From an uncultured candidate division Zixibacteria bacterium (GTDB taxonomy: Bacteria > Zixibacteria > MSB-5A5 > UBA10806 > 4484-95): a stretch of 64,000 nucleotides of DNA. The notes under the pieces were generated by a model. The model saw only the letters and a program-made list of their open reading frames with translations, was not told the DNA's origin and did not search any database. A program made the translations under genes and the position numbers. The DNA is taken from positions 233,676 through 297,675 of the forward strand of contig CAXXKA010000004.1 in assembly GCA_963668625.2 (NCBI GenBank). The letters are read 5' to 3'. Each line of letters opens with the position of its first letter. The stretch's first letter is position 1. This document shows positions 1 to 64,000 of the stretch, one piece after another.

Positions 1-3000
1 TGAAATAAATCTCGCCGAAATAATTTCCATCGGGAAGATCGGTGGCATCGAAAGTGATACCAAGGTTTTGCGAGCCATCCGGGGGGATAGTTCCTGACTG
101 GGGATCTACACTCAGCCAGAATAACGGGTATATGAACTCGATTGCGAAATCATCCGGCAGGCCACCAAATAAATCCCTGGGATACCCGAGCCCGACAAAT
201 CCATCGGATGATTGAATTCCTATGACAGAAATTAATTCACCGAGCGTTACATTGTCGTACTGCATCACTATTGAATTATCATCACCATCGAGAATTACCT
301 GGAAATTGTAATGACCTTGAGGTTCCATCTCCTCCTTCCAGTTTACCCACGATATGATAAATCGGTTTTCATCAGAATCATGAAAATAAAAGCAGGTTCC
401 ATCCGCATTACTCTGCCTCCCCCACATAGCGGCGATAAAATCAGTATTCTCATCTCCATAGACTGGAATACTCAAGGGGTCTGGCATGAACATCGTGCAG
501 GTATCGAAAACCACGCAGCCGCTGATAGTGATTGTAACGGCGGTTTTCTCCTCACCGTAATACATGAAAGGCATACCCATCGAAATCGTATCGGAACAGC
601 CCTCCATATCGATGCCGTTAAATGATACGGCGGTACCGACATCCGTGATATCGATCCAGTCGTAATCCGGTCCGCCGGGTTCATCCGAATCGTACAGGAA
701 ATATCCAAAGCTATCCGGGCCGCTAGTGGAGGAGATTACATCAAGATCAGTATCCCCCTCTTCCTGAGGTTCATTTGCCGCCAAGATATTTTGCCTTGCG
801 GGATACGTTATGACTCTGGTATCGTATTCGAGATCTCCAAGCCCCTCGTTTAAAAGTGGTATAGATTCCATCCGACTATCACCACTTTGTACATCCACAT
901 CAACGAAGGTTTGAGAAAACTCCGCGTCGGGGGCAACAATAGAGGCGCCATCGAACACGAAACCATCGATATACCAGCCATACCAATTTTCCAACTCGCC
1001 GCCCGCGCTTCCGAAATGGAATCTGAGTTGTACGTCTTCATTCACATAGCCATCCAACTCGAACTCTACGAATTGCCAGACAAAAGATTCGCCGCTGAAT
1101 CCGGGCTCGCCATCAAGAGCCTCAAGGCTTGAATAGGGATAGCCTCCCACCGGAGTTAATAAATCCCAGGAATCGCCTTCATCGGTTGAAATCTGGAGAT
1201 TACCGCCATCCCTGCCGGTATAAATATCGAGCCAGTGGTAGAATGATATTGTGGCATTGTTATCGGTAACATGATAAAAAGCGGTGTACAGGGACTGCTC
1301 ACAACCGTTATCACCACACCAGGGATCATAACCGGCAGTTCCGGTACACCAAACTTTCAAGCCATGATAGGGAAGTTGTCGATGGGAAGTTGCCAGTTTC
1401 CACAGAGATCCCTCAGGGGCGGTGAAACCACCATCGGCACGCTCGAACGAATCAAACCACCTTAGCGTTATATCTAACCTGGCGGTATCGGCGGCTGTTA
1501 CGGCAACAGTATCAAGGAAATAATCGTGATTGGGACTGAAAGTGTTAATCGTGTACGTTGCGCCGGCAGCGATATTTTCGAATATGTAGTAGCCGTCGCT
1601 ATCGGTAGAAACGATATCAAGCGGAGTATCTTCAGCGATAACAGAAATACCCTCAACCGGATTACCGTCCTGATCGGTAGCATAACCGTGCAGAACACCG
1701 CTCGCCGCGATCTCGAGTTCGAAATTCGCGGTGGTTGTATCCCACGCACTCGTCTCTATGCCTGTTCGAGTAGAGACATAATAACCATAATAACTGGCTG
1801 TCAGGGTAAATGAGGAATCGGCTATCAGTCGTAATCTGTAATAACCGTTAGCATCGGTAAAAACCTGTTTAGTCGTGCCATCAGCCACTACTAAAGCGCC
1901 GGCAACCGGATTATCCGTGGCATCGTCATAAACGTAGCCATCGATATAACCTATACCCGATGAGGCTAATAAACACGCCTGATAAACATCCAGACAACCC
2001 TGGCCATAGCTGTTATCGGGTCCGATATCGCCCAGATCAATCGCGCATGCCAGCAGGACTTCTTTAACCTGATCGACATCCAGGTTGGGGCTTGCCTGAC
2101 GGATTAACGCGACTGCTCCGGCCACATGCGGCGTCGCCATTGAGGTTCCGGACATATAGCCATAACTGTTATTTGGCATAGAGCTTCTAACAATCAACCC
2201 CGGGGCTGATATTTCAGGTTTAATAGCCAGCGCGCTGTCACCAGTACAAAGGCTTGGTCCTCTCGAGCTAAACTCGGCTATCTCCAAATACTCGTTATTG
2301 CCGTTAACCGCTCCCACGGAAAAACAGTTAAGCGCTGTCGTGGTCCTATCCGCCGGCGATCTCATACTGCTGGGATTCCCCTCGTTTCCAGCGGCAAAAA
2401 GTGCTACAGTACCGGCTGCCTCCAGATTATCTATATATGTCCAGAACGACTCATCACACGGATAGATCCCCATGAAGTATGGGATCAATCCCCAAGAATT
2501 ATTCACGACATCGGGATTATCCTGTGTCTCGGAGTTATTATCGGGATCGACCAACCACTGGAAAGACTCGATGATATCCGATATTGTCGCGTTAGTATTA
2601 TAAGGATCACGATCAACAGCAGTCGAGGCTATCCATTTGGCATCGATAGCAACACCGATAGTATCGCCGGCTTCCGTACGCCCGCAAATCGTTCCCATCG
2701 TATGAGTGCCGTGAGAATACGCATCCCGAGGGAACTCCCAGTTGGTTTCATCGAAAGGATCGAGCCAGCTCTCATCGTAGTCGCCGTCCTCATCGGTATC
2801 CCCCAGAAAACGGTCTGCCAGCGCCGGATGATTGCCATCAACGCCGGTATCGACATTGGACACGACCCTGCCCGCTCCGGTAAACCCGGCAGCCCAGGCT
2901 GCGGGAGCGTTAATAGCTTCGAGCCCGGGTTCTATCGAGGCTGTCAGTGGAATATCCTCCGATGGTACATCCACCGGTTGTATATTCTCTATCTCATACG

Positions 3001-3412
3001 ATAAAGTGATTTCACCGATATCATTATTCTCGGTCATTGCGTATACACCATTCGGCGTCGCCGTCACGATTGCCATATTGGCCAGCCACATAAGTTTATA
3101 ATCCGTAATATACCCCTGAGATTTCAGTTGCTCGAAATAAACCGAGGCTTCATCTTTTGTTTTGGATGCCGTCTCTTTCAGAGCTGTCACAACCCGCTTG
3201 TTACGTTCTGCTAAAGTCGCTCTCTCAGTTTTTAACTGCTCATCCAGACTACGGATATCGGCTTGTTCGGAAAACATCACAAGCACCTCGACATCCGAAT
3301 CACTCGCTGAAGTTTGAAGTTGTTTCTCAAGTGATAGACTGATCTCGCCTGCCAGGCAGGGACAGGTCATCAGGATGGCTAATAATAAGCCCGAGCACAT
3401 AATTTTAAGCAT
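1..3412 (-). CDS. Secreted S8 (subtilisin/bacillopeptidase F-like) serine peptidase, multidomain; 3' end runs off the window
   Basis: Not in the ORF track; translated by hand from ATG at 3412 (RBS AGGAG). Signal peptide MLKIMCSGLLLAILMTCPCLA, a prodomain, and catalytic-triad motifs VSNVDTG, SHGTHTMGTICG, FAAGNEG and SGTSMATPHVAGAVAL. Carboxypeptidase-regulatory-like and beta-sandwich domains follow. Confidence 0.92.
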   Translation of the reverse strand, partial: MLKIMCSGLLLAILMTCPCLAGEISLSLEKQLQTSASDSDVEVLVMFSEQADIRSLDEQLKTERATLAERNKRVVTALKETASKTKDEASVYFEQLKSQGYITDYKLMWLANMAIVTATPNGVYAMTENNDIGEITLSYEIENIQPVDVPSEDIPLTASIEPGLEAINAPAAWAAGFTGAGRVVSNVDTGVDGNHPALADRFLGDTDEDGDYDESWLDPFDETNWEFPRDAYSHGTHTMGTICGRTEAGDTIGVAIDAKWIASTAVDRDPYNTNATISDIIESFQWLVDPDNNSETQDNPDVVNNSWGLIPYFMGIYPCDESFWTYIDNLEAAGTVALFAAGNEGNPSSMRSPADRTTTALNCFSVGAVNGNNEYLEIAEFSSRGPSLCTGDSALAIKPEISAPGLIVRSSMPNNSYGYMSGTSMATPHVAGAVALIRQASPNLDVDQVKEVLLACAIDLGDIGPDNSYGQGCLDVYQACLLASSGIGYIDGYVYDDATDNPVAGALVVADGTTKQVFTDANGYYRLRLIADSSFTLTASYYGYYVSTRTGIETSAWDTTTANFELEIAASGVLHGYATDQDGNPVEGISVIAEDTPLDIVSTDSDGYYIFENIAAGATYTINTFSPNHDYFLDTVAVTAADTARLDITLRWFDSFERADGGFTAPEGSLWKLATSHRQLPYHGLKVWCTGTAGYDPWCGDNGCEQSLYTAFYHVTDNNATISFYHWLDIYTGRDGGNLQISTDEGDSWDLLTPVGGYPYSSLEALDGEPGFSGESFVWQFVEFELDGYVNEDVQLRFHFGSAGGELENWYGWYIDGFVFDGASIVAPDAEFSQTFVDVDVQSGDSRMESIPLLNEGLGDLEYDTRVITYPARQNILAANEPQEEGDTDLDVISSTSGPDSFGYFLYDSDEPGGPDYDWIDITDVGTAVSFNGIDMEGCSDTISMGMPFMYYGEEKTAVTITISGCVVFDTCTMFMPDPLSIPVYGDENTDFIAAMWGRQSNADGTCFYFHDSDENRFIISWVNWKEEMEPQGHYNFQVILDGDDNSIVMQYDNVTLGELISVIGIQSSDGFVGLGYPRDLFGGLPDDFAIEFIYPLFWLSVDPQSGTIPPDGSQNLGITFDATDLPDGNYFGEIYF

Positions 3413-3491
3413 AAACTCCTCACTTTAAAATTACGCTTAGGTTAGTATATAAAAACACATTGTTGGTCGGACTGACAGGTAAATAATCCTG

Positions 3492-4403
3492 TCACTTTTT
3501 CTTCCCTTTCCTTTCTTTTATAATTTTATCAAGTTCCTCTTTATCTTTAGCCTTTTGCCATATTGTCTCGTAAAGGATTTTAAAACTTTTTGCCAATCGC
3601 GTATGTCGAATTACCTGGAAAGTTGTAGAGGACTGAAGCGAAACCGGATCCTCGAGTTGGAATAATACCGTCTCCTCATCGACGACCGTCATCTGAACGG
3701 GTATCTCATCGATAACCCGCACATGCTCACCCAATCTCGTTACCGCATCAAGATAGTCTTTCAACCATTCTATATGTTCGATCTTTTTGGGGATTTCATA
3801 TATCGATGACCAGTAAGCGTTCTTATTTTGTGGATGATGTTCGGTTTCCGTTTCCAATTGCTCTTTTATCATATCGGTTGATACTTTATCTGGCGCGGGG
3901 CAAAATGCCAATAATTCGCTTTTCACCGAGGAGCAAAGCTCAATGATTTTCTTCCTGAATTGATCGCGGTCCTTTATTATCTCGATATAATCGATATCCT
4001 GCTCATTGCCCCGGCTGTCCTCATAAATCGGCGAAAGCCTATCGACTATGGTGTTCATATTTTCTATTCTATTATTCAACTGCTGCTTTTCTTTTTCGAT
4101 CTCCAAATCGAATTTGGCTTTCTTGGAATCGATTTTATCCATCCTCAACTTGATAAGCGTTTCTTTAAGACGGGATGGATTTGCGGCCGAATAAAGCTTG
4201 GTCTTGCCGGATACTACCTCGCACAAACCTTTTAACTCGAGCGACCTGAGACAGTCATAGACACGACTTCGTGGTACTCCCGATAAATCCGCGACATCAC
4301 TGGCTTTAAGGCTTCTCTTATTGAGCAGCGACAGATATATCATTGCCTCATACTTGGTTAAGCCAAACCAGTCCAGATGCTTGATTACTGATTCATCCTG
4401 CAT
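3492..4403 (-). CDS. TrmB family transcriptional regulator
   Basis: N-terminal wHTH FGLTKYEAMIYLSLL...SGVPRSRVYDCLRSLELKGL, a coiled coil, and a C-terminal effector domain (MTVVDEETVLF). Confidence 0.9.
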   Translation of the reverse strand: MQDESVIKHLDWFGLTKYEAMIYLSLLNKRSLKASDVADLSGVPRSRVYDCLRSLELKGLCEVVSGKTKLYSAANPSRLKETLIKLRMDKIDSKKAKFDLEIEKEKQQLNNRIENMNTIVDRLSPIYEDSRGNEQDIDYIEIIKDRDQFRKKIIELCSSVKSELLAFCPAPDKVSTDMIKEQLETETEHHPQNKNAYWSSIYEIPKKIEHIEWLKDYLDAVTRLGEHVRVIDEIPVQMTVVDEETVLFQLEDPVSLQSSTTFQVIRHTRLAKSFKILYETIWQKAKDKEELDKIIKERKGKKK

Positions 4404-4449
4404 GATTAATGCCCTTTTATTCTGTTAACAAAAACCTTCCGTGATGTGT

Positions 4450-4508
4450 CACTACTATATTATATAATAGTAGTGCCTTATAATAATACTTTTCGGTATA
4501 TGTGTCAA
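4450..4508 (-). promoter_or_regulatory. Sigma70 promoter of the TrmB gene with overlapping palindromic operator
   Basis: Minus strand TTGACA (4508-4503), 17 nt, TATTAT (4485-4480). Inverted repeat CACTACTAT-N8-ATAGTAGTG at 4450..4475. Confidence 0.6.
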
Positions 4509-4546
4509 GGATATTATTGTATTAATCTGATTTTTGAGATTATATA

Positions 4547-4746
4547 GTAGCTCAGGAGCTGTAGCTCCTGAGGAGCCGAAGGCGATAAGGGTGCCCACAA
4601 ATCTACCGCATTCCCCGCCCCATGTCGGGAGCTGGCGTAGCCATCCCTACGGGACACGGCTCGCTGACCTACGCCACCGCCCTGTGCTCGCCGGGCTGTA
4701 CTACTGCAAAGAGGCCTCAGGATGTCGTTCCTTCCATCCTGAGGCA
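4547..4746 (+). repeat. Full ~200-bp GTAG-REP/REPIN-like composite repeat, copy 1
   Basis: GTAG+CTCAGGAGC-tgta-GCTCCTGAG palindrome, an internal segment ending GACCTAC, and a terminal hairpin GCCTCAGGATG...CATCCTGAGGC. Closely similar copy at 9682..9881. Confidence 0.85.
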
Positions 4747-4835
4747 TGTGATATGTTATGTTTTCTTCTTATATCTATTATCGGTCCGACAATTGTTAAA
4801 GCGGGAAACTCTGCTATTTATTTTTTAATACCTTT

Positions 4836-6101
4836 CACTAGTGTCCGGGCTTTGAGGCTGGCTTGACAGACCTCCTATAATAAGGGTGTAAACGCTAATT
4901 ATAACACCTTTGTTTACAGGAGGTTAAAAATGCAAGGGAAGGTTACAATACTTCGCCAGATAACGCAAATGATTTCTCGATACGATTTCCAAAAAGCAGT
5001 TTCGACTGGCAAAGGGCGGCATTTCACGGTTTCTTTCGGCTACTGGTCGCACCTGGTGGCGATGATATTCGGGCAATTATCGGAGCAGCAATCGCTGCGT
5101 GATCTGGTCTTGAATCTTTCCCGTCAGGCGCATAGGTTTTACCATCTGGGTATGTCAAAGATACGCCGTTCGACTTTTTCGGATGCCAACAATCATCGGC
5201 CCTCGGCAATATACGAGAACTTGTTTTACATATTATTGAATCGTTACGGTTGTCATTTTCAAGGCAAAAACCGGAAGCTGGGGAATAAATTATACTCAGT
5301 TGATTCGACGGTCATAGATTTGTGTCTGGGGTTATTTTATTGGGCTAAATTCAGAACGACCAAGGCCGGTGTCAAGCTTCATGTCAGGTTAAACCATGAT
5401 GGTTACATCCCTGATTTTGCGGTTGTCACCAATGCCAATATTCATGATTCCAGAGTCAGGAAGATGTTCAATTTACCGGCTGGCAGTATCGTGACTTTCG
5501 ACAAAGGCTACAATGACTACAGTCTTTTCAAGTTATTAAATGATAAGGGGATAATCTTTGTCACGCGGCAGAAGAATAACGCTAAATACAAAGTAATCAA
5601 ACGGTGTAGAACTAATCGTAAGCAAGGAGTCACCTCCGATCATTGGATTGAATTTACCGGTTTTTACTCCAAGCAAAAATGTTCGATTAGGCTGAGACGA
5701 ATCCGTTATATCGATAAAGAAACCGGTAAAGTTTATGTATTCCTGACCAATGATTTCAAACATGCCGCCTCGACTATTGCCGACATTTATAAGCAGCGCT
5801 GGCAGATAGAATTGTTTTTTAAAGCGTTAAAACAGAACCTTGTGATCAAGACTTTCTGGGGTACCTCCAAGAACGCAGTATATTCCCAGATCTGGGTGGC
5901 TTTGATAATCTATTTGTTAATGAGCGCGCTGAAATACAAATACAAAATATCGGCCTCAGTTGGAAAGTTAATTCAGAGAATCCGGTCATTCGTGTTTGAA
6001 AAAGATGATGTCCTGAGATTCCTTAAAGACCAAATACCAATCCCAATACAAATCGCTCAAACATCTCAAATTAACCTGTCCCTAAAGGCCGGACACTAGT
6101 G
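4836..6101 (+). mobile_element. IS4-family insertion sequence (1266 bp)
   Basis: Terminal inverted repeats CACTAGTGTCCGG(G/C)CTTT at both ends. Perfect 9-bp target duplication AATACCTTT at 4827..4835 and 6102..6110. Confidence 0.95.
4930..6099 (+). CDS. IS4 family transposase (DUF4372-type N-terminus + DDE domain)
   Basis: Motifs RSTFSDANNHR, SVDSTVIDL, TFDKGYND and IYKQRWQIELFFKALKQNL (YREK signature). Confidence 0.95.
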   Translation: MQGKVTILRQITQMISRYDFQKAVSTGKGRHFTVSFGYWSHLVAMIFGQLSEQQSLRDLVLNLSRQAHRFYHLGMSKIRRSTFSDANNHRPSAIYENLFYILLNRYGCHFQGKNRKLGNKLYSVDSTVIDLCLGLFYWAKFRTTKAGVKLHVRLNHDGYIPDFAVVTNANIHDSRVRKMFNLPAGSIVTFDKGYNDYSLFKLLNDKGIIFVTRQKNNAKYKVIKRCRTNRKQGVTSDHWIEFTGFYSKQKCSIRLRRIRYIDKETGKVYVFLTNDFKHAASTIADIYKQRWQIELFFKALKQNLVIKTFWGTSKNAVYSQIWVALIIYLLMSALKYKYKISASVGKLIQRIRSFVFEKDDVLRFLKDQIPIPIQIAQTSQINLSLKAGH

Positions 6102-7003
6102 AATACCTTTATTAGTTTTCTTATTTCTTCTTTTTGTTCAGTATCATTAGTATCATAATGCTTACTATAATTTCTAAATCCCTTAGACAACTGGAACAAT
6201 TCTTCAACGTCATAGTACTCGGATAAATCAAAAGTAATATTTGCTAAATCGATTGATTTCATTCTAAATGATCGTTCCAGACTTATTATAAGCTTATCTT
6301 TTAACTCCTGCTCATATATTTTGCTAAAATTTAAAGACAGTATTTCTTTTGTAAACCAATCTGTTGAGTCAGTAAAGAGAACATTCATTAATCTATTTTT
6401 TTGATCTGTGTTGAGCAATTCACTAAAATGTGGATCATCATAAGAATCGACTCGGATCATCCCCTCATCGTATTTAAACAAATCATATAGCCCATCCCAT
6501 TGAGTTGCCGAAAATTCCACGCATTGCACCAAACATTCAGTTATATTAGTATCATAATTTGAATCGTTGTTGATGTTAGTCGCAAGAAACATATTTATAA
6601 GTTCATTATATTTTTTATGACTCTGGCCACGGACTACTCTGGTTCCATATCCAAACCCTATTGTATTGTAAGAATTCCCTTTATCGTTTTTATTTAAAAA
6701 TGCAATAACATCAAAGCCCTCCGGATATATTGGCGGTAATGGGAAGTTTCTGCTTTTTCTAAAATGCACTTTAATTATTGAGCTATTCATGTTTCCTTTA
6801 ATTACTTTATTTATTTTAAGAATTGCCTGATATCTATCACTTTTAAATAGCAAATGCCGCTTCGACACTTTTTCAACCTCGGCAATAGCTATATACTCGC
6901 TATCAATACACAATTTCCTCAACGGATAAGGCTTTGACATATAACCGGCCTGCGTAATGGCTGATATACAGCTTATTAATAGAAGTACAGATAATTTTCT
7001 CAT
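6071..7003 (-). CDS. Secreted hypothetical protein; last codons supplied by the IS4 end
   Basis: Likely start MRKLSVLLLISCISAITQA at 7003, since the upstream ORF extension reads through a repeat. AT-rich. The original stop lies at 4814..4816, beyond the IS. Confidence 0.7.
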   Translation of the reverse strand: MRKLSVLLLISCISAITQAGYMSKPYPLRKLCIDSEYIAIAEVEKVSKRHLLFKSDRYQAILKINKVIKGNMNSSIIKVHFRKSRNFPLPPIYPEGFDVIAFLNKNDKGNSYNTIGFGYGTRVVRGQSHKKYNELINMFLATNINNDSNYDTNITECLVQCVEFSATQWDGLYDLFKYDEGMIRVDSYDDPHFSELLNTDQKNRLMNVLFTDSTDWFTKEILSLNFSKIYEQELKDKLIISLERSFRMKSIDLANITFDLSEYYDVEELFQLSKGFRNYSKHYDTNDTEQKEEIRKLIKVFTSVRPLGTG

Positions 7004-7080
7004 AACATGCCTATCCTTATAAATAATACAATGATAAATTATAATTATTCCAATATTCTTTTGTACTATCAGTATAACAA

Positions 7081-7155
7081 GTAGCTCAGGAGCGGTAGCT
7101 CCTGAGGAGCCGAAGGCGATAGGGATGCCGCGAATCAGCCGCATTACCCCCCCGC
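7081..7155 (+). repeat. Partial GTAG-REP-like repeat copy
   Basis: GTAGCTCAGGAGCggtaGCTCCTGAGGAGCCGAAGGCGATAGGGATGCC matches the left part of the 4547 unit. Confidence 0.85.
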
Positions 7156-7201
7156 AACGAGAACCTGATTTTAAGCTGATATACCTTAAGCCCGAGCTTT
7201 A

Positions 7202-7927
7202 CTATTCATCCCCGCCCAACCGCTGCGCTATCTTCAACCACGCCTCAGACTCGAACAGCCCCAGCGGCGCATCCTCCTCCATCTCGAGGAAAGTCTTGAG
7301 TGGTACCGTGAACGTCAAAATATCAGGCGGCAGGATCTTACGCGAGGTCAAATCGAGGTTGCCGATAATCGCGCGCGGGTACTCCTTATTGATCTCGTTA
7401 TACGGCAGCACGCAAACCGATTGACATCCAGAGCCAAACGGCGCGGTCACATGGTCATTGCCTTTGCGACGGTAATTCACCAGCATCGCCAGGGGCGCAA
7501 TCTGGTCGGCGTTAACCGGAAACGAAACCAGCACTGGCTTTTCCTTAGCGGCGTCGATTTGATCGAGCGGCTTGAATATTACGTACTTGTACGGGATATC
7601 GGCATAAGGGAGATTATCCATGAAATCATCAGCCAGTGCATGGCTTTTGAAATATCCCTCACGGTCGGCTAGAAGCTTCCTCATGAAATCCTCACTGCCT
7701 TTGAAGGTATTCCCGAAACACAGCCCGACACCACCTCCGATACAGCCGTAGGTATCGCGATCGAACGCCGAGGTCTTCCCCAGCTTCATCACGACATTGT
7801 AGAGGGCCATGACGCAGCCCCATTTATGCTCGCGAAACTGCATGGCCTCATCGGGTTTATCATCGGTAAAAAGGATTGCTACCGGATTATATTTCATTTT
7901 CAGTTCTTTAGCGATTACGCTTTGCAT
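7202..7927 (-). CDS. DUF169 family protein
   Basis: Likely start MQSVIAKELKMKYNPVAI. Cys motifs WGCVM, YGCIGGGVGLCFG and PFGSGCQS; C-terminal IIGNLDLTSR...LTFTVP. Confidence 0.75.
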   Translation of the reverse strand: MQSVIAKELKMKYNPVAILFTDDKPDEAMQFREHKWGCVMALYNVVMKLGKTSAFDRDTYGCIGGGVGLCFGNTFKGSEDFMRKLLADREGYFKSHALADDFMDNLPYADIPYKYVIFKPLDQIDAAKEKPVLVSFPVNADQIAPLAMLVNYRRKGNDHVTAPFGSGCQSVCVLPYNEINKEYPRAIIGNLDLTSRKILPPDILTFTVPLKTFLEMEEDAPLGLFESEAWLKIAQRLGGDE

Positions 7928-7986
7928 GAGATATAATAACAGCTTTTTAATATTGATGTCAAGCATGGAGTTGCAGACCGAGTCGA

Positions 7987-8069
7987 GTAGCTCAGTACGC
8001 AGGACCAAATGCGGGAGCTGCGGGCACGTAGCTCAGGAACCGTAGCTCCTGCCAATAGGGATGCGCTAC
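7987..8069 (+). repeat. Two degenerate GTAG-CTCAG repeat heads
   Basis: GTAGCTCAG at 7987, and GTAGCTCAGGAACCGTAGCTCCTG...ATAGGGATGC from 8028. Confidence 0.65.
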
Positions 8070-8511
8070 TGCCCGTTTAACGCCTCGATATCAGCCAGAT
8101 CCTTACTTCTACCGAGTTTTTTTTGTTGGCAATGAATTGTACTTTTCCTATAAATGAAACCGGGATGTTATCATAACAATCATCAACCTTATTAGCATAA
8201 CACTCATCCCAGGTAACGTCGGTTAATGATGTAAATATATCGATCCTCACCGGCGGCACGCCCAGTTGTATGACATTATCCGCTTTTTCAAAATCCTCCG
8301 ATGATAAACCTGAGGCTCCAAAACCGAACTTACCGAGAGCTTTGATAACTCTCGCGCTATTTTTACGATCAGAATTAATCAGTATATGAAGATCACCGGT
8401 GAGGCGTGGACAGCCATGATAAGCCAGCGCGTGCACACCAACGATTAGATATTCAACCTCGTGGGCGTTGAAAAACTTTTACAGTCCTTTGTAGTCTTGC
8501 TGAAGTTCCAT
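8066..8511 (-). pseudogene. Degraded nucleotidyltransferase (toxin-antitoxin-associated type)
   Basis: From ATG 8511: MELQQDYKGL*KFFNAHEVEYLIVGVHALAYHGCPRLTGDLHIL, with in-frame TAA at 8481-8479. The expected GG and DxD motifs read GV and DLH. A frameshift in a poly-A run near 8117..8124 hides the family-typical end LGRSKDLADIEAL. Confidence 0.8.
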
Positions 8512-8641
8512 AGTATTGTTCCCTTAAATACTCGACCGCCGCCAACCTCTCCCGAGGCGTCTTACTCATCCAGTATGCCAGATCATCGCTGATAGAATCA
8601 TGATTTTTAAGCGAATACTTATTTACGACTTTTTTTATCAT
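8453..8641 (-). CDS. Small partner protein (putative antitoxin) of the nucleotidyltransferase
   Basis: MIKKVVNKYSL...DDLAYWMSKTPRERLAAVEYLREQ; overlaps the start of the NTase pseudogene. Confidence 0.6.
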   Translation of the reverse strand: MIKKVVNKYSLKNHDSISDDLAYWMSKTPRERLAAVEYLREQYYGTSARLQRTVKVFQRPRG

Positions 8642-8718
8642 ATACCCTCTCGATATCGTATCCCTATTATATAGCAGAAATGTGGTATTTATCAATTCAA
8701 TCATGCGGACAGAGTCAA

Positions 8719-8856
8719 GCAGCTAAAGGCTATAGCTCCTGAGGAACCCTCGGGTGATCAGGATGCATGCAAATCAATCGCATCCACCCGCCCCATGTCG
8801 GAAGCCGGCTTTACCATCCTTTCGGGATCTGGCTCGCCGCCCTACGCCCCTGCCCT
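8719..8856 (+). repeat. Degenerate copy of the composite repeat
   Basis: TAGCTCCTGAGGA...CCCGCCCCATGTCGGAAGC...GGCTCGCCGCCCTACGCCCC aligns with the 4547 unit. The GNAT stop codon lies inside its CTAC. Confidence 0.7.
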
Positions 8857-9369
8857 CAAAACCGAATACAGCATATATGGCTTTCCACCCCTCAGTACCG
8901 TACTCTCAACCCTCATACCTATCTTTTCGGCAACGCGTTTTGAGGGCACATTTTCGGGATTAATCCAGGCCGATAATTTATCGAAATTGAAATGACTGAA
9001 GCCGTAATCACGTATCGCGGCTGCGGCCTCTGTGGCATAGCCTTTATTCCAGTATTCACGACGGAAATCATATCCTATGCCTACAATTTTATTGCCCTCT
9101 ATCTCATCGGTTTCCAGGCCGCAATCACCAATCAGCTCATCATTAGACCTGAGAATTACACTGTACAACGAGTATCCATATCTTTTTTGATGATCGAGGT
9201 TATCATTCACCCAGTTTTCCATACGCTTGCGATCGAATACGACATTGAAATACTTCATAGCCTCGGGATCGGAGAAGATAAGCAGCAATTGATCGACATC
9301 CCGGATATTCATCAGCCGCAAGTATAAGCGTTTGGTTTCAATTATATGTTGCGGATTTGTTTCTATCAT
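8842..9369 (-). CDS. GNAT family N-acetyltransferase (RimJ/RimL type)
   Basis: IETKRLYLR, LIGDCGL, YWNKGYATEAA, PENVPSKRVAEKIGM. Confidence 0.92.
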   Translation of the reverse strand: MIETNPQHIIETKRLYLRLMNIRDVDQLLLIFSDPEAMKYFNVVFDRKRMENWVNDNLDHQKRYGYSLYSVILRSNDELIGDCGLETDEIEGNKIVGIGYDFRREYWNKGYATEAAAAIRDYGFSHFNFDKLSAWINPENVPSKRVAEKIGMRVESTVLRGGKPYMLYSVLRAGA

Positions 9370-9559
9370 TTTTAACCTGTGATTTATTTATGCATAAAAT
9401 TACGGTTTGGGCAAGGGAAAGTTGCAGAGGGTATTAGTTAGGGTGTCGTACATTTTAACAGGGTGGGATGTTGAGACAGTCACACCAGTGCTGTCCGGGG
9501 TGGATGGGGTCGGTTGGCTGCCAGCGCTATACGGGGGTTCGGACAGATCAGTGATCTAT

Positions 9560-9647
9560 CCCTACGAGCTACTCCTCCGCCCTGTGCTTGCGATCGGCGC
9601 TGCAACTAAAAAAGCATCGGGATGTCGTTCCTGTCATGCTGAGGTAG
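9560..9647 (+). repeat. Degenerate right part of the composite repeat
   Basis: CCCTAC...CCGCCCTGTGCT...GGATGTCGTTCCTGTCATGCTGAGG. Confidence 0.65.
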
Positions 9648-9681
9648 GTGAAACTGCCCCAAACTGACTTTTGAAAGCCGA

Positions 9682-22818: not shown

Positions 22819-24978
22819 ATGAACAAACTCGCAACCTACATACTTATAATTATTTGCTTATCGGTATCAGTAGTATCAGCACAGATAATGAGTTTTAACA
22901 GCGCCAGTGTTTTTACCGGGTCAATCAACGATATAGAGATTCGCGACAATTACGCTTATTGTCTGGGGACCTCGGCGTTCGAGGTGTTCGATATCTCGAC
23001 TCCCGGGGAGTTCAAACTCGTTGCCGGGTGGCCGATAGCCGGCGGCACTAATAGATTAGTTCTGAAAGATAACCTGGCTTTTATAACCACATTCGGAGCG
23101 GGACTGGTTGTATTGGATATTTCGACACTCCCGATAACCTGTGAATTTGCCTGCCTGGACATCGAGGATGATGTAAGTGATATTTACTTCGATGGTGATA
23201 CACTGTATCTGGCCGGTCATGATGGCAACCTGCATTTTATCGACATCAGCAATCTACAGGATCCGGTTTTGATAAGCAGTTTCGAAATGCCCAATTCGCT
23301 CGAATCGATCACCGGCTATGCCGGCTACCTGTATGTCGCTACCCACGCCAATGGCGTCTATGTAATCGATATCTCGGACTGTGAAAATCCTGAAATTATC
23401 GATACACTGGATGAACAGTGGGAGTTAAAGGATGCAACGATACATAACGATCATTTGTATATCAACTCGTGGTTATACGATGATATGGTAATTTACGGCA
23501 AAATCAACATCTACGATATCGAGCAGCCTGGCAGCCCGAACCTTATTTCCACGATCGAGAGGGACAGCGAATTCAGTGATATCTATTTCGAAAACGACAT
23601 ACTATATACGGCCAATGATTACTATGGATTAGTCGCCTACGATATCAGCCAACCGACAAACCCGGTCTCGATTATAAACCAGGCTTTCGAACTTGACTTC
23701 GACTACGTATCCGCTACCAGTGTTTGTGCCCTGGAAGGAACCTCGGTGATTTGCCTCGGCAGTTATCTGGTCAGAGCCGATATTTCTAATCCCGATAATA
23801 CTTTCATACTGGATAAGTATTCGATTCCCAGAGAATCATTTAGTGTAGAATGCGAAGGGAATCTGGCTTATATCGGTTTGCAGCTCGGATTCCAGGTTTT
23901 GGATTACACCAATCCCGATTTCCCGGTGATGCGAGGCGGAATCAATGACCATCTGGTAGTCAATGGCATCAAGGATATGTGCCATAATGGTGGTTACGTG
24001 TATTTAGCGTCAGCCTCATGTGGTAGAATCAGCATTATAGATGTTAGCAATCCCGATTCGGTTTATTGTGCAGGTTATTACTCCGATGGTCTTTTTTCGG
24101 TAAGGGCTGTTGATGTTCGCGATACGCTTTTATTCGCTATCATGACCACCGGTTTACCGTTTCGAATCATTAATGTCGCCGACCCCGCGAACCCGGTAGT
24201 ACTGGGCGGCTGCGAAACCAACAATGGCATTGTTTATGATATGGCGCTTGATGGGAATTATGTTTATGCATTATGCCATACGGGCGTATCTATCATAAAC
24301 ATCGAAGACCTGGCTAATCCGGAGCTTATAGCATCGTACAATTCACAGAGCGGGTTTGTACTAAAAACGATTGCCGTTAGAGAAAACTACGCTTTCATGG
24401 CCTCCGACACGGGTTATTTCGAGATAGTAAACACGGAAAATCCAAATGATTTCCGTCGCGAAAGCTATTGCGAAATTCCGGAGAATGCCTCCGATATCTC
24501 TATCGTGAACAACTTCGCTCTAATCGCCACTGATGGAGTTGCAGTGGTGGATATCGGCGACCTTACCGGACCATCCCTGACCAATCAATGGGATTCACCG
24601 GGAAGATCCCATAACCTGGATTTTCATGGGAATTATATTTTCTTAGCCGATTGCTTTTCTACGATAATAATCGAATATACGACTGCGGCGATCGGGGATG
24701 AATCGGCGCTGCCGGATCAAATCGCGCTATCGCAAAACTACCCCAATCCGTTCAATGCCCGAACAAGTATCAGTTTCACACTGTCCGAAAAATCAAAAGT
24801 AAAACTTGATATATATGACATACTTGGCCGCAAACTTCAAACTCTACATAATGGCATCCAGAATGCCGGGGAGCACACATTGAACTGGAATGCCGAAAAC
24901 CTCTCCTCAGGTATTTATTTCTATAAATTAACTACCGGAGAATTCGAACAGACCAGGAAAATGATTCTTCTAAAATAG
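22819..24978 (+). CDS. Secreted LVIVD-repeat protein with T9SS type A-like CTD
   Basis: Signal peptide MNKLATYILIIICLSVSVVSAQ, LVIVD repeats, and CTD SQNYPNPFNA...RKMILLK. Alternative start at 22807. Confidence 0.9.
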   Translation: MNKLATYILIIICLSVSVVSAQIMSFNSASVFTGSINDIEIRDNYAYCLGTSAFEVFDISTPGEFKLVAGWPIAGGTNRLVLKDNLAFITTFGAGLVVLDISTLPITCEFACLDIEDDVSDIYFDGDTLYLAGHDGNLHFIDISNLQDPVLISSFEMPNSLESITGYAGYLYVATHANGVYVIDISDCENPEIIDTLDEQWELKDATIHNDHLYINSWLYDDMVIYGKINIYDIEQPGSPNLISTIERDSEFSDIYFENDILYTANDYYGLVAYDISQPTNPVSIINQAFELDFDYVSATSVCALEGTSVICLGSYLVRADISNPDNTFILDKYSIPRESFSVECEGNLAYIGLQLGFQVLDYTNPDFPVMRGGINDHLVVNGIKDMCHNGGYVYLASASCGRISIIDVSNPDSVYCAGYYSDGLFSVRAVDVRDTLLFAIMTTGLPFRIINVADPANPVVLGGCETNNGIVYDMALDGNYVYALCHTGVSIINIEDLANPELIASYNSQSGFVLKTIAVRENYAFMASDTGYFEIVNTENPNDFRRESYCEIPENASDISIVNNFALIATDGVAVVDIGDLTGPSLTNQWDSPGRSHNLDFHGNYIFLADCFSTIIIEYTTAAIGDESALPDQIALSQNYPNPFNARTSISFTLSEKSKVKLDIYDILGRKLQTLHNGIQNAGEHTLNWNAENLSSGIYFYKLTTGEFEQTRKMILLK

Positions 24979-25040
24979 TTTTTTAAAAAATTAACTGTTA
25001 ATTTTTATGCTTAAATGTTAGCAGTTTCTATAACCGCCAA

Positions 25041-25482
25041 ATGGGAGATCATATGTCCAGAGTTAAACTGGTCATATTCCTGGTATTTTTTTTCGTATCC
25101 CCCGAATGTTTCAAGGATATAGTCTACTCGAAAAACACAATCGATCGGGCAAATTATCATTCGACAATCGTGAGAAACAACAACCATTCGAGTATTGATA
25201 TGAAAAACATGTATCGATCGAAGAAATCCATAGGATATGCTTTTCCTGATCCGTTTAATACTTCCTTAACGATCAGCTTCAGTTTCCTTCAACGGTCAAG
25301 TGCAAAACTTGAGATTCATGATATACTGGGAAGTAAATTAAAAACCATATTCGAGGGATAACAATCGGCAGGTAAGTATTCGGTAATTTACGGTATATTG
25401 ACGTCTAGCCTCGGGAAAATACATACACAAACTTGCATCAGGAGAGTATAGCTATATTCGAAAGCTTACTCTTATCAAATAG
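25041..25482 (+). pseudogene. Eroded short gene: signal peptide plus T9SS-type CTD
   Basis: YAFPDPFNTSLTISF...IHDILGSKLKTIFEG*QSAGKYS, then a frameshifted ...SGEYSYIRKLTLIK* ending at 25482. Confidence 0.7.
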
Positions 25483-25566
25483 TAGCTCAGCTTGAGCTAT
25501 ATTGAAATTATAAAAATCAGCTCAGGCTTCGGTTAGATTAAATCACTCAAATCAGGAGGTTATAAA

Positions 25567-27705
25567 ATGAAAAAAACACTGATAACCGGCGGTTTTATTT
25601 TATGTGTTTTGATAGCCGCCACTTTAACATCTACGGCCCGGCAATTGGAGTACGTGAACTCTATTTACTGGACCGATATCAATGATCTAAAACTGCGAGG
25701 TGATTACGCCTACTGCTGTTTCGGTTCGGGATTGGTCATTTATGATATGACAACCCTGTCTTTTCCATTAATAAGCAGTAGAATTTTTATTCAGGGAAGC
25801 AATAAACATATCGAATTACATGAGAATTACGCTTACATGTTCGGCAAAGATGATATGCTGCGTGTCATTGATATCACCTCACCAATCAATCCTCGGATAG
25901 TTGGCGAATTACCACTTAACTGCGAGGTGTATAATATCCGTATTAGAGGTAACTACATTTTCGCGGCCGCCGGTGAACTCGGTCTCGCAATCATCGATAT
26001 TTCCGATCCCGAGCAACCGGAAGTTTTAACCTTATATGATACCGACGGGATCACGGGAGCAGTCGATATTCAGGATGATTACGTTTTTATAGCGGAAAAA
26101 CAAACTCAGCCATCCATGCCATCATTCCAGGTGCTGGATATCACCGATATCCTGAATCCTTACGCGATAGGCGCAATCACGGATCAAATCATATCGGCAT
26201 GCGATCTGATAGTTGAAGGAGATATCGCCTACCTCGCCGACCAAACAGCCGGTTTTACCACGATTAAATTAACGAATTTATCACAGCCTGAAGTATTAGC
26301 TCAGATATCAAGCTCTTCCTCACCTCATAATCTTCATTTTAATGATCCCTACGTTTTCATGGATAAAGATAACGAATGGCTGCAGGTATACGATGTCACG
26401 GATCCCGCATCGCCCCAGTTAGCCGGTGATTTTCTGCCCGAGAAACCAATTATGGACTTCGATTTGACCGGCTCGCAGCTTTTCACGGCCGGAGCGTTCG
26501 AGGGCATCTCCATACTGGACATTTACGATGTCGACTATATATTTCAGCTAACGGAGATCGACAGAAGAGGAGCGATAACCTCCTCATTTATGGTGGATGA
26601 TGTATTATATGTCGGCGAATCTCAACAGGGATTGATGGTTCACGATCTCAGCGATCAAGGCAACCCGAATCAAATCGGATTCTCTTTTACCCCCTACCAG
26701 CACTCATTTACGGAGCTGAATGAAAATAGCATTTTCCTTCTGCAGGATGATCAGATAGGTGAAATCTACCTGCCGGATCCCACCACGCCGCTTGATCCGA
26801 TGTATTACTATTTTCAACAAAATTACAGTGATGCCTGTATTAATCTTCCTTATCTATTCCTCACCAAACCAGAGGGTGGCCTGGATATCTACCTTCGCCA
26901 CAATTTCGTGGCTCTGCAGTACCTCAGAAGTTACGAGTGGACATCCCAAACCGGAAATGTTGAAATCGAGAACGGGCGTGCTTATATCGCTCAGTATCCT
27001 AATATCTGCATTTTCGATATATCGGATCCAACCGATTCAGTCCTTCTCGGTTCCTATGAACCGGCAAATCAAGTGCAGAAACTGTGGGTGAAAGATAGTT
27101 ATGTCTATTCCTCGGGGCATGATGCTACCAGTAATCAAGTATCGATATACGATTGCGCCGATCCGGAAAATCCTGTCTTTGTCGATGATATCGCTTTCGA
27201 GGGATCAGTGCTCGATATAACATTTCATGAGAACCTGGCGATTTTCGCGGTTTTGGAGGCTGGGATAATTATTTACGATTGCGCTAATCCCGAAAATCCG
27301 ATACCGGTTGATCAATACCGCACACCTGGTATCATTAACGAAATCGCCATTTTCAATGACTATTTGTACTTAGCCGATAACAGCTCCCTGGTTATTCTCC
27401 GTTTCAGCCCGACAGGTATCGAGAATATCGATAACTTACCGGAGGAATACCGGCTATCGCAAAACTACCCAAATCCGTTTAATGCCGCCACCACGATAAG
27501 CTATAGTCTACCGGAACAGTCGAAAATATGTATTGAGGTTTTCGATATACTTGGCAGAAAAGTGCAAACGCTATTCGAGGGCGAACAGCCGGCAGGTATT
27601 CATTCGCTTACATGGAATGCAGATAGTTTCTCCTCCGGTATCTATTTCTATAAGTTATCTGCCGCAGATATTATACGTACCGAGAAGATGTTGTTAATTA
27701 AGTAG
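25567..27705 (+). CDS. Secreted LVIVD-repeat protein with T9SS type A-like CTD
   Basis: RBS AGGAGG, signal peptide, LVIVD repeats and CTD. Clearly paralogous to 20328..22478 (YINSINW vs YVNSIYW; LKLTPTGIE vs LRFSPTGIE). Confidence 0.9.
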   Translation: MKKTLITGGFILCVLIAATLTSTARQLEYVNSIYWTDINDLKLRGDYAYCCFGSGLVIYDMTTLSFPLISSRIFIQGSNKHIELHENYAYMFGKDDMLRVIDITSPINPRIVGELPLNCEVYNIRIRGNYIFAAAGELGLAIIDISDPEQPEVLTLYDTDGITGAVDIQDDYVFIAEKQTQPSMPSFQVLDITDILNPYAIGAITDQIISACDLIVEGDIAYLADQTAGFTTIKLTNLSQPEVLAQISSSSSPHNLHFNDPYVFMDKDNEWLQVYDVTDPASPQLAGDFLPEKPIMDFDLTGSQLFTAGAFEGISILDIYDVDYIFQLTEIDRRGAITSSFMVDDVLYVGESQQGLMVHDLSDQGNPNQIGFSFTPYQHSFTELNENSIFLLQDDQIGEIYLPDPTTPLDPMYYYFQQNYSDACINLPYLFLTKPEGGLDIYLRHNFVALQYLRSYEWTSQTGNVEIENGRAYIAQYPNICIFDISDPTDSVLLGSYEPANQVQKLWVKDSYVYSSGHDATSNQVSIYDCADPENPVFVDDIAFEGSVLDITFHENLAIFAVLEAGIIIYDCANPENPIPVDQYRTPGIINEIAIFNDYLYLADNSSLVILRFSPTGIENIDNLPEEYRLSQNYPNPFNAATTISYSLPEQSKICIEVFDILGRKVQTLFEGEQPAGIHSLTWNADSFSSGIYFYKLSAADIIRTEKMLLIK

Positions 27706-27714
27706 ATAAGTCAG

Positions 27715-27772
27715 AAAGTTCGCTAAATCCATACTTAACTATATAACATTTATGGATTTAGCTGAACTTTTT
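27715..27772 (+). terminator. Hairpin/terminator after the LVIVD cluster
   Basis: AAGTT-CGCTAAATCCATA...TATGGATTTAGC-TGAACTTTTT. Confidence 0.55.
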
Positions 27773-27773
27773 C

Positions 27774-27801
27774 TTGTCAAAAACAGTTTATTTCTTATAA
27801 T
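27774..27801 (+). promoter_or_regulatory. Sigma70-like promoter for the 27839 gene
   Basis: TTGTCA-N16-TATAAT. Confidence 0.5.
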
Positions 27802-27838
27802 AAGGTCAGAAATAACAACTGTTTAAACTGGAGCAAAA

Positions 27839-28828
27839 ATGCGTAAACTACTAATCCCGATTTTACTCATTGTGACCGCTATGGTATCCCCTGCCATGGC
27901 TTATCGAAGTCTTCAGGAGGTTTTCGAAAACGCCATGCCGGGATATGGTTATGATCGCTATATAGAGCTCGACCCCGAGATCGAATACGAGGGCGATCTA
28001 CAAATCAACGCTAATGAAAGTATCTGCATTAAAGGCAACGGTGCGCTCGTATATGGCCGTCCTTATATGATGTCTGTTTATGTGGTGTTCGCTCAACTGG
28101 ATATTTCGGATTGCGTGTTAGTCGACGGTGGTTTCGGGATATATTACGGTTTGGACTCTTACGGCACTATCAGCAACAATACTATCATTAATGCCAGCGA
28201 GCAGGGAATAGCTACGGTCAATTTCGATGAGGATCGAGGACTGGTAATTTATAACAATATCATTACCGGCTCTAACTATGGCTTTTTATGCGTCGAGGAG
28301 CATCACCCCTCGTACCTGGGCTATAACACTGTTTGGAACACAGGCACGTATCGCTACGCCGAACAATGCCTCGACTGAGGTGGCACTATCTTGCCAATCG
28401 ACCCTGGTCAGGGTGATCAAGATGAAAATCCCATGTTTGTAGATATTGAGAATTTCGATTTCAGACTTCAGGCCGGTTCCCCCTGCATAGGTACGGGCCG
28501 GGATGGAGGCGATAGGGGCGCGCTGCAGTTCGCTACCGGTATAGATGATATCATCACACTCCCTTCGGCGCTTGCGCTCGATAGCAACTACCCTAACCCG
28601 TTTAACGCCGCCACCACTATCAGCTACGATCTGCCGGAGCAATCCGAGGTCAGCCTGGTGATATACGACTTACTGGGCCGCGAGGTGCAGACGCTGGTGA
28701 ACGATACCGAACCGGCAGGTAAACACACTATCACCTGGCATGCGGATAAAGTCACCTCGGGTATATATTTCTACAGGCTAACAACCGGTAAGGATGTGCT
28801 TACCCAACGCATGACATTGATAAAATAA
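27839..28828 (+). CDS. Secreted right-handed beta-helix protein with T9SS-type CTD; in-frame TGA, probable selenocysteine (CxxU)
   Basis: The two track ORFs share one frame; the only interruption is TGA 28376..28378 in EQC-L-D-*-GGTILPIDPG. The joined 329-aa product has a signal peptide, PbH1-like repeats, a PMFVD..DFRLQAGSPCIG cap and a CTD. Confidence 0.75.
28388..28423 (+). promoter_or_regulatory. Putative bacterial SECIS element
   Basis: ATCTTG/CAAGAT outer stem, ATC/GAT, bulged G, ACCCT-GGTC-AGGGT apical stem-loop. The loop starts after 27 nt downstream of the TGA. Confidence 0.65.
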
Positions 28829-28852
28829 GAATAATCCATTAGCTGATTATCA

Positions 28853-28883
28853 AGGCGCGTAAATTATCTTACGCGCTTTTTTA
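28853..28883 (+). terminator. Rho-independent terminator
   Basis: GCGCGTAA-attatc-TTACGCGC followed by TTTTTT. Confidence 0.8.
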
Positions 28884-28971
28884 TTTTGTGACTGGCAGAT
28901 ATGCTCAGGCTGTCTCAAAAGGTAGATCGACGCCGTGGTTGGGGTACGATCCCCATGCTCCGACTCGTATG

Positions 28972-29231
28972 CCTGGTTCCCTGGTTTCCAGACGCTTCTT
29001 GGGAACCTTCTAAAGTCATGTAAAATCCGCATTCTGCCGGCAAACAAGCCACGTTGCGAAGTAGCGGGGTTGTTGAAAAAATCTATTTCACGCGTCGCTG
29101 GGCGGACGAAGTCCTTTGTTCATCCTTTCCCGGCGACATCCCGCATGTAACAGGTGTCAGGAAAAGATTCCTGACACCGCAACTAAGTCATGTAAAATCC
29201 GCATTCTGCCGGCAAACAAACCACGTTGCGA
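28972..29231 (+). repeat. Second intergenic repeat family (two local copies)
   Basis: AAGTCATGTAAAATCCGCATTCTGCCGGCAAACAA(G/A)CCACGTTGCGA near 29012 and 29185. Hairpin GGTGTCAGGAA-aaga-TTCCTGACACC lies between. A third copy is at 43862..43970. Confidence 0.8.
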
Positions 29232-29408
29232 TATTATTTATATAATTGTGCACGGGCACACGGGGACGCCTGCTGCTCTCAAATACAGAAAATCAATCTC
29301 GGAGCACAGGTCAAGACTACTCAAGACCTGATAACCAAGGCCTGATTTACCCTCTGTTTTCACAACAATCCTATTGACATCTCCGCCCCACACAATTAAC
29401 ATATTCTC

Positions 29409-30170
29409 ATGCTAGATTTTACCCAGACAATGTATGATAATCTCTGCCGGGCAATCAACGACTCGGGCTATCGCACGGCGATAATGGGTGACTATTTCAA
29501 AAGTGATAGCTCCGATATTCCCCGCATGTTCCTCCGTCATGATGTTGACCGTGATCCGATGCTTGCGCTCGAGATGGCAAAAATCGAACGAGATCATAAA
29601 CAGGTATCCACCTATTTCTTCCGGGTGGTCGAAAATGTTTTCAAGCCGGACATTATCGAGAAAATCTCTGCAATGGGGCATGAGATCGGCTATCATTACG
29701 AATGTCTCGATAAGACCGGCGGTGATTACTCGAATGCCTATCAAACCGCTATCGGGGATTTGAAGAAACTGCGCGAGGTTGCCCCGATTGTCTCCATGGC
29801 CATGCATGGCAATCCGCTGACCAAATGGGATAACCGCGATCTATGGGGCAAATACGATTACAAAGACCTGGGTATCGAAGTGGCTGCTTATTTGAATATC
29901 GACTATAAAAAAATCCGTTATTTTTCGGATACCGGACGCACCTGGGAGGAAAACCGTGGCAATATCTACGATTTCGTTGGCAATCAGCCCTCCCATGCTC
30001 TGAAAACTACGCCTGATTTGATCGAATATATCAGCGAACATAAACAGGATACCTGCATACTCATCCACCCCAACCGATGGACCGACCAGACATTCAAATG
30101 GCTGTACAACTGGGCATTCGACACGGCCGCCAACACCGCTAAAGCGATTATCAAAACAATCAGAAAGTAG
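29409..30170 (+). CDS. Polysaccharide deacetylase-like (NodB-homology fold) protein
   Basis: FLRHDVD, STYFFR, GHEIGYHYE, MAMHGNP, YFSDTGR and ILIHPNRW. Confidence 0.7.
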   Translation: MLDFTQTMYDNLCRAINDSGYRTAIMGDYFKSDSSDIPRMFLRHDVDRDPMLALEMAKIERDHKQVSTYFFRVVENVFKPDIIEKISAMGHEIGYHYECLDKTGGDYSNAYQTAIGDLKKLREVAPIVSMAMHGNPLTKWDNRDLWGKYDYKDLGIEVAAYLNIDYKKIRYFSDTGRTWEENRGNIYDFVGNQPSHALKTTPDLIEYISEHKQDTCILIHPNRWTDQTFKWLYNWAFDTAANTAKAIIKTIRK

Positions 30171-30350
30171 ATCACCTCTCCTCGGGGCGCTCCTGACCGT
30201 ATAGGTACTAACCCGCGAATGGAATAACAAACGTGAATTGCATGAATTGACAGCAAGATCTAACCCTAACTATAAAACATCAACTATCATATAAAACTAC
30301 CGACATTGTATCTCACAGGAAAACGCTAACCGATTAAAATCGCATGAATT

Positions 30351-31757
30351 CTATTTAACTCGCTTGATATCCCCACGCGCTAATGAGGCAAATATCCCTC
30401 CCAGACACATCACTGCGAATATGATAAGCGATATTTTCATGCTGGAAATAAACTGCGGCAAACTCTCGGCTTTGATCTCCCCCTGCCCGAGTATCAGCGC
30501 CATTATCATCATCACGATACCCATCGATACCATCATGCCAATCTGACGCATCGTGCCGGTCATGGCGCTGGCAACGCCGTAATAGCGGCGCTCGACCGAG
30601 CTCATGATTGCATTGGTGTTGGGCGAGGAAAACAGCGCAAACCCGAATCCTAAAAACATCAGCACGCCGATAATTAAATAAAGCGGCGTATCAATTCGGA
30701 TAAACACCAGCGCGACCAGGCCCAGTAATGTGAAAGCCATACCCACAGAGGCGACCTTGCGCGGCTGGATTCTATCCGATAGGCGGCCCGCCAACGGTGA
30801 GAATATAGCCTGTACAACCGGCTGGGCCATCAGGATAGTACCCGCCTCCTGCGGTTGATATCCTTTTACGTTTTGAAGATATAAACTGAGCAGGAATGTC
30901 ACCGCGAAAGTAGCGGCATAGTTTATCAGGGCGGCCAGGTTGGAAAAAGTAAACGCGCTGTTGCTGATAAACAGGCTCATATCGACTACCGGCGATTCCA
31001 GCTTCATCTCGTAGAACACGAATCCGGCTATACCGATCAAGCCGAGAGCTACCAATCCGAACGCGTAAGTTTCCGGCAGCTTGGAAAATCCGTACATCGT
31101 AACCAGAAGAGACACCGCCAGCATCAGTGAACCCAGCAGATCGAATTTCTGCCCCCTCTCCTCCGCCCAATCGCCTTTAAGCATAAGGAAAATAACCGCA
31201 AGTAATATCAATCCTAATGGCACGTTTACCCAGAATATATACCTCCAGCCCAGATGCTGAGTTATCATGCCGCCTATAAAAGGCCCGCTGGAAAGCCCGA
31301 AATAAACCGAGGCAACAGTTATGCCAAGCACCTTGCCTCTTTCGGAGGCCGGAAAAATAGACATCAAAAGAGCCATGCCGGTCGCGAAAATCATAGAGGC
31401 GCCAAATCCCTGAAGGAATCTGCCCAGTATCAGCATCAATCCCGAAACCGACATCGCCACTATTATAGAGGCGATAGTGAACACGAATACTCCGGCCATA
31501 TAGATTTTCTTCCGCCCGTAAATATCTCCCAGGCGGCCGAATGGGATAGAAAATGTAGCGGCGGAAAGCAGGTAAGCCGTGTTTATCCAACCTAAAGATA
31601 CCGCGCTTAATGAGAAATAGTCACCGATTGAGGGTAGAGCGACATTTACCGAGGATCCCATAAAAGGCCCGATAAACGAGGCCATAGTAGCCACGAGCAA
31701 GGCTGCCCGCTTGATGGATTTGCTTTCCTCGGTAGAATCAGCCTTAACTTGAATCAT
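30351..31757 (-). CDS. MFS drug:H+ antiporter (DHA2, EmrB/QacA-like)
   Basis: SVNVALPSI, motif A GRLGDIYGRKK, GPFIGGMIT...GWRYIFWVNVPLG; about 14 TM helices. Confidence 0.92.
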   Translation of the reverse strand: MIQVKADSTEESKSIKRAALLVATMASFIGPFMGSSVNVALPSIGDYFSLSAVSLGWINTAYLLSAATFSIPFGRLGDIYGRKKIYMAGVFVFTIASIIVAMSVSGLMLILGRFLQGFGASMIFATGMALLMSIFPASERGKVLGITVASVYFGLSSGPFIGGMITQHLGWRYIFWVNVPLGLILLAVIFLMLKGDWAEERGQKFDLLGSLMLAVSLLVTMYGFSKLPETYAFGLVALGLIGIAGFVFYEMKLESPVVDMSLFISNSAFTFSNLAALINYAATFAVTFLLSLYLQNVKGYQPQEAGTILMAQPVVQAIFSPLAGRLSDRIQPRKVASVGMAFTLLGLVALVFIRIDTPLYLIIGVLMFLGFGFALFSSPNTNAIMSSVERRYYGVASAMTGTMRQIGMMVSMGIVMMIMALILGQGEIKAESLPQFISSMKISLIIFAVMCLGGIFASLARGDIKRVK

Positions 31758-31849
31758 GATTACAGCTTAATATACGAATTAAGATTATGCAATACAAATG
31801 TATGTAATATGATGAAGATACTCTTACTACGAGGAAAACCGATGGTTGT

Positions 31850-33385
31850 TCAGCTCTTTACCTTATCCGGCGTTTCCATCGGCCCACTGACATTATCTAT
31901 AGAGACACTGCCGGCATCCACGATAGTAACCGTTTTAGCGGCCGCAACCGTAACTCTTTCAGCCTCGACAATGATGTTTGGGCAGTTTTTCTTAAGCTTG
32001 GGGCCGCTTTGCTCGCTTTGGGATTTATCAGCGCTTTCAGTTTCAGGCAATGAGGGACTCACTGAGTTTTCAGGTTTAGTCTGGTCCTCTTCCGGGTAGT
32101 CACCGCCTGAGGCATCATCCAAGCTATCGCTTTCGACAACCTCGGCGATTGCCTCTATCTTACCCAGAGTGCCGGTAAGCTCCTCGATTTTCTCATCCAG
32201 AAACTCCTCTATATACGCCTCCGATTGGCTGGCCTGATCGGTCGCCTCCATTTCGGCGATTGCGGCGGTAGCGGCGGCCTCAACGGCTACCGAATCCGAA
32301 TCACTGGTCTGCGCCTGACCGCTTGCTGCTTCATCTACTGGCACATCCGCGCCGGCGCCTACGGCATCTTCTTTGGATGATACGGTATCTGCCTCAACGG
32401 AAACGGTCTCCTCCTCGGTTTCTTCGATCACCGGTTTGTCTTCCGAATCGGCCTGTTGGGACTGTGTCTCCACGACTCGTTCTCCGGGCTTGGTTTCGCC
32501 ACTGGTAAATTTAATTACCTGCTCCATCAATTCCTCAACGCTGAGCTTGGTAACATGAGCATCCGCTTTCAGGAAATCCGCGCGGGCTTTCATGCCCATA
32601 TCACCTATAGAAGAATATACGATGACGGGCATATTGGCGATCTCCGGCGTGCTCCTGATAGCGGTAGTTAAAGCCAGGCCGTCCAATTGCGGCATCTCGA
32701 CATCCGAAATAACCAGGTTGAAATTTTTATCTTCCTCGAGAATTGCAATAGCCTCTTTGCCATCGGCGGCCGAAACCACATCGAATCCCAACTCTTCCAG
32801 CTCGGTAACTAACATGTTTCGCACCGAGGGTGAATCCTCGGCTATGAGTACACGCTGACCTGAGGCGTCGTATTCATGTTCGCTTATTTTGTGCATCTCT
32901 TTGGAGGCCAACTCCGGGCAAAGATCGAGTATTATAGTTTCGTAATCCAGAAGCGGGACCATTCTTTCGCCATCCGGCTTTACTATGCTTATGATATATT
33001 TCTGATCGATAGTCTTCAAAACATCATTAGCATTTATGACATTTTCCCAAACGAAGTGATGAATCCACTCAACCGTATCGACTATAAAGCCGTTTAATAC
33101 ATTGAAAAATTCGGTTACTACTATTTTCTTACCCTCGATAGATTCAGATTTTTCGAATCCTAAAAAATATCCCAGGTCGACAAGCGGTATTACACCGTTG
33201 TTATCTTTAAACATTCCTAAAACGGCTGGGTGCGAATTAATTGCCGCGGTCAGGCATTCGGGGCGAGAGAGTATTTTCTGCACTTTTAGAATATTAATGC
33301 CAAACGAGTGGCCGCTGATTGTATACTCGAGTACCCGAAGCTCGTTGCTGCCTGATTTCAAATAAGATTCAGCATCTAATTTCAT
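31850..33385 (-). CDS. cheV: CheV-like protein (CheW + receiver) with long acidic C-terminal extension
   Basis: NELRVLEY..FGINILKVQKI (CheW domain); VLIAEDS, VISDVEMPQLDG and ADAHVTK (receiver domain). Confidence 0.85.
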   Translation of the reverse strand: MKLDAESYLKSGSNELRVLEYTISGHSFGINILKVQKILSRPECLTAAINSHPAVLGMFKDNNGVIPLVDLGYFLGFEKSESIEGKKIVVTEFFNVLNGFIVDTVEWIHHFVWENVINANDVLKTIDQKYIISIVKPDGERMVPLLDYETIILDLCPELASKEMHKISEHEYDASGQRVLIAEDSPSVRNMLVTELEELGFDVVSAADGKEAIAILEEDKNFNLVISDVEMPQLDGLALTTAIRSTPEIANMPVIVYSSIGDMGMKARADFLKADAHVTKLSVEELMEQVIKFTSGETKPGERVVETQSQQADSEDKPVIEETEEETVSVEADTVSSKEDAVGAGADVPVDEAASGQAQTSDSDSVAVEAAATAAIAEMEATDQASQSEAYIEEFLDEKIEELTGTLGKIEAIAEVVESDSLDDASGGDYPEEDQTKPENSVSPSLPETESADKSQSEQSGPKLKKNCPNIIVEAERVTVAAAKTVTIVDAGSVSIDNVSGPMETPDKVKS

Positions 33386-33388
33386 CGC

Positions 33389-34162
33389 TTATCCCCTTCT
33401 TCTATCTTTAATAAGGGAAATCTTAAAGCTGGCGCCCCCTATCGAGTTCGTCTCGGCCCAAATTTTCCCGCCCATTGCCTCTACGGCCAGACGGCAAAAA
33501 TACAGGCCTAACCCTACGCCTCTAAACTTTCCCTCTTTCCTTAAATCCATCTGTTTGTATTGATCGAATAGATCATCAAGATTAATACCCTCTAATCCTG
33601 AACCCTCATCGCTAACGGTTACCTCGATTTGCTCTCCGGAAACCGCCGTCTCGACATAAATTTTACCTCCGCGAGTGCTGTGTTTGATAGCGTTGAAAAT
33701 CAGATTATCTACAATTCTCAAAAAGTATTCCTTATCGATCTGTGCTTTAGCGTTCGCGCCGGGATTTACTATTATATTTACCTCGTATTCTTCGGCGCTT
33801 GCTTTAAGCATATTGGCGCTTTCTGATACCAGTTCATCAACATCCGCGAAATCCAATTCTATTTGGAAACCAACTCTACCGGCCTTGGCAGAATCGATTA
33901 AATCATGTATTATCGATTCGGCGCGGTTAAATGCCAGTACACTGCTGTTTAACAATTCGCGATGGTGGTTATTTTCGGGATTGAATCTTCCCTTCTGCAA
34001 TAGTTTCAACACTGTTTTCATACTGACAAACGGCCCCTGAAGATCGTGCACCATAATTGCCACGAAATCCAGAAGTTTCTCGTTTTGATCATCCGCCTCA
34101 GCGCTGTTTCCGGCCACTACGTTAAGCGGAATTATCTTGCTGGCCTGAGTCATAACCCCCAC
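33389..34162 (-). CDS. Sensor-less histidine kinase (HisKA + HATPase)
   Basis: H-box MVHDLQGP, N-box NLIFNAIKH, DEGSG, and G2 box GVGLGLYFC. Confidence 0.88.
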   Translation of the reverse strand: MGVMTQASKIIPLNVVAGNSAEADDQNEKLLDFVAIMVHDLQGPFVSMKTVLKLLQKGRFNPENNHHRELLNSSVLAFNRAESIIHDLIDSAKAGRVGFQIELDFADVDELVSESANMLKASAEEYEVNIIVNPGANAKAQIDKEYFLRIVDNLIFNAIKHSTRGGKIYVETAVSGEQIEVTVSDEGSGLEGINLDDLFDQYKQMDLRKEGKFRGVGLGLYFCRLAVEAMGGKIWAETNSIGGASFKISLIKDRRRG

Positions 34163-34525
34163 ACTCTGCGCGATTAAAGCTTTTAACGATAACTTTTTAA
34201 ATCATTATCCTTTCAGTTCAATATCGGCATATATGTTGTTTAGATAAAATTTTATCTGGAATGTTGCACTTTTGAATCAGTTTAACACCCCCAAAACCGA
34301 CGATTATCGATAGAATTCGTATCCACGATCGCTGAATATGGAACTATATAAGTCACCTGTAGTTTATTAATAGTGACATGGGTAATCATGTATCATTGGG
34401 ATAAGATGATGGTAATGATAGTGATTATCGTAGTTATAATTTAAAATTCAAAAAGAAGTTGCACGAAATGGATATTTACACGTATAAATATGTAAACCAA
34501 CGGGATAATACAAACAGGATTTATT

Positions 34526-35413
34526 ATGGCTGATAACTCCGATAATATAAAAAATCTGGTACACTTTGGTACATCATCGTTTTCCTCCCGGGATTGGATA
34601 GGCTCGTTTTATCCCCGGGATGCTAAACCGATGGATTTCCTGAAACACTATGCTCGACAATTCGATATAGTCGAGGTGGATTCGACATATTATTCCATAC
34701 CATCGGCTTACACTGTTGATGGCTGGTTGGAGAAAACACCGTTAAATTTCAAGATATCAGCTAAATTCCCACGCTCGATCGTACATGCCGGCAAAGATAA
34801 ACGACCCGATCCTTTGCGAATACTCGACCGGGATGCCACTTATCCCGACCGCGACAGGTTTCTTGATGCTATGCAGCGGCTGGGGGTTAGTCTCGGGCCT
34901 CTTCTGATACAATTCCCCTATTTCTCCAAAAAGGTGTTTTCTTACAAAGATGTCTTCATCGAGCGCCTCGACAGGTTTTTAGGGGACTTGCCCAAGGATT
35001 TCAAATATGCCGTGGAGATACGCAACCGTCACTGGCTGAAAAAGGATTTCGCCGATCTCTGCCGTAAACATAATGCTGCCCTGGTATTGGCAGATCAGGC
35101 CTGGATGCCGCACGGCGACCAGGTAATGGAGTGGTTCGATCCGGTAACCTCCGATTTCTCGTATATCAGGCTTTTAGGCAATCGCAAGGAGATTGAGGCA
35201 TTAACGCATACCTGGCAAAAAGAGGTTCTTGATCGCTCGGAGCTTCTGTTTCGCTGGGCCGAGCTACTAAAACGCCTGGCCGAGCGTTCGATAGAAACAT
35301 ACGTTTACGCCAACAACCATTACGCCGGCCATGCGCCATCAACCGCCAAGAAACTGCGTGAGATGTTTCACAAAGCGCTCGAAACCGAAGAAGTCGATTC
35401 GACCTCGAATTAA
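34526..35413 (+). CDS. DUF72 domain protein
   Basis: FGTSSFS, VEVDSTYY, GPLLIQFP, AVEIRN, YIRLLG and YVYANNHYAGHA. Confidence 0.92.
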   Translation: MADNSDNIKNLVHFGTSSFSSRDWIGSFYPRDAKPMDFLKHYARQFDIVEVDSTYYSIPSAYTVDGWLEKTPLNFKISAKFPRSIVHAGKDKRPDPLRILDRDATYPDRDRFLDAMQRLGVSLGPLLIQFPYFSKKVFSYKDVFIERLDRFLGDLPKDFKYAVEIRNRHWLKKDFADLCRKHNAALVLADQAWMPHGDQVMEWFDPVTSDFSYIRLLGNRKEIEALTHTWQKEVLDRSELLFRWAELLKRLAERSIETYVYANNHYAGHAPSTAKKLREMFHKALETEEVDSTSN

Positions 35414-35530
35414 CATAATTAATTTATAAAATTCTAAATCATTGTTTCTTGCTCTAGAACAGGTATAGGGATACCCCACTCCGGTCATCGCCGGGATGAG
35501 TTCACCTTGCTGTCTAAAAATAATGCCAAT

Positions 35531-35558
35531 AAAAAATCCCCAGCGAAAAACTGGGGAT
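35531..35558 (-). terminator. Rho-independent terminator of the M6 protease gene
   Basis: Minus strand ATCCCCAG-tttttcg-CTGGGGAT-TTTTT. Confidence 0.75.
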
Positions 35559-35579
35559 CGTAAAAGTAATTAATCTTCC

Positions 35580-38219
35580 CTACTTAATCAAAAGCATCCG
35601 CTTCGTCTCGCTAATATCATCCGTAGTCAACTTGTAGAAATACATACCCGAGGACATATCACCGGCATCCCATACAATACTGTGACTACCGGCCGGCATC
35701 ATCTCCTCAACCAGTGTTTCGACATGCCTGCCTAATAGATCGTATATATCAAGAGACACTTCGGATTGGGCCTGCAATTCAAACGATATCATTGTCCGGG
35801 CATTAAACGGATTAGGATAATTCTGGACTAAACCGGTGGAATTCGGCAGCATCGAGCCATCTCGATCATCAATACCGGTTGTCGAATACAGGTATTCGTA
35901 CGCCGCCTCAATCAAATCGGCGCGGGTATCGTAACCGGGATAGTCACTGTTTGCGCCCTCAATACCAAATCCGATAGTCATCACCGAATAACCGTCATCC
36001 AGAACACCGGCCGCAGCCAGCGTTCCCGCCGCGTAAGTCATAAGCTGCTGACCGCCATCAAGCAGGAAAAGAGCATCCTGCGAGTTCTGGTTGTTAGCGC
36101 CCTCGTTACCACCGGTGATGAAGGACAATCCCTCGAATGCAGTACCATCCTCGCCATTCACGAAATGATACGCCTCGCGATCATCATAGTACACCTTCAG
36201 ATACGAGTTTAACAGGACTATATCATCGGCGTCGCCTCGTTCGTATAGCTTTTGCACGAAATCCTGGCTGGTAATAAGCAGACGGCCACCGTTGCTGAGA
36301 TAGTCGATTAATTTTTCAACAACTGCTTGCGGGATCTCATCCGAGCGCGAATCGCCGGTAAACCAGATAACCAGAGGATGCTGGTTTAAAACCTCACCCG
36401 GTAAACCCTGGCTCGCTATATCCCAATGCGAAAAAGTCAGATCAAGCTCATTTAAGGCATCGGCATAATAACTCTCGAGGGTATCACCGCCGTCATCATC
36501 TACGAGCATAACATCCGGTATACCTATCACCTGAGGCACTGTAAACACCTGTACGTAAGAGCCGTCATTGGCCTCGAATGTCAACGTTATCGTGACGGTT
36601 CCGGTTGGATAATCGGCTGGCACCTCGAATGTGACGAGATTATAGTCGTTGTTGAAATCCTGATCTACCGGTATCTGGCCGAACAAGGATATTGAATCAG
36701 TGAGAATAATCTCCGAATCGGAGAATGATGCCGTAACGATTAAATCCTCGGCAATCGATCGGACATTGACGGCCTCGAAACGAATATCGCATGTCTCCCC
36801 GGCCTCTGGCAAGCCGTTATCGTTGCCGTATTCCGAATCATCGATAGTCAGCCAATTGAGCTGATACAACGGTTGGTTATACATGATATGTAAATCAGCA
36901 GTCATCGAGGAATCGTCGTCGGAGATATTTATCACGGCTATCTCCGAGGCGCCATAATCATAAAAATCCGAATTAGGAGTAGACCAGGCATCGAAAGTAT
37001 TATTATTGTATGCTCCCGGCCAGGGATCTCCGGCATCACTGCCATTGTTATGCTCCAGATCGAACCGGCCATCGGCCTGCTCGACCGCGACCAGGTATCT
37101 ATCCTGATTATCGTTGTTATCCCGGGTTTCATCCACATGATAGATCAATAGACCGCTGCCGGGCATCAATTGATCGAAACTCATCCGCTGACGGTTCTCT
37201 ACCAGAAAATACTGCAAGAACGGATCGCCCTGGCTATACAGACGGTAAACATCCGGACTATATTCTACCGCGTCTATCTGCTCGCCGTTTAAGTTAGTAG
37301 TAGGAGTTTGGGGATTGATAAAACCCAGTTCCTTTTTACACCAGGCGTCAAAATGTACCGGGCGACGGCCTCCACCGGCCCACACTCCGCCCGACATTAT
37401 CGACCATCCACCGGTGCCGTCCGAATCATAATCGTAATCATAAAGATCGGGCAATCCCAGTACATGACCGAACTCATGGCAAAATACGCCGATATGCACT
37501 ATATCGACTCCGCCATCCTCCTCCGGCTCCATCGAATAACGCCAGATATAAACGCCGTCATCGGTATCCACCTGATAGCCGGTTGACCAGGCATGAGAGT
37601 GAATATGATTCAAATTGCCTGAATTCTCGTATCCCGGTCCGGCATGGACAACGAATAAACCATCAACCATACCATCGCCATCGTTATCATAATTTGAAAA
37701 ATCAACATCGGCATCGGCGGCTGTTACCGCATCCTCGGCCAGACGTTGCGCGTTACGGGGATAACTGCCGAATCCTCTTTGGCCATCGGCATAATACGTA
37801 GAGTTCTGCGGCATTCGATACCAATCGGTGATCTCGCCAATCAGTAATGCCTGGCCATAGCTGACCTCGAAATAATAATCGGTCATGCTGCCCGGCTCGT
37901 AAATATCGCGGGAAAACATCACGCTATCTAAATCTTCTTTGGTGGCTGCGACCGAGCCCGCCGTATACGGCATATCATCGAAATCCGCCAACACGAATAT
38001 GCAGTGAAGGGTATCGATATCAGTGGCCAATCCGAATCGTATCGGATCGGGATTAGCCTGCCATACGCCTCTCTCCCGAGCCGCCCGATCGGCTTGAACT
38101 ATTCGTTCTAATTGACCCGTATCTTTGAGATGTTTTACGATTTCAGGCGCCAACGGCACCGCGTTAGCCGAGCCGATAAACAACAGCACGATTGCAAGTA
38201 TCATTACCTTTCTAAACAT
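35580..38219 (-). CDS. M6 family (immune inhibitor A-like) metalloprotease with T9SS type A-like CTD
   Basis: Signal peptide from MFRKVMIL. DFSNYDNDGDG.VDGLFVVHAGPG, zinc motif CHEFGHVLGLPDLYD, YFLVENRQ, GLLIYHVDE, and CTD QNYPNPFNA. Confidence 0.93.
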   Translation of the reverse strand: MFRKVMILAIVLLFIGSANAVPLAPEIVKHLKDTGQLERIVQADRAARERGVWQANPDPIRFGLATDIDTLHCIFVLADFDDMPYTAGSVAATKEDLDSVMFSRDIYEPGSMTDYYFEVSYGQALLIGEITDWYRMPQNSTYYADGQRGFGSYPRNAQRLAEDAVTAADADVDFSNYDNDGDGMVDGLFVVHAGPGYENSGNLNHIHSHAWSTGYQVDTDDGVYIWRYSMEPEEDGGVDIVHIGVFCHEFGHVLGLPDLYDYDYDSDGTGGWSIMSGGVWAGGGRRPVHFDAWCKKELGFINPQTPTTNLNGEQIDAVEYSPDVYRLYSQGDPFLQYFLVENRQRMSFDQLMPGSGLLIYHVDETRDNNDNQDRYLVAVEQADGRFDLEHNNGSDAGDPWPGAYNNNTFDAWSTPNSDFYDYGASEIAVINISDDDSSMTADLHIMYNQPLYQLNWLTIDDSEYGNDNGLPEAGETCDIRFEAVNVRSIAEDLIVTASFSDSEIILTDSISLFGQIPVDQDFNNDYNLVTFEVPADYPTGTVTITLTFEANDGSYVQVFTVPQVIGIPDVMLVDDDGGDTLESYYADALNELDLTFSHWDIASQGLPGEVLNQHPLVIWFTGDSRSDEIPQAVVEKLIDYLSNGGRLLITSQDFVQKLYERGDADDIVLLNSYLKVYYDDREAYHFVNGEDGTAFEGLSFITGGNEGANNQNSQDALFLLDGGQQLMTYAAGTLAAAGVLDDGYSVMTIGFGIEGANSDYPGYDTRADLIEAAYEYLYSTTGIDDRDGSMLPNSTGLVQNYPNPFNARTMISFELQAQSEVSLDIYDLLGRHVETLVEEMMPAGSHSIVWDAGDMSSGMYFYKLTTDDISETKRMLLIK

Positions 38220-38472
38220 TGATTTTCCTCCCAAGAGAGCCTTAACCTTCCTCTATCATTTTAAGCTTAATAATTAACAAACCTCATGCCGGAAAACGGC
38301 TTATACTGAGATAAGGCGGTTAACGACTTAAGGGGGTTATCGCTAACATATTGGTATACATAACATTACAGCACCACATATATCCTTGTTCGTAATGTTA
38401 ATTATATTAAACAATATTAGATGACATACGCGGATATGATACAATTTATCGACATTGAGCAATTAACTATCA

Positions 38473-39597
38473 CTAATGTATAACAGAATCAATGTAATTG
38501 ATTTTTCTCTCCAAATCTATATCGCCAGGATGTTTTTCCAACAATCGTGAATATATCGCGCGTGCTGCTCTGTAATGATACACGATTAAATATAGGGAAG
38601 CCATTTTGCTGAGAATGTCAGAATCATCCGGGTACTTTTCGAGGGCCGACTTGTACATTTCGATAGCTTCCTCATACTTCTCCATCGTCACTAAAACCGC
38701 ACCTTTCGTATTATAGAGGAAATAATTATAGGGATCGTCAACCTGAAGTGATTCTATTATTTCGAGAGCACCTTCCAGATCATTCTCTATATATAATAAA
38801 CGAGATTTGCAACTCAGAATTTCTTCATCCCCGGGATATAGCTCCATAGCTTTCTCGATAATAAATGCAGCCGATTCTTCTTTCCTATGATCCATATAAT
38901 AATTGGCGGCGGTAGTATAATAGCACAATGAATCGCCGCTTGAAAATAAAGCATTCGCGGACTGATTGAGATCCAGGTATGAAACAATCATGAGCTTTTT
39001 ACATCGCTCGCTGGCAGGATCATAGGAAATACCCTGTTTACAGTAATTGATACAATCATCCAGTTTTTCCAGGCTATAGGATGATAAAGCGAGGTTGTAA
39101 TACACTCCCTCCTGTTTCGGAAAACCTTTTTCCAAACCTGTTAAAGTATATTTCATCGATTTTTCGATATCACCGAATACCCAGCAAGTCTCACCCAACT
39201 CGATATAAAACTGGGCAATATCAGGATGAAATTTAATAGCATCTTTTAACAGCTTTTCCGCTTTTTTATAATTCTTTTCTACTGCGCGATAGTACTGCGC
39301 CATCAATATCGGGGCGTAAACCAGCCGCTGCTCAATTTTTAAAGCGCTTTTGAACAGCTTCATTGACTCATCCCATTCTTCCTCGATGATGAATTTTTCA
39401 ATAGCCCTATCCTCGATTGCCAGGGCATCTTGATCGAGCTCATCATAGTCATTAATTACGATTTCAGCTTTTTTTATTCTATTGCCTGAAAAACGACTAA
39501 AATAGTCTTCCATCGAATCAGCATAAGATTCGATCGATAGTATAAATACAAATACCAGAATGAACACCGTTGCATTATATGACTTCTTTAACATCAC
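38473..39597 (-). CDS. Tetratricopeptide repeat protein with signal peptide
   Basis: Repeated TPR motifs, e.g. LYNTKGAVLVTMEKYEEAIEMYKSALEKYP. Confidence 0.85.
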   Translation of the reverse strand: MMLKKSYNATVFILVFVFILSIESYADSMEDYFSRFSGNRIKKAEIVINDYDELDQDALAIEDRAIEKFIIEEEWDESMKLFKSALKIEQRLVYAPILMAQYYRAVEKNYKKAEKLLKDAIKFHPDIAQFYIELGETCWVFGDIEKSMKYTLTGLEKGFPKQEGVYYNLALSSYSLEKLDDCINYCKQGISYDPASERCKKLMIVSYLDLNQSANALFSSGDSLCYYTTAANYYMDHRKEESAAFIIEKAMELYPGDEEILSCKSRLLYIENDLEGALEIIESLQVDDPYNYFLYNTKGAVLVTMEKYEEAIEMYKSALEKYPDDSDILSKMASLYLIVYHYRAARAIYSRLLEKHPGDIDLERKINYIDSVIH

Positions 39598-39919
39598 GAA
39601 TAACCTTTCGCCATTTAGGTTTATAAAGATAGTATATCTGGTTGATCATTATATATATTTAAACCTTTCACGCCTAAAATATATTAGTAAATTATAATAA
39701 ATTCAAGACAATACATATTCCGTTAATCACGAAAAAAACTCATGAAGTAAAATTATTTTGAAGAAACGATGTCATTACCGAATTAGTATGAATTTCCAGG
39801 GCATTAATCTGATTTAAGATTAACTACTTACATCCGATAGCCTATTGAGCGGTTATTATTGCAAGTATTGCAAAAAACCGTTGTGTTAATACAAGCGGAA
39901 TATTATAATGGGCAATACT

Positions 39920-40006
39920 GGAGAGGTGGCCGAGCGGCTGAAGGCAGCTGCCTGCTAAGCAGTTAACGGGGAAACTCGTTCCAGGGTTCGAATCCCTGCC
40001 TCTCCG
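39920..40006 (+). tRNA. tRNA-Ser(GCT)
   Basis: GGAGAGGTGGCCGAGCGGCTGAAGGCAGCTGCCTGCTAAGCAGTTAACGGGGAAACTCGTTCCAGGGTTCGAATCCCTGCCTCTCCG; long variable arm. Confidence 0.96.
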
Positions 40007-40115
40007 GATAATTTCAATTGCTTAAAACGCAATCACTTATATTTTCCGCGCAAAACTTATTAATGGTTTATCATCTATAGTTTGTAATCGAATTTAGCCA
40101 GAATTACACAGTCTA

Positions 40116-43100
40116 TTATCTATTTTTGTATTCAGTCTGTCTGCTATTTGATATCTCCTCAATCTCCTGGCAATTAGGCCAATTAAACGGCATTTCCCCT
40201 GGTAAATCGGATGATTCAGGCCAGTTAGTCGGATGGAACGGGCAGTACGTCAGGTCGTTCAGGTTGCGGAAATAGTTAACAAGGTAGGTGACATCCGAAC
40301 CGATTACGGCGCAATCACCGTTAACATCCGCCGGCCCGAAAAAGCTGTCGAGGAAACACGGTTCGGCTTTATTTCTGAAATAATTCACCAGGTAGGATAC
40401 ATCCGCTCCAATAACCAGAGGCGGCCAATCACCGACCCACATATTAATATCACCGGGAAAATAGTTAGTGTGAATAAAGGCGTTGTAAAACGAAACCGCC
40501 CCGATATCTATTCGAGTGCCGTCAGCATCAATGTATAGAGTATCGTTGGGGTGCCCCATATCGATACAGGGTGATTTCAGCGAATCGGTATATGGAAATC
40601 CCACCCACATCAAGCTGAAATCACCTGCTGATGGTTCGATAAACATCGGGTCATCCGATATATTATTAGCTCCACCCGATGTATAACCATTCTGAATATC
40701 GCAATAGTCGACAAAGGGAGCAACCATGGAAGAATCGACATGTATCTGGCTGCTATAATTGGCGTCGTTATTCCAAATGATGCTATTTAGCAACAATGGG
40801 CTGCAGTTGTTCAAATATACCCCACCGCCGGTATTGGCTTGATTTGCATAAAACGTATTGCTTAGCAACGCCATACTGTCGGTGCAACCTTCGATATAAA
40901 CACCGCCGCCATAATTAAATGCCTCGTTAAGCCAGAAAATATTTCTTTCTATACGGGCATCGGAACCATTTTCGATACTGACCGCGCCGCCGTTCGATTC
41001 GCTAAGATTGTTCGTGAATAAGTTGAAAATAACCTGCGGAGAACTTCCGTCTGCCAGGACTGCTCCCGGGGTATTTTCGCCATAGTTATTCTCGAATATA
41101 TTGTAGCTGATCACCACTCCATCCCCGGCATTATCCAGCCGAATCGGAGTATCATTGGAGTATTCTATTAATGATAAATGCACCAAGCTGCTTTCCGCAT
41201 TATTGAAACATATACTCCCCCAGCCCCTACTCGTATCGAATGAGGTATATCGCACCCGACTAAAAGTCGTATCATCATCCATGATAACCCATTTGCCTTC
41301 GCTCAGCAACAAACCGGTGTTTTCCACGATAATATCATACATACCCATGAAATTAAGTGTCACACCCTGCTCGATAATCAGCGTATCGCCATCGCTAACG
41401 ATAATATCACCGGTAACCTTAAATGTATCCGGTGGAAATAGCTCTGTTTTGCCTGTAATATCTCCGAAAATCCTTTGCATCCCCTGTGGAAAATGCCGGG
41501 CTCCTATATCCGTGCGGGTGGTGTCCGGATCTTTGAAAATAGTAGTATCCGGATTGCCGCGTTCGATACATGGCGAGCCCAGCCCGAGATTGAAATCGCC
41601 GTTATCACGATCGACAAAGAGCGGATCATCACTAATACATGAATCGGCATCCTGAATATCGTTTAAGGAGCCCTGGCTCAGGTCACAGTAATCGTAGGTC
41701 ACGTTATTACCGGCGAAATACAGGTGACGGGATTGGTAATCGATAGCCAGATTTTCCCAGAATATACAGTTCTGAATATCAAAATCAGAAACCGCATTCG
41801 CGTATATCGCTCCGCCCGAATTCTCCGATTTATTTCGATAAAAAGTATTATTAGTAAATAGCGTTCTTTCTATTGGCGCCAGCGAGTCACAGTAAATCGC
41901 GCCGCCATAGCTATTGGAATGATTAAGCCAGAACACATTTCGCTTCAAATTCAAATCGGTGATTGCCGATAGCGATATCGCTCCGCCTTCCGCACTGGCT
42001 GAATCAGCTTTGAACGTATTACTGAAAAGATCAAGAGAACCGCCGATCGCGTTAACGGCCGCGCCTCGAACCGCCTCGTTATCGACGAATACGGAACTAC
42101 TGCAAATTAAAGAACCATTATAGGAGGCAACAGCGCCATAGTTATTTTTTTCAAAATAACATGTATCTAAAACTCCCGTGGAATTAGTCAGTGTTATCGC
42201 AGCCGAGGAGTCGGCGCCTAAAAATCGCGTAAATGTAAAATAACTGGGATCGGAATTCACGAAGTTAATCCCCTTATAGCCGATACCAGGATCATTCCGT
42301 CCGAAAGTAATTATAGACTCAGCAGTGCCGGGAGCGTTGATATACGATCCGGAGCAAACGACAATATCATATAACGATATTACCCCGGCATCGTAACAAT
42401 GTTTGAATAGCACCTCAACACCCGGCTCGATATATAAACCATCACCGCTTGATACGCTACAAGGCGACATCACGTAATAAGGACTGTATAATTCTTGAAG
42501 AGTATCCAGTTGGATCCTACCGACCAGGTTGAAAATATGATGATACGGATAGGCGCCCATATCGGCGTAACTACTATCGGCATCCTTGGGCAGTAGAGGA
42601 TCACCGGTATTTATGCAGGGCGATTTCCCCTCGACATCATCCTGTATTCCACTCCATGAAAGACTCAAATCTATTACATGAACTCTTGCAGTATCATTAA
42701 ATATTGGATACTCATTAATACAGGAATAATCCAGATAGCCAAGATTTTCATTAACATCGGAGTATTTAACAATCGGATTATCATTTCCCGGCTCGACGTA
42801 TATTTCAGGGTTGCTTAAACTTGCCATATCATCCCACAAAATACAGCTATTTATGGTTGGAAGAGCTTCTGTCCGGGTAGATATCGCTCCGCCAAAACGA
42901 GCGCTATTTTGAAAAAATGTGCAGTTTTCGATAGCTATAGTCGTAGTATCCGATAAGTCTAATCCTCCACCTTTTTCATTTGCTACATTAAAATCGAAAA
43001 CGTTATTTTTGAAAATGCCTTCTTGAACATGTTGTAGTAGAGCTCCCCCTCCGTTCGTACCAATGGCTTGATTGTTGTAAAAATAGTTGCCGGTTATATT

Positions 43101-43691
43101 GATAATACCATCCTTGCAAAACAATCCACCTGCTGCAAAAGCGATATTACCGTTAAAATTGCAGCCTCTGACAGTTATATCAGAGTTTTGGCTGTAAATT
43201 CCTCCGCCAGATTCTATAAATCCACAGTTATTTTCCTCTAAAATACAATTAATTAGAGTTAGATCGGTAGAATCTATATATACCGCCTGATTATTCACTT
43301 TTCGGATTCTCGCTTTATATAAAATAGATGAGCTATCCGAATGATCAAAGAGCAGCCCGCTCCAGGTAGTTTCTTGTGACGGTGACTCGAACGATACTTC
43401 GTTTGTCGCTGTATCACCTGATGAACTTACATTAACTATTAATGTCGCATTCCGATTGATAGTAAACCGATAGTCACCGTGAAATATAACTCTAATGGTA
43501 TCGGAATCGGCATAGATTCTCAAAGTACTATCTTCAGGAATATTAATATTACCGGTTATATTATATTCGGAATATCGAGAATCCCACATGCCGTACACAT
43601 CACCGACAATGGTAGTATCAGCCGCCATCGCATTGATATTAAATATCAATACGAATACAAATATAATCCTATAAAACATGCGCATAAACAC
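40116..43691 (-). CDS. Large secreted protein: three beta-helix modules plus C-terminal dockerin-like domain
   Basis: Signal peptide; repeated F..N.A..GGAI motifs; three SPCI..G.P...D.D..R/ADIGA-type caps; C-terminal GDINM...ADVNGDCAVIGSDVTYLVNYFR. Confidence 0.85.
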   Translation of the reverse strand: MFMRMFYRIIFVFVLIFNINAMAADTTIVGDVYGMWDSRYSEYNITGNINIPEDSTLRIYADSDTIRVIFHGDYRFTINRNATLIVNVSSSGDTATNEVSFESPSQETTWSGLLFDHSDSSSILYKARIRKVNNQAVYIDSTDLTLINCILEENNCGFIESGGGIYSQNSDITVRGCNFNGNIAFAAGGLFCKDGIINITGNYFYNNQAIGTNGGGALLQHVQEGIFKNNVFDFNVANEKGGGLDLSDTTTIAIENCTFFQNSARFGGAISTRTEALPTINSCILWDDMASLSNPEIYVEPGNDNPIVKYSDVNENLGYLDYSCINEYPIFNDTARVHVIDLSLSWSGIQDDVEGKSPCINTGDPLLPKDADSSYADMGAYPYHHIFNLVGRIQLDTLQELYSPYYVMSPCSVSSGDGLYIEPGVEVLFKHCYDAGVISLYDIVVCSGSYINAPGTAESIITFGRNDPGIGYKGINFVNSDPSYFTFTRFLGADSSAAITLTNSTGVLDTCYFEKNNYGAVASYNGSLICSSSVFVDNEAVRGAAVNAIGGSLDLFSNTFKADSASAEGGAISLSAITDLNLKRNVFWLNHSNSYGGAIYCDSLAPIERTLFTNNTFYRNKSENSGGAIYANAVSDFDIQNCIFWENLAIDYQSRHLYFAGNNVTYDYCDLSQGSLNDIQDADSCISDDPLFVDRDNGDFNLGLGSPCIERGNPDTTIFKDPDTTRTDIGARHFPQGMQRIFGDITGKTELFPPDTFKVTGDIIVSDGDTLIIEQGVTLNFMGMYDIIVENTGLLLSEGKWVIMDDDTTFSRVRYTSFDTSRGWGSICFNNAESSLVHLSLIEYSNDTPIRLDNAGDGVVISYNIFENNYGENTPGAVLADGSSPQVIFNLFTNNLSESNGGAVSIENGSDARIERNIFWLNEAFNYGGGVYIEGCTDSMALLSNTFYANQANTGGGVYLNNCSPLLLNSIIWNNDANYSSQIHVDSSMVAPFVDYCDIQNGYTSGGANNISDDPMFIEPSAGDFSLMWVGFPYTDSLKSPCIDMGHPNDTLYIDADGTRIDIGAVSFYNAFIHTNYFPGDINMWVGDWPPLVIGADVSYLVNYFRNKAEPCFLDSFFGPADVNGDCAVIGSDVTYLVNYFRNLNDLTYCPFHPTNWPESSDLPGEMPFNWPNCQEIEEISNSRQTEYKNR

Positions 43692-43861
43692 CTCCGGTTA
43701 AAGGAAACGGTTACGTTTAAAATATTTTTTTATATCACTAGCGTCCGGTGTTTTTCGGTAAAATTTAAATTTCTCCTTGGGATTGTTAGTGAAAGATTTT
43801 TTCCGATATAATTACATATTCATCATATCATACATCCTGACATGTCCTACCGATGTTAAGC

Positions 43862-43970
43862 TTAGTTCCCTGGTTTCCAAGCGCTGCCTGGAAACCTTCT
43901 TGAGTTACGTAGAATGCGCATTCTGCAGGCAAACAAGCCACGTTGCGAAGCAGCACTTCGCAACGAGATG
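43862..43970 (+). repeat. Copy of the second intergenic repeat family
   Basis: GTTCCCTGGTTTCCAAGCGCTGCCTGGAAACCTTCT...GCATTCTGCAGGCAAACAAGCCACGTTGCGAAGCAGCACTTCGCAACG aligns with 28972..29065. Confidence 0.8.
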
Positions 43971-44028
43971 GAAAAGCCGGACAGTAGTGTTTCCATATAG
44001 TCTTTTATCTCGAGTACGAGATTTACGA

Positions 44029-47000
44029 CTATTTATACCTGACAGCTTCAGGCATTTCCCGCCCGTTTAAACTGTCGGGAATCGGTACACATATCGGCCA
44101 GTCAACAGGTTGCGAATCAGGCAGCGGCGGCCAGGCCGGCATGAAATCAGGACAGGGCACGAGAGTTGCCATACCCCTGAAATAGTTCACCAGTACGCTG
44201 ACATCAGCGCCAATCACCTTACAATCACCGTTGACATCCGCCGGGGCGTAAGCCGTATCGATAAGGCAAGGTTTGGATGATCCTCTCAGGTAATTTACCA
44301 TATAAGTTACATCCGAACCCTGTACGGCCGGGGGCCAATGTCCGGCATACATATTGGCATCACCGCAAACATAATCGAAAGTTACGCTTGGATTGTTAAA
44401 CCATTCTATATAATCCACTTGCCAGACATCGAATCTGCTTTTCTGTTGCTTCTCTTCGCCTTTATACCGCCAGGCAAAAAATATGGAATCCTCGTAAATC
44501 AAACTGTCTGCCAGATGTATCTCAACCGGTAGCCAGGTCGTCGGAGCTATAAAATGATTACTGGGAGTGTGCACTAGAATGGGTTCCAGGGTATCGGCTG
44601 CGCTTACCTCGAAATCACTCGAATGGAGAATATAAAACTCATGGGTAGCTCCTGATGTACCGCCCCAGTGAGTAGCTGTTTCCCTGAACCTAATAACCGG
44701 GTATCGGGCTTGCACGGTTGCCATAGGCCCGAATACGAGCCAATCATTATGTGGCCCCGGATAATTATACCCCGGCAAATAGGAACATTTATTATCTTCG
44801 GGATTATAACTCCAGCCATTGTAGGTATTCCAGTATGGTATGGTGCTATCCGTATTTTCCGATTTAAAACCAGTCGGCAGTGTAATCGAGGTATCTTTCG
44901 TATCATTCACGCTAAAGCCGAAAAATCCCTCTTCCCCGAATCCCTCTGGTTCTGGGAAACCGTTCTGCACGAAATCGGTCATGTAAATCGTTTGCGAGAC
45001 ACGATTATCATCTGGCTCGTCATAATCCGATAATATCCGGGCGCCTACGCGATAAGCACCGGGCGTACTAACATCCCAGTCGGCGTTGAAGTAGTAAACC
45101 TGACTACCTACCGAAAGAGAATGATAAATACTATCGGTGTATACGGTATCACCTGAGGCCTCGCTGATTATATAGATAAGCATCCTGGCAACGACACTGG
45201 CATCGCTTGTGATTGCCAGCGAAACGGGGAAACTGCGAGGTTGGTTTACCAGCCCTACCTCCGGCAGATTAATTATACCATTCAGACTCACTCGAGGTCT
45301 TACCGTTATATACGATCCGGCAAACATGGGCGCATGCATCGAGGAATTATCATCCCCGATATATATAGTTGGCCCCTGCTCCGCGTCCGGCGAGGAGGGC
45401 ATTAGCTGGTACCTGCCTACCGGCGCGTCATCCTTGATATGCAACCTTACATTATAAAGCTGCGTCGGAGTTGCAAAACTAACAGTCCCCGATGGCCCAA
45501 GTGTATCGGCAATATTGATTATATCTACGCTACGCCCGGCATTATCGGTAATCGTTCCTATCGCCTCGAATCCTAAACCGGTAACATCCTCGGCAATAAC
45601 CTGGTCGATCACGCCCGTTTGGATATCGAATGAGGTCTGTCCGCGAAAATAGCTGTCGTTTTCGATATAAAGTGGAATGTTTATCCATTCGCCTCTATGT
45701 CCCGAAAAATACTGGTCCAATTGCGTTTGAAGATTAATTTCATGCATCGGAGGATTATCCGCTATCGGGCAAGCGTTAACAGGCGCCGAACCAATGCCCG
45801 ATAAATATGCCACCAGGTAAACCAAATCGATCGTATCAACGGGACCATTACCGTTCATATCCGCAGCCGGCATACATGGAGCCGGGCCGGTTCCCATCAA
45901 GTAATCCTGAAGATACCACAGGTCGGCCCAGTTGCACCAACCATCATAGTTGACATCCCCGTATGAATTCGTTCCCGTGATATCATCAGGCAACACCTCC
46001 AGGTTGAGATGAACGATCAGGGCAGGATCATTAACGGCATTGCTATTAATGACTATATCATCGTTTAAAACAGCGCCGGCGTAACCTGTCGTATTTATCT
46101 CGAAAACCAGATCGAAAGGTTCTACCGTACCCACCGAGCCGCTGTTTATAATCGGGCTCAACCACGGTTGAGAATTTGACGTACCTGAAATATCCAGAGG
46201 CAGATCGCCGGTATTATTTATCCTGATATTTATCTCGCCTTCGACATCAGGTTGCACTTGAAAATCGTACGTATCAGTTTCCGTGGTAATTATCGCGCCT
46301 ATCGATGGCCTATTCAACACCTGAACGATACATGCCACGGTATTCAAAGAGTCCGAACCGCTATGCCAGATTTCTATCTCACCCTTATAAAGTTCCGCCG
46401 GGTAGGATGACATATCGAAAGTCACCTGAATGCTCGTGCTGTCGTTTGCCGGAATCTCTACGCCTGTCCAATTATTAATATCAATCCAACTTTCCGAGGC
46501 TTTTATACTATCTATTCTCACCGAAAAATCGGTATCATAATTGATAAGTTGCATTCTCTGCCAGACCGTAGAATTCAAATTAGCTGATAGTGAGAATGAG
46601 CGCGGCCTGTTGTATACCCAGCCTGATTCTACGAAAATCGGGGTCATCACCATCTCAACCGGCGTTATGCTTCCGGCCTCTACCTCCACCCCTGTGAGAC
46701 TGGTATCGTAATACCCGGGATGCGAGAAATGAATATCGTAAACACCGGGAAATAAATTCTGGAACTGAAATTCGCCGTCATTATTAGATGTTGTATCTGC
46801 AATTGACGGTCCGGCCGTATTTATGATCACATCCGCTATACCGACTCCGCCCGGAGTAGTAACGATACCACTAATACTTCCATTAGAAGATCCGAAATTG
46901 ACAGCGCTTATCGATACTGCTATTGGATAGGTAGCCGTACCACTAGTATCGCTCACCTCCAAAGGAGTTTGAAAAGGATGTCCTCCAATGCTCAAGCATT

Positions 47001-47850
47001 CCGCTATCTGCCCGTAGGCAGCCGGGTCATTGGTTGTCAATATTGCAAATGTCGCTATAGCTTCAGGTACAAGTGTATGAAGCCAGGGAGATTCACCACT
47101 ATCCAGGTTAGCCGCTCCGAATAAACTGCATGATATCCATCCCGGCTGGTTCGGAGGGGAATCGAATCGATTGGAAAAGGCGGCAACGTCCCACTCGGTC
47201 AGCGGATAATAAAAACTGCTTAATGAATGTGTGTAGAAATCTTCTAAGTATTGATTATCTGCCCCAAGCGTAAAATTCAAAGAGCTGCCATAAGCATCGA
47301 TGTCGGTTTCGACATATATGTTCACGCCTATTATGCTGTTCAAATCAGCGCTTATTGGCGAGGAATCGATATTGCCAATCCAGAATAAAATATCAGGGTC
47401 AGGAGCGTTAACGAACGGCTCGGTGTAAGTATTAGGTTTACTCAGGCAATTAGGCCAACCAGCCGGCGGGGATGATGGAACATCCTCGCTAGATACCCAG
47501 GTTGGATTATATTGAGAACAAAACATAAGCGAATTGAGCCCTTTAAAATGCTCCACCAAATAAGTTATATCCGCCGAATTAACTGCGCAGTCTCCGTTGA
47601 CATCTGCCGGGGCGAAAAACAATGTATCGAATGGTTCAGGAGCGCCTGATTCTAAAAAGTAACAACCGGATGTATTAAAACGAAAATAATTGGCCAGGTA
47701 TGGCAAATCAGCAACAGTTACCGAGGGCGGCCATGCCCCCATCAACATGTTCACATCACCGGGTAGATAATCATGTGTTTGAGCGAACAAAGGTGATACC
47801 AGTAGCAAAGTCATTACTACAAACATTGACGAGTAAATAACTTTTCGCAT
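44029..47850 (-). CDS. Large secreted multidomain protein with three dockerin-like domains, carboxypeptidase-regulatory and Ig-like domains
   Basis: GDVN/ADVNGD pairs at the N-terminus, the middle (YGDVNYDG..ADMNGNG) and the C-terminal end; GSISGIVT...GEFQF..L.PG.Y domain. Confidence 0.82.
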   Translation of the reverse strand: MRKVIYSSMFVVMTLLLVSPLFAQTHDYLPGDVNMLMGAWPPSVTVADLPYLANYFRFNTSGCYFLESGAPEPFDTLFFAPADVNGDCAVNSADITYLVEHFKGLNSLMFCSQYNPTWVSSEDVPSSPPAGWPNCLSKPNTYTEPFVNAPDPDILFWIGNIDSSPISADLNSIIGVNIYVETDIDAYGSSLNFTLGADNQYLEDFYTHSLSSFYYPLTEWDVAAFSNRFDSPPNQPGWISCSLFGAANLDSGESPWLHTLVPEAIATFAILTTNDPAAYGQIAECLSIGGHPFQTPLEVSDTSGTATYPIAVSISAVNFGSSNGSISGIVTTPGGVGIADVIINTAGPSIADTTSNNDGEFQFQNLFPGVYDIHFSHPGYYDTSLTGVEVEAGSITPVEMVMTPIFVESGWVYNRPRSFSLSANLNSTVWQRMQLINYDTDFSVRIDSIKASESWIDINNWTGVEIPANDSTSIQVTFDMSSYPAELYKGEIEIWHSGSDSLNTVACIVQVLNRPSIGAIITTETDTYDFQVQPDVEGEINIRINNTGDLPLDISGTSNSQPWLSPIINSGSVGTVEPFDLVFEINTTGYAGAVLNDDIVINSNAVNDPALIVHLNLEVLPDDITGTNSYGDVNYDGWCNWADLWYLQDYLMGTGPAPCMPAADMNGNGPVDTIDLVYLVAYLSGIGSAPVNACPIADNPPMHEINLQTQLDQYFSGHRGEWINIPLYIENDSYFRGQTSFDIQTGVIDQVIAEDVTGLGFEAIGTITDNAGRSVDIINIADTLGPSGTVSFATPTQLYNVRLHIKDDAPVGRYQLMPSSPDAEQGPTIYIGDDNSSMHAPMFAGSYITVRPRVSLNGIINLPEVGLVNQPRSFPVSLAITSDASVVARMLIYIISEASGDTVYTDSIYHSLSVGSQVYYFNADWDVSTPGAYRVGARILSDYDEPDDNRVSQTIYMTDFVQNGFPEPEGFGEEGFFGFSVNDTKDTSITLPTGFKSENTDSTIPYWNTYNGWSYNPEDNKCSYLPGYNYPGPHNDWLVFGPMATVQARYPVIRFRETATHWGGTSGATHEFYILHSSDFEVSAADTLEPILVHTPSNHFIAPTTWLPVEIHLADSLIYEDSIFFAWRYKGEEKQQKSRFDVWQVDYIEWFNNPSVTFDYVCGDANMYAGHWPPAVQGSDVTYMVNYLRGSSKPCLIDTAYAPADVNGDCKVIGADVSVLVNYFRGMATLVPCPDFMPAWPPLPDSQPVDWPICVPIPDSLNGREMPEAVRYK

Positions 47851-48206
47851 TACTTTCTCCCTTCAGGATTATAGGTACTATAATTTCACCCTGTTGCGAT
47901 TAGCATTATGATTAGCAATTACTGTGGCTTATGAAAGCCTGGATGTATGAAATGCCTATGAGTTTTAAGGTAATTAAATTTAGCCAATCAGAGTAATGTG
48001 TGTCAAGTATTTTTTGGTGTTTTATACCTTTAAGACCTGATTATCAGAAATACCACAGTTGTCAATTAGATGAATAGCAGTTTTAATGACACATTCTCAT
48101 TAAAAAAACTCGATGCCATTTAGTGCCTTTAATACACTAATTACATTCATTCAGAACCTGCCTTTCTAAATTGCCGGAAAGGCAAGCTGTTGTTGATAAT
48201 TTGAAA

Positions 48207-48692
48207 TCAAATATATTGCCGCAACGCCATCCAGTACGACTCGTCCCAAAACTTTCTGGCTGCTCCCGAGGTTGATGGCAAAACGAATATTACCGATGCC
48301 CCGATCTTTTCCTCTTTTATACCATATGAAATATCATGTTGAAGGAAAGTTTTTGCGGATTTCTTACCGTTAAAGGCTATCATCGATGGCGAGTGTTTCA
48401 GCATCTTCTCCCTGAAAGAGTCAATATCAAAGGCTGAGTGAGCTAACGTCGAATCGGCGCCATAGCTGCTTTTTGCCAAATCAGTTAATCCGATACCATA
48501 CTTTAAAACATCCCTGAAATTCTCAGGAGGTAGTTTTCTGTCTGTTAATCCGATTTTAAACAAAGTCGCCCAGAATCTATTTCCCGGCCCGGCGTAATAA
48601 GCGCCTCTCATAGCTGAAACATCTCCAGCCGCCGTTCCACAAAAAACGATTCGCAAATTATAATCCAGTACATCGGGTAAAATGTGATTCAT
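48207..48692 (-). CDS. mug: Mismatch-specific (G:T/U) DNA glycosylase, MUG/TDG family
   Basis: LPDVL..LRIVFCGT, YYAGPGNRFW, GIGLTDL, AFNGKK and VLPSTSGAA. Confidence 0.88.
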   Translation of the reverse strand: MNHILPDVLDYNLRIVFCGTAAGDVSAMRGAYYAGPGNRFWATLFKIGLTDRKLPPENFRDVLKYGIGLTDLAKSSYGADSTLAHSAFDIDSFREKMLKHSPSMIAFNGKKSAKTFLQHDISYGIKEEKIGASVIFVLPSTSGAARKFWDESYWMALRQYI

Positions 48693-48891
48693 GGTAAATA
48701 TCCTTTTAGATTAATATTCAAATAAGTAATAGACATGGTAATCACCCCATCTTTAACATTTAATGAGAATATACAATATGGATATCTGAAGAACAAACAC
48801 CTCTTCCAGTAAACGACTATACGCGGAGGAGCTTGATAATAATAATTGTTCTTAAGTGCCATCGCTATAACTCGTTATACCGCAAACAAAA

Positions 48892-48964
48892 AGCCGAGGA
48901 TCAGAGTCGAACTGACGACCTGCTGATTACGAATCAGCTGCTCTACCAACTGAGCTACCTCGGC
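48892..48964 (-). tRNA. tRNA-Thr(CGT)
   Basis: GCCGAGGTAGCTCAGTTGGTAGAGCAGCTGATTCGTAATCAGCAGGTCGTCAGTTCGACTCTGATCCTCGGCT. Confidence 0.96.
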
Positions 48965-49262
48965 ATAAGAACTGAAATATCATTCCACCCGCAAATAGAC
49001 CATGAATGGTATCAGACGGGCAACACTAATAATATCTAAACTAACAATTTAAGCAAGCGAAATTTTCTAATCTCAACTGCCCCAATAGTGCAATTTCGCC
49101 TTTTCTATATTTTCACCTAAGATATTGTACATTTCCCCAATAACCGGATGCGAAACTGGACTATCCGGTAGTTACAAATAACACCTTTTTCTCGTATTAA
49201 TAGCCTATTCCTTTCATACCTCTTTATTTAAAGACGATAGATCATTTAGGTTGAGTGTACGA

Positions 49263-50573
49263 ATGAATAAAAAAGAATTACTTGAAAAAATTTACTCTTC
49301 GGATGACCTATTGTCGATGCCGGAGGTCATAAGCGAGATTTTGCGGGCAACCCAGCAGGAAAACCTCTCAACTAAAACCCTGTCGAATATTATATATAGA
49401 GATCCGGCAATAACCGCCAAAGTGCTAAAATTGGCCAATTCCCCCCTCTATAAAAGACCAGCGCCAATTCGAAGTGTCAATGATGCTATAACTGTATTGG
49501 GACTAACCACGGTCAAATGCCTGGCGCTTTCGCTTTCTATATTCAACCATGAACAAATAACCGCTAAATCGGGCGTGCGATCTCAGGATTTTTTCGCGTA
49601 TATTCTGCTCGTTACCTCGGCTACCGAGCTAATCGCCCAAACTATATCTTACCCCAACCGCGAGGAAGCTCTTATTACCGGGCTTATGCATGATATCGGT
49701 ATACTCTTTCTTCTAAGATGTTGCCCTGAGCAATATAGAGATGTAATTAAAGCAATGGATGATGGTGAGAATATTTTTGATGCCGAGATTCGTATTTTCG
49801 GAATGAACCATACCGAAATCGGATTCCATATAACCCAGCTCTGGAATATTCCTGATAATATCGTCCAGGCGGTAAGGAATCATCATACACCTCCCGGTAG
49901 TGAATCCGACAATAATCTCAGCTCCATAGTGCAACTTGCCGTTCTACTGACTTTTAATCGTTTCTCGGGGACCGAGAATAAAATAGATGATCGTCTGAAT
50001 AAAATCACTGTTCTGATGAAAGTACTCGGACTGAGTCGCCAGCAGGTAACAGATATCGCAAATAAAATAGTAATCCTGATGGCCGATATAGCCCAGGGCT
50101 TGAATATCCAGATTGAAAATATCGAAAACCTGCTCTCACAGGCTAATCAGGAAATATGGAAATCCTACCTTATGGTGGATGAGCTTTTCAAAGAACGCGA
50201 AATTCTAAACGCTAAAGTCTTATCTCAGGAAAGATTCAAAGCCGCCGCCGAAACTCGAGATAAATCAATTGCCACTCTCTCCCACTATCTGAATAACTCC
50301 GTTATGGCTATCTCGGGTCAAATACAATTGCTATACATGCTGCATCAAAAGCAATCCAGCGAGGTTGACCTGAAACTACCTAGAAGCCTGCAGATAATAA
50401 ATAACTCCATTAATAAAATTCTGGCGGTAATGGAGGAGATGAAAGATATCTCCCCCCTCGATCACGAACAGTATTTCAGCAAATCACACGCGATGAATAT
50501 CGACTCCAGGATTGAGCAGAGATTGAGACGGATTAACAAGGAACAGTTCTCCATTGTCTTAGATAAAGAGTAA
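49263..50573 (+). CDS. HDOD domain protein with C-terminal HisKA-like segment
   Basis: DPAITAKVLKLANSPLY, GLMHDIGIL, HTEIG...WNIP...VRNHH; C-terminal ATLSHYLNN. Confidence 0.88.
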   Translation: MNKKELLEKIYSSDDLLSMPEVISEILRATQQENLSTKTLSNIIYRDPAITAKVLKLANSPLYKRPAPIRSVNDAITVLGLTTVKCLALSLSIFNHEQITAKSGVRSQDFFAYILLVTSATELIAQTISYPNREEALITGLMHDIGILFLLRCCPEQYRDVIKAMDDGENIFDAEIRIFGMNHTEIGFHITQLWNIPDNIVQAVRNHHTPPGSESDNNLSSIVQLAVLLTFNRFSGTENKIDDRLNKITVLMKVLGLSRQQVTDIANKIVILMADIAQGLNIQIENIENLLSQANQEIWKSYLMVDELFKEREILNAKVLSQERFKAAAETRDKSIATLSHYLNNSVMAISGQIQLLYMLHQKQSSEVDLKLPRSLQIINNSINKILAVMEEMKDISPLDHEQYFSKSHAMNIDSRIEQRLRRINKEQFSIVLDKE

Positions 50574-50582
50574 TAAAACTAT

Positions 50583-51023
50583 CTATACTTCAACCTCCTG
50601 TAACCGGTTTTGATTGTAAAACTTATCGAAATCGATTTTGTCCAGTTTCATACCGGTTAACTTATTGATTATCACCTCGTGTAAATCCGTCCAAAATTCA
50701 TACGCAGCGCCTTTATACAACTCCAGGGTCTTTTCATTTCTAAGCTCTTTATCGAGCTTGCCCTGCATTGCCTCCAGAATATCTAAGAACGATACCTCTG
50801 ATAATCCCCTTTTGATTCTATAACCACCCTGGATGCCCCGATAGCTGGATAAAAATCCCTGATCGGAAAGATCTTTTAATATTTTGGCCATATACTCCCT
50901 GGGGATTTTTTCCGATTCCGATATCTCCGATATCGTGCATAATTTGTCCCCCTTGATAGAGGCAATATACAACATTGCCTTGATCGCATACATCGTCTTA
51001 CGAGTAATATGCATATCAGCCAC
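50583..51023 (-). CDS. Rrf2 family transcriptional regulator lacking the Fe-S cysteine ligands
   Basis: YAIKAMLYIA, IPREYMAKILKDL, SYRGIQGGY; no Cys in the C-terminal half. Confidence 0.88.
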   Translation of the reverse strand: MADMHITRKTMYAIKAMLYIASIKGDKLCTISEISESEKIPREYMAKILKDLSDQGFLSSYRGIQGGYRIKRGLSEVSFLDILEAMQGKLDKELRNEKTLELYKGAAYEFWTDLHEVIINKLTGMKLDKIDFDKFYNQNRLQEVEV

Positions 51024-51276
51024 CTTTCACCATACTTACATACGTTTACGGAACCCTAACTCTGTGACAAAATGCTCTACGTTGCTACGTTAAAACAGAA
51101 AGATCGGAAAGTCAAGCTTTTTTACAATTAAACAGTCTATTTTTATATGTAACTCATTCTGACCTATATACTTATATGTAAATAGACTAAAACTAACAAT
51201 ATAATCTATATATTTATATCCTATTGTCTTATTAATACTTAAAGGAAGCTAACGGTTGGCTAAAGTAACATCTATA

Positions 51277-51801
51277 CTATTTACCGTCGTTTTCCAATTT
51301 AAACCGCTGCTTTTTGACTATTTTACTTATTTGCAAAACAAAATAGATCGTGATTGGTAGCCAAATTGCAGTAATGGCAATCATCACCCAGATATTCGAA
51401 TTGTTTAATCTAGTTGAATGAGCGGTCTCGTTAATCATACATTGGATATAGATGAACATCAAACTGAGTAACACACCTATGGTAAGCACAGCCTGTTTCA
51501 GATATTCATATACGGGTTGACTGTATTCTCTCGGCCACTCTCTTACCTCCATCTTCTGGGGGAAATTATAGTATTCGGGGTAACGAAGTAAGATAAGTAT
51601 TAGCGTGATTATTAATGTTGATACCGATGGCAGAAGGAAAAATTCGAATGGATTTTTATCGGTCCATCGATCGGGTTCCCCTTTCAAATCGAAATGTGCC
51701 GGAAAACGTTCCGGTAAGCCGTCATAAATCCAGAACGCTAACAACCACGCGACAATAACCAGAGCCAGATTAAGCCAAATTAAGCCTTTGGTTCTACTCA
51801 T
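51277..51801 (-). CDS. DUF1648 (SdpI-like N-terminus) membrane protein
   Basis: YDGLPERFPAHFDLKGEPDRW; four TM segments. Confidence 0.8.
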   Translation of the reverse strand: MSRTKGLIWLNLALVIVAWLLAFWIYDGLPERFPAHFDLKGEPDRWTDKNPFEFFLLPSVSTLIITLILILLRYPEYYNFPQKMEVREWPREYSQPVYEYLKQAVLTIGVLLSLMFIYIQCMINETAHSTRLNNSNIWVMIAITAIWLPITIYFVLQISKIVKKQRFKLENDGK

Positions 51802-52020
51802 TGTATATCTCCCACGCAATGGTTTTATATCAATATAAATTCAGATAGAATAATTATCGACCGAGAATTTCAATTTATTAAAAAATAGCATAATTACCGG
51901 CCACAATGTTTCAATATCTGAACCCACATCAATACCTGGCGATACTCAAGAATATCCGCTTCTATTACTGATGATGCCAGTATTATATTTAAGTTTTCAA
52001 TTATTTATTCAACCAAAACG

Positions 52021-53370
52021 TTAAAAATCAGTTTTCCCCGAGAAATTAAAACGCTTGATATAAATCGATGGCGAACTGCAACATCCTATATCATCCCACC
52101 AGTTGGGAATTAATTGCGTTTCCCGTGAAACTCCGCCCACTCGCGAAAATGCTTTTGTGATAGATTCGGTGAATCGAAGGTTTTTCACGGCGCCGACTAT
52201 TTTGCCGTTTTTAATCAAGAAAGTACCATCGCGCGTCATCCCGGTCATAACGGTCTTTGTCGTATTCAGAAGTCCGTTAATATAATGAAAACGCGTAACC
52301 AGTATACCGTTTTTCACCATTGAGATCAACGATTCTTTTGACTTTTTGCCGGAGGATATAAAGATATTACCCGCCATCGGGCCTTCATCCCCACCCGGCG
52401 GCATAGCATGCCCGGTAGAGCGAACCCCTACCCGCGCGGCATATAACGAATCGTAAACGGGCTTACCAATCATACCTTTCTTGATTAGAAATACTTTCTT
52501 CTTAGGTACACCCTCAAAATCGAAAGGTATGGCTATCCCCGAGGTATTGTTACCGTCATCATATATTGAGATTTCAGGTGACATCGCTTTTTTACCCAGC
52601 TTTTTCGACATGAAACTGGTGTTTTCCATATACGGTTTTGCGCCAAAGCCTATATAAGTCATCCAATTCATAATCTCGGCAACAGCGGATGGCTCCAGGA
52701 TAACATCGTATTTACCAGGCGGCAACTCTGTTGGATTCTGGCTGTCGAGGCATTTCTGAATAGCAGTCTCGGCAAGCGAATCAAACGGTAATTTCACCAC
52801 CCGGCGCGAAAGCCCCGAGGCAAACCCCGAGGATGTATCCGACATCGCAATGATATTAATCGAGGCCGAGGTGACAGGTTGATATGCGGCGACTCCCAGC
52901 GTGTTGACAACCGCCAGTTCCGAGGTGGAAGTAGAATAGGCCCCGGCCACCGTAACTTTACTATTATCCGCTTGCTTACATATCTTTTTAATGACCTCGG
53001 CTCTTTGTTTGGGCGTATACCTGGCAGTAGGTTCGAAATAGGTCTCTATCTTTTTATACGGTGATGGTTTCGGGAATCCCTTGAAATCAGGATAAGCGGG
53101 CTGTAGTTTGGCGATCTCTATTGAATTCCTCATCGCGGCCAGCATATTGGCTTTCTTGAAAGAATTCGTGGATGTTATCCCGATCTTGCCATCAACGGCC
53201 GTTCTAAAAAAAATAGTCGTATTGCTCTCGGCTACATTCTGATGTATATACGAGTTCGCAAAGCGTGTCAGTCCGAAATCCTTGCCAACGAAGATCGCCT
53301 CGGTTTGTTCGGCCTCCGATCTCTGGATAACCGATCTGAGCTCGGAAAGTATCTTGCTCTCGCCTATCAT
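52021..53370 (-). CDS. TldE/PmbA family protein
   Basis: LTRFANSYIHQN, PGKYDVILEP, PFDFEGVP, TGMTRDG and KNLRFT; no HExxxH motif. Confidence 0.9.
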   Translation of the reverse strand: MIGESKILSELRSVIQRSEAEQTEAIFVGKDFGLTRFANSYIHQNVAESNTTIFFRTAVDGKIGITSTNSFKKANMLAAMRNSIEIAKLQPAYPDFKGFPKPSPYKKIETYFEPTARYTPKQRAEVIKKICKQADNSKVTVAGAYSTSTSELAVVNTLGVAAYQPVTSASINIIAMSDTSSGFASGLSRRVVKLPFDSLAETAIQKCLDSQNPTELPPGKYDVILEPSAVAEIMNWMTYIGFGAKPYMENTSFMSKKLGKKAMSPEISIYDDGNNTSGIAIPFDFEGVPKKKVFLIKKGMIGKPVYDSLYAARVGVRSTGHAMPPGGDEGPMAGNIFISSGKKSKESLISMVKNGILVTRFHYINGLLNTTKTVMTGMTRDGTFLIKNGKIVGAVKNLRFTESITKAFSRVGGVSRETQLIPNWWDDIGCCSSPSIYIKRFNFSGKTDF

Positions 53371-54809
53371 TTGCTCACCCCAACCGTTATATTGTTAAAC
53401 CTTGCCGGTGATGTACCATGGGCGACATGAGCGGTTTGCATCGGCTCTCCTTTACCACATGAGGGGATTCCCCAGATATGCCAGTGATTCTTATTACAGA
53501 TAGCATCACAATTATTCCAGAATTCCGGGGTAATCCCGGTGTAAAGCGGGTTTTTATATATCTTGCCCAGCTTGCCGTTTTTAATCTCCCGGGCGACCTC
53601 ACAGCCGAACTGGAAGTTCAAACGACGGTCATCGATAGACCAGGTTTTGTTCATATCCAGAAGCAGCCCGTCTTTGGTATCGGCAATCAGATCATCAAGC
53701 CCCCACTTGCCCGGCTCGAGATTGATGTTGGTCATCCTGATAAGCGGAATGCTGCTCCAGCCATCAGCACGCATACAACCATTAGAACCCATCTTGATTA
53801 ATGGCGCTGTCTCGCGCGAGGTCTGGTAACCGACATGCCTGCCCTCCTTGATAATATAATCACGGCAGGCTTTGACTCCCTCATCATCATAGCCGAAAGT
53901 ACCCAGACCACCCTCGATCGTGGCATCGGCAACGATATTGACGATAGGCGAACCGTATTGAAGTTTCCCGAGCTGATCGAGTGTCATGAACGAGCCGCCA
54001 GCCAGCGATATCTCGGTACCCAGCACGCGGTCGAGTTCCGTGGGATGGCCGCATGATTCGTGTACCTGCAACGCCATCTGAGATCCGGTAATTATTATAG
54101 TCTTCTCTCCTTGAGGGCAGTCCTTGGCTTTGATAAGCTCTGCCGCCTCATCAGCTACGCGCTCGGCATTACCCAGCAGATCCATCGATTCGATAAACTC
54201 ATAGCCGCCACAGGCATAATCTCCGCGATGGGAATTTGGATACGACCGTTTCTGTGCCTCGCCTCCTCCCATAGCAAAAACCTCCAATCCACCGCCGGAT
54301 TCCAGTATATCCTGCTCGATCATCGCTCCCTCGGTTGAGGCGAATATCTTGCTGATGCGATAAAATTCCAAATTAGAGGTTGCGACTTTCACCGCTCTAT
54401 TGGCTCGGAGTATTTTATTGACCTCAAATAGAAGCTTCAATTTATCATCAATAGGGGTTTTAAACGGATCCTCTTTGAATCGCGTGGCGTATTTATCCAC
54501 ATACGGTTTAACCTCAGCCAGGCGTACGTCCTCTTTTTTCGTGATTGCCGAGGCGCGGGCTATTTTTAGGGCCAAATTGGCTGTTTTAATCAGTTGATCA
54601 TCACTAAGCCTACTGGTGGAGGCAAATCCCCAGCAGCCATCTACTATGACCCTGATTCCAACGCCTGCGCTCTCAGTGAGCGATATCGCCTCGACCGATT
54701 GGTCTTTCGTGCTGATAGACTGGTGTGTCGTGTGAACATATCGAGCATCACCATAAGCTGCTTTTTTAACTTTAAGGTGATGGATAATGGCTTTGAGTTT
54801 TTCTTGCAA
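53367..54809 (-). CDS. tldD: TldD family metalloprotease
   Basis: Likely TTG start after GGAGGTGA. GVGIRVI.DG.WGFA, VHESCGHPTELDR, RMTNINLEPG and CGKGEP. Upstream TTGACA-N17-TATTAT promoter (54862..54834). Confidence 0.92.
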   Translation of the reverse strand: MQEKLKAIIHHLKVKKAAYGDARYVHTTHQSISTKDQSVEAISLTESAGVGIRVIVDGCWGFASTSRLSDDQLIKTANLALKIARASAITKKEDVRLAEVKPYVDKYATRFKEDPFKTPIDDKLKLLFEVNKILRANRAVKVATSNLEFYRISKIFASTEGAMIEQDILESGGGLEVFAMGGGEAQKRSYPNSHRGDYACGGYEFIESMDLLGNAERVADEAAELIKAKDCPQGEKTIIITGSQMALQVHESCGHPTELDRVLGTEISLAGGSFMTLDQLGKLQYGSPIVNIVADATIEGGLGTFGYDDEGVKACRDYIIKEGRHVGYQTSRETAPLIKMGSNGCMRADGWSSIPLIRMTNINLEPGKWGLDDLIADTKDGLLLDMNKTWSIDDRRLNFQFGCEVAREIKNGKLGKIYKNPLYTGITPEFWNNCDAICNKNHWHIWGIPSCGKGEPMQTAHVAHGTSPARFNNITVGVSK

Positions 54810-55016
54810 GGTGATCACCTCCGGGTTTTGATAATAATAGCTGCTGTGGAAAGGTTTGTCAAGCAAAGTCAAACTCAGATGAGATTAGATGATCAATAGA
54901 TTGTTTTCTGGGGCAATTCGATTGCCGGGTAGCAAACAAAGAGAGGCTGTCTGGCAAATTCTTTTAAATAGAAAAGATACTTCACCAGTGTTCGTCCTTT
55001 GGCTGGAGTGCGCGTC

Positions 55017-55130
55017 AGTATGTCGTTTCTTCCATCCTTACGAATACTGTTGAAATTAGATATAATGATATATAGTTACGCCTTACATCAGCAGGAGGGC
55101 CAGGATGAAAGGAACGACATACTGAGGCTA
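55017..55130. repeat. Two degenerate, oppositely oriented copies of the repeat's terminal hairpin
   Basis: CAGTATGTCGTTTCTTCCATCCT (~55017) and CAGGATGAAAGGAACGACATACTGAGGC (~55101). Confidence 0.55.
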
Positions 55131-55510
55131 ATTTCAGCCAATAATGTTAAAAGCCGGGCGCTGGTGTGTAAAAATATATTCCGTTTATTGTTAATTTTAA
55201 TGCTATTGTGAATGGGAGGGATTGTTGCAATGCCCTTTGAGAGTCTCACATTATTTATGATGTATTCTTAATTACACGCAACATCGCCCTGCGAAAGCAG
55301 GGCGGTGTATGATGTCCAAAGATTGGGAGGGAATTATAAAAAGATTACTAGCGGAAGTTGTTATACGCGATTATGGTTCACATAATGAAGAAAACAGATG
55401 ATACCCCATTGGGAGTATATTTTTATATGATAAGCACCGATAGTTATTTTAAACTCAAAGGATAATGTTGTTGAAATAGATCGTAGTAGGAGCGTACTGA
55501 AAACATCCTT

Positions 55511-56440
55511 CTATATCTCCGTAAAAAATCCCTCTAACCCTGAAAAACCGGCTTTTATGCTTGCCAGCTTCAATCCTGCTTTACATGCTTTTATCAAATC
55601 GCCATGCTTGATATAGCTGGTGATAGTGCCTGCGGCATGACAGTCACCGCAACCAGTAGGATCAATCACCTTAGCGGGGTTAACATCGAAAGTGTGTACC
55701 GCCGGATTACCAACCTCCCCAGTGACCATTACCACAGCTTTATCCTCCCTTGTGATAACAACCGCGCGCGGCCCCTCGTCATGTACTCTAATAGCAGCCT
55801 GAGCAACCCCCTCGGTATCGGTCTCTGTTCCCGGGAAGATCGAGCGCAGCTCGACATTATTCATTTGTACGATATCGGCGCAGCGTATGTAATCACGCCA
55901 GCGAGGATTGTACCTGAAATGACGTTTCACCTTTAATACCGGTTTTTTACTGATAGGCTCCTTGCCCAGCGCCAGGCTGTGATAATCCATGTAAACCAGG
56001 GGATTGAACATCGCTTTTACTTTTCTTATATTCGCCGGTGGAAACTCATCCCCGCCGATATAGTTGAGCAGTAGAATATCAATCGAGCCGATCGCCTTGA
56101 AAAGCGTCGGGCTGATCGTCGGCATCTCACCTATATTGCACTCTTTCCGGTATCCCTCCGGCATGTATTTTAGCTCGTGGATTTTATTGTTACGCTTTAT
56201 CCGCCGAACATGATTAAAATCAATCGCCGGGAAACGCTCGAAATGGCTGCGGGCTTTATCGTACAGGTCCTCGCCGACATTACATACCGGGACAATACGC
56301 GTGTTCTCACCGGCGGTTGCGCCCAGAGCCGATAAGCTGTAAGCGATCCCGCCCAGCGCCTCTGTTATGCCGCCATCGGGCTTTACGATACGGTCCCACA
56401 CAAGATGACCAACGACAGCTATAGTCTTGTTATTTCTCAT
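55511..56440 (-). CDS. PfkB family carbohydrate kinase
   Basis: IAVVGHLVWD, GGIAYS, QMNNVEL, and signature VIDPTGCGDCHAAG. Confidence 0.88.
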   Translation of the reverse strand: MRNNKTIAVVGHLVWDRIVKPDGGITEALGGIAYSLSALGATAGENTRIVPVCNVGEDLYDKARSHFERFPAIDFNHVRRIKRNNKIHELKYMPEGYRKECNIGEMPTISPTLFKAIGSIDILLLNYIGGDEFPPANIRKVKAMFNPLVYMDYHSLALGKEPISKKPVLKVKRHFRYNPRWRDYIRCADIVQMNNVELRSIFPGTETDTEGVAQAAIRVHDEGPRAVVITREDKAVVMVTGEVGNPAVHTFDVNPAKVIDPTGCGDCHAAGTITSYIKHGDLIKACKAGLKLASIKAGFSGLEGFFTEI

Positions 56441-56486
56441 AGAATGATTGTTGTTTTGTAACGGCTCAGTACTCAATATTACCAAA

Positions 56487-56519
56487 TAAAAAGCCCCGCC
56501 GTTAGAAAGCAGCGGGGCG
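56487..56519 (-). terminator. Terminator at the end of the TBDR/PorV operon
   Basis: Minus strand GCCCCGCTG...CGGCGGGGC-TTTTT. Confidence 0.75.
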
Positions 56520-56537
56520 TAATTGCGAAATTATCGT

Positions 56538-58328
56538 TTAATCCTCAGTCAAGAACCAGTTAAGCATGTCAGTGAAAATAGTTTGAACCTGCCCCTGTGA
56601 ATTATCCATCATATACAGCGGGAAGCTGAAATAGGATGAACGGAACAGGTCATGTGAAGGCTGAAATCTGACAGCACAAGGTAAATATTGGAGGTCTTGA
56701 AGAGTATCAGGATTTGCAGCATTGTAGGTAAACAATGTCCTGGAATACGGTGAGAATCTGACAAGAATCTCAACCTTATTAATGTTTATCTGATTCATCT
56801 GCATAGTTCTGTTTTGGTCAATCGGCAGATCGGCATAAGTGGAGTAGTTGGATGTTGCCCCGATAAATTCAGCCGTATCCGCGGACGAAACCTCAGTGTA
56901 TACCCCGGCGCTCAAATCGAAATACTTATAAGCGAGAGATTCAACAGCGAATTCACTACTACCGGAATAGTTAGCCGGATTAGGAATGAAACACTGTCTT
57001 CCTATAACCCAGGCTTTGCCGCCGGCGTCCATGTAATCCATCATCACTGAAATAAACGGCTCGCCGGTGCTCTCAAGGCCAAGTTCGCGTTTATGATAAT
57101 CCATATCATCGAAGATTATCATTCGATATTGAGCTAAAATATCAATTGAGGGATAATCACTTGCCCTCAGGTTGCCGGTACTACCATAAACATCTTCAAC
57201 CGGATCGAATTCATAACCGGCATTCTGTATCATGTCGGTATAGAAGTCTAGCAGTGAATCGGGATAATTAGCGGTACTACTGGAATCGGTTAGCAGCGGG
57301 AATCCCTTACGATTGTCGCCATAAAGCAAATACTGCGAGGCCCTTATCAGCATAATGTCTTTAGCCTCGGTGGGATTGCTCTCCCATACCGGCATATAGA
57401 CAATGAACGTTCCCCAGTCCGGTGTAGGATCAGGAACCAACGCGTCATCGCGCGTTTGTACCGAGAATAAATAGCAGCCGGTTGGCAATCCTGTTAATGT
57501 AAATTCAGTACTCCAAACCCATGGATCATCACACAATTCGCCACCGTTAGCGGACGGAATGTGAGCGCCGCCATCAGCACAAGACATAGCTATAATATGC
57601 TCATCCAGAACGTTTTCGATGCCGATGTCTATCAGTTGTGTTGAAGTATCATAATAATCCGGAGAGAATGGCCCGTACAGTTTCCATGAATACTCGAAAT
57701 CAGGAGCACCATCAGGGAAATCAAGCGTATCATCTCCCATCCAACTTACGGGTAATCCATCCCATAAATCGGTCGTAGACAGTAAACTCCAAACCGGTTC
57801 TTTATACCTGGTAGTATCCCCTTCATTGACATAATTACCCGGTAGAAGTTCCAATGTAGTTTGGGGCAATCTGTTTATCCTGTAAAGCGCGTAAAATCCA
57901 ATATTCGAATACGCGCCTTCGTCGTCCTCACACATGAAAAATACGTACTGGTGAAGCGTATCCGTCTCGGAATTGCTCGCCAGCATGTTAATGGTAGCTT
58001 CGGTTTCTTCGGTCTGTGTCCATTCGGATATATCGATATCGGCAAACTCAGTTTGGATATAAGTTAAAGCCGCTAAACTATCGCCAACAGTTTCATAAGG
58101 TAGTATGTTGTAGTAATAGTACATTACCTGACCATCCTCATCGGTACCGAACCAATTGATTATGGCGTTATAAGTGTATAGCGAATCGTAGTAATCGATA
58201 TTCGTAATATGAATAGCAGGCGCGATGTTGGCTAGTTTAGTACCATCCAACTCTTCTGGAGCGCAGCTAAGCATCACGGCCATCAGGATGAGGCTAAGTA
58301 AACCGAGAATCAATAGTTTTTTAATCAT
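56538..58328 (-). CDS. Acidic lipoprotein with Ig/Y_Y_Y-like domains
   Basis: Lipobox MLSC; W.G.DEDGQV..YYY and YLFSVQTRD...DPTP motifs. Confidence 0.8.
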   Translation of the reverse strand: MIKKLLILGLLSLILMAVMLSCAPEELDGTKLANIAPAIHITNIDYYDSLYTYNAIINWFGTDEDGQVMYYYYNILPYETVGDSLAALTYIQTEFADIDISEWTQTEETEATINMLASNSETDTLHQYVFFMCEDDEGAYSNIGFYALYRINRLPQTTLELLPGNYVNEGDTTRYKEPVWSLLSTTDLWDGLPVSWMGDDTLDFPDGAPDFEYSWKLYGPFSPDYYDTSTQLIDIGIENVLDEHIIAMSCADGGAHIPSANGGELCDDPWVWSTEFTLTGLPTGCYLFSVQTRDDALVPDPTPDWGTFIVYMPVWESNPTEAKDIMLIRASQYLLYGDNRKGFPLLTDSSSTANYPDSLLDFYTDMIQNAGYEFDPVEDVYGSTGNLRASDYPSIDILAQYRMIIFDDMDYHKRELGLESTGEPFISVMMDYMDAGGKAWVIGRQCFIPNPANYSGSSEFAVESLAYKYFDLSAGVYTEVSSADTAEFIGATSNYSTYADLPIDQNRTMQMNQININKVEILVRFSPYSRTLFTYNAANPDTLQDLQYLPCAVRFQPSHDLFRSSYFSFPLYMMDNSQGQVQTIFTDMLNWFLTED

Positions 58329-58345
58329 GACTCCTCCACGCTCAC

Positions 58346-59350
58346 TTAAAATTTAAAATCAAAACTGAATCTGTGAACCATATCAAGATAGCCCATATCC
58401 TGATAGGCATAATCAATCTGCATCGATCTCGACGCAAGCGGTACTTTAAGGCCAAAACCGAACGTGATACCGGCATCGAGGCCAAATGATCCACGATCAT
58501 CCAGAGGTGAAGTATTTTCGTTTTCAAGCGGAAGAATACTATCATCGCTGTAGTCTTTCTCGAATTTTTTACCAGCTCTGAGGGCAAAGAAATCGTTGAA
58601 CCAGTACTCGAATCCGGTATTGTACTGCTCTAGGTTATCGCTCGGCCTGGAGGCCTGGATAGCCCAGGTAAGCTTATTAGATGCGGTTTCCATCAAATTA
58701 ATGGCGGCGCCGAATCTGAAATCGATCGGTAGAGGATATTCCTCGCGAATGAATTTCATATCAGGGCCGAAATTGGCCAATACCATACATAGAGTGAAGT
58801 CACGGTAACCGGTATTGTAGTAGATACCCATATCAAGCGCCCAACCTGTGGCTTTCTCTATTTCGAGATAAGAATAGATATACTTCAGAGTGAAACCAAT
58901 CGACAGATGATCGGTCAGACTGGGGGCGTAAGTACCGGCTAAAGCCAGATCACCAGCAGTAAACGTACGACCATCACCGCCGGGAACGGAATATGTCGTG
59001 ACTTTCATATCATCGGTATGAAGCCAGCTTAACGAGAAACCGAGATTGCCATAGAATTGAGGAGTAGGCAAAACGAGTCCGACCCACTCGTACTGAATAT
59101 CGGCAGGATAATCAACATGAGTGACCATCAGCTCCCTCTCCTCCAGAAGAGCAATACCACCGGGGTTATAGTATAACGCCGAGGCGTCATTAGCCAGGCC
59201 AACAAAAGCCTCGCCCATACCAATAGCCCTGGCAGATATCCCGATCTCCAGGAACTGCGCGCCCGCCGTTCCCACTTTTGCCTGACCGAACGATAAGGCC
59301 GGCAGGCACAGCAGAAATACGAGCGTCAACAATAAAATTAGCTTTTTCAC
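58346..59350 (-). CDS. PorV/PorQ (UPF0164) family outer-membrane beta-barrel
   Basis: KVGTAGAQFLEIGISARAIGMGEAF...DASALYYNPGG; C-terminal HRFSFDFKF. Confidence 0.9.
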   Translation of the reverse strand: MKKLILLLTLVFLLCLPALSFGQAKVGTAGAQFLEIGISARAIGMGEAFVGLANDASALYYNPGGIALLEERELMVTHVDYPADIQYEWVGLVLPTPQFYGNLGFSLSWLHTDDMKVTTYSVPGGDGRTFTAGDLALAGTYAPSLTDHLSIGFTLKYIYSYLEIEKATGWALDMGIYYNTGYRDFTLCMVLANFGPDMKFIREEYPLPIDFRFGAAINLMETASNKLTWAIQASRPSDNLEQYNTGFEYWFNDFFALRAGKKFEKDYSDDSILPLENENTSPLDDRGSFGLDAGITFGFGLKVPLASRSMQIDYAYQDMGYLDMVHRFSFDFKF

Positions 59351-59362
59351 CTTCCAGCCTCC

Positions 59363-62047
59363 TTATTTAATGATGACAAATTTGCCAATTTCCGATTCAC
59401 GACTCTGGGCACCACCAATCGGGATAAATTCGATGGTGTAGAGATAGAGACCGGATACAATGGCTTGTCCGTTTCTGGTTACCAGATCCCAGTAAGTAAT
59501 ACCGGCAGGATTGCCGATAGCATCTTCCGGGTTGTACGCGAGCACTCTTACCAGATCGCCGTCAAGCGTCCATATCCTGATAATTGCGCGTTGTTCGTCG
59601 GGGAGGTTAGCAAACCAGATTCGACGATCTTGCTCATGCCAGCCTTCCCTGTTCGGATCCTCGTAACCCATATCGATATAGTATTGAGTATCGGTTATCT
59701 TATAAGGATTCGGGTACACGTTAATCGGCTCGGTTTTATCAATGGGATAAACCAGCGTTGCGTTGATCGACTTGGCCGATTCAAGAGAACCCAAATCAGT
59801 CAGAGGATCGCCGAAATCAAAAGCGGTTACCGAGAAATAAATACCTCGGGAGCTGGCTAAACCATCGAGACTGTAAGAGTAGTGATTTACTATTTTCCCC
59901 TCGACAGTATCGGCTCCGTTGAATATACCGAAATAACCATCCGTTAAAGTATCAAACTCGGCTTTTTCCCAACCAAGACCGGTATTCAGATCGAACGCCT
60001 CCCAGTTGGTTACGGCGGTATTGTTCCAGTCAGGAGTATAAGGATCCCAACCAAGAGCATTCACGCTATCGGTCGTTATAGGATAAAACCTCTCTTTGTT
60101 AACTACCCACTGAGCCGGGCTGATCGTATTATCCCAGGTAACAGGTACCCAATCGATCTTATCGTAGCGGCAAAGCAGTGTCCACTCGAGCTCATCATAC
60201 GACATATATACCGCATAACCCTCGAAATCCTGTTTACCGTTAAACGAATCAAAACCATCTTCCGATCCTGAGTTATCCTCATCGAGATTAATACCGTCCC
60301 AACTAATCGTGATACCACTTTTTACGGGTTCAACGGTAAGTTTGGGAGAATACGGTGGCGGCGGACCTTTGAAATCCGGGCAACCATCGCCTTTATACCA
60401 AAAACGGATCGAATCACCATTGGCATCAACGCCGGTATTCCGATATAAACCACTATCACCATCAGTTTCCCACATTCCATCAATGAAACATGAATCGCGG
60501 CCCGGGTTATCATAAACCCATTCCGCCCACTGGGCGTTTGTTGCAAAATCCTGGAAATCCAGGTTGTTATAATACTCGTTGATACTTACCGGATCCTGCG
60601 TGTGGTTGTACAGATTATCCACCCAGTTTGACGGATCCTGATGAAGTTTGTCACCGCAAACATAAGCAATAGTTAATGGCAGAGTCGTACCTGGCTCAAT
60701 CTGATCGAATTGACCGAAAGAGTAAAGGTAACGGGTATCGTAGCCGTCAGCCAGATCATCGGGATCCTCGGTTGGATTTTCGATCCAGTTACCGGTCGAA
60801 TCCGACCAATCAAGAGCGGAATAAATCTGGTCATAATCGAACTCACCGTTAGCCATCACGAAATATTTCGCCCAATCGCCACCCGGTGTACCTCGCCCAC
60901 CGCCGGGGAATATACGCGCGTTCTGCGCCTGAGTCGGTCCCCAGTCTAAGGGCGAATTGGAATGTGATATCCACCAGTTGAAACCATAGTCAAGACTATC
61001 ATTAGGCGACTGCACTACACGGCAGCCTGAAACACCGCGGCCGGAGGAGTAAATAAACGAACCGGGATTATCATAGGGTCCGTCAGGTTGACCATCATTG
61101 TCAGCAATCCAGGCGGTATTGATCTCGGTGTAAACCGAGGTATCATTCTGATCGGGATAAAAATTGCGGAGGAATCCACATATATCATCCTGAGCGCCTT
61201 CCTCGTCACCATATCCATCCTCGGAGGTGTGAAGAACGTCAGCGTCGATATATAAACCGATCCAGACGCTATCCATGGGAGAATCACCGATATTCTCGAT
61301 TTCGAAATCCATCAGGATGAAATCCTCGGCATATTCATACGACCATGAATAACTTTTCTGTACGATTCTAATGTTTAGCGGTTTATGCGGCCTGTTATCC
61401 TGAGCATCCGGCGCGACACCGATAACAACCGTATCGGTAAAAACACAGATGAAATCTTGCTCGGATATGGCGTCAAAAGTACGCCCGGACAAGTCGGATA
61501 ATTGTCCAAATGTCGGTGCATATGGCGGGGCTGATTCACCGCGAATCGAGAGCATTAGTATCTGGCCATCCGGCGGGGATTCAGGGTTTAACTCGTTAAT
61601 ATCGGACCACCATCCATCATCACCTATTGAAACAAGCGTGTCGAGTTCGCCGGGATTATCCGGGTCATCAACAACAGCGCCAATCCATATACAGCCCTGG
61701 AAAAGGTAATCGATATTAGAGCCGGCGGGAAATTCGCACGAAGGCGCCGGCAGGTTCGTTAAGGGATCAGTTATATCCCTGGCCTCGCTACCGAGCTTTC
61801 CATAGTTGGTAATCGAGAAATATACATTACCAACCCTGTGAACCCGCAAAGTCTGGTTTGGTTCAACCGCCGGTTTATAAAGCTGGCCGCCGTTTTGATC
61901 GGCATAGTCGGGGTGCATCGTGGTTGCATTTGCACTGGATGCCATTATCAAAATTGCGAATAACGCAACGACTATCTGAGCAAAACGGAGACCTCGCCCA
62001 ATACCGCCGGCCGGTGACCAATAGTATTCGGGTTTGGTTTGATTCAT
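59363..62047 (-). CDS. Large secreted acidic protein with variant (FlgD-like) C-terminal sorting domain
   Basis: Probable start 62047 after GGAGG (the track start is 62086). VHRVGNVYFSITNYG, DFEGYAVY, YFSVTAFD, and C-terminal VYPNPY...FANLP...IWTLDGDLVR...WDL...SGLYLY...KFVIIK. Confidence 0.8.
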   Translation of the reverse strand: MNQTKPEYYWSPAGGIGRGLRFAQIVVALFAILIMASSANATTMHPDYADQNGGQLYKPAVEPNQTLRVHRVGNVYFSITNYGKLGSEARDITDPLTNLPAPSCEFPAGSNIDYLFQGCIWIGAVVDDPDNPGELDTLVSIGDDGWWSDINELNPESPPDGQILMLSIRGESAPPYAPTFGQLSDLSGRTFDAISEQDFICVFTDTVVIGVAPDAQDNRPHKPLNIRIVQKSYSWSYEYAEDFILMDFEIENIGDSPMDSVWIGLYIDADVLHTSEDGYGDEEGAQDDICGFLRNFYPDQNDTSVYTEINTAWIADNDGQPDGPYDNPGSFIYSSGRGVSGCRVVQSPNDSLDYGFNWWISHSNSPLDWGPTQAQNARIFPGGGRGTPGGDWAKYFVMANGEFDYDQIYSALDWSDSTGNWIENPTEDPDDLADGYDTRYLYSFGQFDQIEPGTTLPLTIAYVCGDKLHQDPSNWVDNLYNHTQDPVSINEYYNNLDFQDFATNAQWAEWVYDNPGRDSCFIDGMWETDGDSGLYRNTGVDANGDSIRFWYKGDGCPDFKGPPPPYSPKLTVEPVKSGITISWDGINLDEDNSGSEDGFDSFNGKQDFEGYAVYMSYDELEWTLLCRYDKIDWVPVTWDNTISPAQWVVNKERFYPITTDSVNALGWDPYTPDWNNTAVTNWEAFDLNTGLGWEKAEFDTLTDGYFGIFNGADTVEGKIVNHYSYSLDGLASSRGIYFSVTAFDFGDPLTDLGSLESAKSINATLVYPIDKTEPINVYPNPYKITDTQYYIDMGYEDPNREGWHEQDRRIWFANLPDEQRAIIRIWTLDGDLVRVLAYNPEDAIGNPAGITYWDLVTRNGQAIVSGLYLYTIEFIPIGGAQSRESEIGKFVIIK

Positions 62048-62088
62048 AAGCAACCTCCAGATTATCCTAAAAAAGTTTTTATTCATAT

Positions 62089-64000
62089 TTAGAAATTAAC
62101 TGCCAAGCCAAACACTACCTGACGACCAGGCGTGTAATTGGTCGGATCCATATCTATCGGCAGTCCGGTGAAAATTTGACGGCTGCCATTGACACCGGTA
62201 TTCGCCATACCGGTCGATTCATAGATATCATCCACGTTTTTGTAATTAAAGATATTGTTGATCACGACCTGGAACGTGTAGTTCATGCCAATCATCTGGA
62301 AATTCTTGTTGAAACCGATATCAACTGTAGAGGTGGCCGGCATTCTTTCCGAATTCGTCAACGGTTCTTCGTTCACGCCCAAGCTCAAACCGGGATAGTT
62401 CTCCTCGGGGGTAAACGGACGGCCGCTCTTGAATAACCATGTAACACTGGCATTCCAGTCATCCGGCAGCTTGAAAATGCCGAGATGAGGATGCTCGCCT
62501 TTATTAACATTGATACTGGCAAAAACAGTAACCTGGTGACGGATATCCCAATCGAGTGGATTCTCTTTGATCGAGATCTCACCGCCCTGGAATCGGATAA
62601 AATAATCCGAGGAGGCGGATGAACTTTTACCGAATGCCCAGGTATATTCGTACTTGACCGAACCGGCAAGGAACTCACCATACTTCTTCTCTAACTCGAA
62701 TTCAAGTCCGCGTGATCTGGCATAGTCGACGTTATCCTGATAGTCCGGGGAGTTCGGATCAATACCATCGGGTACCGTATTAAGCAGCCCGAACTGATCC
62801 TTATAGTAACCCGAAATACCTAGCTTGTAAGCATCGGTAATTGCATACTGAACACCAACCTCATAGGTGATCGTTTTCTCGAAATCGAGGTTGGGATTGC
62901 CGTATACCGCCGCCGCCGATGAGGCCTGTGTACGGCGTTGATAATATTTCGAATATCCGGGACGCTGATAGAAATGGCCATAGTTAAAGAACAATTTCGC
63001 TTTCTCCGAAATCGGGAAAGAGAAACCGACACGAGGCGCAAGTTTATCCTGTGAATCGATAATCTGACGATAATCAAGCCCCTCTTCGATAAGTGTCAAA
63101 CTGTCTTTAGCTTCGCTGGCTTGAATGAAGAATTCATAGCGGAAACCAACCTCCGCGATCAATTCGCCATACTCGATCTTATCCCTTATATAGAACGCGC
63201 CGTCCTTTGGAGTTCTTTTGTAGAAATCGCGGAAAACTCCTTTGGCATAGGTCTGATATATGTACTCATCGGCAACACCGTTACCGGTAGTATCGTGAAC
63301 CTCTATTACTCGAGTTATACCTGACCAGTCGCCACCGTCATCAGGGCCGTTGTACTCGGTATATGGGTACTGAAGGTCCTGGTACAGTATCTTGTGGAAT
63401 TTGAACTCGAAACCGGATTTGATATCGTGATGACGAGATATCTGGCTGGTAATATCGAGCTTTAAGGTACGAGTCCGTGTATAGTCGTAGTGATACTGAG
63501 CCCAACGATCATAACCGAAATCGAGGAAAGAATCGGATGAATCCCAGCGACCATTCCCGTTTACGTCAACATACTCTTCACCATAATCGTATCGCTGATT
63601 AGGTTCATCATAGCGACCGTTATTATTGTTATCATCATACGGGATACCCTCCGACCAGCCATCATCCGGGCTGGTGTATCTACCATTATGATCGAGATCG
63701 TTGATCGGGCTCCAAATATCGAAACCTTCGTCGAAAGTACCGTTACCGTTGACATCCTGGAACGGTTCGCCATGGCTGATATCGCCGTCAACGTATGGTT
63801 CTTCATCATCTTCATTATATATATCGGAAAGCTGCGGGTCGTAAACACCGTTACCATTACCGTCGGCATCTATGTAGACCGAATCCCCATCATCGTAACG
63901 GCCATTGTTGTTGACATCAACGAAGTTGTAATCGCTTTCGATATCCTCGGCGGGGTCCCAGCGACCATTACTGTTACTATCCACGAAAGGTTCGGGGTCC
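62089..64000 (-). CDS. TonB-dependent receptor (C-terminal part) with Ca-binding repeat insertion; 5' end outside the window
   Basis: LAPRVGFSFPI, FFNYGHFYQ, GNPNLDFEKTITYEVG, RSRGLEFEL, NNIFN and terminal PGRQVVFGLAVNF; multiple D-x-N-x-N-G-x-x-D repeats. Confidence 0.9.
   Translation of the reverse strand, partial: DPEPFVDSNSNGRWDPAEDIESDYNFVDVNNNGRYDDGDSVYIDADGNGNGVYDPQLSDIYNEDDEEPYVDGDISHGEPFQDVNGNGTFDEGFDIWSPINDLDHNGRYTSPDDGWSEGIPYDDNNNNGRYDEPNQRYDYGEEYVDVNGNGRWDSSDSFLDFGYDRWAQYHYDYTRTRTLKLDITSQISRHHDIKSGFEFKFHKILYQDLQYPYTEYNGPDDGGDWSGITRVIEVHDTTGNGVADEYIYQTYAKGVFRDFYKRTPKDGAFYIRDKIEYGELIAEVGFRYEFFIQASEAKDSLTLIEEGLDYRQIIDSQDKLAPRVGFSFPISEKAKLFFNYGHFYQRPGYSKYYQRRTQASSAAAVYGNPNLDFEKTITYEVGVQYAITDAYKLGISGYYKDQFGLLNTVPDGIDPNSPDYQDNVDYARSRGLEFELEKKYGEFLAGSVKYEYTWAFGKSSSASSDYFIRFQGGEISIKENPLDWDIRHQVTVFASINVNKGEHPHLGIFKLPDDWNASVTWLFKSGRPFTPEENYPGLSLGVNEEPLTNSERMPATSTVDIGFNKNFQMIGMNYTFQVVINNIFNYKNVDDIYESTGMANTGVNGSRQIFTGLPIDMDPTNYTPGRQVVFGLAVNF

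Follow-up and report, generated by a model that had tools for sequence, protein, structure and literature searches.

A conserved in-frame TGA in a beta-helix T9SS precursor gene points to a predicted exported selenoprotein family in Zixibacteria-like bacteria

We propose that 27839..28828 (+) in the window, the whole 64,000-nucleotide stretch of DNA analysed here, is one gene encoding an exported beta-helix T9SS precursor in which a UGA codon would be decoded as selenocysteine at residue 180 (Sec180) by means of a downstream stem-loop. Judged from sequence comparison, we give this reading a probability of about 0.85. Computation found that the frame is single, that its TGA column is conserved and that coding selection acts on either side of it; it also found homologs with Cys in place of the TGA, a conserved hairpin, and both Sec and T9SS machinery in the genome. 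The gene most likely founds a selenoprotein family that is missing from the catalogues that we checked. An earlier reading of this DNA from its letters alone (the sequence-only reading) had known of no described family of this kind; likewise, we found no match to the family among the 119 selenoprotein families of a 2026 table (PMC13188914) or the NCBIfam selenoprotein models, a search whose scope stopped short of the supplementary tables of PMC12013277 and PMC13326102.

Gene layout and protein architecture

Translation of the window showed that 27839..28828 is a single 329-residue frame interrupted once, by TGA 28376-28378 (C177-L-D-TGA-G-G). This confirms the sequence-only reading, in which two annotated ORFs had been recognised as one frame broken solely by this codon. 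Under translation table 11 the frame is split into a 179-aa ORF (27839..28378) and a 145-aa ORF beginning at TTG 28391, and the two halves are recorded as separate, unnamed proteins. The features of the locus are as follows.

20265..27705, +, three tandem LVIVD-repeat beta-propeller genes with T9SS CTDs (20265..22478, 22807..24978 and 25567..27705, all +), directly upstream; recurrent neighbours of the family
27774..27801, +, sigma-70-like promoter TTGTCA-16-TATAAT, a consensus match only (11 of 12 positions), about 38 nt before the ATG
27830..27833, +, Shine-Dalgarno-like GGAG, 5 nt before the ATG, read from the sequence
27839..28828, +, whole gene for the predicted selenoprotein precursor; 329 codons plus TAA, with the putative Sec as codon 180; 26 homologs have the same architecture
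27839..27901, +, putative signal peptide (aa 1-21) with a cleavage-type site between A-M-A and Y
27902..28375, +, right-handed parallel beta-helix body (aa 22-179), from Pfam PF13229, the AF2 model and structural matches
28367..28369, +, Cys177 codon (TGC), the C-x-x-U partner, read from the sequence
28376..28378, +, TGA predicted to be read as selenocysteine, residue 180, from the conserved column, the Cys homologs and the Sec machinery of the genome
28379..28531, +, C-terminal helix cap (aa 181-231), G-G..PGxG..DPxF..DFxL..SPC, from conserved columns and a high-confidence model
28387..28424, +, bSECIS-type stem-loop, -12.8 kcal/mol, conserved with covariation
28589..28810, +, T9SS type A C-terminal sorting domain (aa 251-324), from PF18962 and TIGR04183
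28852..28887, +, intrinsic-terminator-like hairpin with a T run, the sole terminator-like site in 27600..29000

With a promoter-like site 5' of the gene, a terminator-like site 3' of it and, in the scan of 27600..29000, none between the two halves, the locus is predicted to form one transcription unit.

The first half had been described as a signal peptide followed by a beta-helix. By eye, the N-terminus is signal-peptide-like (MRKLLIPILLIVTAMVSPAMA, followed after the cleavage point by YRSLQ), and its basic-hydrophobic-AxA pattern, also judged by eye, is conserved in alignment A2. The first half matched PF13229 (Beta_helix) with 27.0 bits against a cut-off of 25.9 and NosD (PF05048) with 25.2 bits against 23.6. 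The AF2 model (mean pLDDT 93.4) is an all-beta helix of stacked short strands in which both sides of the TGA fold into one domain. Structure comparison with the PDB gave a best Z of 14.6 (6kfn) and 108 chains at Z >= 8, the match list being a flat run of generic beta-helix folds at Z 10-14.6. Foldseek against the PDB gave nothing at E <= 0.001, the best match being the PL6 alginate lyase 7dmk at 2.6e-3. Neither PDB search produced a specific structural match pointing to function.

The second half carries the cap and secretion CTD that had been claimed for it. Cap columns conserved in alignment A2 are G181, P189, G190, G192, D197, P198, F200, D202, S214, P215 and G220. The CTD lies past the TGA in frame with the upstream half; PF18962 (Por_Secre_tail) matched aa 251-324 with 41.7 bits (cut-off 27), and TIGR04183 matched the read-through protein with 48.1 bits (cut-off 23). 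The cap had also been reported three times in the ORF 40116..43691 (-). Three SPCI sites do occur there (aa 357, 706 and 1040), but the full pattern DPxF..F.L..SPC is found only at the second and third.

Besides the LVIVD propellers, the neighbours of the gene include an MFS transporter and two-component genes. An LVIVD gene adjoins a family gene in 7 of the 18 loci examined.

The conserved TGA column and the stem-loop behind it

All 26 full-length homologs contained exactly one internal stop, a TGA in the same alignment column. Their identity to the window protein is 33-53%, and the retention of one TGA column over this range is more than chance; the alignment thus indicates that the codon is conserved and not a product of damage. 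Homologs with the TGA were found in 15 of the 61 genomes of the class that were searched, the same 15 among 285 genomes of the phylum; a 16th phylum genome passed the E-value cut-off with one partial match without TGA. The 15 genomes span four families of the class, and that of the window holds a second TGA copy. Relatives of the read-through protein had been expected to carry TGA or Cys at this column with conservation on both sides, and this is what was observed, eight other homologs having Cys. In a library of 1.84 billion proteins, 21 of the best 150 representatives were ORFs of about 176-251 aa ending at profile position 176-179; from where they end, these ORFs would appear to terminate in TGA. 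A query of genome contigs with the N-domain gave 30 pattern matches and no confirmed relative.

Cys was located at -3 relative to the TGA in 21 of the 26 genes, at -2 in two and at -1 in two. The remaining gene (L038) belongs to the family and has no Cys near the putative Sec. Such variable spacing (CxxU, CxU, CU) is unusual for a thioredoxin-type redox motif.

In the window gene, the upper part of the stem pairs ACCCU with AGGGU (28401-28405 with 28410-28414, 5 bp) and the apical loop is GGUC (28406-28409). The bSECIS model calls for an apical loop of 3-9 nt that has G in its first two positions, an upper stem of 4-16 bp, a distance of 16-37 nt from the UGA and an MFE <= -7.5 kcal/mol (PMC13188914, Fig. 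2 legend). In our own implementation of these constraints, which is not bSECISearch, the window stem-loop lies within all of them. Across the family, 15 of 26 genes passed by each of two methods and 18 of 26 in their union, the window gene included, compared with 17-18 of 415 ordinary TGA stops and 17-36 of 827 random TGAs (2-4%); the sequences compared are relatives, so statistical contrasts overstate their independence. By energy or by stem, 8 to 11 of the 26 genes fall short of our limits for a canonical bSECIS.

The argument for the hairpin comes from comparison across genes and not from energy alone. The 70-nt fold following the window TGA is no more stable than shuffled sequences (z = -0.40; 60 of 200 shuffles as good). 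Every one of the 26 genes, however, has a hairpin 3' of the TGA whose loop starts with GGU or AGU, with a UGA-to-loop spacing of 27-36 nt in 24 of them. Where the loop codon encodes Gly it is GGT in 23 of 24 genes, while at 44 non-Sec cap sites used as control the Gly codons are GGC 16, GGT 13, GGA 12 and GGG 3. The mean MFE over 36 nt is -9.9 kcal/mol for the family and -5.7 kcal/mol for the non-Sec cap controls; one non-Sec paralog, L047, reaches -9.8 kcal/mol. Two C-G pairs come free, because the hairpin overlaps the conserved protein motif PGxG. One pair of the stem joins two wobble positions and varies (CG 8, UA 8, UG 4, AU 1, other 3), and its covariation score was higher than in all 500 shuffles. 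In L024 and L026 the hairpin, GGCCC-GGUUC-GGGCC, has a spacing of 17 nt from the UGA and overlies other amino acids.

As positive controls for the SECIS, in place of an FdhA gene, we used two selenoprotein genes of this genome, those of SelD and of an HdrA-like protein, and the family hairpin resembles theirs. The SelD gene has GAUCCAG-GUU-CUGGAUC 33 nt after its UGA, and in the HdrA-like CxxU gene both the loop (GGUC) and its spacing (27 nt) are identical to those of the window gene. No Rfam SECIS family matched 27600..29500 at E <= 1, a result not weighed against function since bacterial SECIS elements are diverse. The Rfam search also returned two sub-threshold miRNA-like matches at an intergenic inverted repeat, 27711-27776. 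If functional, the hairpin would be a clean natural case of a SECIS laid over a conserved peptide motif, useful for the study of dual RNA/protein constraints.

Decoding of the TGA codon

The sequence-only reading had pointed to selA, selB, selC and selD as genes to look for, and all four are present in this genome, which is 95.9% complete; its tRNA-Sec scores 68 bits and has the anticodon tca. SelA occurs in 60 of the 61 class genomes, so nothing can be learned from the family and the Sec machinery occurring together. Formate dehydrogenase FdhA (TIGR01553) was sought in the genome and not found; families such as the present one may therefore help to maintain the Sec trait in the lineage. For export, the genome encodes PorU (NF033707, 681.8 bits, cut-off 420) and SprA (TIGR04189, 570.8 bits, cut-off 200). 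A change of genetic code was ruled out: TGA closes 261 of 1191 long frames, and the tRNA-Sec is the only one of 46 tRNAs with a tca anticodon. The central claim of the sequence-only reading, that Sec is inserted at the TGA, remains a prediction with which the conserved column, the Cys homologs, the Sec machinery and the bSECIS-type hairpin all agree.

Other ways of reading the codon were considered. Read-through without Sec machinery, by near-cognate tRNA-Trp or leaky RF2, would place Trp or another standard residue at position 180, and we regard it as very unlikely. The 17 full-length homologs that lack the TGA carry Cys at the column in eight cases, Trp at or near it in eight and Thr in one. 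The eight with Trp are distant relatives (about 27-30% identical, about 700 aa) and, with Trp placed on the column by MAFFT, they speak for read-through, as do the single base separating TGG from TGA and the thermodynamically unexceptional fold downstream of the window TGA. Yet the placement depends on the alignment: hhalign sets Gly on the column and Trp two residues later. The partner Cys, too, is missing from the Trp group, which forms a different subfamily. The closest non-TGA homologs have Cys instead. These are eight full-length metagenomic proteins with the motifs CPNC, DCGC, C-SC and CGC, one of which, P0002 (CPNCGGG), is 71% identical over 312 aa to a TGA-bearing gene, that of G004 (CPSUGGG), and another, P0274, belongs to a candidate division TA06 record. 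Although a sense codon would be more efficient, TGG occupies the column in none of the 26 genes; the tRNA-Trp anticodon is cca, and no suppressor tRNA was found. The fixed GGT, the wobble covariation and the relocated hairpin of L024/L026 are, moreover, RNA constraints for which a leaky stop has no need. Trp in homologs had been named beforehand as a sign against Sec. It is present in part, in the distant group, while the nearest homologs and the 26 genes themselves argue the other way. The Cys and Trp proteins provide ready comparisons for what Sec does here.

We give less credence still to a true stop at the TGA, with the 179-aa beta-helix as the sole product and the rest of the frame an untranslated relic or pseudogene. 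Annotation pipelines do split the gene in this way, and TGA is a normal stop in this genome. However, none of the 26 genes has another stop in the 150 codons downstream, and divergence by codon position is much the same upstream (0.45/0.38/0.64) and downstream (0.43/0.36/0.64) of the TGA. Invariant cap residues and a scoring CTD follow in frame, the AF2 model spans the codon as a single domain, and a relic would not have been retained in four families of this class. In present records this codon splits or truncates at least 26 genes of reference genomes and about 21 metagenomic ORF clusters, and the pieces bear the name 'hypothetical protein'.

Termination at the UGA followed by reinitiation at TTG 28391, giving two polypeptides, is less credible again. 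It would employ the Shine-Dalgarno-like GAGGTGG that precedes this TTG by 8 nt in the window. The second half had been said to have no RBS; in view of this sequence that is not quite correct, though the TTG start is not conserved. GAGGTGG itself is created by TGA-GGT-GG, and GAGG arises from TGA-GGN in each of the 26 genes. Of these, just six offer a start codon at +4 or +5; among the 20 without one, six have their first start more than 50 codons downstream. Overall the first in-frame start falls anywhere from +4 to +79 codons, with no restart codon conserved across the 26 genes. Gly181, which precedes any such start, is conserved as an amino acid in all 26 genes through four synonymous codons (GGC 12, GGG 6, GGT 4, GGA 4). 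Judging from how T9SS cargo is exported, a C-terminal piece lacking a signal peptide would also have no access to the T9SS.

A sequencing or assembly error, which the sequence-only reading had kept in view, can practically be dismissed: nothing was found in its favour, 25 other genes in 14 other genomes have the same codon, as does the second copy in this genome, and two independently built Logan contigs, from one sample that may be the source sample, cover the stretch with the same TGA and no difference. The sequencing runs listed for the stretch included no RNA run.

Possible function and comparison with known systems

Under selenocysteine decoding, the precursor would start with a signal peptide for the Sec translocon; a short right-handed parallel beta-helix and its C-terminal cap would follow, and a linker would lead from there to the T9SS type A sorting domain. 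The SelB/tRNA-Sec system of the organism would read UGA 28376-28378 as Sec180, directed by the stem-loop that begins 8 nt after the UGA and whose GGUC apical loop, 27 nt downstream of the UGA, would be written in the codons of the cap motif P-G-x-G. We infer that the product is exported across the inner membrane, passes through the T9SS, loses its CTD and is probably attached to the cell surface. Sec180 and Cys177 (C-x-x-U) would sit on the turn between the last rung of the helix and the cap, and this pair may be the functional centre. The odds that it forms a redox-active selenenylsulfide are roughly even; a soft-metal or chalcogen-binding site is possible but clearly less probable.

With some reserve, we favour a joint reading of these features. 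The family would be the first selenoprotein family exported by the T9SS and displayed on the outside, with a selenol/thiol centre on a beta-helix scaffold and a SECIS derived from ancestral P-G-x-G codons. Within one class of a Zixibacteria-like phylum, a genome would have at most four copies, often beside LVIVD beta-propeller cargo. A second, unrelated CTD-bearing CxxU candidate occurs in the same genus (G000:C8:764194-766470), with TGA in 4 of 4 homologs. If both are what they appear to be, the lineage would carry out selenium-based redox or metal(loid)/chalcogen chemistry at the cell surface. Most bacterial selenoproteins known so far are redox enzymes of the cytoplasm or periplasm whose folds are thioredoxin-like (2026 review, section 7). 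Selenocysteine displayed on a surface-exposed beta-helix would extend the selenoproteome by both a fold and a compartment.

Among known CxxU/UxxC selenoproteins with a bSECIS, HdrA, SelW-like and AhpD-like proteins (PMC13188914, Table 1) resemble the window gene in having an in-frame UGA near a Cys, Cys homologs, a stem-loop at 16-37 nt from the UGA whose first loop positions are G, and dependence on SelA, SelB, SelD and tRNA-Sec, which for the window gene is predicted. The present family differs in its right-handed beta-helix, which is neither thioredoxin-like nor any other listed fold, in its putative signal peptide and T9SS sorting domain, and in a Cys-Sec spacing that is not fixed. A thioredoxin fold around the CxxU is absent from the all-beta model, and there was no thioredoxin-like Pfam or NCBIfam match. 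Predicted extracytoplasmic selenoproteins, of which the TonB case also has CxxU, share a predicted location outside the cytoplasm. Unlike the window family, however, they are outer-membrane barrels or cytochromes, none being T9SS cargo or a beta-helix, and an NCBIfam scan of the read-through protein against their models gave no match and hence no sequence relationship.

NosD, the periplasmic beta-helix of NosDFY (PDB 7o0y), is an extracytoplasmic beta-helix, as the window protein is predicted to be. It matched the model with Z 13.9 and an rmsd of 3.2 over 155 residues, one row among the generic beta-helix matches. No nos or ABC-transporter genes (nosF/nosY/nosZ) lie near the window gene, and an ABC ATPase is next to a family gene in 1 of 17 other loci (L019). 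To our knowledge NosD is neither a selenoprotein nor T9SS cargo. Beta-helix enzymes of the polysaccharide lyase and glycoside hydrolase families (PL1, PL6, GH28, GH87) are fold-level matches only, at 7-16% identity.

Non-Sec beta-helix T9SS cargo proteins of the same genomes (PF13229 plus PF18962) share with the window protein the rungs, the cap xGxG..DPxF..DFxL..SPC and the CTD, with about 40% identity over residues ~100-329. They differ in lacking the N-terminal ~100 residues of the family (A-Y-Q-S-L-Q..Y-D-K-Y-I-x-L-D-P), the TGA and the Cys; in L047/L048, for instance, Y-E-G-Y-S-G stands in the corresponding loop. In this group GGT is not fixed at the xGxG codons, and the hairpins are weaker.

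One interrupted gene for a predicted exported beta-helix protein

Computation shows a single gene with a conserved UGA, coding sequence on both sides of it, Cys homologs and a SECIS-type hairpin, in a genome with Sec and T9SS machinery. Its features in the window are as follows.

27774-27801, promoter-like site upstream of the gene
27839-28828 (+), one frame of 329 codons by translation
28376-28378 (+), TGA, the sole internal stop, in Cys177-Leu-Asp-TGA-Gly-Gly
8 nt before TTG 28391 (+), SD-like GAGGTGG in the sequence, made from TGA-GGT-GG
28852-28887, terminator-like site after the TAA, the only one called around the gene

Translation table 11 splits the frame into a 179-aa ORF and a 145-aa ORF starting at TTG 28391, and public collections list the two pieces as distinct proteins, each without a name. 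In Pfam, the first part matched a model of the Beta_helix/NosD type, and residues 251-324 matched Por_Secre_tail. Translation and Pfam thus bear out the sequence-only reading of one frame with one TGA, a beta-helix in the first half and the sorting domain (CTD) in the second; its description of the second half as having no RBS is not strictly correct, given the SD-like GAGGTGG. It had also reported the same cap three times in 40116-43691 (-). The 1191-aa beta-helix protein encoded there does contain three SPCI caps; two of them carry the pattern in full. In place of a T9SS CTD it ends in two repeats, D-V-N-G-D..V-T-Y-L-V-N-Y-F-R, which look dockerin-like and may be so.

From the alignment and an AlphaFold2 model, the parts run from a signal-peptide-like N-terminus (judged by eye) and a conserved A-Y-Q-S-L-Q..G-Y-D-K-Y-I-x-L-D-P head, through some seven rungs of the helix, which carry an Asn ladder (N114, N140, N163), and a long strand ending at C177, to a short helical turn (178-180) carrying the predicted Sec, the cap, a linker and the CTD. 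Residues 1-231 were modeled as a single beta-helix domain spanning the TGA (mean pLDDT 93.4). The top structural neighbours were alginate lyase 6kfn (Z 14.6), PL6 lyase 7dmk (14.4), pectate lyase 7xks (14.3) and NosD 7o0y (13.9); the list falls smoothly to Z 10 and holds generic beta-helix proteins throughout, so it indicates the fold and nothing more. The genome encodes PorU (681.8 bits), SprA (570.8 bits) and dozens of CTD-bearing ORFs.

Genes for CTD-bearing LVIVD-repeat beta-propellers recur as neighbours: 7 of the 18 loci inspected have one beside the family member. Upstream of the window gene three LVIVD/CTD genes lie in tandem, directly preceded by a Mutator-family transposase ORF (PF00872, 249 bits; 18854-20125, +). 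A long inverted repeat at 27711-27776, between the last LVIVD gene and the promoter-like site, gave sub-threshold miRNA-like Rfam matches only and was not called by the terminator scan; it may be the terminator of that upstream gene. Two copies of a 47-nt direct repeat (29013-29059 and 29185-29231; 98% identical, 172 nt apart) sit in the 580-nt non-coding stretch from the selenoprotein gene terminator to the next ORF.

Conservation of the TGA and of the coding sequence beyond it

Six-frame searches covered 61 genomes of the same class, and matches that contained the family-specific N-terminal region and spanned the TGA column (residue 180) were counted. There were 26 in 15 genomes, one to four copies per genome, each with exactly one internal stop, always TGA; stop-free matches in these 61 genomes started at query residue 64 or later and were ordinary beta-helix/CTD paralogs. 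The TGA fell in one alignment column in 26/26 extracted genes, in the context C-x-x-U in 21, C-x-U in two, C-U in two and with no nearby Cys in one. When 285 genomes of the phylum were searched with a profile, these 26 genes came up again, along with one partial match that lacks the TGA. Among these 285, the TGA-bearing family was found in four families of one class only: f1 (6/9 genomes, plus the window's own), f2 (1/14 with the TGA), f3 (3/3) and f4 (4/5). A second gene of the family lies at G000:C1:92026-93027 in the window's genome (G000; C-numbers denote contigs). The names that close homologs bear in their sources suggest candidate division Zixibacteria. Short ORFs ending at profile position 176-179, where this codon falls, made up 21 of the best 150 matches in a library of 1.84 billion representatives, as judged from the protein ends.

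The codon after the TGA encodes Gly in 26/26 genes, using all four synonymous codons. Pairwise divergence at the three codon positions was 0.45/0.38/0.64 upstream and 0.43/0.36/0.64 downstream of the TGA, and 0.38/0.31/0.58 in the first 55 downstream columns; all comparative statistics were computed on related sequences. Residues G181, P189, G190, G192, D197, P198, F200, D202, S214, P215 and G220 vary little or not at all. Across the 26 genes the distance from the TGA to the next in-frame start ranges from +4 to +79 codons, so there is no conserved restart. Judged from these sequence patterns, translation continues through the TGA.

We also aligned 17 full-length TGA-free homologs, 16 from a profile library search together with P0002 from another search. 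Cys occupies the column in 8/17 (CPNC, DCGC, C-SC, CGC and similar); in one of the Cys clusters, a member bears the source name of a candidate division TA06 beta-helix protein. P0002 (..FCPNCGGG..) and a family gene of another genome, G004 (..FCPSUGGG..), share 71% identity over 312 residues. One homolog has Thr. MAFFT placed Trp at the column in the other 8/17, more distant proteins of about 700 aa that also have no partner Cys. With hhalign one of them, P0170, has Gly at the column and Trp two residues later, so the correspondence of this Trp to the column is uncertain; TGG was found at the column in 0/26 family genes. The closest non-Sec beta-helix/CTD paralogs (L047, G001:C402; L048, G018:C156) have ..NYYEGYSG(D/Q)P.. 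in place of the ..YAxxCxxUGG.. of the family and lack both Cys and Sec there.

A SECIS-type hairpin and the Sec machinery

A G+C-rich hairpin follows the TGA in 26/26 genes, and its apical loop begins GGU (AGU in two). In 24/26 it is encoded by the cap codons P-G/S-x-G, 27-36 nt past the UGA. Part of the stem comes automatically with the PGxG codons. Of the 24 genes with Gly in the loop, 23 encode it by GGT, compared with GGC 16, GGT 13, GGA 12 and GGG 3 at 44 TGA-free homologous or look-alike xGxG cap sites and a genome-wide GGT usage of 0.33. The 36-nt MFE was -9.9 ± 2.3 kcal/mol in the family versus -5.7 ± 2.6 in the controls (Mann-Whitney p 7e-8, a contrast overstated by kinship). The PGTG codons of L047 form a -9.8 kcal/mol hairpin, but with a GGA loop codon.

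Covariation was scored on 24 genes, leaving out L024 and L026, whose hairpins occupy a different position. Two wobble positions face each other in the stem; they read CG in eight, UA in eight, UG in four and AU in one and are unpaired in three, and the covariation score of 0.180 exceeded all 500 shuffles and all slid registers. In L024 and L026 (genomes G007 and G003) the cap motif is altered (PGEHE) and the hairpin, GGCCC-GGUUC-GGGCC, lies 17 nt after the UGA on P-A-R-F-G codons. That it is kept despite the changed protein motif argues for selection on the RNA itself.

Published bSECIS constraints (a loop of 3-9 nt on a stem of 4-16 bp, G within the first two positions of the loop, a spacing of 16-37 nt and an MFE ≤ -7.5, as given in the relevant passage of PMC13188914) were applied with two implementations of our own. 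Each accepted 15/26 family genes, 18/26 in union, against 17 and 18 of 415 ordinary TGA stops and 17 and 36 of 827 random TGAs. The window gene was accepted (-12.8 kcal/mol, spacing 27 nt, loop GGUC). Its plain 70-nt fold was no better than shuffles (z -0.40), and no Rfam SECIS model matched the region. Two genes of the same genome served as positive controls. SelD (..SCAGU AAKF..) has GAUCCAG-GUU-CUGGAUC 33 nt past its UGA, and an HdrA-like gene (..MDCSIU..; best NCBIfam match NF040770, 1093.9 bits, just below the cut-off of 1100) shares the GGUC loop and the 27-nt spacing with the window gene.

The window's genome (95.9% complete) encodes tRNA-Sec (68 bits; ARAGORN, SeC, anticodon tca), SelA, SelB and two SelD genes, one interrupted by TGA. 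The loci concerned are as follows.

G000:C1:154251-158454, selD (with Sec TGA), selA and selB in a row
G000:C8:1138152-1139072, second SelD homolog without TGA, within a 739-aa open frame; may be a fusion
Window 39919-40007 (+), tRNA-Ser (gct), the source of a sub-threshold tRNA-Sec model match on contig C4

SelA is present in 60/61 class genomes, the exception being 52% complete. A search of the window's genome for a formate dehydrogenase alpha subunit was negative. Reassignment of TGA was rejected, since TGA ends 261/1191 long open frames and tRNA-Sec is the only one of 46 tRNAs with a tca anticodon (tRNA-Trp has cca).

The sequence-only reading had named as support for Sec insertion a Sec machinery in the genome and homologs with TGA or Cys at the column and conservation on both sides, and as contrary evidence Trp there. 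The machinery, the TGA with flanking conservation (26/26) and the Cys homologs (8/17) were all found; the MAFFT placement of Trp partly touches the contrary point, and hhalign puts the Trp of P0170 two residues past the column.

Candidate function and relation to known selenoproteins

SelB-GTP-Sec-tRNA would be bound to the GGU-loop hairpin when the ribosome meets the UGA, and Sec180 would be inserted. The precursor would cross the inner membrane via its signal peptide (judged by eye), and the CTD would route it through the T9SS to the cell surface. The functional centre would be the Cys177/Sec180 pair, in an exposed turn at the junction of helix and cap. We favour, at about even odds, a redox-active selenenylsulfide over a soft-metal or chalcogen-binding site, which we regard as possible but doubtful. 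The Cys-Sec spacing varies in the family (CxxU, CxU, CU or none), and this variation would fit a soft-metal or chalcogen site better than a thioredoxin-type catalytic motif.

Another candidate T9SS selenoprotein, some 760 aa long and unrelated to this family, is encoded in the same genome (G000:C8:764194-766470, outside the window), with a tandem paralog (G000:C8:761652-763967) and homologs in L079 and L080. Its N-terminus resembles a signal peptide, and it also has a choice-of-anchor D domain, a Por_Secre_tail CTD and a single in-frame TGA in ..LG(V/I)YC(V/R)(G/S)-U-G(I/E)TPPG.. (CxxU); the TGA column is kept in 4/4 full-length homologs, all of genus g1, with hairpins after the TGA. A crude genome scan, limited to TGAs that have a Cys no more than 3 residues away and a strict hairpin and so covering part of the selenoproteome, gave two HdrA-like genes (..PTMDCSIU..; G000:C6:271424 and C6:276591), in both of which a GGUC loop lies 27 nt past the UGA, and two genes with a ..G-U-G-C-T-T.. 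motif (C6:194491 and C6:196659); a family-model scan of C6:194491 gave an OS_HP2 family match below cut-off.

We rate the family as an undescribed selenoprotein family, as it is absent from the table of 119 prokaryotic families and subfamilies in a 2026 review (PMC13188914), from the passages of papers searched and from NCBIfam release 20. The whole of Table 1 of that review lists no beta-helix or T9SS cargo, and the review text searched contains none of the terms helix, secret, T9SS, NosD or 'signal peptide'. Main-text passages of the deep-Sep and BSepDB papers hold no such family, and full-text literature on selenoproteins with beta-helix, type IX secretion, Zixibacteria or MAGs gave nothing relevant among the entries listed. 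The many selenoprotein models of NCBIfam do not match the read-through protein, which matched a T9SS sorting domain and, below threshold, a parallel-beta-helix repeat only. The earlier claim of no described family of this kind agrees with these sources, as far as their passages go. The predicted decoding mechanism is ordinary; the fold and the export route would be new for selenoproteins.
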